A stretch of DNA of 57,405 bases from assembly GCA_029717555.1 (NCBI GenBank), contig JAMDHS010000015.1, positions 248,001 through 305,405 of the forward strand, written 5' to 3'. This document shows positions 1 to 57,405 of this stretch, in pieces. The translations under genes were made by a program, and so were the position numbers. Within the stretch, counting starts at the first letter, position 1; every line of letters begins with the position of its first letter. The notes beneath the pieces were generated by a model that searched no databases, was not told where the DNA came from, and worked only from the letters and a program-made list of their open reading frames with translations. Origin of the DNA: Peribolospora baueri. Taxonomy: Eukaryota.

Positions 1-2
1 AC

Positions 3-239
3 GCCAACAGCTCAACCCTCGATGGCCGTAGGTTCGCGGCCGACTTTGTCGCGAAACGCAAAGCCGACGCGGCCGCCGTGCGCGCAGCGGCTACCAACGG
101 TGCCTCCGTCTCTGGTGGTAAATCGTCCAGCGTGGGAGGGGCGAGGACGCTATCTGACGTTGTCAAGCAGCAGCCCAAGCCAGCCGCGGCTAACGACTGG
201 GGCTTCAAGGTGGTGAACAAGAAGAAGGGCAAGCGCTAG
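3..239 (+). CDS. 3' end (partial) of a GYF-domain Smy2/GIGYF-like protein
   Basis: Frame 3 reads ANSSTLDGRRFAADFVAKRKADA...WGFKVVNKKKGKR* (TAG 237-239), which resembles the conserved C-terminus of fungal GYF-domain proteins. The 5' part lies outside the window. Confidence 0.7.
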   Translation, partial: ANSSTLDGRRFAADFVAKRKADAAAVRAAATNGASVSGGKSSSVGGARTLSDVVKQQPKPAAANDWGFKVVNKKKGKR

Positions 240-810
240 TCTCCTCGCGTCTTGCGCCCCTCCATCCTTTCCATGTACACATACGTGATCTTCGCGCTGA
301 GCTGATCTGACCTTGCAACCGAGCGTCCATTCGAACATTGACGTGGTTGCTGTGTACCCCGCCCAGTGATGGTGACGGGCGATGTGACGAGTGATAGCGA
401 CCGGCTTTTGACGGGTTTATTCGGCCGAAGATAAGCAAAACGCGGGGCCGTATAAATGCTGGTGCCAGTACATCTAGTCGTGTTGTGGCTCTGCGACCCG
501 TTGCATCTCGCCATACTTTCTCTCCTCGTTGACCTGTCGCTATGCCTCAGCATCCAAGAGACAGCACCGCTACGCTTGTCAGTGAGAAGCCACATCATGG
601 ACGGTCAAGCTGGTCTGGCGTGAAGGCTCCAGGCAAGCACAGCAGCAACACCCTTAAGAGCCAAAAGGGGTCCCCAGACAAATCTGCCCCTGTTCTCGCC
701 AGTAGGAGTGTAGAGGCGGGAAGATCTCGCACCTGTGCACAGCATCACTGGATGAAGTGACCCACCCACATACTGGTGTCATCCCGTTCGCATTTTTCCG
801 TCTGCCCCAG

Positions 811-2376
811 GTCATCCACGGTGGCGCCGGTAGCTGGGATGTCCCAAAGTGAGCTCGTCTGTTCGGTTTTTTTGCCGACGCCGTGACGGACATCTGACAG
901 CTATGTACTCGCTCCCTTCATCCGGTCTCGCTGTTCTAGCATTCCTCCGAAGCTCCAGGTTGAATACCGAATGGCCCTTCAGCAAGCCTTGCGGCAAGGC
1001 CAAGCCGTCCTCTCCTCTGGAGGTAATGCTTTGGATGCAGTGTGCATGGCAGTGCGTTCCGTGGAGGACTGTGCGCTCTTCAACTCTGGCCATGGCGCAG
1101 TGTTCAACGCTAAGGGGAAGAACGAGCTTGAGGCGAGCGTCATGACCACTAGGCCCCCTGGTACGACGGTGCATGACGCTCGCTCTTCCCCGCTCGAGAG
1201 TGCCGTTCCCGCCTCTCGACGCGCAGCCTCCGTCGCTCTACTGACTCGGACCAAGAATCCCATCCTCCTTGCGCGGGCTCTCTACCTTGACCCGGACGCC
1301 AACCCTCATGTGTGGTTGAGCGGCTTGGAGGCCGAACAGATCGGCTGGGAGAAGGGTTGTGAAAAGGTGGACCCGAGTTACTTCTGGACGGAGAGGAGGT
1401 GGCTGTGAGTGGTGCGGCGCTCTTCTCTTGCCGAAAGAAGTAGAGCTCAATCCCGATCTCGGTTTGGACCTCCAACATTGCAACTTCTTTTGACTCATTC
1501 AGCGAACACCGGCGCGGTCTCGGTCTGCCAGATTACGACGCAGGGCAAAGCCGTCCCTGCTTCTCTGCCGAGCCAGAAGGCGACGACGAGACAAAAGACG
1601 ACTTTGAATTCAATCCAGCTGATTTGCCCCAAGGAACGGTGGGTGCGGTAGCAAGAGACGCGGAGGGTAGAATCGCTTGTGCAACCAGCACCGGCGGATA
1701 CACGAACAAGCTTGGTGAATTAGCTGTGACGAGTCTGGGCGGGAAGACGCGAGAATGGTACACACCTAATTTTGCCTGGATCCTCTTACGTGCCAACTCA
1801 TTCACATATAGTCGGTCGCATCGGTGACACCCCGGCGCCTGGAGCTGGTTTCTGGGCCGAGACTTGGACGACCAAGTGCTGCGATAATCGTTTCAGAAAG
1901 CTACTTAGCAAATTGGGCATCTGCAAGGCTCTCCCTGACCGAGAAGACGGCCTTGGTTTGAGTGGAACTGGAAATGGTGATGTGAGTATCTGCGGTCGGA
2001 CGCGTTGGACTTCTTCAGCACGATTGACGGTCGGAAAGCATCTCCTTTAGTACTTCTTGCGCACCTCGTTCGCTTCCTTGGTAGCACGTCGAATGCGATT
2101 CTTGGGCGAACCGGTGCAAACAGCGGCAGAAAGAGCGATCGAAGAGCTCGGATCCCTCGGTGGCGCGGGGGGTTGCATTTGCGTCGATGCTCAGGGCAAT
2201 GGTAAGCGTGGTATCGAGTGAATCGCTATCGGTGACATTGTCGCTCTGATCGGCGTCCTCCCGTCCCGCTTTCTCCAGTTGCCATGCCGTTCAACAGCGG
2301 TGCCATGTTCCGGGGAATCGTTCGTGGGGACGGCACGCCTAAAGTGGCCATATATAGAGATGAAGAGCTGACATGA
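811..2376 (+). CDS. Isoaspartyl peptidase / L-asparaginase (Ntn-hydrolase), multi-exon; first exon unresolved (possibly ATG 542)
   Basis: Motifs VIHGGAG (811), LFNSGHGAVF, ELEASVM, GTVGAVARD (catalytic Thr), ATSTGG, GRIGDTP, SGTGNGD and MPFNSGAMFRG. Ends KVAIYRDEELT* at 2376. GT-AG introns lie between the motifs. Confidence 0.9.
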
Positions 2377-2619
2377 CTGCGAGACACTGGTGTGGGACAA
2401 CCGTTCCGTCGTCGTGATGAATAGATGCAAGGGAAAGGCGCGAGTAAGATACAATGACAAGGGTCTCGGTCCGATGGAATGAATTTTATGAGAACGCATT
2501 ATTAAGTGCATCGTGCTGCTGAAACGTGGACGCTCTCAGAGTTTACCAGCGTCCGATAATGCAAAGACATTGCAATCAGTCCTCTCCGTCGTCGGAGGGA
2601 TCCGAGGCCACGTCCGAGT

Positions 2620-4596
2620 CTACCCACGGACGCGAGCGCGGAGCGAAGTAACCAGCGGCGTTAGGAAATTTCTTGACCGGCTTGGAGGTTTGAACACTTC
2701 GCGACGCTGCGAATAGAAAGCCTCACCGATATATTCTCCGTCGCTATTCTTGCCCTTCTCCAGTGCACCGAGATTGCCCCTAGGAGTAATAAGATCAAAC
2801 GCTTTGGCCGGCTTGTCCTCGCGCTTGTCTTCTGCGCTCTGGACAGAATCATCATCGCTGTCGTCCCCGTCGTCCGAGTCAGAGCCCGAACCGGACGTTT
2901 CGGAACCGGAGGAGGAAGAGGCGGAGCCGTCTGATCCGTCGGCGTAGGAGTCTTCGCTGTTGGACTTGGTAGCGATTGGCAGGGGCTTTGTAGGGGACCG
3001 CATAGGCTTCTTGGGCGACCGTCCAGCGGTGCTCACAGAAGAATCGGCCTTGTGCTTGCCGTCCGCTTTGCTCGCAGTTGGACTGCCCGCCGACATGGCC
3101 GTAGAAGCCGCTGGCGACGCTGCGGTCGCTTGTTGTGATGCGCGTGCTGGATTAAGGGGAGAGCCATGCACCGGCACGGAGGACGAGGCAACCGGGCCGG
3201 CAGATTGCGAAGATTTGGCCTGCCGGTGGGCCAAGTTCAGGAGGATATCGATTGGTCAGCCTGACGGGGCCTGCGTTGCTGGACAAGGTGTTTCTCACTC
3301 GTGACATGGGTGTGCCTTCCAAAACACCGGAGCCCGGGCCCTTTCCTGGCGGGGCTGAAAGCAGAAAACCGGAACCCGTGAGAGAATAGAACCAACCGGT
3401 GAGAGACAGACTTTGATGTGCACCACTTACTACTAGTTCCTGTTTTCATCTTCTTACTATTACTTGGAGAGCCCTTGGGACCACCCTCGCTCACCGAGGG
3501 ACTCGGGGAAAGCGCTCTTTTGCCGTTAGCATTCAAACCGGTCGTTACAACAGAAGCTTTCTGTTCTGTAAAAGTGAAGAGCTGTCATCTTTAGCACTTC
3601 CACAAACTTTTTATACGGGACTCGTTCACTCACTTCGGCCCTTCTTCTTAGACCCCTCCTTTTCTCCGTCCTCCGCCTCGCTGAGCACATAAGGGGAAGC
3701 AGACCCCGAGCCACGATCGGAAGACGTGACCACTGGGGCAGCGGCAGACATGCGCGCCTTGGCGTTACGCGCGGTCGCACGGCGGTTGCCTGAGCGGTTC
3801 ATGCAAGAGGAAAGGTGTGCGGCATAGCGGTTTGAAGACACCTGTGACGGAATGAAAAACATACGCCACGGTCAACGTGCGGCCGCCATATAAGACATGA
3901 ACGATGTTGGAGAAATACTCGCCTGCCTGGAACATACGAGACATTCGTAAAGCGGGTTGTCTTTATAGTAGTCAGTCTTCGCAGCTTCGGTGCCCGAGGA
4001 GGCGGCTGTCGTGGATGAGTTTGAACTCGATACCCCATTGCCGGCTCCGCCTGACGTGGCACCTGAAGAGTTGGTCGGGGCAGTGGAATACAGATGTGCT
4101 GTAGACAAAGAAAAACCGGGTAAACCCTGTGTGGAAGGCGTGACAAGCTCGGAGGACACCCATGCCATGCTCACCTCGACACCTGGGCGAGAGGAGAGAG
4201 ATCCGGCATGATCGAAATAAAAAAAAGCAATGAGGGAGACGCTCAAAGCTGTTGAAGGCTTCGCGCAAGCGCCCACTCCTTGATCCTATACGTCCGAACG
4301 GTCATGTCGTATGATCCTCACCGATTCCCACATGCAGCACAAATGCCTCGCGCCCTCTTAACTTCCCTGTGCGCCCGCATGGCCACCTCCATGATCACAT
4401 CATCAACCAGTCCGTCCATCAGCCGGTTCGCCTGAAATGATAGTTGGAAAAGGCTTCATGTCAATGTATGGCCTTCAATCGACCACGGCGCGGACCAGGC
4501 CGCCGTGAAAGAAGGCAGGGCCACAACGGCGACGTTAGGCCTCCTACTGACCAGCCGCTTCTTCTCAGCCTCCAACTCGTTGGCCTCCTCCGTCAT
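2620..4596 (-). CDS. SGF11: SAGA deubiquitination module subunit Sgf11 with long Ser/Asp-rich C-terminus, multi-exon
   Basis: N-terminal ANRLMDGLVDDVIMEVAMRAHREVKR helix. Spliced zinc finger YECLVCSRQ|VSSNRYAAHLSSCM followed by a basic RRATARNA segment. The 3' exon structure is less certain. Confidence 0.85.
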
Positions 4597-4764
4597 GTCG
4601 CCTAGAAGGTCCTGATAATCCCTGAAGAGAAAAAGAGCTGAAAGCTGAGTCTCTGCAGCTCGAGCCGGTCAAGTAGTGTGGAATGGTACCTTTGCGGTCC
4701 AAATGGTGCCGGCCGAGCCCCGATTGATCGGCTGCCGCGGATTTTGACTGCGGCGGTCTACAAG

Positions 4765-4813
4765 GTCACGTGCACGCAAGAAGAAGTCGGGATGGATCAC
4801 ATCGGCACGTGAC
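4765..4813. promoter_or_regulatory. Two GTCACGTG E-box motifs in the divergent SGF11 / glutaredoxin-like promoter
   Basis: GTCACGTG at 4765-4772 and CACGTGAC at 4806-4813, within a ~310-bp divergent intergenic region. Confidence 0.5.
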
Positions 4814-4904
4814 CGATAACTTATAAGACCCAGACCTCTCTAACTGGGGCGCGCTCACGACAACCAGGTGCTCGAAAGGCTTCGAAAGCTCGTTTCCCAA
4901 GAGC

Positions 4905-5393
4905 ATGCCCCCACGTCTGCCTCGTCTTCGCCTCTTCACCGGCACACACTGTCAGCTCTGTGAAGTTGCTGCATTGGAGCTGGCCGAGGTGCAGAAGCAG
5001 GTATGTGGTGAGGCCAAAGGAACGGCACATCGCGCAGATGGCCTGGCTCACTCGGCCTTTTTTCTCAGGTTCCTTTCGAGTTGTCCACATATAACATCCG
5101 TGAAGAATCTTTGAGAGACTCGAAGAAGTGGAGGAGAGCGTACCAGTGAGCTAAAAATTATTTGGCTCACCTTTCTTCCAATCTTTCCACTGATGTTCTT
5201 GCCCCTCGCCCATTTAGGTACGACATTCCGGTGTTGCACCTTGAGGACAGTGGTGAGCTATCCTGGCCTGCATTTCCTAGAGATCTGCCATTTACTTCTT
5301 GTACGTGGTTGTTTTGCAGAGGTGATGCGACATCGAATCGACAAAGCCAAACTCGTTGAACTCCTGAAGCAATGGAACGAGGCACAGAAGTGA
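4905..5393 (+). CDS. Glutaredoxin-like protein (DUF836 / YDR286C-type), 4 exons
   Basis: Spliced product MPPRLPRLRLFTGTHCQLCEVAALELAEVQKQ|VPFELSTYNI...KKWRRAYQ|YDIPVLHLEDS|EVMRHRIDKAKL...QK*. CxxC and YDIPV motifs are present. Confidence 0.85.
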
Positions 5394-7354
5394 ACGAACA
5401 GAAGTCGGAGGAGGGAGAGCTGGTGGAGACCACGGAAATTGAATCGTATGGTGTGGACAGGAAAAGGAAGCGAAGCCTGCGAGAGGCAGATGGAGATTCT
5501 GCGCTAGCCTACCAAAACAAGCGAAGGGCTACAAACGGCGCCGAAGATCAGCTTGCGGAAGGGCCACCGGAGGCCGGCTCGCCGGTCGCCAAAGGTTCCC
5601 ATTTCGAACAGGAACCATTCTTTGTCGTCGACACCAGACCGGATGACTTCTATGACGAGGAGCAGAGCTTCTCAGGTAACAGCTACTCTTTCTTGCGTGG
5701 TGCGGCTGCAGTGCTTGGGGAACGCTCTGATTCTCCAGATGAAGGAGAAGTTGCAGAGCCAGACCCCGAAGAGGTCGAGCAAGGACGGGTACCGCCCACA
5801 TCGCGGTGCTTCAACTGCGGAGACCCAGGACACGCGGTCAGCAATTGTCCCAAACCCCACGACGTCGAGCTGATTCGTCTTTCGCGAAACATCTTCCAAG
5901 CGCTTAAGACCCGGCACGCCGCGTATCTCGTCTCTTTACGCCGGGCGACGGATGAGAAGGGCGACGATACGGAGGAAAGACATCGTGCGGCAGCCGTGGA
6001 CGACGACAAGGCTACAGGTCTTTGTTTCCATGACTTGGCCGAAAGCAGGGCCAAGCGCTTCAGATGGCTGCAGAGTTTCCAACCTGGGCGGGTTCGCAGG
6101 GGCGGAGCGTTGTGGAAAGCTTTGGGCATGCCAACACCGCCAGATGGACGAAAGTACAAAGAGCGGGAAGGCCTGGGGAACGTTGAAAGGGCACGCCAGT
6201 GCGAGGGCGAAACCGATAAAGGTGATCAAAGGGGGACAACGGAGGAACCCGACTGGCCGTGGTTTAGGCAGATGATGGAATGGGGCTATCCACCGGGCTA
6301 TCACTCTGCCTCAGGTGAATGAATTTCTGATCTATTCGCGTGATCTGCGTTCCTTCCATTTGCCTCCTCTCCGTTAATATGACGGCTCTGATCTTGTTTG
6401 CTTTTCCAATTTACTTCAGATCCACTGGAACGAGTTCGCGCTCGCATCGAAGCGAGTGACCCCATGAAGACGAGCCAAACTGACTGGGATGACGTGGAAG
6501 TTCTCTCCGGTCTCGACGACCGACTGGCACCATCGCCGGAGCATCCCGGTGTCGGCTCGTCGTTTACCGTGACCGACGCACCAGATGGCGATGCTCGACC
6601 GCTTCCCGAACAAGGGCATGATCCGAGCGGAATCCTTGGTAGTGAACCCGGTCACCCAGAAACGACTCAGAAACGTTGGGTCATCTATCCCACTACACTC
6701 TTCTCTTCAACCCTACTCCCGGTGTTCAACCCGAATGCGCCATTACCTCCGATGGAGGAATCTCCCGTTCGATCCGTTCCCGATTCATTCGGCCTTGTTT
6801 CCATGCGTCAGACCGATCCTTTTCTTCCAGATCGACCCCAAGTGCGAACAAGCGATGACATTGCTGCCAAGGCTTCCGACATCGATCTGGCCGCAGACAA
6901 GTACGCCTCTTGGTCAGCAATCAGGGCGGAGCGGGAAGAAGCGGCCCAGCGGGCTCGGGTTGGGAGATGGAACGCAGGAGTTGCCGTCAACGATGTCAAT
7001 AATTCATGGGACAAGTCACGATGGCAACCTCCGGCGCCGCGCTTTCCATACCGACAACACCCGGACGAGACCTTGCCGTATTCCTTTCCCTTCACGCTTG
7101 ACACCCGTGCATACCACCACGGACCGCCTCCGTGGCCACCGCCGGGTAGATTTCCACCGCCTCCTTCGCCCGGGCGTCCATCTGCACCGCCCCCGTGGCC
7201 GCCTCCGAGGCCGCCTCCGAGTAGATTTCCGCCACCTCCTTCGCCCGTGCATCCATCTGCACCGCCTCCACCGCCGCCTCCAACGTCGCCGCCTCCTCCG
7301 CTTCCTGATGGACCACCACCAGCCTTTCCCCAGGAAGGAGAAGAACGTGGCTAA
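5372..7354 (+). CDS. ZCCHC8-like protein (zinc knuckle + PSP domain, Pro-rich C-terminus); putative nuclear exosome adaptor, 2 exons
   Basis: CFNCGDPGHAVSNC zinc knuckle, F.PGRV...L..ALG and PWFRQMMEWGYPPGY (PSP domain). Intron ~6316-6419. C-terminal poly-Pro repeats. Confidence 0.8.
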
Positions 7355-7442
7355 GGAAATAGAATGGAGGAAAGAAAGTCGGCAGCTGGAACGCCATGGC
7401 GTCTTGTACTAATAAAGTCGGAGGGTGAGCTGGCTGTCATTC

Positions 7443-9330
7443 TCTAGTCTAGTCGAACACTGGGCAACCGTCGTACAGCGCTCGCCATTGCCTCGCTCGC
7501 CTGTCTACTCCAGCCTTGTGTTCCACTACGTGAGGGAGGTCTGAGAGAGAGCGTGGAATTGCATGCTGCACCAGGGAGGCTGATAGAAGAATCGGCAAAC
7601 GGAGCCTTTGGCCGTCGACCAACCAAGCCGGCGTCTACTCCCGCGCCCCGCAGGGTCTAGTATTACCTTGATCACGCCAGGAGTGAGAGAGCTCGATTCC
7701 GACGAACCAGGACGCAACGAATGTCCAAGGAAAAAAATACGACGACAACGAGCTCTAGTAGCGTGTAACCTGGCAGCGGGCCAAGGGAAAAAAAGAAAAA
7801 AAAAAACCGTCCGCAGGCAATCAGCGAGCCGTTTGTCGGGTTCGCTGCTCGGTTTTGACCCCGGACGGGTGACGAGGGGGGGAAACCAAGGTGCCAGGTG
7901 AGAGCCTGCGTACGGTGTCAGAGTTTGAGCGCTTTGCCGTTTTACTAGAGGACCAGATCGCCCTGCCACTGAGACGGAATGGAGACGGAGGCCGCGACAG
8001 CGAACAGGCTTGCGCTTGAGTGTGACTTTGTCTGCGTCGTCCGTATCGACGTAGCGTTTGTAACAGTCACTGGACCAGCGACCCAGGAGCCGGACATCCC
8101 GACGGCAGAGGCCCATGTGGCCACACCACGACGGACGCAGTCGCGGAGGACACGGAGGAAGGCTGACCGCGAGCATGAGGGTGTTGCTGTTTGAGTGACA
8201 AAAGGCGGCGCCAGCGGTCTAAGCGGCTCGGAGAGAAAGGAGGTCGCGCAGGGAGGAAAAAAGGCAGGCGAGGGAGCTGGTTTTGGGGACGATGAGACAG
8301 CATCCCCGTCGGAACTGGTCGGTTTTGCTGGCCGGGAGCGTCATGAACGCGTGCTCGTCGCTAAGGGAGACATCGCCGACTTTGAAGGAGAACCGACCGT
8401 CGAACGGCGCCTCCAGGTGACCTCTCCGCACCGTAAGAAGCAAGCGAACGATAAGGAGAAAGCACAGCGGTAGGCGGCCTTGTCGCGGGCCCGTAACGAC
8501 GTCGGGGAGACATCTGAGGACGTCGAGGAGGATCGGGAGCGTGATGGGAAGGCGGCGCCGAGTTTCCGGTTCTCCGTGCCACCGTATGATGCATTGTAGG
8601 ATGCGCTCGAGCGACGGGGCGGTGAGGGCGGAGGCGTCGAGTCCGAGGTCAATGTGCCACGATCGGAGCGCAGCGAGGGAGGACTGAATGGAGCGCGTGG
8701 ATTGGGATGGCGGCAGGGAGACGACCCATTGTTGAACGTGCTGAAGTTGGGTCGGGAAAACGGGGCCTCGGAAGCAGAGTTGCAGACGGACGAAGGAACT
8801 GTACGACGCACGCACTCTTATCGCTTCCGCGTCCCAGGGGACAGACCGTACTAAAGATACGTTCCGACAAGGCGGGGTTGACCAAGGTCTCCGAGCCAAG
8901 CAAATCGGCTAAGACGTTTGCTTGGCTCGTGACCCGGCCGCGAGGGATGACGGGAAGAGAGGGATATGAGGCCGAGGCAGACCTGCTCGTTGTCGACGTG
9001 CACTACCAAGTGGTGATAATGCCTCCACAGGTGACCGCGGAGGCGGATCGCAGGCGAAGACGAAAGTAGGGTTACTAGCGTCGCCGATGAAACCGCCGTC
9101 CTGAGGCGTCGTCCCAGGACGTCGGTGAGCGCTGCGGTTGCCCGATTGAGTTTGACGCGGACGCTATGATGGTTGGGGGAAGGACGACGTCCTTTCCCAC
9201 GAAGCGGGCCAGAGTATCCAACCTGGATGCCATGACGCATGAAGCCGAGTAGCTGTGCGACGAACGACTGATTGGGGTACTCTGCGAGCAGGGCTTTCCA
9301 GACTGGGATACGGAATGTGCTACGCATGGC
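7443..9330 (-). mobile_element. Degenerate DIRS/Ngaro-type tyrosine-recombinase retroelement remnant (RT N-terminal fragment + frameshifted YR + 3' non-coding part)
   Basis: RT-proximal segment WKALLAEYPNQSFVAQLLGFMRHGIQVGYSGP. YR segments spread over several frames: SLAALRSWHIDLG, RRRLPITLPIL, FACFLRCGEVTW, LPASKTDQFRRG, RRGVATWA and LLGRWSSDCYKRY. Most of RT/RNase H is missing. The left boundary is approximate. Confidence 0.8.
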
Positions 9331-9383
9331 CGGTTTGGAGGATGAAAAGGGGGAAGGTAAAGGAGGTGTTGGGACGAGGGTTA

Positions 9384-9844
9384 ATCGGCACCTACGAGGA
9401 CGACGTCCCTGCGTATGTCCTCCCTCTCAGGAGTCTCGACCTCGTACTGGGCAGGCCGTGGATGAAGAAGAAGCGGGCCAGCGTAGACTTCCAGGAGGAG
9501 ACGTGGACCGTCCATCACCTTCAGCAAGCCCACGTTCTCGAAACCCATCCGATACGGGCGGCGGGAGGTGACCGGAAGGCGGAAGAACCGGATCAGGTCC
9601 TTCTCCTTCTCTACGCTCGCCGCATGCAGCAGGACCTGATCCGAGTCTGGCGCCTTCCGTTCACCCCCCGCCGCCCGTACCGGATGGGTTGCAAGGACGT
9701 GGGCGTGCTGAAGGTGATGGACGGTCCACTCTCCCGGAAGTCTACGCCGGCCCGCTTCTTCTTCATCCACGGCCTGCCCAGTACGAGGTCGAGACTCCTG
9801 AGAGGGAAGACATACGCAGGGACGTCGTCCTCGTAGGTGCCGAT
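9384..9844. repeat. Long imperfect inverted repeat (arms 9384-9601 and 9631-9844, 29-nt spacer) made of retroviral-like protease sequence
   Basis: ATCGGCACCTACGAGGACGACG... at 9384 is the reverse complement of ...CGTCGTCCTCGTAGGTGCCGAT ending at 9844. Both strands translate to IGTYEDDVPAYV(L/F)PLRSLDLVLGRPWMKK. Confidence 0.95.
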
Positions 9845-11290
9845 CCGCAATGGCACCATGACGAGTCCTCCGTGTACGTCGTCTTCTCGCTATCCGCGAC
9901 CCAGATGGCCTTGGGCTTCGTCGGGGTGACGTCGAGGCCGTGTCGCATGACGAAGTCGGCACTGACGAAGTTCGTATGGCGTCCGTGTCGGGAAGGATGG
10001 CGGCCTCCACGTTGTCGATCTTGCCCTTGAAGACGTGCATCGGTTGTTCGGGGACTTGTGCGAGTGCTGTGAAAGATCCCGTCTCGTACCCGTCCTCGTA
10101 CCCGTCCTCGTACCCGTCCTCATCGTCGGCATCGTCGCCCAGCTCCTGCAACGCAGCGAAGCCGCCCGCGGCTCTCGCCACCCTCCTGTTCCCGCTCCCG
10201 TTGCCCTTCCTATCCGTCGGACCGGCGCGCTTCGGCTGGAGAGAGTCCCTCGCAAGGTGGCCCTTGCGCCCACAGTTGAAGCAGGCGCGGCTTTCCCGCT
10301 TGTCCACCGACATCGTGGGGAGGTCCATCGGCTCGGGCGAGGGAGGACGGGGCCGGGTCGGTTCTGGCGCAGCATGGCTGAAGAGTGGCAGCGGGGCGGG
10401 CCACTCGACCTTGCGTCGACCGGCCTGCTTCTCCCTCCTGTCGCCGCCCTTGTCGCCGCCCTTCTGCCCTATCGTCGTGGCCTGCTCGAAGATGATGGCG
10501 GCCTGGTAGGCCGCTTCAACGGTCGGGCTGCAGCACTAAGAGATGCGACTGGAGGTGGGGCGGAAGTCGCCGGAGGAACACGTTGAGCCGGAACTGGGGG
10601 CTCGCGTGCTCTGGGGGGATCTGCGCCTCCAATGTGCGGAAAGCGTGAACGTATCCCGCCACGCTCCCCTTGAACGGAACGTCTAGGACGTCCCGCTGAA
10701 TCTGATTCTGGCGGAACGACGTGTTAAACCGAGCCACCATCTTGGACTTGAATTCCGTCCAGTCCGGCGCCCTCCCCAGCTCCCTCTTTATCGTCAGGTA
10801 CCCCTTACGGGCCTCCCCTGTGAGGCTCTCCATCGCCGTCAGGACCCAGGCCGCTTTGTCCAGGCCAGAGGCGGTGAGGGCGTCCTCGAGGCACTCGAGC
10901 CAGCTGTTGACGTCCTCCTTCTTCGAGCCACTGAAGGGCTCGATCTGGACGTGGCCGAATGAGCGTCGTAGGGGAGGCTTCTCGCGCTCCTGCCCCCTGT
11001 TGCCCCCAGCCGTGGTGAGCGAGGCGATCATGGCCTGGCTGATCAACAGGAACTGCCTCTGCTCCTGTTGCGCCTGTTGCTGTTGTGTCGTTATCGTCGA
11101 CATAAAGGCGTTCATCTGGGCCATCATGCTCATTCGCGCCTCCCAACGGTCGTCGGCGGTCTCTGTAGGAGCGGCTTGCTCCGGAACGGGAGCCGTTGCT
11201 GCCCGAGCGATCTGACCCTCCATCGTGTTCGCAAGCCGCGGGCTCTGACCCTCCATCGAGTCAGTGTCGTTATTGTCGGGGGGGTTCATC
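9602..11290 (-). mobile_element. Degenerate Ty3/gypsy gag - zinc knuckle - aspartic protease remnant
   Basis: Gag ORF 10516-11289 (FSGSKKEDVNSWL...LTGEARKGY...DWTEFKSKMVARF...GSVAGYVHAF). It is followed by PMDL, a broken CCHC knuckle CFNCGRKGHLARDS, a decayed protease site ILPDTDA and DLVLGRPWM. Several frameshifts. Confidence 0.85.
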
Positions 11291-12019
11291 GTTGTTGCAT
11301 GCCTGCTCGACCCGGTCCGAGGCGTTCTGTACTGTCGCCTATCGGCCGATCTTGATGTCTGCTAACATAAAAAAACTCATCTTTCGAAATCACGTATGCC
11401 CCGGACGCTTACGTGAGGAAGATCACTTGGATTGTTACATAGGGGGGCGAAAAAAAAAGCGCCACTTATACTCGCGAGCGGCTCGGCCCTCGAATGCGGA
11501 AGAGACAGAGAAGGGTCGGGAGCTAACGGAGTGAGGAATGCTCCAGCGTCCTTCTAGGGCCGGAGGCGGACACAAGCGGAGATGACCGAGTGGACTAGAA
11601 TCCCACATTTATGACGTCACGTGCGACCACGTTCGATGCATTCCCGCCCCATAAATGGAGGAGAGTGCGGATCTTCGATTTCAGGCCCAAGTGGCGAATT
11701 AGTGGAAGGGCCGCCGGGTGCGGCGTGTTGTTGAGATAAAATTGACTGAGAAGAGTATGGGGGGCATCTACATCGGTAGACGTAGACCGCTCGTCGTCCT
11801 CCTTGCCATCGCCTCTTCTCTTCTTTCTTTTCTCTCCTCTTCTCGCCGCCTCCATCTTGCCATGGACCGGAGGGCGAAGTAATCCTTTAGACTTGTACAT
11901 CCCTTCTCCTGCACGTCTCCCATCATTCCCTCCCTCTCCGGCGTCCACCACGACCCCCGATCCGGTGGATTTGATAATACGATAAGCTCTGCTCGCTGCC
12001 CCACGGGCAGACGTCAACC

Positions 12020-14855
12020 ATGGCGCGCCTCATCCCGGGAGACTCGTCTATACTCTTTGCACGTAGCCTCGTCGCCGTCATCTGGGTCTCAACGTGAGTC
12101 GACGAGGAGCACCTGCCGCACCGGCTGGCATTCTCATTCTTCGCGCTGCTGTCTATTCATCGTACGCTGTTTGCTCCCATCCTCACAGACCGCTATCCAT
12201 ACTCTACGCCTTGCTCTCCGCCTTCGCCTTGCTCCCTCGTCTCCTCCTTTCCCCCCCAACCCGTGCCCTTCTCGAGCCCTACCTTGCCGTCGTCTCCCCC
12301 TCCTCCTATCTGCCGCAGCGAGCGCATCATGTTCTCTTCTTCTGGACGACTGTGGAGACTATCTTCGCATGTTATCACGCCCACCTCGTCCGCAAGGTTC
12401 AGGCCAGGGGTCCTCCTCCGCATTATGGGAGGAGGTTCCTGAGAGAGGTGTTTAGGAGGAGTCTCGAGACTGGAATGAAATCTCACATCGGGAGGAGCGG
12501 CGTTCGATCCGATGGACAGATGGTCCACGGGTCAGACTCCACCGCCGTGCACACGTCCCGGTCGGCTTCGCCTGGACAGTATGCCCTCCGTCCTCGCAAG
12601 AACCACCACTCCTCCGGCGCTCCCAACGGCCTGGGCATCACGTCCCCCGACATCGCCCACTCCACCCTTCCCTCTTCCCCGTCGCCGCTCAGGCCGGACG
12701 CCCCATCCGCGAGAACGCAAACGAAACGAAAGCGTTCCCGCCCGCCGCTCTCATTCATCGAGACCCCGTTAAAAGAGGATGACGAGAGGGCGGTGTCGTT
12801 CAGACAGCGGATATCGGCTTGGTTCAGAGGCGCTGTGAGTGGCGATTCGATAGATCTCACGACCAACCTCATGAGCTGAGTCGCCGTGTCGTGCTCGTCT
12901 CGTTTCGCCGTCCCCACTGACCACTTCTTCTCTCCGCTTATAGTCTCGCGACCGCATCACGCGCCCTCTCATGGAAGAATGGCTCTGCTGGTCGCTCTAC
13001 GGCCAATACCGCCATGAGGTTCTGGACGAACGGCTCGATCGCGAGGCGCGCGGACATCCGAATGGAGGCAACCTGTCCGACAATCTCTTGGCTTGCTCTC
13101 TTGCTACGAGGGTCTCGCCTCTTGGCACCGAGAGTCCCATTCCGCCCGAAGGCTTGTTCGGCAGGGGGGATGGCGAAGAAGAAGACGGGGACGTGGAGGG
13201 AGACGATGAAGATGAGCCTATCGAGGGTGACAAGTGGACCTTCCTCCAGTACATCCTCGGACTCATCGAGGCTCGCTCCGGCCGGCCTTTCCCGCTCGCC
13301 GTGCCGGACCCCATCGGCTGTACCGACGATCCCAAGGCCGCCCTCAGCACTATCACTGGCGCCGGTGCCTCTGCTTCTTCTCATCCTTCTATCCGCCCGA
13401 TCCGCCTCACTCTCGACCCCGTGCGCGTCATCTCCCGCCCTCTGACCTATTATCTTCTCGTCAACTTTATCTCCTTGATGACTTACTACTGGGCGAGATG
13501 GAAGGGATTCCGACACGAGCAGGAGGGAGATCTGGAGTATCTCGTCAGGATCCCGGAGGGATGGACTCTGGAGAAGAGCAGAAGGGGCGGCAAGGACGGG
13601 GAGTTGTTCAGGCCGATCGTCATCCTGCATGGCCTGGGCATCGGATTGGGTGAGTGGAAGCTTGGCGCCGTCGACACGCCACTTTCGCCCTGTCCGTCCG
13701 AATGCAAACGGGACCTACGTGTTCCGCATACCCCTTTCCGCTAATGTCTCCGCCTCGTCCTTTTTCCGATCGACAGCCCAGTACGCCCCTCTAATCCGCT
13801 ATCTCCTCCGCTCGCCTCTAGCTAAGACGCATCCCATGCTCATCCTCCTCCAGCCACACATCTCCCAATCCTTCTTCCACCCTCGCTTCCTTCATCCTCC
13901 AAATAAGGCCTCGACGACGCGTGATCTCAAGCGCGCTCTGGAGAGGTTGGGGTGGGTCGAGCCGGAGGGGGAAGTGAGAAGGAAACGGGCAGGAAGAAAC
14001 GAGAAGGGAGAGTCGGAGACTGAAGCGGGAGGCGTGAGCGTGTTGAGCCACAGCAATGGCACGGTGAGCACCGTTGGGCCCACTCCTTCTCTGGGTTCCT
14101 TTACAGGCCCTCGCTTCCCTGCCTCCTTACTCATTCTTACCCTCATTTTCCAACTCCTTCCCTCTCCTACCGTAGATCGTCCACGCCTGGCTCCTCAAAT
14201 CGATACCGTCCATGATAAAACGCTCCTGCTTTGTCGACCCGGTGTGCTTCAGACTTTTCGATCCGGATGTGTGCTACAACTTCCTCTACAAGCGCGTCCA
14301 GACGCCCGTCGAGGTCATCATGCGTTACTTCGTCGCGAGGGAGTTGGGTACTGCAAATCTGCTTTCGGTGAGTCGGTCATCAGAGCGAGCGGATGGGGTC
14401 CGCTCGAACGACAACATTGACTTCACTCTTCTTTTTCCCTGCCCGCTTTCTTACCGATCGTAGAGGTATTTTGACTGGTGAGGCACGCCGCATCATGCTG
14501 TCCCCGTCCTGGTCGCTCCACCTTGCGTCTCGTGCATATCGTGCTCAACGGCGCATCCGCTTTTTTTCCCGCTCCACCCTCCCTGTCCAGGTCCTCCAAC
14601 CTCCTATGGCCGATCCCTGAGATTCCGCGCCTGCGATCTCCCTACCATACGCGCTTTTTCCTCGCGGGGCAAGACGCAATCCTGAACGCGAAGATGGTGC
14701 GCGAGTACCTGCTCGAGCATGGCGTCGAGGAGGTGGAGCACGGCGGGGGCCTCAGGATGGACTGGGAGAAGGCGCATGGGGAGACACTGATCAGTGGGAA
14801 CGAGGGGATGGATAGCATCATCAGCTGGTTGAACGCGTCTGAGGAACAGGACTAA
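12020..14855 (+). CDS. Uncharacterised fungal alpha/beta-hydrolase with N-terminal hydrophobic segment, multi-exon
   Basis: ATG 12020, intron 12094-12188. Motifs EWLCWSLY, IRLTLDPV, PIVILHGLGIGL.QY, nucleophile elbow SHSNGT, FVDPVCF and HGE near the C-terminus. TAA at 14853-14855. Confidence 0.8.
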
Positions 14856-15440
14856 AGATGTGTCGAATCCTCCCTGGATCATGGATAGACCGATGGTTAA
14901 TTGTATGCAAAAAAAGGAATCGCATATTTCCCGGTCGCTGATTTAACTGTCTGTACACCCGTAGGTAAACCCTTCTGGGCAGCTGGCTGATCGTTGTTGG
15001 ACGGCTGCGTGAGTGAGTGGTATGCATGCGCTGGAGTTGGTGGCCAGTCAGTCAGTCAGTCAGTCCATCGCCGGGCGATGGCGCGGTGCATCGTGACGGT
15101 CTAACAGAGTGCAAATGGAACGGCCAACTGGGCTCTTCGCACGTCGTCATCGAAGGGCGGAATTGAAACGAACGCGCGAAGGGGAGGGAGGACAAGGGAA
15201 GGGAAGAAAGAAAAAGGCGAACGGACGCCGCCCATAGTGATACAAGGAAACTGCAAGGCGACGATGGAAATGACATAGGCGCCGAGAGAGAAAGAGAGAG
15301 CGACGAGCGTCTAGTGGTAAAATTCATAAAATGATCATGAATAGGTAGCAGAGTCATAACGTAGGTGGGTATCAGCGGAGAAGGCAAAGAGACGGGAGAA
15401 GGGTGGCGGTGGCGATGAGACGGAGGAGAATGCTGTCCAA

Positions 15441-18400
15441 CTATCGCTTCAAGGTCTCGAGCTGCTTTTCTAAAACGCTGTGAACACGCAAACATGGAAC
15501 CGAAGAGGAGAGGGAAATACCGGTCAGTAAGCGATCGACGTAACCGGACCTTGCCTACCCCGACAAACGAAGCAAAAAAAAAAAAATTAAACGCACGCCA
15601 CAGTTTCTTGCAACTCGACCACCCTCTCCTTCCCGCCCTGCCTCTCCCTCTTCACCCTCTCCTCCGCCGCCTTGTTCCTGATCTCCAGCTCCTTTATCCT
15701 AGCTTGCCACTTGCCCTCAGCGACGCTGAACTTCCTCTTGGTATCGTTCAACTGTTCCTCAGCCGACGACGCCTGGTTCTGCACCGTCATCAGACGCCTC
15801 TCCGCATTATTCGCTCGAGACGTCAAGGAGGTGATCTTGGAGTTTTCCGCCGGAGAGGCCAGGGCGGTGCGCGTTCTGAGGGAAGAGATTTGAGCGAGGA
15901 GCTCGGCGTTGGTGGACTTACAGGGATCAGAGGCCGATTCGGTGAGAGTCAGCGTGAGTGGCCGTACGAGCAATTTAGATGGAGGTTCCAAACTCACCTT
16001 GGCCGCCTCGAGCTCGCCCTGTTTTGTTATCAACCGCTGCCTCCACTGCCCCTGCTTATTCGTAGCGTTCTTGATGGCCGTCTCGAATCGATCGAGCTGA
16101 CGCAGTCTAGACTCCTGCTGCCTCTTGAGCGTGGCGAACTGCTCGCCCAGCTTCGCCTCCACCTCCTTGACGCGCCGGTCGAAGCTCAGCTGGATCTGTG
16201 CCAGATTCTTCAGCCGGGACGTAAGGCTCTCGTGAAAGACGGCAAAGTTGGCGAACGGCTTTGGTTCCGATGAGCCGCCCTTGCCCTAGTGAATCAAGGA
16301 GGTTAAAGGGGGAACGCGGAAGAAGGCGAGTCATCAGCTGGGTATCCTTTCAGGAAAGCCAAGGTCGCACCATTGCCTCAACGCGTCCACTCCACTCACA
16401 GCCGGCTTTCCATCGCTGACGATCTTCGAGATGTACTGGTAAACAGTGAGAAGAAGCGTGTTTCTCTCGCTGAGCTGATCCCGGAACTCGCGTTCGCTCA
16501 TCGTGATGGCACGCTGGTCCCTCGACATCCTGCCCTCGAGCTCCTGCACGCGGTCTCGCGCAGCGACCAGCTCGGCCTGCACGTCCCTGAGGGTCTGCTG
16601 CGTCGAGTCGAGCCGGTCAGAGAGTCCGAGGCGGGATTGGGTTTGGGAGGCCAGCTGGCTACTTAAGTCGCGGTTCTCGGCGTGCTGATGACAGAATGAA
16701 CAACGACATGTCAGCCCAACCACATCCCTCACTTACAGCAGCTCGATCAGCTGGGCTTGCACTCACAAGTTTGCTGACGGTTTCGTCCTTCTCCCTGACC
16801 ATCTCGTCCCTCCTCTCCACTTCCTTCCGCAGCCTCTCCACGTCCGCCTCACACCTCGCAAGGTCACGCTTGAGGCGATCGACCTCGAGCTCGAGCGAGA
16901 AGCGGTCGTTTGTAATGGACTCGCCCAGCCGCCGCGAATCGCTCTCCATCTGCCGTAGCGCCTTCTCCACTCGTTCGAGATCGGACGTGCGCGTTGCGAC
17001 TCGGTCCTCGGAAGTGGCGAGCTCGACTTTCAGATCGGCAATGATCTGAGCGATCAAGCGACAAAGACGAGCGTAAGAGGATGAACAGCAGCGATTGTTT
17101 GCGAAGAGCGGTCCAACTTCGACTTGACAGGTCACGCACCTTCTCCTTCTCATCCACAATCTTGTTCCACTTCTCCAAGAGATCCGCCCTCTCGTTCTCC
17201 CACGTCTCGTGTGCGCGATCCTTCTCCTCCTCGACAGCCCTGAGATCAGCCTCAAGGTCCTCGAGCTGGTCTCTGAGCTTTTGCATCGTCTCCGCATCGG
17301 CTCGCCGCTTCTCCTCCGACACCTTAATGCGGTCCTCGAGGTCGCCGATACGGTCGAGCAGGGACTGGTGCTCGGATTCGAGCTCTTGCATGTCTTGAGC
17401 GAGCACGTCGTGATCGTACTCGAGGTTGGCGATTTTCTGCACGACAAGCGGTAGGATGAAGCGTGGGGGCCGTCAGGACGGTACTCAAACCGCCGACTGA
17501 GGCGCGGTCGGACTCACGTCTTTGAGTCGGGCCACAATCTCCTCATGCTTGACCTTGCTGCTCTCATGCTCGTCATGCAAGCTTTGATACGCCTGTGAAG
17601 TCTCTTCGAGCTCTTCCTCTGCGGCCTGAGCTTGCTCGGAGTACTGTTCACCATCCATCGTGGACACAGCGCATGTTAGTTTCGGTACTCGAATCATCAG
17701 AGCGAGGGTACAGGGCCACCACCCACCTTGGCCACCTCGGCGTTCAGTACGTCAATCTCTTCCCTCGCGGCTTCGAGCTCGGCTTCCTTCGTGTTCGCCT
17801 CCTCGGCGAGCTGGACGAGGGCGTCATGATATTCCTCGCTCTTCATCTGCAGCTGCGCCTTCTCGTCGGAGAGACGCGCGTGCTCTTCCTGAAGTGCCAC
17901 AAAGTCGGCCGAGACGGCGTTGTGCTGATCGCGAACGTCCTCAAGCTCTTCCTGCTTCTCTGAGACGAGATTGCTCCACTTCCTCTCTTGCTCGTCCATC
18001 TCCTCGTTGTGCCGACGGAGCTGTTCGTCAAACTCTTCCTGCTGGTCGCGCACTTCGTCCAGCTCCTGCTCCTTTTCTTGTAGGACGAGCTGAGTTTCTG
18101 CGAGTTTGTCGCGTAGTACGCCGATGTTCTGCAGACAAGGAGGAACGACGGACGGAATCGAGTGAGATGCGTTGGTTGACCACACAGAAACAGCACGACA
18201 AAAAAAGAGAAGAACGCAAACGCTCACCTCTTCCAAGTCCTCCCTCTCTCTTACGTCTCCCTCCAGCCCCTCCTTCCTCGCCGCTTCTCTGTCCTCTAAT
18301 TCGTCTAGCCTCTCCCGTAACCTCCGAAGGTCCATCTCTAGGTCCTCCTTTTCCCCCAACAACGCCTCTCTGTCCTCCTCTGAGCGCACCAACGCCCTGT

Positions 18401-19939
18401 CCTGCTCCTCTACTTGACTCTCCAGCGCCGCTTTGTCCTGCTCGAGCACCGCGATCTGACGGCGAAGCTTGGACACCTCCCTTCGCCCGCCGCCCTCTCC
18501 GACGCCAACACTGCCGCTCAAAGCAGACCGCCCACCGTCGTCGTCGGAAGAGTCCCCACCTCCCTCACCCTCGACGTCGACATGCCTCTTCCGCCGCCTT
18601 CTCTCCCTGCGCCTCTCCTCGTCCGCTTCGAGCAGCGTCTGGGTCGTCTCCTCCAAGTTGCGCCTCAGCTCGCTCACTTGACCCTCCAACTCGGCGACCT
18701 GCTGACGAAGCTCGTCGCGCTCCTGGATGGCCTCCTCCTTGCGCTCTCGTTCCGCTTCCAGATCCGAGCGGATATACGAGATTTCAGCTTGCGATGCCTG
18801 CGCAGCCCCCCAGAGGCGTGCAATAGAGAGGGAGTATGACAAGACTGAGCAATCCGATAGGCGAGCGAGAAACAGAACCCGAACCACAACACAAGCGGTC
18901 TCTCTCCCAACTCACGTTCGGATCTTCCTCCCAGCTGCCCTTCTCCTTGGCCTCCCTGAGCTCATTCTCCAACCTCTCCCTCTCTTCCCTCTCTCGCTGG
19001 CTTGATTCCTCTGCCTCCTGAGCCTTCCTCCGCGCCTCCTCAAGGTCGTCAACGAGCCTCTCCTTGTCCCTCCTTGCATCGCGCAAGGCCTTGTGCTGCT
19101 CCCTCAGCAGCCTCCGGTGCTCGCGCAGATCCATCTCAATACGCTCGTACCGCTCCATCGTCGCCCGCATCAGGCGCTTCTCCATCTCGTCGTACGCGTC
19201 CGGATCGAGCTTCATGAGCTTGTCCTTGAGCAGTTGCACCTCTAGCTTGAGGCTAAAGTTCTCTTTGCCCAGCTCGTCCACTTTCTGCAAGCCCCCAAAG
19301 TTGGTCGATAAGCAAGAAGAGACTGCGACGGGAAGAGCCGGCACGGCATCATCGCATCCCTTGAAGACTCACCAGCTGCTGCTCCCTCAACGTGGGCGCA
19401 GCCGTGCTCTTCCGCCCTGTCCGCCGACCAGGTCCAGGGGTGGCGTCGGCCGCATCTCCTCCGCGACCAAGCTCGGCAGGATCGAAAGACGTTTCCCCCG
19501 AAGCGTCCGCGACGGCCGCCCTGAGACTCAGGTCCAGCCTTCCCACATCGCCGATGGAGTCGTCGGTGGCCGTCCGAACGCCGTGGGGCCTCCCTGCATC
19601 GCTGCGACTGCGCGAGTTCCGCCCGCCCGTCGATAAACCCTCATCGTATGCCTCGAGAGCGGCGCGGGTGGGTTGGGGGGTCCACGGAGCGCTATGGGCG
19701 TCGTCTCTCCTTTCCGTGCGAGCCCCTGATCCTCCTGTTGCCGCTCCGCCTCGTCCTAGTCCGTCTCCCACACTGCCAGCGCCCCCGCTTCCGGTCATGG
19801 CGTCCGCATATCCCTCGCCGTCGTTAGCCTCGCTGAGGATTGAAAGATTGGGAAAGGCGGACGCGTTTCCGAGAGTGTGAGTCGCCGTCGGGTCGTCCTC
19901 GTCGTGCGCCATGCCGAGCGTCGCAGATGGGGCGGCCAT
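15441..19939 (-). CDS. Mto1/ApsB-type microtubule-organiser (gamma-tubulin complex receptor), long coiled coil, multi-exon
   Basis: CM1/centrosomin motif TLREQQ...VDELGKENFSLKLEVQLL. Extensive coiled coil, EQLSERNTLLLTV-type motif and C-terminal KWQARIKELE...ERVKRERQGGKERV. The last exon ends VLEKQLETLKR*. Confidence 0.85.
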
Positions 19940-20395
19940 GGCGGACGAGTTGGGGAGACGATCGTCGAAAGAGAGGTAAAAGAAAGATCTATCGGCGGTC
20001 CCGTCTGTCTTGAGGAGGGATATGGTGAATCGATCTTGAGCCGATGGACGGCCGACTGCGGCAATACTCTGTGTGGTCGCGTCCGTGCACGCGTCGCGAG
20101 GTCACCAACGTAGGGTTGCTCAGAATTGGTCACGTGAATATCGACTGCGGCGACAGGCGAGCGGCGCGATCGAAGGTGGACAGAGAAGGCGAAGATGAGG
20201 AAGGGAGGGCGGAAGACAGACATACATGGACGTTGGACAAGGACGTATAACTATCTAGAGCAGGCGACAACGGTGGCCACGATACCTTAGTGTGCCCTCG
20301 CGTCCTCCCATACACCCCTAGACGCAAGGCCTGAGACTCTGACGCAAAACGTAACCGCTGAGTGCACGCCCGATCAGTCCGGCAAACGGCACGAC

Positions 20396-22645
20396 ATGGA
20401 CGAAATCATCCCCAGCCTCTACCTTGGCGACTTCCGTTCCGCCATGGACGAAGCGGCGCTGAAGGGGAATGGCATCACGCACGTGCTTAGCGTCATGAAG
20501 CAGAGGGTTGTCTTGGATCCTGTGAGTCGGTGAAGCACGCTGGTGGTCTCCGTTCACGATACCTCCCTAGCCGCTGCTGCCTACTAGAGTTCGCGCGTGC
20601 AGAAGAATCTAACTCGTCCACTTCCTCCGTCCCGGAAGACCCTCGCAGTCAAGCAAATCCGACTGGACGATGATGTTCAGGCGCTCGTGCTTACGTTGTT
20701 TGAGGATGCCAACCGATGGATCGAACAAGCGATCCGAGGCGGAGGCAAGGTGCTCGTGCATTGCCAGGTGGGTGCGGCCGAATAGGCGACGCAAGGTTCG
20801 AGGTCGCGCATGAGCCACAAGAACAGATGCTGAGCCAGAGGGTCATCTTGCAGGCTGGCGTCTCCCGCTCCCCGACCTTCTGCCTCGCCTTCCTGATGTG
20901 GTCTCCGTCTCATTCCCACACCCTCTCCTCTGCACTTACCCTCCTTCAATCCGTACGACCCAGCGTCGAACCTAACTCGGGGTTGATGGAGCAGCTGGAG
21001 ATGTATGAGCGCGTGGGCTGTGTTGTAGACATGAGGGACCAGGATATCAGGAGGTGGTTGATGGGTAGGACGGCCGATATTTTGAGTGAGCATTCCGCCA
21101 TTCTCAAGAATGTCCCGATTCGACGCGCCATCATCAGATCAATCCAAATTGTTTACTTTTCTTCTGTGTCTAGACGGCGACAACCCCTCCAACCTCCTCC
21201 TGTCCTATTACCCATCCCCGCATTCGTCTCCCGGCATCTACGATCACTCTTCCGACCTCGCCCCTCTCACCCCCATCTTTCAAACGGACGGGGCTCCAGA
21301 CCTCGCCATGAGCAAAGTCGACGCTTCCGATTCCAGTGGCTCGTCGAGCCGAAGCAATGTGGGGCGTGGAAACGTTGGGACTAAGGTGACCATAGGCGGA
21401 CACCGTGCGCTCGACGGCGTCAAGGGGAATCAGAAGCCAGGGGCTTCGGATGGCGGCTTAGGCGTCGTGCTCTCCAAACCTACATATTCGGGCAGGAAGT
21501 TGAGGTGCAAGATGTGTCGGTGAGTCCTTCGCGCTCACATTTGCCGATCATCTTTTCTCCTTTCTCCTTCTTTTCTCATTTTTCCAGCTTTTCCTGTTTT
21601 TCTTTTGGCATGGTGACAGCCGCGAGCTCGCTGCCCGGGAGCACATCATAACCCACGAACCAGGCATCGGACAGATGGCGTTCGCGCCCAAGAAGCGCGA
21701 TCCGAACCGCTACCGGCAGGAGCGCCTTGAACGGGAGGTCCGCAGGAGCGAGGAGGAGGCTTCTGTTACTAGCGCGTCTAGAGCGGATATCACGAAGGAC
21801 GAGGAGGGGGAGCAGACGCAGGCGAAGGAGGGAGCGAAGCAAACCGCGACGGACGGAACGACGGACAAAGCTGCGACCTCCTCCGGTGCTCACCAATCGA
21901 GCTCCATTCCACGTACGGCCGCTGCTAACGAGACGGTGCCCAAGAGTCCTCCGCCTGCCCATCCGCAGTTTCAAACGGCGGCAGCACTGACTTCCCAGCT
22001 CCCACCGCATTTAGCCGCACTCCGTCTTGGTCGTGCCGGCCCAGGTCAAGCCCAACCGATGCAGACGCAGACGCAACGTCACTCAGGGCCCGCTTCTTCT
22101 CGCCCAGGATCAAACAAAACGCCTTCCACTGCCGTCGGCTCCACCTCCAACTCCCCTGCCTGTGGCATATCCCCTTCCCCTCGCCCTTCGGAACCTATGC
22201 AGCAACAACCTCCACGATCCGCCTCGCCTCCCCTCCTCATCTCCCCACTCTGCCAGAGCTATTTCCTTGAACCGATGAGCTGGATGTCCGAAAAATTGGA
22301 GACGGGAGAACTGGCGGGACGTTTGGTTTGCCCAAACAAGAGGTGTGGTGCGAAGGTGTGTCTCTTCGTTCGGTCGTTGGTGGCGGTCCTTTTTGAGAGC
22401 CGGTCTTGGGTATTTTGCATTCCCTGGACACTGACAAGCGACGTCTCACTTCGGCCTCCTTCTCTTCCCTGTCCCACGCCGTCCTTGTTCACGCCACTTT
22501 CCGTTCAATTCGCACCTCGATTGACCGGTGTTCGTTCGCACAGCTCGGAACGTGGGACTGGGCGGGGAGCCAGTGCTCCTGCGGAGGATGGGTCGTACCG
22601 GCTTTCATGTTGCCCAAGTCCAAGGTAGATGAGGTGATGAACTGA
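20396..22645 (+). CDS. YVH1: Dual-specificity phosphatase with C-terminal zinc-binding domain (DUSP12 family), multi-exon
   Basis: MDEIIPSLYLG, VLVHCQ|AGVSRS, PNSGLMEQL. Zinc domain LRCKMCR|REL...CQSYFLEPMSWM...CPNKRCGAK|LGTWDWAGSQCSCGGWVVPAF. Confidence 0.92.
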
Positions 22646-23517
22646 GGGCTTTGCAAGCTGGGGTCCGCCGAGGGGCATGGACCTTGTCGCGCGCTCCGCG
22701 AGACGTTGCTTGTCTCGACGTCCTTGTCTTCCTGGTATGTAGATTAGACCTGAGGAGGCGCTGCGTGTCTCTCTCGCGTAAGTTGGCCAGCCAATGGACG
22801 AAGCCGCCGTCGGCTTAGTCCCGTGTATCCGACAAAGCTATAGTATTGGTTGCGACGACGGACGGGCGTCGATGTCGGTCAGACCGTCCCATCCCACACT
22901 TCAGCAACTTCAGCAGACAAAAAAGTCCAATGAAAGTGATGTAGTGTACTCGAGGCGGGTCGGGCTCGACCCGATCTTGCCAGGACGAGAGCACTCGTAC
23001 TCGCATGGCCAAGACCGTGATGGGAGCAGTAGGGCGATAAGACGGGGATGCGTGACTAGAACCAAGGGGCAATCAAGGTCCTATTCTATCCTATCTTATA
23101 TTTCCAGTTACATGGGAGTCCTCATGGCCGAGTGGGACTGGACGGTCGTCGAGTCGATTCTTGCCTGAGGAGTCTTACCGTCTTACCGTTTGTCCACGCA
23201 CGTCGGAAAATTCCCTTCTATGACCCTACCAGCGAGGACATTCGTAGCGCGCACATTGCCGACCGGGTCCCGGACAAAATTGCAAAGGAGTGTCACATTG
23301 CGATCTAGATGACGAACGGTGCAGCTTCACATACGACACCATGCGACGGAGGATGTACGTACACTCGCTTTAAAGCTAAAATATGACCGAGGACAACCAC
23401 GGTACGTTTTCAAGCAGAGAGCAGACCCGTTTTATAGTACTGTACTTCACTCGAGCGTGCTCTTCGAGTGCTTGAGCAGCGACACGGTGGTAACCTCATC
23501 TCCACAGCTGAGCTCCT

Positions 23518-24642
23518 TCAAGACCGGAGACGTTCCTCCATCTTCGCCCGCTGCGCCTTGAGCGCCTCGACCTTTTCTTCCTTGGTAGCGTTGTAGGCCA
23601 CGGTAATCTGGTTGAACGGGTTGTCAGGGTGCGATTGGAACTGCGGGCACGAAGAGACGAGACCGAGACGGAAACAAGAGCGCCAGCAGGAGCGCCAAAA
23701 CGAGGGAGATGATGAGAATAAAGCAGACAGGCAAACCGGAGATGGACATGAATGAGCGTCCCATCTCCGTCTTCTCTGGATAATTGAACGCATATATTCA
23801 TGCGCCGGCACAAAGTATGCTGAGGCTCACCTCCTTGTAGAGCAGGTCTTGCATCTGGTTCATCCTCAGCCCAGGATGGTCCTGTTTGACCCTAGGTAGC
23901 TCGCGTTCCTTGAATGCCTCAAACGCTGCCTTGAACCTGCGCTCCGGATGGCGATCAATCGCGGCTGCCTTGGAGCCCATGGTGGCATTGTCGGTCTTCT
24001 CCGTCGCCAGCGTGAGTGCGTCCAGAGCTAGTAGTGGTGGTCGCAAAAGAAGAAATGGAAAATGGCGTCAGCGTCTGATTCGTACAAGCAGAATTAAGGA
24101 GTTTGGATATACGTAGAATGCGTCAAACGTAAAAGCGGAAACCTTACCATCATCGATATTGGACGCGCTGAACGCATCCAACGCGCTGTCGATCCCTCCG
24201 ACCTTGGAGGACGCCGGAGACTTGCCCGCACCACCACCCTTGCTGGTCCCGGCACCCGCCTTGCCCGCCCCGCCCTTGTTCTTCGGCTTGGAAGGCAGGC
24301 TGACCTCCTCCTCAGCGAGCAGCCGCGCGTTTTCCGCCTTGCGTGCCGCTAGCTGTGCCGCCTTTTCTGCTTTCGACTCCTTGGTTGACCTGCCTTTCGC
24401 ACCTTGTTCCCACTTCGTAGACTCTGTCGCTTCCTGTGGAAGACAAAAAAAGTTGGAAGGCAAGGTAAAATGTACGAAATAAAGACAGAGAACAAAATGA
24501 GCGAGTCAAGCTAAAAGTTGTATTGAGACCAATCTCCGATCACACTCACAGCCGCCGCCGTCGCCGCCGCCTTCTTCTTCTCCTCCTGCTCTGCCTTGCG
24601 CGCGCGGCCGGCCACGGCCTTTGAGTTGGTCTTTGGACCCAT
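23518..24642 (-). CDS. CCDC124/Lso2-family ribosome-associated protein, multi-exon
   Basis: MGPKTNSKAVAGRARKAE...W.QGAK...ARLLAEEE...IDRHPERRFKAAFEAFKERELP...PGLRMNQ...FQSHPDNPFNQ. Confidence 0.9.
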
Positions 24643-25792
24643 GGGTCGCGAAGGGAACCGTCTCCGAAATGAAAGGGTTGACCTCAAACGAAATACTAGG
24701 TGGCGTGGTGTAGGGAAGAGAGCCAAACACGACACGACGATGATGATCTGTCTGGGCGGAGGTGAGCGGCTATAGGCGGGTCATTCGCCGATCGCCCGCA
24801 CGGGCCACTTCAGCACCACTTGCTCTAGGAACATTGGCTAAATGTATGCGCCAAAGGAGATGATGTCGACGACGAGCAGATAAGAGCTTGAGCCTCTTCC
24901 ATTATGTCGGCTACCTCGATCAACTGCGCGTTTTCAGGAGGCAAAGATGTTGTATCGCGGAGCCGTGAAAAGGGGAAATGAGTATGGGAGCCTTACATTA
25001 GGGGGGCCAGATCCTTGGCAGGTGGTGACCTTGGCCTTTTTGCCCAACGATAGCGAGGCTTTCTGTCGCCCGCATGCGCTACTTTCCTTTTCGGTGAGCG
25101 AGAATGAGAGCGCGACAACGAGATGGGCACGAATAGGGCTGATCCGCTGTCCTCGCCGAAGGCAGCCATGATGATCGACGAAATACCTCCGCATTTCGCG
25201 GAGCAATAAAGGGAACCTCGTCAAGGAGCTTACACAACATAGTTCTGTTCAAGCCGCAAGCTTTTACTGGCCCGCCTTATACGCTGCGACGATGTTGGCG
25301 GGGGTTTGAATTGGAGATGGCCGACGTATGACGCGGCTTTGATAAGAGAGGCGGGGCGCCGATAGGAAGCGTTGTAAAGGCGCATACGTCTTCCACAGGC
25401 ATGGGCGTTCCTTTCTCGCTCGCACGAGCGCTGACTTGTTCTCCCCGACCGTTCCTCGTTCTTCGGCGACATGGGATGAGGAGATGAGGAAACTGACGCG
25501 TACGTCGGATCGTGTCGACGTCACAGCACAGCTGATGGAATGGAAGTCACGTGGACGATGTTCGCTTCACACCCGGTTCATATATCCGGGTCGTCGACGA
25601 CCAACAACCGTCCCCATCCACTTCACCCCCTGCGCGTTCCCAACGAGACCATCTTCGCCCCCGCATTATCATCGCTCATAGGCCTAGTGTATCACATAAG
25701 AGCCCAAGCCGTCAGCTGACGAGCGCCGACGCACACCAAAGTCTTCCCTGTCGGCACGAGCCTCTCCCTGTTCTCGAATCCATCCGCTGACC

Positions 25793-28700
25793 ATGTCCGC
25801 CGCCGACGTCGTGCTGCAGGCGAAGGAGGATCACTACAAAGAGCTCGGCCGCGATGGGTCTGCGAAGCAGATGGCGGAGACCGACGGCCACCAAGACGCA
25901 GCTGTGAGCGAGGGCAGAGACGAGCAGTTACAACAGATGGCTTCGGCCGGGGAAGCGGCGCAAGCGCGGCGAGGTCGCGACGCCGGAGGCACGTCTCCAA
26001 GTCAAGCAACTCACCCCGGCCCGCGCTCGCCCCGCGCCGACATGGGCTCCGTCTCGGGAATAAGTCCCTTTGCTGCGCTCCACAATTTGCACGCGAACTC
26101 ACGGCGGTCCGCGCAGGAGGCGACCACTAACGGCCACGCCGGCGATCATCTCGCGACCAGCGCGACACAGAATTCTGTACCACCCGCTCAACGCCCAGCC
26201 AGCGCCGGGGGCTCGCCGGAGCGATTGCAGCAAGATGACGGACGAGCAGAGCACGGGGCCGGTCAGCCGCCGAAAGGGTTGCCCTCCCATCCGTCCTCTC
26301 CCATGGCCGGACCGTCCGCCTCGCGACCACTTCCGAATGGGCTCCGTCGAAGATCGATGACGGTGGACAACTCCGGTCTGCGCTTGGTCATCGGATCCGA
26401 ACAATCTGCCCTAGACAGCCCCGGGGCCCCACAACCCCGTAAGACGAGATTCGCTGAAGATCCGCGAGGTCTTCGAAGCGTGTTCGAAGACGGTGATGGT
26501 GAGAGCGACGGCGCCGGCGGCGGGACACGGCCACCTCTGATCTCGCCCAAGAGCTCTGGGCTGTGGCCGAAGAGCCCCACCTCGGCTGCGGCGGCCAAGT
26601 GGGGGAGCCTGAGCAGCAAGCTCTTGGGTGGAGGAGGGAGCAGTGATGGTCGACAGGGCAGCGGAGACGATGAAGGCGAAGCGGGGAGAGACGAGGATGG
26701 CAGAGATGTTTCCTCCCCAACTGGGAAGGGCAAAGGGCGCATTCTCGAGCGCGCTGCGAGCGCATTCATGTCTACCGGCAAGGCGACCGGAGGAGCCAGT
26801 GAGGTCGCTTCTCAGACGCCGGTGCGTGAAACCAGTGCAATGGGATCGAGTGAGCCTTCGCCGCTGCCGGCGGGCGCCGCCGCCTCGGCCAAGTGGAACG
26901 CTCTCAAACGTCGCCTCCAGGCGGGACGTCCGCGCGCAGAGACGGTACCGACGAAGTCGCGCGCGTCGCACATGGACCTTACCCGCGAGCTGCAGACCGG
27001 CATCCTCCCCGTCCTGCTACTCAAGCTTTCCTTTGAGCGGGACGAGCAGAATCACCGTCGGATCCCTGTGCTGCTCAACCACCTTAAGCTCCGTGTGTCC
27101 GACAGCATCAACCCACTCCACAACACCCACGCGGGCTTCCGCATCGAGCTCGAGTACGGAGACGGCCTCGTCAAGTGGGTCATTTACCGCGAACTAAGGG
27201 ATTTCATCAACCTCCACGCCCACTACCGCGTCGCCGCGTTGTCCGGCTATCTCGGTCGTCGAAGCGGCGGCGGAGGGGAGGGAGAGGTGGCCCTGCCAGA
27301 GTTTCCAAAGACGAGTCTGCCATACTGGAACTTGCTCAAGAGGGAAGGAAGGGAGGTGGGCCGTGCCGAGTTCGCCAAGATGCAGAGGGACCAATTGGAA
27401 AACTACATTATTCAGCTCATTCGGACGACGGTGAGCAGGCATATGTCGACATGACTGCACACTCTCTCCATTTCATTAAGCGCGAGTCGTGGATCTGATG
27501 TCGTTTCACTCTCCTTCACAGATGTTCCGCGCCGAAGCGAACCGACTCTGCAAGTTTTTCGAGATTTCCGCGCTCTCCGTCGCGTTAGCCGCAAGAGGTG
27601 GGTACCAGGGCAAGCAAGGTTACCTCCGCATCCTGAGCCGAAGCTCGTACAAGAACCGTCAGCCTGGCATCATGAACTGGAAGAGGGCTAGGGATCCCAA
27701 GTGGTTTGTCGTCAGGGAAAGCTATATCGTCGCCGTCGACGAGGCGGACCAAGTGAGTTGGGACGGGCGTGTCAAAGGGTCATTGTGGTGATTGGAGTCA
27801 TGGATTGATTTGCCAACGGGCCGTCATCCCTCATGTCATCTCGTAGCTTCAGATCCACGACGTCTTCTTGATGGACGGCGACTTCACCCTTGAGCGGCCG
27901 AAACGACTTCACAAGCAGGCTGGATCTCTTTTCCACTTCCACGAGCACAAGGGCTCAAGCGGCTCTGCCTCTGGGGAGGGCAAGTCCGATCTGAGTGGCG
28001 CACCGGAGAAGAGCGATGGGAGAGATCGCTCTCAGGGCGAAAAGAAGGGTATAGGCAACGATGACGGTCACGGGCACCGGAAGAGTGGCAGTGGTATCGA
28101 TACCAGTTTTCTCACACAGGGCGCTTTGAGGGATCCACCGCTGGACGATAACAAGGCGACATCGGACGATCCCAACAAGCCTTCTTCCAACAAGGAAAAG
28201 GATAGGAAAAAGAAGAAAAAGCACGTTGCCAGGACGGGCGCGCCTTCGGGCCACTCCCCTCCGGAGCAGCGCCGGGATGTGTCGAGCCACACGTTCTACG
28301 TTAAGAACGCGGAGCGCAAGCTTAAACTGGTAGCCAGGAACGAGAGGCAGATGGACCAATTCATCGCCTCGATCGAGAGAGTGGCCGCGAGGAACATCTG
28401 GAGCGGCTCGAATAGGTTCGGCAGTTTTGCGCCCATCAGGCTCAATTGCGCCGCACAGTGGTTGGTCGATGGTGTGAGTAGATTGCTCTCTTGGCCAGAC
28501 CGGAGCGCTTTTTCGGACCACCCGAGCATACGTTGCTGGGTGGCATTGGAGGTTCGAAACGGTTTCCTTCTCTGAACCCTGTGTTGATGCTTATTGCTGT
28601 GTCTGCCATCGATGAAGCGCGACTACTTCTGGAATCTGAGCAGAGCTCTGCTCATGGCCAAGGTGAGCGTCCGTCTCTCTCATTGAAGTCCTACACAAGA

Positions 28701-31700
28701 TCCACATGCCGATTTCACTGACCCAGTGACCGTTTCCTTCTGTAACCTTTTAGGATCGCATCTACATCCATGACTGGTGAGTATATAGAGTTCCGGATGG
28801 ACTTGGCGTCTCTCCATGTATGGCTGACGTCTTCGATGCATGTTTTCTGCCTCAGGTGGCTTTCTCCGGAACTGGTAAGAGGACATGCCGTCGTCAATCC
28901 TGTGCCTGGGACGCAATACACGTCGGAGTTGCTTAGTCGCTGGCACACTGTCTCGTCTGGACGCAGTATCTTCGTCGACCGGGCACGCCCAAATACCGCC
29001 TCGATAACATTCTTCAACAAAAGGCCTCGGAAGGCATCAAGATCTTCGTCATTATCGTGAGCATGCCTCATAACACCGTCGATGTTCCTTTCGCTTGCTC
29101 ACCTTTTCCCTTCCGCACCGACACTGTCGGGCAGTATAACGAAGTCTCCAATAATTTTACGCCCACTGACTCAAACTATGCCAAACAGCGTCTTATCAAT
29201 CTCCATCATAACATTTACGTGCAACGCTCGCCGTCCCACTTCCAGACGGGCACATTTTACTGGGCACACGTAAGTCCTCGACCGCCACATTCAGGTGGAG
29301 AGCCAAGTCGCTGCGTCCTGGTTGGGTTAACTGGGGTTATCGAGAGCTGAAGATATTTCCTTCTCTCACGTATGTCGTTGCCGGCTATTCAGCACGAGAA
29401 ACTCTGCGTCATCGACGAGACTATCGCCTTCATGGGTGGGCTCGACTTGTGCTTCGGCCGGTGGGACACGTCTCAACACGTGCTCATCGATGACGAGGAG
29501 TTCGATCGCGAGGAGGGCAACCGGCAGCACGTCGACGTCCCCGCGGACGAGATCGGCGGGCAGGTCCTCGCCAGACCCAAGCACGGCAAGGAGAAGTTCA
29601 TCTGGCCCGGGAAGGACTACGCTAACGAACGGGTGCTCGAATGGCACACGCTTCACAAGCCGGAGCAGGATCTCATGGACAGGAGCAAATATCCGAGAAT
29701 GCCTTGGTGAGACGCTTTGGTCTATGTCACCTTGCGCCGCTGGCGACCTCCATCGGTTTTGGACTGTTTTCATGAACGGAATCCTTGATTTGTCGCAGGC
29801 ACGACGTCGGTCTCCAACTCGTGGGCCAGCCAGCTCGAGATCTTTGTCGCCACTTCATCCAAAGGTAAGGCGACTGTGCAGCTACGCGGAGCGGACTTCT
29901 TTGAGATCTCACGCGAGAACTACGGCTCTTTCTGGATTTTCGCTCCATTAGATGGAATTACTTGCTGCGCATCAAGAATCACTCGCGCTTGATGCCCTTT
30001 CTACTACCGCCTCCAGACTTCAGTCCTCGCGATCTAGCTAACTTGGGCCTGACTGGAACGTGCGAAGCGCAGATCTGCCGCTCCGCCGGACCCTGGTCTA
30101 TAGGCACCCAAAACAAGGTGGAGCGTTCGATCCAGAACGCCTACCTCAAAGCGATCCAACGGAGCGAGCACTTCGTGTACATTGGTGCGTCATATTGATG
30201 GCGTTCAAGCGGGATGGGAAGTTGCCTTTTGATCACCAATCTCGGTTTTACGTATTTGACAGAGAATCAATTCTTTGTGACGTCGACGGTGTGCGAGGGC
30301 GTAGTCATCGAGAACAAGATTGGCGAGGCACTTGTGGACCGCATCATCACTGCTCATCGGGAGGGTACGCCATGGAGGTAGGTTGAGGCACGCGTGCGCA
30401 TCGGTCCACATGTCTTCATTCGCATGCTCATGGCTCGTTCTTTCAGGGCGATTATCGTCATCCCTTTGACCCCAGGGTTTCCCCTGCCAGTGGACCATCC
30501 AGATGCGAGCTCTGTGCGTTTGATCGTAGACCTTCAGAGCCGCTCCATCTGTCGAGGCGAGCACTCCATCTTTGCAAAGCTACGGCGCGAGGGTATCGAC
30601 CCGGACGAGTACATCAACTTCTTCTCGCTCCGCAATTGGGGCAAGTTGAAAGGCAATGTGCTCACCACCGAGCAGGTATACGTTCACGGCAAGGTACGTT
30701 CGGCAGTCAGTCTCTTAATGCCGCTCTCTGCTCAGATCGGGGTTCAAATTTTCTGTACGAACGCTCAGACGATGGTCGTGGACGATCGGCTCGTCCTCAT
30801 CGGCTCGGCCAATATCAACGAGCGCTCTCAACGTGGAGACCGCGACTCTGAGCTCGCATGCATCATTCGCGACACAGACATGATCGACAGCAGAATGGCG
30901 GGTCAGCCTTATCGGGTCGGTCGCTTCGCGCACACCCTTCGCGTACGGCTCATGCGCGAACATCTCGGTCTTGACGTGGATGTGCTAGAAGATGAGGAGG
31001 CCAATATGGACATGCTCAACAGGCATCCGGAGCAGCAGCTTGAGGAAGAGGCCGCTTGGGACCCTCTCGGTGAACAGTCCAAGTTGGAGGAGTCCGGCGA
31101 TGGGATCACGCGCATCCATCATCGGAACGCCAACGCCGAAGCGCACCGCATGGTCGCCGACGGGGTTGGCCATGTCGTCAGAGGCGCCGGCAGAATCGTT
31201 GGCGACGGCGCTGAACGCAAGGCGCTTCAGATCGACGATGCGATCCATCAGCTCGGCTCCAACATCTCCAGTAAAGGCGATGATAATAACTCGGCAAGGG
31301 GACATGAAGACTCGGAAGCCGAAAGGATTCGTGCGACGAGCACTGACGGGAGCGGGAATCGAGAGGCTGGTTTCGATGGCACAGTAATCCGGACTCTGGA
31401 GGAGAAGGTCATTGGAGAAAACCGCCCGGTCAACCAGGCTGCCCCTCTCGGCACTAAGGCACGCGACATCGAATTGGACAAGAGGCAAGTTCCCAGTCCC
31501 AGGCCGGCTCATCAGAGCGAGTCGCACGACGGTGCAGACGCGGCTGGTCTCGACAAGCGGAGAGACATGGACGGCCTCGCAAAGACTGAGAACCGGACGA
31601 CGACCCAAGGTAACGGCTCCAACGCCATCAACGAGAAGACGATGCGCTCCCTCGGCCCGGATGACGAAGCTGAATATCATCGACAAGCTGCAGCAACGGC

Positions 31701-32647
31701 TAGTGACAGGCCACCGAAAGGCAAGGTGGCTCATGTTAAGGATGAGGAACCGGAAGATGACGAGCGAAAGGGGAGCCACAGTACGCAGCAGAAGTCTTCC
31801 GTAGACGAGGTCGGCGATCTCGCCTCGTCGGCTACGACCCGGCGCATGGATAACGCGTCACACCAGAGGAATCGCAGCACGTCCAAAGCGACTCACATAA
31901 GCGGCAGCAACACGTCGCATGATGACTTACGGCGAAAGATGTCGAACAAAATGTCCATTAATCCGTGGGCGGCCCCTGCCGACGCACCGGTCATTGAACC
32001 TCACGCTTTTGCAGATCCGCTCGTAGACGAATTCTTCAAGGTGCGTACGTGGAGAAGGCGTAGAGTGTTCTCCCAAATTCAGGAGCATAGACGTTCAGCC
32101 GGCTCACACCACTGTCTCCCTTCAGGACATGTGGATGGCGTCTGCGGTGCACAATACCCAAATTTTCCGGAAAGTCTTCAAGTGCGTACCCGACGATACG
32201 GTGACGACTTGGCAAGAGTACAAAGTCTTTCAGGCATGGTCCGAGCGCCTGGCTCGCTCGGGCGCTCGAGACTCGTCAGAGCTCAGAAGCAGCCGTCGTC
32301 CTAGCAGGGCCGGTGGCCCGTCTGGGACTGGCGACGGCGTGGCTGGTGATACCGAGCACGTTAATGCGGAAGTTCAATCCGAATCGACCGGAGCGCGTGC
32401 CAGAAGGCCGAGTGAGGCTGCCACTCAAGCGCCCGGCGGTAACCTGAAGAACTCGGTAGCGCAGCCGCCGAAGCCGGGCCAAGATGACGGCTTTTCAGCC
32501 AACGAGCTTGACCAAATGGAGGCGCTTCTCTACGAGCTCAGAGGCAACCTCGTCATTCATCCTCTTCGCTTCCTCGAGGCCGAAGATTTTACTGGCAACT
32601 TCAAATACCCGCTGGATCGTATCCAGCCTATGCCGATCTACGACTAG
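25793..32647 (+). CDS. SPO14: Phospholipase D1 (PX-PH plus two HKD motifs), many exons including 23- and 19-nt micro-exons
   Basis: PX region FRIELEYG...KWVIYRELRDF, NRFGSFAPIR, WLVDG|RDYFW, IYIHDW|WLSPEL, WAH|HEKLCVID...GGLDLCFGRWD, RMPWHD and EQVYVHGK|TMVVDDR...GSANINERSQRGDRDSE. Confidence 0.95.
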
Positions 32648-33045
32648 AAGACATTCCTTGCCCTTCCGTATTTTTCGAGACCTGATTATCAACAGACACT
32701 TCCACTCCTTGACATGTCTTTATCTTTTTCTTCCTCCTGTGGTCATTCCTTTCTGTCATCTGCCACTGTGATTTATCGCTGTTCGAATATGTATACCAAA
32801 GCGGACGTCCTCGGATACCACTCTGGCTCAAGTTGCAATGGAGTGCTCCTGGGCCCAGCTATATAAAGACAGCAAGCAAGGATACGACATGGTGACCTCT
32901 GTTCAGCGTTCAAACAGTAAACAGAGACACAATGATCGAATTTCCCTAAATCTACCCATCTCGATAGTAGCGTCCCTCCGACCCGGTTGTCTGGTCGATG
33001 TCATTCCAATGAAACTCGAGCCGCCAGCGGACCCAAAAGACGTCC

Positions 33046-35616
33046 TCATTCTGGCAGTAACGAAAAGTGAGAGGAAGAGAGGTTGGATCAATGAAGGAGC
33101 GGAATGGAAAGCTGAAGGTAACAACTCACTCGTGAAGATGGATACCACGTCATCCTAGCGAAGCAGAAACGGCAAGAAACCGACGATGCGACCATGAGCC
33201 AAACAGTCAGCGGTGGGAATGTTTCTCCTGGCCCATAAATGAGACTTGACCTACGCTCGCGACGACATGGTTGAGGCCAACTTTTTGTGCTCCCGGAAAC
33301 TTCGAGCTCTTTCCGTAGACGAGCGCATACTTAAACTGGTCCGCCAACGAGCGGTGGATGGAGTGGCACTGAGGACGGGCGGAGAAAAAAAAGAAATGCA
33401 AGTGAGATGAAGTGACGCGAGAACAGAAGACTTAAGAGGGACTGGCGGTAGCGGGGAAGGAAACGCACGACATGCTCGATGGTAGCTCCTTTGCGCACGA
33501 CCAGCGGGTCATGTAAGTCGGGATGCTCCCCCCGCTTCTTTGTATATACGCGGTTCATGTCAAGCTCGGTCTGCAGAAGGGCAAGCACCAAGAAAGAAAT
33601 TTTAAGTAATGATGACGTTATTCAAAGAGGACAGAACCTTCCGACTTGTCTCGTACCTACCCAGATACGTTCAAGCAAGTAGTCGAGGTTCAAGCTGAGC
33701 TCGCAGGAGATCACGACAGATTTGGGTTGTCGCGCCAGCTGGTCCACCTGCTCAAGACTGCACGACAGACAGCGCTTGCGATGTCAGTGGAGGGAATCGG
33801 ACAGTCAAATAGTAAGATGCACGTCGGACGCGCACCTGATTGAGTCGATCTTATTGTAGCAGTAGAGCGCCGGGATGTATTTGCGATTACCTATGTGCGA
33901 GCGAAACAGTCAGAGAATGATCCTGACAGCACTGTGCGCTGACCGACGATAGAATATGAATTCAACACACCGATCAATACGTCGATGAACTGATCGACGG
34001 TCACATCCTCCCTTAGCATGACGTCGCAGCTAAGAGTAAGGAGCAACAGAGTGGACAAATGAGTCAAATCGCATTGGTATGAGTGATCCAGTGTGACACA
34101 CTACCCACTTGTGGATCTTGTAATTCTGCAAGATTTGTCGGATCATCTTCTCGTCAATGTTCTTCAACGTCACGCCTTGACCCTTGGAAATGGTGATGCC
34201 TCCGGACACTTTCTTCTTGAACACGACTATGTAAGAAAAGGCGATTATACGGGACACACCCCATCAGAACAGCGCGAGAGGCGAATACCGCAGAAAACGG
34301 GTGACACTTTACCGTCCGGCCTTTCCTGGTTCAATCGAATGCCGACTTCCTCCAACTCGTGTTCCAAAAGCCCTCGCTGCTGCTCAGACTTTGTGGCGTC
34401 CATGAAGATCAATATCAAATCTGCCGTCTTGGCAACGGACACCACCTGTCTTCCTCGACCTCGGCCTTGCGAGGCGCCTTCGATGATTCCGGGCAAGTCG
34501 AGCAGCTAGCAAAGGTCAAGCGAGTCGAAATCAGCCGTAGATCCTTGAACGTCACGAAAAAGCTTCACCCGTACCTGTATGCGAGCACCTTCATATTCGA
34601 GGACTCCAGGAATGGCAGTCAACGTCGTGTACTCATATGCTGCCGTTGCACTAGCAGTGGCGGTGACCTGCGTGAGACAGAGGATACAAGTTCGCAAGCC
34701 TGCAGCGAGCGGTGGACAATAAGGAGGACGGCGTACATACCTTGTTCAGCAACGTCGATTTGCCGACCGACGGGAAGCCGATAAGCGCAACTCGAGCATC
34801 TGATGACGACAAAGAACAAGCGAACCGGGCAGTGAGCACAAAGGACGCCGCGCTCAATGGACTTTGTTATCTTCTCTTGATCACGCATACCCACCTCCAC
34901 TTTTCATAACCTGACATCGATGGGGCAGAAGCTGGCCGTTAGCAGGGAGACCATCGACCACTCGCAAGCCGTGCCGGTGGCGGCTAAAAGTGACTATACC
35001 CCACCGTGACTTGGAACCCAAGGTAGTGTCGGAGAGGGGAGAGTAGGGAGAAGGCAGCAAAAAACTCACATCAAATCCCTCTCCTGGTTTGCCTCCTTTG
35101 GTCGTAGGCTCGAGCAGCTGAGCTCGTAGCTTTGCCATCTTCGCCTTCAGCAAACCGAGGTGATACCTAACGAAAAGCGAGCGAGGCGTGGAGGAGAGAA
35201 AGACGACAAATGGTAAGAGTCAAATGGGACGCCAAAAGTTCCAAAAAAGCACTTTCAGGTACGCACTCCGTCGCCTGAAGGAAAGCACAGGCATCGCACG
35301 CCGAAGGGAATGGATTGTGAGCGTCCAGAGAGCAAACCATCGTTCGATCGTCCAGGGGCAGTGGATGGCGGACTCGCCTTGTTCTTCTGCGTCCTCGCCA
35401 TCTCCTCTGCAACCATTCGTACAGAAGGGAAAGACAATCACGAGTTCAATATGTAAATGGGCGACGGAGGCGAATGGACACCCACCCTCGATCTCTTTCT
35501 GCGCTCAACCGCCGGGACGTCGGACGAGGGGCACGGACAATGAGCTCGCAGATCTTCTCAACCGGAAAAAGACGCTCAAGGGACATTTAGCGCACCATCT
35601 TCTCCAAGACACCCAT
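33046..35616 (-). CDS. RBG2: Developmentally regulated GTP-binding protein DRG2, many short exons
   Basis: MGVLEK...[75 protein letters not shown] and TGS domain RVYTKKRG...QKVGLNH...DDVVSIFTK*. Confidence 0.93.
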
Positions 35617-36019
35617 ACTGGCAAGATTTCAAGCTGTGCGGTTTGCGACTTTCAAGATGTTTGGTGGGGATTTCTAGGTGATGGACAGGAACGACCTGCC
35701 GGCCTCGAGGGACAAGGGACGAGGTCGTGGTTGTTCTCGACACTTGCCGCAGCGATCACTGGACGAACCACCGTCGTTCCGGTCTTCGGACTTCCCATCT
35801 CAAGAGCAACAACACCAGGGAAAATCACATCGTTTCGACATGCAGCTGACTTTACAGAGGGCACGAGGAAGTAGATATCTAGCGATTTCATTGCACCACG
35901 ATAAAACGACGGTAAAGGCACATTGGTAACGCAAACGCAGAAGACTGTCGGGCCATGACCGTGAAAACACCTAGTCAGCTGGGACCGCTGGGGCGGTTCG
36001 CAAACATGGCCAACGCGCA

Positions 36020-36128
36020 CAGACGAGCACTCCGATAGCCGTTCTTAGTGTAATTGCTTTTCGGCATCGCCGTCAACGACGGCTCAGCATTAGCATGGTA
36101 ATAAAGTAATCTTCATTGTGCTCGTCTG
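36020..36128 (-). ncRNA. snR53: Box C/D snoRNA snR53-like (18S Am796 guide) with a second 18S guide
   Basis: 11-bp terminal stem CAGACGAGCAC/GTGCTCGTCTG and C box ATGAAGA. Guide CCATGCTAATG followed by D' CTGA, complementary to 18S CATTAGCATGG. Second guide ACTAAGAACGGCTAT followed by D box CGGA. Confidence 0.85.
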
Positions 36129-36275
36129 GACGTGCCCTGGGCCGTCCCGCCTGAAAGACAAATGCTCACCTCACCAGACCAACCCATCGCCAGTACAGCA
36201 TATGCCAGCAGAAATCTAGACGGACCAACAGCAGAAATGGTCAGCACAAACTCGTCGCTCTTCCAATTACTGCGT

Positions 36276-36365
36276 GCGATCAGTCAGCAGTTGAATCATG
36301 TCCGCATCGCCGAGTCTCAAATCGGCGTGAAGGAATTTGATGGTATCTTGTTGACATCATTTCAC
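36276..36365 (-). ncRNA. Box C/D snoRNA, predicted LSU guide equivalent to human SNORD5 (28S Cm2422)
   Basis: C box ATGATGT, D' CCGA, D box CTGA (36280-36283) and a short terminal stem. Guide TTCAACTGCTG is complementary to LSU CAGCAGTTGAA. Confidence 0.75.
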
Positions 36366-36518
36366 CGTGCATACCAAGACTCCGACTATTGATGCTCACC
36401 CACTATGACCAGACGAGGCACTTGATGACTTGCTACCTGACTAAAATAGTGAAAGAGAAAGATACCAACACGTTCAGTTTATTGCCCGGCGGGACGGGCG
36501 CAATCAGAAGAACGAACG

Positions 36519-36615
36519 CGGCGACGGCTCAGTGAATATTTAGGTTTGGCATATTTTGGTCGATCATCAGAGCGCAGATAGGGGCGACACGTTGGTCTCA
36601 TCGTAGCCGTCGCCG
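36519..36615 (-). ncRNA. snR67: Box C/D snoRNA snR67-like (LSU P-loop Gm2619 guide)
   Basis: 10-bp terminal stem CGGCGACGGC/GCCGTCGCCG, C box ACGATGA and D box CTGA. Guide GTGTCGCCCC is complementary to LSU GGGGCGGCAC (one G-U). It lies upstream of snR53, as in the yeast snR67-snR53 cluster. Confidence 0.75.
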
Positions 36616-36764
36616 TGTGCTCACATCGAAGGCGGATCAAACACTCACAATATATTTATTCACCAAACGTCGACAGTACTGTGGCATTAAGCAGGTGGCG
36701 TAGAAAAGGTCGATATCAGCTCTTCCACTGCATGCCAAACAATACTCGATCAAAACACCGAAGG

Positions 36765-36866
36765 GGCATCATGGTTAAAAAGCTCGTTTGTCAAAGATAG
36801 GTTTCCCCAAGGAGTGCAGGTTGTCACGCCCGCGTCGGGTGAAGAAATTTTTGATAATCATCTGCC
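36765..36866 (-). ncRNA. snR47: Box C/D snoRNA snR47 / U36 (25S Am2220 and 18S Am619 double guide)
   Basis: C box ATGATTA. Guide AATTTCTTCAC with D' CCGA (LSU GTGAAGAAATT), accessory CTTTGACA, guide ACGAGCTTTTTAAC (18S GTTAAAAAGCTCGT) with D box ATGA, and a GGCA/TGCC stem. Confidence 0.9.
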
Positions 36867-36962
36867 GGCAGAGAAAAAGACGATCGGGACTCACCATGCT
36901 CGGAACGGAAAGGGGATAATTAAGGTAAAAAGATCTCCCCGTGAAAAACGGGTTGAAAGTTG

Positions 36963-37573
36963 ATCAGAGAGACGAGCAAGAGTAAGCCCCATTGTGTTAC
37001 AGTCACGCTACGCTCTCGAGAGGCGTAGACGTGACCGCGAAGCGCATGACTGTCGGCTATGACGAACGTAAATATGCGCGCCCGCGGTTCCCTAGTCGTG
37101 AAGACCGGGATCCACCAGCATATCTGTCACCTCGGGAGGACTCCTATCTTCGTCGCTCAACCTTGGCTGCCCTCGAAAGACAAGACGGATACGTGGGCTC
37201 GGCAGGCGAGCGAAGGATGGGCACCGCTGGTGAGGCACGCGACTCGCCTGTGAAGGGGTGCCGAGCTAAAGTCGTCCCTCAAAACGAGGGCGCACAGCAG
37301 CAGCACAAAACCCAGAACCGTTTCACTCGCCTTCCACTCCCCTCGCACGACGACCCTGCCGCACTTGGCCTCATGCTTGACGCAAGCCGCTTTCCGGCGG
37401 GACAGGGAGCGACGTGGTCGACAGAGAGAGGTCGACGAGCGAGACGAACGGCGAGCGCAGATGTCCGGGGACTTTCCCTGCAGCTGAGCTGAAGTCGAGC
37501 GAGAGAGCGAGGACGCAAACCCGTCGACCTGTGTGGTGAGCTGCGAAAGCGCTCCTTTGCTCGTCTCTCTGAT
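36963..37573 (-). ncRNA. NME1: RNase MRP RNA (~611 nt)
   Basis: Perfect 17-bp P1 (37557-37573 with 36963-36979). CR-I GAAAGTCCCC (37467-37476) and CR-V ACAATGGGGCTTACT (36981-36995) form P4. P2 GGAGCGC/GCGCTTC is preceded by CR-IV AGTCA. P3 with internal loop (GCAGCT..AGGTCGA / TCGACTT..AGCTGC), a GAAAG-capped P8-like hairpin (~37387-37400) and a P19 hairpin (~37002-37035) are also present. Confidence 0.92.
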
Positions 37574-37663
37574 GGAGGGAAGAAAGAAGGAAGAAAGAGG
37601 AAGAAAGCGCGAGCAGAAATATTCGCGCACTCTCGACAAGCGTGGGAATTGTTCCTAAGCCAA

Positions 37664-37691
37664 GTCACGTGTACAAAATGTTTGTCACGTG
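37664..37691. promoter_or_regulatory. Tandem GTCACGTG motifs in the bidirectional RNase MRP / VPS4 promoter
   Basis: GTCACGTG at 37664-37671 and 37684-37691, about 90 nt from the MRP 5' end and about 185 nt from the VPS4 ATG. Confidence 0.55.
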
Positions 37692-37875
37692 GAGATTTAG
37701 CTGCGGCTCCAGATCTTGGCGAGTTCCAATGGTAAGCCGGTTCGTGTTGTCAAGGCTCTCTCGCCCACCTCACCATTATACTCCACCGCGCCCGCACCTC
37801 GGCGTCGCCTTCGCCTTTTCAACCCGTGCAACATACCCACGACGATTGAGCAGCACTGGACTGCCGCCACCCGCC

Positions 37876-40150
<2,275 letters not shown>

Positions 40151-40605
40151 GGCCGCGAGGATCCTGAGGCGCCGCTGCGATCCGAGCACGGCGCGTTGCG
40201 CGAGTCCTTTATGTAGGAGTGGGTCGTGTCTGGCGTTTACAAGCCTGCGCATACGCTTCTTCCATGGTCATATATACCCCGGGCCCGAGCGCCCGAGCGG
40301 TGTCGCTGGGAATTTGTCATTTTCCCCTTCGGGCTTTGCATTGTGCGTTATTTCGGGTGTAAGTACGGGGATACTATAGCCATCCATCGCAGTTCAGGAG
40401 AAGGACTGAGTGGAATGTATGTACGCATCGTCTGAAGCAGTGAGGGAGGTGAGCGTCTACTGCAGACCTCGCTCACACGACCTGGCGTCGCGACCACTGT
40501 GGCTGTCCGCCACGTGCGCCGATCGAGCCACAGGACGATCGAGTCGGGCAACGAACGGATTTCTTTCCCCACACCGTCATCCTCTTGCATATCTTTCCCG
40601 CTGCT

Positions 40606-42517
40606 ATGGGCGCTGAGAGCGACAAGTCTCTATCGGGCGAGAAGGTGGACTACGACGACGGTGGCGCTCGCGGCGTCACGCTGGTCGTCGTGCCCGGAAC
40701 ACAGGCACACCAGGTAGGACTCGCGAGGGGACCCGGGACAAGGGACGGCGGACATAGGGTAGGCACGATCCTCGCTGACCTGGTCGTCTCTCCTTCCTCG
40801 CCCTCGCACACAGCTCTCAGACGGAAGGCTAGTCGAGCTTGCTTGCGGAGACCTTCGCGTCGACGCCGTGTCCGTCGATCTCGAGTCGTCGTCGTCATCG
40901 TCGTCGTCATCGCCGTCATCGGCAGCAGCAGCAGCAGCAGCGCCCGGCGATGCACCGCCACCTTACACCTCCCCACCCTCGTCCGATCTCTGGCTGGTTC
41001 TTACGATAGGCCCTCCAGAAGAGAATTACACCTTCCCCTTGCCCCCCACTGCTTCGGTCAAATCATCCCAAGACGCGAGCGGTGCGAGAATGTACTTCTT
41101 CCCTACCGACGCGCAGGGAGCGCCGATGCGATTGACATTGCGCCGCCCGGATAGGTGCGGAGAGGAGTATGCAGATGCGGTGGACACGTTCGAATTGATG
41201 CTCAGCCAGTTTGCCACCTTGCACGACCCTGCGCGGCCGTCTGGTGAGACGGATGAGGAGGAGGGAGATCGAGGCACGGTGCTGTTGGTCGACGAGGCGG
41301 ACGGGACGGTGATCGGCACCTTGGCGACGGATGACATTCGCGTCGAGGAAGACCCTTCTCTGTGGGCACCTGGTCGGGAGAAGGACCCCGTGGCATTGGA
41401 CCTGTCCACTCCCAGCAGACCTACGACGCCTACTCCGTTCACCGGTGGCGGTCGCGGCGGAACCCGTTTGAGGGTGGCACCGCTGGACGTTTCTCAGTAC
41501 CAGAACGACCGCCTCCTCACGGCTTCAGCATACGTATCCCGCGGCGTCGTCGCCGGCGCTTCGTTGATTGGCTCGTCGATGAAGTCGGCCGCCCGAGCGA
41601 TCAACGGGCGATCCATGCCCGCCAGCACAGGGTCCACGCATGTGACCGCTCCGGACGGCGAGGACGGCAAAGGCAAAGACAACGGCAAAGGCAAAGGCAA
41701 AGACGACGACGGAATCCGCGACACGGACGGACCTTCTGCTCCTTCTACGTCCGGGCGAACGGCGCTTCGCTTCAAGCCGTCGACGCGAGCCCGCGTTCGA
41801 CAAGTGCATCAATTCTCGGGACAGGCCGTGAAAGTGTCGGCTTCGACCACGCAGGCAATCTTATCCCTGGCTTCTCGACTTGGCTCGACGGTCGGTCAAA
41901 AGGCGGGAATTCAGCGGCCCGCCGGGGAGCAGCCAAAGGGCTTGCGACGACATGTGAACCGCGGTCTGATCGCCTTCAACGTGTTGGCAGAAGGGGTGGA
42001 GCAGGGCGTAGCGACGCTAGTCAATGATGGCGCGGACGCCATCGGCTCCGTCGTGGAACATAGGTACGGCACGGAGGCGAGGAATATGAGCGAGGCCGTC
42101 ACGGGCATTGGCAGGAGCTGCGTGCTGATCTACAAAGACTTTGTGAGTCGTTCCCGTCCATCCTCCGTCACGGGCTGTCGTCGGGACGAGGCTCACTCCG
42201 CCCACTATGTCCACCATATTCCCATTCGGATCTCATCCCTCTCTTCTTCCTGTCTATGCCATCTATCTATTCTGACCCAGATGGGCGTGAGACGCCGGGC
42301 GCTGCTGAAAGTTGCCGGAGGGACGGTCAAAGCTCGGCTGGACGACGGAAGGGTGGTGACGCTCGGTTCCGTCGACCCCGCCGCGTCGACGGTCATGGTG
42401 GGCGCTACGGGGGCGGGAGCGTCAGCGGCTGGGTCATCGTCGTCGTCGTCGACCTCGTTGGGGGAGAAGACCACGCCCGACGGTCCTCCGGCATTGCCCC
42501 CACGCAAGCGTAATTGA
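40606..42517 (+). CDS. Spartin-like senescence-domain protein (no MIT domain), 3 exons
   Basis: PPPY motif, VLLVDEADGTVIGTL and senescence-domain pattern ASAYVSRGVVAGA...VHQFSGQAVKVS...EHRYGTEA...GVRRRALLK. Introns ~40712-40813 and ~42143-42280. Confidence 0.75.
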
Positions 42518-42891
42518 CTTTGTCTGCATCGCTGAGCACGAGAAGGGCGAGTGTGGGTAGAACAGCGAGCGGCCCCTCGAAGCTCGTCGACGTCTTCCTT
42601 TGTTTGGACCGATGCGTGGGCGGAACTGCATGGACGGGACACGTGCGATACTGTATCATGCCTGCATCATCCATGACGAGGTGACGGAATTTCAGTTTAG
42701 CGCGGTCGGTAGGGATCGAACCGTTGTCGTTCTCGTTCCCCTGCTCGGACGAGGACGGGTTGAAAGACATTGCTCTCGTTTGTGTTTCGCTACGTTCAGA
42801 GCTACTCGTACATCGTACGGCAGAGAGTATCTACTACCATGGCGCTCACGCACCGAGCGCCAACTCGACAAGTGGAGACGGGTCTGGAGTT

Positions 42892-43500
42892 TCACTGCTT
42901 CATCTTCTGCGCCGCCTCGTCCGCTTTCTCGCTCGCCTTTTCCTTGGACTTGTCCGCCTGGGCCCTACCCTCGGCGGCAGTCTGGCGTGCGCCCTCCTTG
43001 GTCTTGGCGGCGGCTTCCTTTGTCTTGGCGGTGGCTTCCTCGCCTTTGTCGATCGCCGACGCGATCGTCTGACCTACTTTCTTGTTCACCTGAGGAATTG
43101 GACAGGGCGCGCGGGGAGGGGCAAAGCAGGGCAGGGGAGGGCGAGGAGGGGGCCATTGGAAGGGGAGAGCGGGGTTTGAATCATCAGCGATCAGGGACGT
43201 TCCTGCTCCGTTGCATGCCAACGAGCGAGCGAGCTCCCCAGAAACAAGTCATCTGCCATCCTCGGTCTCCAGTGATCAACCACCGATCGACCGACCGGCC
43301 GGCCGACGAGGCTTGAACGCGCGGGCTGGACTCACCGAATCAGCCGTGTCCTTGACGCTCTGGGTCATCGTCTTGCTCCTGTTCGCGCTCGCCGAGAACG
43401 CCCGCACGGAGACGGAGGCGCGGCTCGGGGCGGCGGAGCGGAGATGGAGGGAGGCGATGGCCGCGGTGCGTGATGCGGCGGCGAGGCGAGCAAAGAACAT
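42892..43500 (-). CDS. Small LEA-like protein with mitochondrial-type presequence, 2 exons
   Basis: MFFARLAAASRTAA...VRAFSASANRSKT...VKDTADS|VNKKVGQTIASAIDKGEEATAKTKEAA...; Ala/Lys/Glu-rich repeats. Confidence 0.75.
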
Positions 43501-44119
43501 GGTGGGCAGGTTGGGGGTTGGTAGGCGGTTGGTGATTCGAGCTCGAGCTGGTGACGAATGAACGGATTGAGGGGGAAGGGGACGAAGACGGAGGACGCCG
43601 ACGATCTTAAGCAGCAGTCGCCGGGCCATTGTCGTCGACGTCGTGCGTCATCATGGTCGACATCGATCGATGTCGATCGTCCAATGGATGAGCAGCGGCT
43701 GGATCGCGATACCGTCCGTGGCTTAGGCCGTATCCGTGGCCGTGGCCGTGGCCGTGTATCGCAACTGGACTTTATTGTGTCACCGTAGCATCTCTCCCTC
43801 TGCACCGTGCATGGCGTTCGACGTCACACACGTACGCACTCCCCCCATGTCCGCCGTTTCCCTCGTCTCATCCATCCCACCTCGACCGTCGGTCGTCATC
43901 CCGGCGTTTTTCTCGATCACATGCATCGACCGAAACAACCGTCGGTGTTCGGTTCCTCCGCAAGCTGATCGGCACGTGATGCCAAGGATTGCTGCGGCGA
44001 GCGAGAATCAGCTCAGCAAGAACGATGCGAAAGCGGCGTGGGCAGGAAAATGAGGTTACGCCTGTTGAGCGAAAGCGTCCCTGCCTTCGCAAGCTTGGTC
44101 AACACTCGCCGGAAGCTCG

Positions 44120-45247
44120 ATGGGCCGGTGGGACAAGCATTGGGTGGTACGCAGAGCCGCACGTGCCGTAGACCAGGTTGCTCGGCCTCTGTTCTATACG
44201 TCCTCCACGGTCCACGCCTCTTCGTTTCCCTATCCCTTTGCCCGCGCCTTCTCTCCTTGTCCATGTTTTCACGCCTCGCGCGTTGACCGGCACGTCGACC
44301 GGCGCCTCTCCTCCACCTCTGCTCACGCCACCTCCCGCGCCCGGCCCAGCTCCCCGTCGTCCGTGTCTCGCGGAACGACGTACGAGCACCACGCCCTCCG
44401 CTTCCTCTCCTCTTTCTTGCACATGGATCTGGAGCACGTCGGAGGGAAACACGACAGGGGCGTCGATCTCAGAGGGTGGTGGTGGGTGCCTCTGCCCTTG
44501 CGACAGGGAACGGCCGTGCCGGACGGAAAGGACCGGGTCTCCTCCTCGGAGCCCACGTCGCCATCTAGCGCCCCATCATCGCCGCAAACCGAACGCCCGT
44601 CGTTTGCGACGCCCACCCCACCACCATGGTCCCGCATCCGCGTCATCGCTCAGTGCAAGGCGGAGCGCAAGCCAGTCGGCCCGGCGTACGTACGCGAATG
44701 GGAGGGCGTGCTCCACCGTCATCAGTCCGCCTCCGGCGGCGACGGAGCAGTGAGAATGTCGGTCATGGCGCCGTCGACGACTTTGGCCGGCGTCATGCTC
44801 TCCTCTTCCGGGTTCTCCAAGGCCGCGCTCTTGCACGCTCGCAGCTCTCCGCTGCCCATGATGCTCGTGCATTTGGAGTATCCTTATGATCTCGACGGCC
44901 TTGCGGCGGAGGGCGAGGAGGAGGAGGAGCGGCGGAGGGAGGATGTAGGCTCCTCCTCCCTGGCTGCGGAGGGCGAGCGCGAACCGGGCGACTCTGCGGC
45001 TCCACCGATGCATATGGCCGGGGCGATATGGAATGATGCGCTGGCGGGGAAGAGGGGAGTGTTTGGGGGCAGGGCGGAGCTGTGCTGGGAGAGAGCTCTG
45101 TCCTCTCCGTCTCCTTCTCCTTCTCCTTCTCCTTCCTCGCCTCGGGAAAGCGACGGGGGCGGAGCGGGAGCCGGTGGGATACGTCGAGACAGACCAGTGA
45201 TGTACTTTGATGGGAAGAGGTTGCAAGCCAGAAAGAGTAGCCCCTGA
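44120..45247 (+). CDS. RRG7: Rrg7 / DUF2034 restriction-endonuclease-like (Mrr-type PD-(D/E)xK fold) putative mitochondrial protein, intronless
   Basis: GTTYE...L.HVGGKHDRGVDLRGWW...IAQCKA...GPAYVREWEG...SSSGFSKAA...SSPLPM. The start codon is not certain. Confidence 0.85.
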   Translation: MGRWDKHWVVRRAARAVDQVARPLFYTSSTVHASSFPYPFARAFSPCPCFHASRVDRHVDRRLSSTSAHATSRARPSSPSSVSRGTTYEHHALRFLSSFLHMDLEHVGGKHDRGVDLRGWWWVPLPLRQGTAVPDGKDRVSSSEPTSPSSAPSSPQTERPSFATPTPPPWSRIRVIAQCKAERKPVGPAYVREWEGVLHRHQSASGGDGAVRMSVMAPSTTLAGVMLSSSGFSKAALLHARSSPLPMMLVHLEYPYDLDGLAAEGEEEEERRREDVGSSSLAAEGEREPGDSAAPPMHMAGAIWNDALAGKRGVFGGRAELCWERALSSPSPSPSPSPSSPRESDGGGAGAGGIRRDRPVMYFDGKRLQARKSSP

Positions 45248-45882
45248 TCTGGCGGGCCGTCGTGTGATTTGTTTTTCCGCCATCGCCTCCTCCTCGTCGA
45301 TCTTCAGACGTCAGTCAGTGCGCACGGACTCGCTCAGCGCATCATTGCCGCAGCAGGAATAAATAGTCCGAGGTGCCCCTATCCTCGTCCACCTCGTTCC
45401 TACTCGCCTCTCCTCCCTCCTTCTCACCACTTGGCCCCCTCCCCCCTTTGCCCATTTTGTCCGTCCCCTTCTCTTTTGCTTCTCACTTGCATCTCTGCTG
45501 CTCACGACCTTCTGACGACTTGGTGAGCAGGTTGTCGTTTATGTGCGTCGCTTGCCCATCGCTGCCAACTGATCGGACGTCGTCCTTGGTGTTTTTGGGG
45601 GGCGTTCTTGTCTCCTCTTCCCTCGTCGCTCGCTTACTACCCCAGACGACCCTTCTGACGATATTCGATACCACAGAGACTGGAACCCATTCTCGCGTCT
45701 TATATATCTCATACTTCCGACATTCTCAGCTCGTTCCTAGCCATCTTTGACGACCCCTCACGACCGTGACGAACAGAACCGCCTCGCCGGCTCCTGCGAA
45801 ACCAGAAGCAGCAATCCGCCAGATCGTCAGAAAAGAAAAAAAAAAGCACAGAGTCGAACCCGACCCCGACCGAGCAAAAGGT

Positions 45883-48800
45883 ATGACCTCACCCTATCCC
45901 CCTTCGCCCGACGCGGACGCTGCAGCCGCCTGGCGACCCACCACCCTGCACGCAATCCGCGAGAGCAGCGGCAGCATCGGCGACGACGAGTCATCCGAGT
46001 TTCGACCCCGTCCTCCGCGCAAGGCCTCGCACGGCCCTCATCACCGTCGTACCTCCAGCCTCTTGGCCGCTCAAGGAGATGACGGGGAGGGGTCGCTTGC
46101 CATACAGAAGGAGCTGCAGCATCAGCAGTCCCCTACCACTCAAGCCTGCGAGCCCCGTTTGGACGATTTCGGCTCGGTCAAAGACGCCGATTGGCTCGGT
46201 CACGTTGGTCACGGCAACTGCAGCAGGGAAGGCTCGAGCGGTAGCAACGCGTCGACGCTAGCCTCAGCCTCGGAGCTCGAATCGCCATCGACACCCGCCG
46301 ACGCATCACCCGTATTCTTCCCGACCTCAGTCCTTGGCTCGACCTTGAAAGCCGAGCCGGAGACGGTGGGCACTGCACAGACACAGACGCCGTTCAAGCT
46401 GAAGCGCATGTCGGCGCCTGTGCCCCTCGTCCGGCCTCCTTCGAGCACGCCAGCCGCGACCGCTCCTGCGCTCCCTTCGCGCTCCTTCGACGACCTCTCC
46501 TCGCCTGTTTCCGCGCCAGACTCGCCCGTCTCTACGCCCTCGCGCACGTGGAACAACACTTATCTTTCACGTTCATCGTCCATGATCACTCCTTCGCGCC
46601 GTCAGCCGGTGACCGGCCTCCAACAGTCCCCGAGTTCAGCCTCCTCTTTCCCTGGCCTTCCCTCTCCAGCAAAGCAACCCTCCGGCGATGGCACGAAGGA
46701 AGAGGGCAGCGAGAAGAGGCAAAAGGTAAAGATGCAGAGGAGCAGCACCTTGCCGACTTTCCCGCCCCATCCGAGCGTGATGGACGAGAGGGAGGAGAGG
46801 GGAAGAAAATTGAGGGAGAAGGTCGCCCAGTTACCTGTGAGTGTGTCGCCGTCCGTCCGGATGGAATTGGGGTTCGGTGGGAGAGTCGCGTGCCGAGAGG
46901 GAGAAGTTCTTAGCTTTCACCCCTCTCCGCTCGGCCATCGTCGATGATCGCAGTCCAATCCCAAGGCATGGACGCCGTCCCAAGTGGCCCTCTATCTCAC
47001 TGCCGTGCTCAACCTAGTGCCCCAGCCGATTATCGACGATGTGACCCGCTTCGTACGCTCCTCCGTCATGGGCGGTCGCACCTTTCTCCGCCTCCGCGAA
47101 GAGGATCTCGTGGATCACGGTCTCAACTCCAAGTGGCGCAAGCTTATGATGGACGCCGTGCGTAGGTTGCGCAAGGACTGTCTCCAGGGCCGCTTGTGGG
47201 GTTTCGGCGGCGGGGAGTGGCAGCCTCGTCGTTCCGGTCCGGATGCAAACGATGGCGTGGAAGGCGACGTCCTCCCGGAAACTACCGGGGAGAGCGAGGG
47301 GGAGCGCAGGTCGGAAGCCAAATCCCGCGTGCAGGCAGACAAGGAGAGGCGCGTCCGCAGGATGGTCCACGCCATCGAGCGGGCCGAGGTGCACGGCGCG
47401 GCGGGCGTGGACGTGCGCGAGCGCGAGGACGAGGTGATCGTTAGCTTTGGCCCCATCTATGGCGACGGCTTCGTCCGTCGTCGCGCAATGAGCTTCAGCG
47501 CAAGCGAGAACGAGAGCGAGAGCGAGGCCGGATCCCAGGTCGGCACACCACGCCGCCGTCATCGACGCGCGGACAGTGAGAGCGGCGGCGGGCACGCGAG
47601 CGACGTTAGCAGCTTGTGCGAGTCGGACCTGCTAGGCTTCGGCGATGACGACTATTCGAGTGCCAGCGCCAGCGACGCTCTGACGGACGACGACGGCGAC
47701 GACGATGCCGCCTTGTCTACCTCGCACACCCGTTCCGAGAGCCTGGACAGCAGCCTCGCCGACGTTACGATTGGCGAAGAGCCTTCGATGCTCCCTCACG
47801 GCCAGATCGATCTGCTCGACTACCGTGGAGGGGCTGGGATTAGGCTCGGCCGTCACGGTCGCCATGCGTCGAATAGCAGTTCCTCCTCGTCAGCCGATTT
47901 CGACCCTTTCGGTCCTCAACCTTCATACAACGTCATCGCCGACTTCCACTCGTCGGTGGTGGAGAAGGAGGAGGTTGGCGAAGAAGATCGGTTCGGCACA
48001 GCCCGTCGTCGTCGGAAGAACGCTACGAATGCTTCTGCTGGCAGCCAGGAAGCGGGAGCGGCAGCAGCCGCTGAGACGGCCGCAGAGGCAGACGACGAGG
48101 CGCATACGACGCTCAAGGCCCGCGAGCCCCCGCGTCCTTCCGCCTCTTCCATCTTCAACGCTCCGCCGGAGCGCGTCGTCGCCGGTATCGGAAATGGCGA
48201 ATTGTCCGCACAGAAGATTTCGTCGAGGTCCAGAGAAGCGGTGGAGGAAAACTGGGAGAGCGTGATCATGGAGCGTCCCGAAGCGGAGAGTCTTGATCTC
48301 TATGGGACGTTGAGGGGGAGCGGGGTCGTTTCCAACAACAACAGCAAGAGCCCGTCCCTGCTTGAGTCGCGCGCTCAGGATAAGAAAGGTGGTTCCGTCG
48401 GAACGATGGGTAAGCGCAAGGGCGGTGGTGGCCTCGCGGCGGCCTCTCGCTCCGTAGGACCCTCGTTTGCGGCTTCGAAGGAGGTCGAGGTGGAGCTCAA
48501 CCCGGACCGGCCGTTCGGCACGATCAGCAAGGGCAGCCTGCGCCACATGCGCGAGGGACGTCGCAAGGCCGTGCTGGCCGTGTTCGAGCACCTCGACAAG
48601 CGGCAGGCGGAGAGCGCGGAGGAGGAGAAGAGGGAGAGGGAGGCGAGGCTGCGAAGGGTGAGGGAAGAGGAGGAGAAGGAGAGGATGGAGGTAACGGCGG
48701 AGGAGGATGCGCTCGTGAAGGAGACCGAGACAGAGTCGGGTGATGTCGCTGGGAAGAGTGGGGGAGGCGAGGAGGAAGGTGGGAGGAGTGAACGAGGCGA

Positions 48801-49491
48801 GGAGGGTGGTGGGAAGGACGAGGAGCAGGACGAGGAACAGGAAGCCATCGCAGCCCTCGCATCCGCTCTGGGCAACTCGTCGTCGCCGTCGTCGTCTGTC
48901 CGCCTGCGCCGCTCGCTCGGCCGCAAAGACACGTCGTCGCCTTCGCCAGACCTGTCCGACATGACGCTCGTCTCCCGCTCCCGGCTCATGGCTCTTCAGG
49001 CCCGGATGCGCGAGATCGAGACCCGCTTGGCTGATATGGAGGCGGCCGCCGAGCGCCGTGAGGCGATGAGGCGTGAACACGATCGCAACGCCGTTGGTGC
49101 CCACGAGGAGGAAGAGAAACGGGAGAAGGTGAGGCTGGAGAAGGAAGCGGTGGAGGTAGCGGCCGAGGCGAGGCAGATCGTCGTCAGCGAGAAGAAGACA
49201 GGTTCGTTGAGGATGCGTAGGACCAAGGCCGACTCGGCCACCCAGACAGAGCCGTCGGCCTCGTCGACGACCGCCACCGACGTCCGGGTCGACACGGCAG
49301 CGAAGGTCGACGCGGCGGACTGGGACGCGGAGAGTGCGGACACCGACTCCATGCTCGAAAGTCTTGGCTTCGGCTTCGGCGTCCCGCGGCTGCGCGACAT
49401 GCCGTTCTACTTGGCCGGCGTCGGTCTCGGCGTGGGCCTGTTGGTCTGCGAGATTCTTATATCCAGGGCCGCGAGTTTGGCGCGGCATTGA
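45883..49491 (+). CDS. Uncharacterised SAM-domain protein with coiled coils and C-terminal transmembrane segment, 2 exons
   Basis: Intron 46837-46953 yields LP|SNPKAWTPSQVALYL...FVRSSVMGGRTFLRLREEDLVDHGLN (SAM-like). C-terminal FYLAGVGLGVGLLVCEILI. Confidence 0.7.
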
Positions 49492-50301
49492 CCTTGCGAG
49501 GGCTGAGCTGTGCCGCGCTGCGCTGGGTTGAAGAAGAAGGATGTAGCGATACCCCTCGTCTTTTTCTATCCTTTCATCGTGTTGCACCCGCCCCCTTTCA
49601 TTTTCTCTCTCATGGCGTAGGTGCTCCCCTGCGCCTTAGCAACGGCTGTCTTCTCACGACGTCAACCGCCGCCGTCGCCAGCCTGTATTTCCAATATCGT
49701 TTATATATCCTTCGAGCTCAACCGACGTCTTCTCCGGGCACCAGACCTTCCCAGGGAGGCCACCTCCGCCGTCCGCTTGTCTCAGGCGGACGTCCTCCGT
49801 GTCCTTTCCGCTTCGTTCCTTGTATTTTTTTTCCCCTCATGCGGTCCTCGTCTCAGTTCATCACCACCCTCGCGACGGCAAATCGCGGTAGCCATTCGAG
49901 GCCCGTCACGTCACATCTTACATCCGAGGAGGAGCCCGACGGGCGCTTTCATTTGCGCAGCGACGGCGGAGCTTCCAACTTTGATTTCTGCCGCAATGGA
50001 CCGGACCGGTCGCCTTTGTCCCAGTGACGTTCTCCCTCAACCTCTCTACAGCTCGGTAAAGGACGGTCGGGGGCGGAGAGAGGTGGTGGGCGAACGCGGC
50101 TTTGAGGTCTCTTGGGTTTTAAGACATCGCCATCCCCACGCAGCCAGCAGGCAGTGTCAGAGAGACGTCACCGTCGACGAATCAATTAGGGTCTAGAAAT
50201 ACAGCTGGAGCGGGAGCCCGAGCACCGTGCACGTCTCCAAGCGTTCCGAAGGGACTCCTTCGCGTCCTGTCCTGTCCTATCCAAGCCAAGCCAAGTCACT
50301 G

Positions 50302-51995
50302 CTATACATCGTCGTCGTCCCTCTCCCTCTCGTCGTCCTTCTCCTCCTCCTCCTTTTCATCCACCCAGGCGCCCGCGAGGTCCGGCGGGAGCTCCTCCAT
50401 CTGCACGCTCGGCGCTCCGTGCATGTACCTGAGCCGCTCGAGGATGGCGATACGCACGCGCTCCAGATCGGAACGATCGTTCATGTTGTCCACCCGGCCC
50501 GTCAAGGGCGGGTGCAGGCGGTTGGTTGGGGCAAAGAAAGCGTCGTATGGCGTGTGAGGCAGGGGGTCGGGCACCTGCGTCTCGGTGACGATGGACGTCT
50601 CGTACGTCCAACAGCGAGCGACGTTGCGGATCGTGTAGCCACCTCCGCCGAGGACGAGGAGGGGGATACCAAACGCCTTGACGAACGACACGCACTCGCC
50701 GTGGGCGGCAATGCTCAAGTTGAACGCGCCCAACCTGTCATAGCCGAGACTATCGGCACCACACTGGAGCACGATGGCTGAGGGCCGGAAGGTGGTGATG
50801 ACGGGCTCCATGACGCTCTTGAACAGGCTCACGTAACTCTCGTTATCGATACCGTCCTTGAGTGGCACGTTGAGACAAAAGTGCTTGCCCAGCTGGTTAC
50901 CGACCTCATCGATGCTGCCCGTGCCAGGAAAGAAGTCACCGGTGTACTTGTGGAAAGAGACGGTGAGTACGCGGTTTGAATTGTAAAAGGCCTCTTGGAC
51001 GCCGTCACCGTGGTGGATGTCGATGTCGATGTACAATACGCGGGGGTGATATCTACGAGAAAGGAAAACCGAAACATGAGCGCGACTACAGCGACAAAAT
51101 CTCATCGGACGCTGACCTACCTAAGCAGCTCGAGAATGGCAAGCACGATATCGTTGACATAGCAAAACCCGCTGGCCTCAAATTTTTTCGCATGATGCAA
51201 CCCGCCGCTCCAGTTGACGGCGATGTCTACGCTCCCGGTGGCAAGCTTTCGAGCGGCAGCCAAAGAGCCTCCGGCGTACTTGCGACAGAACTCGTACAGT
51301 CCGTCAAAGACGGGACAGTCATCGCCAAAGTTAAAGCGCCCAAACTGGGAGGAGAGCTGTGGTGGCGGATCGGGCGTTACCCTGCATGGAGAGGTAATCA
51401 AGGTGACCATCAGCAACGCGATGCGACCAACCCCGAACCCGGAAGCGACCGACCCCGAACCCGGAAAAGATGCCTCACTTCTCAAGAAAGTCAACATAGT
51501 CAGAGTCATGAAAGGCCTCGAGCTCCTCCTTAGTAGCCGGTCGAGGCCGGAATACGTCCATGTGCTTCTGTAAACCGTAGCCCATCACGAGATGGTTCGT
51601 GAGGGTGAGCCTATGCGGCTTCATCGGATGTCGCTCCTGTGAAGGGAGGAGCATTGTGAGCGATCGATGGAAATCCCACGTCAGCTAGAAGAGGCACAGA
51701 GCATGGATGCTCACTCCATAATGGTATTCGCCCGCTCCTACGGGCATGTAGTATGCCACGCGTTGCTTGGAATGAGGCTTGTGCGTCGTCCGGACGAAAG
51801 AGGGGGTAGCGCAAGTCAGCCCAAAGCGAAATCTAAACGCATGGGTCAACGCACATACAAAAAGGCAAAAGGAGGACGCGCGCTCACCCTCACGCTCTTG
51901 GCATCGGTTTCCCTGGCTTTGAAGTTGTCGCCACTCCTATCGAAGAAGAAGGCACTGTCGCTGAACGTCGGCTCGTCCAGCGCGACAGGGGCCAT
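50302..51995 (-). CDS. HOS2: Class I histone deacetylase, Hos2-type, multi-exon
   Basis: [89 protein letters not shown]. Confidence 0.93.
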
Positions 51996-52358
51996 TGTCT
52001 GCTCGCAGGTGTGGCAAGGCACTGCGGGGCGACAATATCATAGTACAGGGTGGGAGAGGCGGTGTGATGCGCCCGTGTGTGGGCGAGGGATACGAAGGGC
52101 GCCGGCCAGCTGGTGGGTGGTCGTCTTCGTCGTCGCCGTCGTCGTCGTCGAAAGCAAAGGACAGGCAGGGCTTGGCGGTATTCCATGTCGGACTGGTGCC
52201 GCAGTCAGGATCACGTGCCGGCAACTTGATGACGCACACCGCCCCGCTTGAGCGACTGCCACAGCCATCAAGGCAGACGGTCTCGTCGACGGTCACTGTC
52301 TCCGTCCTCTTCTGTCCTCCTCGCCAGCACGTCGATCCCGTAGACACAACACGCAAGC

Positions 52359-53753
52359 ATGCCTTCGCTCAGCGACTTGGAGGAGTGGATCGAGGACGTG
52401 GTTCCGCAGAACTTGGTGAGTCGAAGGACGACGAGTGATGAGGTGATTGCGTGCTGACGCAGAGGTGCCGGCCGTGCTCTCTCATCGCACTGGTTTTTTT
52501 TTCCGTTGTGAAGCATGAGTTGCCAGCCAAGGTGCGGTGCGAGCGCCTTTTTGTAAATGACTGACTGAACTATGTGAAAGTTCTGACGGACGGACGGATG
52601 GTCAAAGGGGAATGCTGATTTGGACTGGCGACTTGCGTTCCAACAGATCGCTGTCACTGTCTCTGTCTATTCCGAAGCGCTCTATTCCCAGCTCACGCGC
52701 TTCGGCCCGCCAATCGAGCTTCCCTCGTTCAGCCAAGCGACAGAGTCAATCTCCGAAGCGCTCAACCCCGCGCCGCCTCCACCGCCGGCGGCTTCGCCCA
52801 CGTTCCTTGAGCGCCTGTCGAACTATGCGCGCGAGCGGCGCACTCAGTTGATCGTCGCTGCCTTTGTCGGCAGTGGAGCGCTGGTCTGGTGGGCGCCTGG
52901 GCTCTTGCCGCCGTCGACGCGGCGCAGGCTCGGCCTCGGTGCGGTACGGGACAAGAAGGGCCGGCGGGAGGTCAGGATCAGCAATGGGACTCGTCGGGAG
53001 GCTGTCGGTGAGCCCGATCTCGCCCTCTCTTCCATTTCCTTGCTATTAGATTTTCTGACGTTGTCCTTTCGTCTGCAGTGGTGCTCGGAGCGGACACGCC
53101 TCATGGACACTCGTTGGCTCTTTCGCTGCTCTCCGCCGGCTTTGTCGTCTTCGCCACCGTCTCGTCGCCTCCTTCGACCGGCGTGCTGACGTCTGCGGTG
53201 CCGGCTTCGTCTGCCGACGCGGGCTATATCAAGCCTTTGCTCCTCGATCCGACGTCGCCCACGACGTCGCTGCCGCTGTTCATGCGGTCGCTCTCGGCGG
53301 CGCTGTCGCTGCGGTACCCGCTCACGTCGGCGGGAGACCCGTACGCGAGCCCTTCCGAGTCGGTGAGCGTGACGGCGGTGGTGAACTGTCTGAGCCTGAC
53401 GACGAGCGTGAACCCGTCGCCGCTGGAGACGTTCTCGCCCTCGCACCTGTCCGAGCTCATCACGTCGCACGTGACGGCGCCTCTGGCGGCGATCAACGCA
53501 CTGATGCCGGTGCTGCGAAGCTCGGGAAGGAACCCGCGGGCGGAGCCAGCAACGGTGATCAGTCTGGTGGAGGCGCCTTCGAAGAACACGAACCTGCCGT
53601 GGTGCGCGCCGAAGACGGCGGTGGCGAATGCGGTCGCGGCGGCGAATGAGAGTTTGCGTAGGGAGGTGGAAGCGGTGGGACGGTCGAAGGGGACGAGGAC
53701 GGTGCGGGTGACGACGCTCGAGGTCGGATTCGTCGCGACGGGCGGTGGAGGCG

Positions 53754-53785
<32 letters not shown>

Positions 53786-54646
53786 GGAGGGGCGGAAAGC
53801 GCGAGGGAGGAGGAGCGACGGGTGTCCGAGGTCATCTCGTCGTGGCCTTCGTTCTTGCGTTCCGTCTACGGGCCTTCGTTCTCCCAGGGCTCGCCCATGC
53901 TTTCTCGCCCGAGCATCGACGGGGCCGGTGGCGAGGTGGCGTCGCGGTGGTCATCCTCGTCGTGGTGGCCGTCGTGGTCATTGTCGTCGGCGTACGGCAA
54001 AGCGCGCGAGCCGTCGTCAGCAAGCAAGCTGCACGACGCGGTGCTGGACGTCATCCTATCCTCGCATCCGCGCGCAAGTCGGTCGCAATGCGTTGGCGCG
54101 GGCGCGGGGACGTACGCGCTGGCCGGACTGCTTCCCGCGGCGTTGTTGGACGTTGTGCTGAAAGCGCGCAGCGCGCTGGGCGGGAGGGTGTACCCCGTAT
54201 CGCTGCCGCGTTTCGACGCCGAGGCTCAGGCGGGGAGGCTGTCCGGGGCCGGGGCCGGGGTTGGCGCTGCAGGCGCGAGCGCGGCGGCGGGGACGACGAC
54301 GACGACGACGGCGCATCAAGGCCAGCCTGGCTCGACGTCGGTGTCGTCGCTGCCATCGTCGCTGCCGTCGAGCGCGTACGCGTCGTCGGCGCCTTCGACG
54401 TCGTCCAAGGCGGGGAGCGCTGCGGAGGTGTCACCGCCGCCGTCGTCTGGATCGGGAGAGGAGGAAGGAGAAGGAGAGGGAGAAGGAGAGGCGGCTGCGT
54501 CGTCGTCGACGGCGGCGGGACCGGCGAGGGGGACGGGCGGCGCGGAGAGCTTGTCGGGCAGCAGCGGCGTTTGGGAGGCCGGAGGTCGGTCGCAGGGGAG
54601 CCTGATGGGGGAGAGCTGGGTGGCTTTGGACGACCGCCGAGAGTAG
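52359..54646 (+). CDS. DUF1776-like degenerate short-chain-dehydrogenase-fold membrane protein, multi-exon
   Basis: MPSLSDLEEWIEDVVPQNL|...LTRFGPP, a TM segment, RREAV|VVLGADTPHGHSLALSL..GFVVFATV, GYIKPLLLDP and LRYPLTSAGDPYA. The 5' exons are inferred. Confidence 0.7.
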
Positions 54647-54782
54647 TGACGGACGGCGGGCCGGTCGGATGGTTGTGATTGACGGTGTGCGTTGTGTTTC
54701 TCCGGCGGACGTCGAAGATCGTCCCCGGGTGTCTTGTCACCGTTTCTGTTTCCCGTTTCATCGAGTGTGTGTTTTTTGTGCG

Positions 54783-54848
54783 TGTCTTTTTGTCTTTTTG
54801 TCTGTCTGTCTGTCTGTCTGCCTGCCTGTCTATCTGTTTGTCTGTCTT
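54783..54848. repeat. (TGTC)n-rich microsatellite
   Basis: Runs of TGTC/TGCC tetramers. Confidence 0.75.
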
Positions 54849-55387
54849 TCGTCGTCGTCGTCGTCTCGAACAGAGTCTCTTGGCCCGTGCGGCGAGAGTG
54901 GGATCGGCGAGGTGCAGTGCATGCTTGTCGGCCCAACCAGTGGGTGTGCGCCCGCGCCTGTATGGCTTGTCACGTGACTCTACCACGTGGACTGGGCGGG
55001 TTTGGCTGCAATGCTCGGATTGCGATTGCCGGTGGAGGAGGGAAAGACAAAGTGGGTTGACGTTATCGGCGGTGGTGGTGGCGGTGGCAGACGGTGGGCG
55101 GTGAGAGGGGGAGTCGGGCGTCGTGAGCACTGACGTTGTGGCTCGCTCGCTCGCCAAGGCCAAGCAGGGCCAAGCAAGCAAGCAAGCCAAGGTATCGTCG
55201 GCCGTCGGTTTGCGCCGTTCGAGCGTCGTTGGTCCGAGCGCGGGCGCGGTCGGGAGAGGGAAACCGGGGAAGGGATGGGCCGAGGGAGGGAGTCGGGTGC
55301 AGTGCAGAGGAGCGATAGGAGTGGGCGAGAGAGAGAGAAGGAGCGAGAGCGAGACTAGGGACGGACGGACGCTGATGACCGACTGAC

Positions 55388-55499
55388 GAACGAACGAACG
55401 AACGAACGAACGAACGTCGAAGGAGGACCGACGACGACCGACGACAACGTCCGACTAACCGTCGTTGCAATTTATCATCCTTTTTCTTTCTTTCTTTCT

Positions 55500-55530
<31 letters not shown>
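55388..55530. repeat. (GAAC)n, (GAC)n and (CTTT)n microsatellites upstream of ERG5
   Basis: About 7 GAAC copies at 55388-55415 and imperfect CTTT repeats at ~55485-55530. Confidence 0.85.
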
Positions 55531-55531
<1 letters not shown>

Positions 55532-55659
55532 GCCTCCCTCCCTCCCTCCACCACATTCCTCCAAGACCACCGTCCCCCTCCCTCCCTCCCTCCTCTCCAC
55601 CACCACCACCACCATCAACCGCCTCCCCCACGGCGCTCGCTCGCCTCCCCTCCCACCCC

Positions 55660-57334
55660 ATGGCGTCCCTCTTCTTCCCCTCCCGCCTCAACGGCTCGGC
55701 CGCCGCCATGCCCGCCTCCTTCCACTCCGACGACGCCCTCCACGCCTTGCTCCCCACCCTCAACCGCCGCCTCGCAGAGCTCTCCCCCGCCACGCTCGCC
55801 GCTACCCTCCTCGCCGTCATCCTCTCCCTCCTCGCCCTCGAGCAGGCCGTCTACAGATACAGAAAGGCCCATCTGCCCGGCCCCAAGTGGACCATCCCCA
55901 TCATCGGAAAGTTCGCCGATAGCCTCAACCCGTCCCTGGAGAACTACATGAAGGGCTGGAACTCGGGCCCGCTCAGCGCCGCCAGCGTCTTCCACATGTG
56001 CGTTCCGGAGGGACGGCTTTATCGCACTGACATGCATGACAGACGGACGGAAGGATGGACTGACATGGCTTTTCGAACACCCCCCTCAGCTTCATCGTCA
56101 TAGCCTCCTCCACCGAGCACACCCGTAAAATCCTCAACAGCCCCAACTATGCAGAGCCTTGCCTCGTCGCCTCGGCCAAAAAGGTCCTCTGCCCTGATAA
56201 CTGGTGAGTCTCGCTGGCCAGCACAGCACTCGCACCCCATCGCTTATTCCTTTCCTTTTCCCGCGTCCCTCCAAGGGTCTTCCTCAACGGCAAGGTCCAC
56301 GTCGACTACCGCAGGGGCCTCAACACGCTTTTCACCCGCCAAGCGCTCAGGTGTGTGTGCGGTCGGTCGATGCTTCCTGAAAGAACGTCGGCCAAGCTGA
56401 CTTCCTCCCGCACTCATCTCCCCCGCAGCATGTACCTCGGCATCCAGGAGAACATCTATCGCAAGTGCTTCCGCGCCTGGCTCGCTGACTCCAGCTCCAA
56501 GCCGCGCGAGCACATGATGCACTTCCGAGACCTCAACATGGAGACCTCGCTCCGCGTCTTCTGTGGCAACTACATCCCCGACGAGGCCGCCGAAGAGGTG
56601 TCGAAGAACTACTGGCTCATCACAGTCGCCCTCGAGCTCGTCAACTTTCCTTTCGCCTTCCCCGGCACCAAGGTGTACAACGCGATCCAGGCTCGCAAGG
56701 TGGCCATGAAGTGGTTCGAGCACACGGCAAGCGAGAGCAAGAAGCGCATGGAGCGCGGTGAGGAGGTGACGTGCCTCACCGATGCATGGATCAAGAGCAT
56801 GATCGACGCGAGGAAGGGCAAGGACGAGAATGACAGCGAGACGAGGAGGGTGCTGGTCAGAGAGTACTCCGATCGCGAGATCGCCATGGTCCTCCTGAGC
56901 TTCTTGTTCGCCTCTCAGGACGCCATGTCCTCCGCTCTTACTTATCTCTTCCAGCACATGGCCGACCGGCCGGACGTGCTGGCCAAGCTCCGCGAGGAGC
57001 AGTACGCGGTGCGCGGCAACGACGTCGACTCGCCGCTCACGATCGACAAGCTCGACGCGATGCCTTACACCCGCGCCGTCGTCCGCGAGTCCCTCCGTCT
57101 CAAGCCGCCAGTGATCATGGTGCCTTACTCGACCAAGAAGCCGTTCCCGATCGACGAAAACTACACGGTGCCCAAGGGAGCCATGGTGGTGCCTAGCTTT
57201 TGGAACGCACTCCACGACGAGAACGTCTACCCGCGTCCGGACGAGCTCATCCCCGAGAGGTGGCTCGAGCCAAAGGAGACGAATTTGGCAGAGCAGAACC
57301 CGAAGAACTGGCTCGTGTTCGGCAATGGCCCTCA
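55660..57334 (+). CDS. ERG5: Sterol C-22 desaturase CYP61 (3' partial), multi-exon
   Basis: LEQAVYRYRKAHLPGPKWTIPIIGKF, FLNGKVHVDYRRGLN, I-helix FLFASQDA, ESLR (ExxR), PERW and NWLVFGNGP(H). An intron begins just before the heme Cys, which lies beyond the window. Confidence 0.95.
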
Positions 57335-57349
57335 GTGAGCGCCTTTTCG

Positions 57350-57350
<1 letters not shown>

Positions 57351-57405
<55 letters not shown>
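57351..57405. repeat. Poly(T) homopolymer at window end
   Basis: 55 consecutive T inside the last visible ERG5 intron. Confidence 0.9.

What the first reader, a model, noticed from the sequence alone, without database searches (positions are those of the whole stretch)
35888..37573. RNase MRP RNA placed head-to-tail with a four-intron C/D snoRNA host: a candidate rRNA-maturation ncRNA 'operon'
Seen in sequence: a complete RNase MRP RNA (P1, P2, P3, P4, P8 and P19 recognisable) ends at 36963. Only 68 nt later on the same strand is the first 5' splice site (36894) of a host unit whose four introns carry snR47, snR67-like, SNORD5-like and snR53-like snoRNAs. Known: MRP cleaves pre-rRNA, C/D snoRNAs methylate it, yeast NME1 is a Pol II transcript, and fungal snoRNA clusters are often intronic in non-coding hosts. 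Inference: there is no room for a separate promoter, so MRP RNA may be exon 1 of the snoRNA host, with five ribosome-biogenesis RNAs released from one precursor. That would require an unusual 3'-end processing step for MRP. I do not know of this arrangement being described, but I cannot search the literature.
Basis: partly seen in the sequence, partly recalled or inferred. Interest (0 to 1): 0.85.

Follow-up and report, generated by a model that had tools for sequence, protein, structure and literature searches.

The report
RNase MRP gene beside snoRNA host
In this fungus, probably a basidiomycete, the gene for the RNA of the rRNA-cutting enzyme RNase MRP is followed about 70 bases later, on the same strand, by a small spliced non-coding gene whose four introns each carry a methylation guide RNA; the pairing is real and echoes a pattern seen in other fungi, but whether the two are made as one transcript is still open.

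Summary
Rfam finds a full-length RNase MRP RNA on the minus strand (36970-37567, 67.5 bits, E 1.2e-16). Downstream on the same strand lie four GTGAG[TC] introns of 184-225 nt, each holding one C/D-type snoRNA: snR47-like, snR67-like, one unassigned, and snR53/snoR53Y-like.

The idea that MRP is exon 1 of the host could not be tested. No RNA run was listed and no genome is held.

For a real linkage: in 6 of 29 metagenomic MRP loci, my scan finds a C/D snoRNA within 400 nt downstream on the same strand. The three control stretches gave 1, 0 and 0. Yeast NME1 and SNR66 are also neighbours on one strand.

Against one transcript:
- The spacer holds two T5 tracts. Such tracts follow stand-alone MRP genes (8 of 11) but seldom snoRNA tandems (1 of 7).
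- The spacer has no folded processing element.
- In three of the loci closest by MRP ends, a protein-coding gene starts 68, about 75 and 303 nt after MRP. This weakens the "no room for a promoter" argument.

My estimate is about 0.5 for two coupled but separate units and about 0.35 for one precursor. I class it as a new variant of a known kind, of moderate interest.

The parts
37568..37875 (.). Shared upstream region between the MRP RNA gene (-) and a divergent VPS4-like gene (+, ATG at 37876). It holds two CACGTGAC boxes (37664-37671 and 37684-37691), an AATATTT element about 50 nt before the MRP 5' end, and a long CT-rich run up to it.
   Evidence: MIT, AAA and AAA_lid_3 Pfam hits on + strand ORFs from 37876. 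CACGTGAC occurs 10 times in the window against 2.23 expected. Sequence read. Promoter function is inferred.
36970..37567 (-). RNase MRP RNA gene (598 nt by Rfam). P1 can be extended by eye to 37570/36966. A large insert of about 330 nt lies in the variable domain.
   Evidence: RF00030, 67.5 bits, E 1.2e-16, model 1-266 of 266. CR-I and CR-V motifs are present.
36895..36969 (-). Spacer, and the putative exon 1 of the host. It has T5 tracts at 36944-36948 and 36927-36931, a TTAATTAT element at about 36915-36923, a CT-rich run, and then ATG|GTGAGT.
   Evidence: Sequence. T-tract positions +22 and +39. T>=5 background is 0.57 per kb per strand. The fold is no better than shuffles, z -0.17. No tRNA found.
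36679..36894 (-). Intron 1 (216 nt) with snoRNA 1, snR47-like, at about 36765-36866. C box AUGAUUA, D' CCGA, D AUGA, 4-bp terminal stem GGCA/UGCC.
   Evidence: 5' and 3' splice sites. snR47 match of 26.9 bits with both guide stretches conserved. The boxes were read by eye.
36649..36678 (-). Exon 2 (30 nt)
36441..36648 (-). Intron 2 (208 nt) with snoRNA 2, snR67-like, at 36520-36614. C box ACGAUGA at 36598-36604, D box CUGA at 36529-36532, and a terminal stem read as 9 bp by eye (scan: 10 bp).
   Evidence: snR67, 24.7 bits, E 0.025. C/D scan stem 10. Splice sites.
36400..36440 (-). Exon 3 (41 nt)
36216..36399 (-). Intron 3 (184 nt; alternative 3' site at 36270) with snoRNA 3 at about 36290-36365. 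C box AUGAUGU, D' CCGA, overlapping CUGA boxes at 36290-36297, no clear terminal stem, target unassigned.
   Evidence: Only weak Rfam matches (snoR116, 16.2 bits, E 1). Boxes read by eye. This is the least certain of the four.
36170..36215 (-). Exon 4 (46 nt; 100 nt with the alternative 3' site)
35945..36169 (-). Intron 4 (225 nt) with snoRNA 4, snR53/snoR53Y-like, at 36021-36126. C box AUGAAGA, D' CUGA at 36084-36087 preceded by the guide ACCAUGCUAAUG, D box CGGA, and a terminal stem read as 10 bp by eye (scan: 11 bp).
   Evidence: snoR53Y 17.2 bits and snoU6-53 15.5 bits, both aligned over the D' guide. Stem 11. For the family equivalence snR53 = snoR53Y, and the double 18S/U6 target in Neurospora, see the PMC2780460 table.
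35850..35944 (-). Last exon of the host. Its 3' end is not defined; the next GTGAGT on this strand is only at 35069.
   Evidence: No RNA data.

Best explanation
This is a tightly coupled tandem of two Pol II-type non-coding units.

Unit 1 is the RNase MRP RNA gene. It is driven from the 308-bp region it shares with the divergent VPS4-like gene. Most polymerases stop, or the RNA is cut and trimmed back, at the two T5 tracts 16-45 nt past its 3' helix. This would resemble yeast NME1, where a T tract follows the gene and Rex3 trims the tail.

Unit 2 is a non-coding host of the kind known from Candida and Neurospora. It has five tiny exons and four introns, one C/D snoRNA per intron, and includes the snR67 + snR53 pair that is polycistronic in yeast. 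Its RNA starts in the 68-75-nt spacer, giving a short exon 1 like exons 2-4. The snoRNAs are released by splicing, debranching and exonuclease trimming.

The close spacing lets the host use the regulatory region and open chromatin of the strongly expressed MRP gene, so the five RNAs are co-regulated. Some read-through from MRP into the host is likely but is not the main source.

Shown: the genes, their order, the splice and box signals and the T tracts. Inferred: the polymerase, the start site, termination and co-regulation.
For: 1. MRP and the four-intron snoRNA unit are as described.

2. There are two T5 tracts at +22 and +39 of the spacer. Only 0.57 such tracts per kb per strand occur in the window.

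3. Among 18 metagenomic MRP loci confirmed by Rfam (18 of the 20 scanned), a T>=5 tract within 60 nt after MRP occurs in 8 of 11 loci without a downstream snoRNA, against 1 of 7 with one. Fisher p is 0.05. It is 0.015 if the duplicate pair L056/L058 is counted once.

4. The spacer folds no better than shuffles (z -0.17). The MRP-snR66 spacers of five ascomycete-like loci share a Y-shaped fold, with 9 of 22 pairs showing compensatory change.

5. An independent mRNA gene can start just as close. AICARFT/IMPCHase begins 68 nt (L037, Pfam 1.8e-82), about 75 nt (L054) and 303 nt (L011) after MRP.

6. Inner exons of 30-46 nt make a short exon 1 natural.

7. Yeast background, from passages read: a T tract follows NME1 and Rex3 trims the RNA (PMC12129344); Pol II occupies NME1 and snR66 (bioRxiv 10.1101/352906).
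Against: No transcript data of any kind, so the start site in the spacer is pure inference.

The spacer holds no convincing core promoter. The only TATA-like element (about 36915-36923) lies too close to the 5' splice site, so a separate promoter would have to lie inside the MRP gene.

Local same-strand gene gaps are about 1-1.6 kb by Pfam-supported ORFs, so a 70-nt gap is unusual for this genome. The L037/L054 genomes look more compact.

T5 is the shortest tract counted, and L040 has a T5 tract yet still carries a snoRNA 90 nt after MRP.

The T-tract contrast rests on few loci that are not independent: five of the seven tandems belong to one snR66-type family.

That MRP-to-snoRNA linkage recurs with different snoRNAs in different lineages is easier to explain by a shared transcript.
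Confidence: 0.5

Rival explanations
1. One precursor. Pol II starts at the MRP promoter and reads through the weak T5 tracts, so that MRP plus the spacer form exon 1 of the host. Splicing of introns 1-4 frees the snoRNAs. The MRP 3' end is then made by release of exon 1 after the first splicing step, or by 3'-to-5' trimming of the spliced exons back to helix P1 and its bound proteins.
For: Only 68-75 nt separate MRP from a consensus 5' splice site, in a genome whose neighbouring gene gaps are about 1 kb or more. The spacer has no recognisable promoter.

An MRP gene followed by a same-strand C/D snoRNA recurs. My scan finds one within 400 nt downstream in 6 of 29 MRP-motif loci, against 1, 0 and 0 in the three control stretches. 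The snoRNAs are snR66-like (L032) and SNORD96-like (L066). Yeast NME1 and SNR66 are adjacent on one strand (PMC9731477 table), and snR66 is a known Rnt1p substrate (PMC4334505 passage).

Precedents from the literature:
- Fungal telomerase RNA 3' ends are made by the spliceosome (PMC4299874 abstract).
- Ustilago telomerase RNA is cut out of an mRNA (PMC9564094 abstract).
- MRP and P RNA genes lie inside introns of Pol II genes in some animals (PMC9849065 passage).

Earlier scan notes e1-7350974 and e1-7680269 report the same theme in other fungi. These are leads only.
Against: Two T5 tracts lie in the spacer, the class of signal that follows stand-alone MRP genes. The spacer has no conserved fold. 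There is no RNA evidence. None of the 113 metagenomic loci carries these four guides, so conservation of this particular linkage is untested. L037 and L054 show that close spacing does not need a shared transcript.
Confidence: 0.35
2. MRP RNA is a Pol III transcript, as in animals and plants, that terminates at the T5 tracts. The host is an unrelated Pol II gene that happens to lie next to it.
For: T5 tracts directly after the gene, and no T>=5 tract inside the 598-nt gene.
Against: No TATA element near -30 and no A/B-box-like motif were seen by eye upstream of or inside the gene. The region before the 5' end is a CT-rich run. Several fungal-type MRP genes in the metagenomic set carry internal T5-T9 tracts that Pol III would not pass: L002, L046, L047, L040, L007 and L011. 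Yeast NME1 is occupied by Pol II. Chance adjacency does not explain the recurrence.
Confidence: 0.07
3. The host is a protein-coding gene for a peptide of about 58 residues that starts at the ATG ending exon 1 (36895-36897).
For: The spliced exons keep one frame open for 58 codons, or 76 with the alternative 3' site.
Against: Other frames and start codons of the same spliced RNA give open frames of 58 and 64 codons, so this one is not distinctive. The overlapping minus-strand ORF 35655-36044 has no Pfam match. The spliced peptide itself was not searched (see Tried and rejected).
Confidence: 0.05

Closest known systems
S. cerevisiae NME1-SNR66 neighbourhood (YNCN0013W / YNCN0014W, chromosome XIV)
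   Same: An RNase MRP RNA gene directly followed on the same strand by a C/D snoRNA gene (gene table in PMC9731477). Both are occupied by Pol II (bioRxiv 10.1101/352906). snR66 is listed as an Rnt1p substrate, so it has a processed precursor (PMC4334505). Six metagenomic loci show the same MRP-to-snR66-type tandem about 90 nt apart; one of them, L046, is cut by its contig end.
   Different: Here the downstream unit is not a single exonic snoRNA. It is a spliced host with four intronic snoRNAs of other families; no snR66-type guide lies in it, and the one near-match in the window is at 18411. The gap of about 160 nt in yeast is recalled, not checked. No paper I could search states that NME1 and SNR66 share a transcript.
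Non-coding multi-intron snoRNA host genes of Candida, Neurospora and other fungi, and the yeast polycistronic snR67-snR53 cluster
   Same: One C/D snoRNA per intron, very short exons and no clear coding capacity. Most C/D snoRNAs of the Candida parapsilosis group lie in introns of non-coding mono- or polycistronic transcripts (PMC5033589 passages). Yeast has five polycistronic clusters, one of them snR67-snR53 (bioRxiv 10.1101/352906, Methods passage). Here snR67-like and snR53-like snoRNAs share one unit.
   Different: None of those descriptions places the cluster behind an MRP RNA gene. 'MRP' does not occur in the main text of PMC5824354 or PMC2780460. This cluster also holds an snR47-like and an unassigned snoRNA.
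Non-coding RNAs matured out of longer Pol II transcripts: spliceosome-made 3' ends of fungal telomerase RNA, and Ustilago maydis telomerase RNA from an mRNA 3' UTR
   Same: These show how a large functional RNA could be exon 1, or part of a longer Pol II transcript, and still be matured (abstracts of PMC4299874 and PMC9564094).
   Different: They concern telomerase RNA, not MRP. In fission yeast the 5' splice site lies immediately after the mature end (recalled), whereas here it is 68-75 nt away. Nothing of the kind is shown for this locus.
RNase MRP / RNase P RNA genes in unusual genomic settings
   Same: MRP RNA, RNase P RNA, SRP RNA and a possible U14 lie in the rDNA spacer of Auricularia. 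MRP and P RNA genes lie in introns of protein genes in Caenorhabditis and Drosophila, and insect RNase P RNA depends on the host gene's Pol II promoter (PMC9849065 passages). MRP RNA genes can therefore ride on other transcription units and sit beside ribosome-biogenesis genes.
   Different: In those cases the RNA sits inside an intron or an rDNA spacer. It does not sit in front of a snoRNA host.

Membership tests
RNase MRP RNA (Rfam RF00030) | Covariance-model score at or above the curated gathering score over the full model | tested here: met
   67.5 bits against 50, E 1.2e-16, model 1-266 of 266
RNase MRP RNA (Rfam RF00030) | Conserved regions CR-I (GAAAGUCCCCGGAC) and CR-V (AAUGGGGCUUA), closing helices and P3 hairpin | tested here: met
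   All are aligned with high posterior. The same motifs occur in the 18 metagenomic MRP RNAs confirmed.
RNase MRP RNA (Rfam RF00030) | P8 hairpin with a GARAR-type loop (motif recalled) | tested here: inconclusive
   Rfam left its P8 columns unaligned. By eye a hairpin with a GGAAAG loop lies near 37385-37400, and GGAAAGC recurs in L037, L054 and L011.
RNase MRP RNA (Rfam RF00030) | Assembles with Pop proteins and cleaves pre-rRNA | not testable with these tools
   Needs biochemistry
Box C/D snoRNA | C (RUGAUGA) and D (CUGA) boxes brought together by a terminal stem | tested here: met
   snoRNA 2 and snoRNA 4 meet it: stems of 10 and 11 bp, with one mismatch in each C box; D is CUGA in snoRNA 2 and CGGA in snoRNA 4. 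snoRNA 1 has a 4-bp stem and a non-standard D box (AUGA). snoRNA 3 has no stem. For those two the test is inconclusive.
Box C/D snoRNA | Guide of 10 nt or more, complementary to rRNA or snRNA, ending next to D or D' | tested here: inconclusive
   No rRNA of this organism was available. The evidence is indirect: the letters shared with the Rfam families snR47, snR67, snoR53Y and U6-53 are exactly the guide stretches. All scores are below the gathering cut-offs (26.9 vs 61, 24.7 vs 55, 17.2 vs 43, 15.5 vs 36).
Non-coding intronic snoRNA host gene | Canonical splice signals around each snoRNA, one snoRNA per intron | tested here: met
   Four GTGAG[TC] 5' sites, branch-like CTGAY motifs and YAG 3' sites, in a uniform layout
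Non-coding intronic snoRNA host gene | Spliced RNA exists and lacks a conserved reading frame | tested here: inconclusive
   No RNA run was listed. A 58-codon frame is present but is no longer than frames in the other phases.
Dicistronic/polycistronic MRP-snoRNA precursor (proposed) | A single transcript spans MRP and the snoRNA unit | not testable with these tools
   No RNA holder listed. Read laying could not be used.
Dicistronic/polycistronic MRP-snoRNA precursor (proposed) | No terminator-type signal between the two units | tested here: not met
   T5 tracts at +22 and +39. T>=5 tracts occur in 8 of 11 stand-alone MRP loci and in 1 of 7 tandem loci.
Dicistronic/polycistronic MRP-snoRNA precursor (proposed) | Conserved processing structure in the spacer | tested here: not met
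   z -0.17 against shuffles and no tRNA-like call. This contrasts with the folded spacer of the snR66-type tandems. It is not needed if splicing does the cutting.
Dicistronic/polycistronic MRP-snoRNA precursor (proposed) | Linkage conserved in relatives | tested here: inconclusive
   No close relative was found: 0 of 113 loci carry the four guides, and the nearest MRP RNAs have a purine-synthesis gene downstream. More distant lineages do show MRP-to-snoRNA tandems.

The most novel reading that the evidence does not exclude
RNase MRP RNA is made here as the first exon of a spliced Pol II precursor that also yields four methylation guides. The spliceosome, followed by 3' trimming, sets the MRP 3' end. 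This would be one form of a wider, undescribed fungal habit of producing MRP RNA and C/D snoRNAs from one transcript (snR66 in ascomycetes, the snR67-snR53 cluster here), tying the rRNA cleavage and rRNA methylation machineries to one promoter.
Probability: 0.33. Interest if true: 0.8.

Novelty: new variant of a known kind. Interest (0 to 1): 0.5.

Why it matters
How the RNase MRP RNA is transcribed and matured is known in detail only for a few model organisms. If MRP RNA and snoRNAs share a precursor in fungi, this would be a new biogenesis route for an essential ribozyme. It would also be a simple way to co-regulate rRNA cleavage and rRNA modification.

Even without a shared transcript, the repeated placement of C/D snoRNAs directly behind MRP genes is a pattern that I did not find described in the papers I could search. 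It was seen in yeast, in six snR66-type metagenomic loci, in one SNORD96-type locus and here. It can be checked quickly in the many sequenced fungal genomes and transcriptomes.

For genome annotation, this locus adds an MRP RNA, four snoRNAs and a non-coding host that ordinary pipelines would miss. All four snoRNAs score below Rfam's cut-offs.

Tried and rejected
- **Whole genome and relatives:** none is held for this window. The records behind loci L097, L109, L104, L111 and L105 are not held either.
- **RNA evidence:** no RNA holder was listed for 35700-37900. Read laying was therefore never run.
- **Earlier scan notes by place and by sequence:** nothing found.
- **Search for the window's four snoRNAs elsewhere:** eight guide motifs gave 0 matches in 113 metagenomic loci. 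blastn of the host region gave only three 15-nt chance hits.
- **Synteny with the closest MRP loci:** there is none. The purine gene of L037 is not in the window, and tblastx of their upstream flanks found nothing.
- **tRNA-like spacer:** ARAGORN found none in the window, and none in any of the 7 tandem loci.
- **An intron ending just before MRP:** the CT-rich run plus CAG at 37570-37572 resembles a 3' splice site, but the only upstream GTATGT/GTGAGG sites lack a branch motif at a usable distance (by eye). Rejected.
- **Host as a coding gene:** rejected as unsupported.
- **ORF 35188-35874 (+) facing the host's 3' end:** no Pfam family and no homologue.
- **Literature:** searches for a described MRP-snoRNA co-transcript and term look-ups inside PMC5824354, PMC2780460 and PMC8216456 found none. 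The library lacks most subscription journals, and the supplements were not read.
- **Direct guide-target pairing:** not done, because no rRNA or U6 sequence of this organism was at hand.
Full report
**What is there**

A scan of the whole window against Rfam at gathering scores gives one match. It is RNase MRP RNA on the minus strand, 36970-37567, at 67.5 bits (cut-off 50), E 1.2e-16, covering the whole model. CR-I, CR-V, the closing helices, P3 and the 3' hairpin are aligned with high posterior. About 330 nt of extra sequence sit in the variable domain.

The gene diverges from a VPS4-like gene: MIT, AAA and AAA_lid_3 hits on the plus strand from the ATG at 37876. The 308 bp between them hold two CACGTGAC boxes 20 nt apart. 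That motif occurs 10 times in the window against 2.2 expected.

The organism is probably a basidiomycete without a close sequenced relative in the protein collection. The best hits of an RRG7-domain ORF are basidiomycete proteins at 31-36% identity.

**The downstream unit**

On the same strand there are GTGAG[TC] sites at 36894, 36648, 36399 and 36169. Each is followed by a CTGAY-type motif and a YAG at 36679, 36441, 36216 (alternative 36270) and 35945. This gives introns of 216, 208, 184 and 225 nt and inner exons of 30, 41 and 46 nt.

Each intron holds one C/D-type RNA in the same relative place. A permissive Rfam scan of 35300-37100 finds the following:
- snR47 at 26.9 bits, with both guide stretches kept.
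- snR67 at 24.7 bits, E 0.025.
- For the fourth RNA, snoR53Y (17.2 bits) and U6-53 (15.5 bits), both over the D' guide.

All are below the families' gathering scores, so they are guide-level resemblances rather than formal memberships.

snoRNA 2 and snoRNA 4 have terminal stems of 10 and 11 bp. Only ten candidates with stems of 8 bp or more occur in the whole window on both strands.

The third RNA has C and D' boxes but no stem, and only unspecific matches. The label 'SNORD5-like' is not supported.

The label 'snR53-like' is right. The Neurospora catalogue lists one snoRNA (Nc CD11) as the homologue of yeast snR53 and plant snoR53Y, with its D' guide predicted to target both 18S-Am793 and U6-Am47 (PMC2780460, table passages).

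Yeast snR67 and snR53 form one of five polycistronic clusters (bioRxiv 10.1101/352906, Methods passage). The unit here therefore looks like that cluster in intronic form, enlarged by two snoRNAs.

The spliced exons keep a 58-codon frame open from the ATG that ends exon 1. Other phases give 58 and 64 codons, so nothing marks it as coding.

**Could the one-transcript idea be tested?**

Not directly. No genome is held for the window and no RNA run was listed. I therefore looked for related loci in metagenomes with the CR-I motif. Of 20 loci chosen for having a CR-V-like motif (nearly all with downstream sequence), 18 have an MRP RNA at gathering score.

None of the 113 carries the window's four guides. 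The MRP RNAs nearest by their ends (L037, L054, L011) align at a mean of only 62% column identity and show no synteny with the window. Whether this particular linkage is conserved in relatives thus remains open.

**Evidence that MRP-snoRNA linkage is a real pattern**

Twenty-nine loci have both MRP motifs. In 6 of them, a simple box-plus-stem scan finds a C/D snoRNA within 400 nt downstream on the same strand (L002, L032, L040, L052, L063, L066). The antisense control gives 1, and the two upstream controls give 0 and 0. A seventh locus (L046) is cut by the contig end within the same snoRNA.

Six of these, counting the cut L046, share one snoRNA about 90 nt after MRP. Its best Rfam match is snR66, at 21.8 bits, below the cut-off of 65, with the guide conserved. 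L066 has a different one, SNORD96-like at 23.3 bits.

In S. cerevisiae, NME1 and SNR66 are neighbours on one strand (PMC9731477 table). Both are occupied by Pol II, and snR66 is a known Rnt1p substrate (PMC4334505 passage).

The snR66-type spacers share a Y-shaped fold, with 9 of 22 pairs showing compensatory change. ARAGORN calls no tRNA there.

Two earlier notes of this scan (e1-7350974, e1-7680269) report the same theme in other fungi. I treat them as leads. My metagenomic loci partly reproduce the second.

**Evidence against one transcript at this locus**

First, the spacer holds T5 tracts at +22 and +39, where the window averages 0.57 such tracts per kb per strand. Among the 18 confirmed MRP loci, a T>=5 tract within 60 nt follows 8 of 11 genes with no snoRNA behind them, but only 1 of 7 with one. 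Fisher p is 0.05, or 0.015 with the duplicate L056/L058 counted once. The sample is small and the tandem loci are related to one another.

In yeast a T tract follows NME1, and Rex3 trims the tail (PMC12129344 passages).

Second, the spacer folds no better than shuffled sequence (z -0.17).

Third, the 'no room for a promoter' argument is weak. In L037, L054 and L011 an AICARFT/IMPCHase gene starts 68, about 75 and 303 nt after MRP on the same strand. An mRNA cut out from behind MRP would lack a cap, so these genes presumably start in the short spacer.

On the other side, Pfam-supported neighbours in this window lie about 1-1.6 kb apart, so 70 nt is unusually tight here. The spacer also shows no convincing core promoter.

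**Polymerase**

There is no TATA near -30, and no A/B-box-like motifs were seen by eye. A CT-rich run precedes the 5' end. Several fungal-type MRP genes in the sample contain internal T5-T9 tracts. Pol II is therefore the likelier enzyme, as in yeast, but this is inference.

**Verdict**

I estimate the readings as follows:
- About 0.5: two coupled but separate units. MRP ends at the T tracts, and the host starts in the spacer and uses the MRP gene's regulatory neighbourhood.
- About 0.35: one precursor, with MRP as exon 1. This remains fully possible, and precedents exist in fungal telomerase RNA (abstracts of PMC4299874 and PMC9564094) and in intron-borne MRP and P RNA genes of animals (PMC9849065 passage).
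- About 0.07: a Pol III MRP gene beside an unrelated host.
- About 0.05: a coding host.

I found no paper that describes an MRP-snoRNA co-transcript or this linkage (searches; look-ups). The library is incomplete and I read no supplements.

I class the locus as a new variant of known kinds: an MRP gene plus a non-coding intronic snoRNA host, echoing yeast NME1-SNR66. Its interest is moderate and would rise sharply if a joined transcript were shown.

Noticed in passing
L037:2931-5373, L054:about 2925-4460, L011:390-3090 (minus strand): In three of the metagenomic fungal loci closest by their MRP ends, the MRP RNA gene is followed on the same strand by an AICAR transformylase/IMP cyclohydrolase gene. 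Its start codon lies 68, about 75 and 303 nt after the MRP 3' end. The synteny is conserved while the spacer shrinks to almost nothing. L037 has T10 and T6 tracts in the spacer; L054 has none.
   Followed up: partly
L002, L052, L063, L046, L032, L040 (about 90 nt downstream of each MRP RNA): An snR66-type C/D snoRNA (D' guide AUAGAGUCAAGC) lies about 90 nt after MRP on the same strand. The spacer of five of these loci shares a Y-shaped fold with compensatory changes (9 of 22 pairs) and mostly lacks T>=5 tracts. It looks like a conserved dicistronic unit, matching the yeast NME1-SNR66 order.
   Followed up: partly
L066:2840-3501: A 396-nt MRP RNA is followed 187 nt later by a SNORD96-like C/D snoRNA with an 8-bp terminal stem. 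A histone-3'-stem-loop-like hairpin (22.3 bits, below the cut-off of 34) lies a further 150 nt on. The organism is unknown and may not be a fungus.
   Followed up: partly
window 36765-36866 (-): A double-guide snR47-like snoRNA occurs in what is probably a basidiomycete. The survey 'The fungal snoRNAome' states that the double-guide snR47 family (CD_67) is found only in Saccharomycotina (PMC5824354 passage). The match is below Rfam's cut-off, but both guide stretches are kept.
   Followed up: no
window 37664-37691, and eight other sites: CACGTGAC (an E-box-type motif) occurs 10 times in the window against 2.2 expected. Two copies lie 20 nt apart, 100-125 nt upstream of the MRP 5' end. It may be a common promoter element of this genome.
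   Followed up: partly
L007, L002, L046, L047, L040, L011 (inside their MRP genes): T5 to T9 tracts occur inside fungal-type MRP RNA genes. Pol III would be expected to stop at them, which fits Pol II transcription of MRP RNA in these lineages.
   Followed up: no
window 32300-35900: About 3.5 kb downstream of the host shows no Pfam-supported ORF. The 228-codon ORF at 35188-35874 (+), which runs towards the host's last exon, has no homologue in the 5.8-billion-protein collection.
   Followed up: partly
L005, L025, L034: Three short contigs have 920-1040 nt between a CR-I motif and a CR-V-like motif. That suggests MRP RNAs of well over 1 kb, as reported for Candida. They were not scanned with Rfam.
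   Followed up: no
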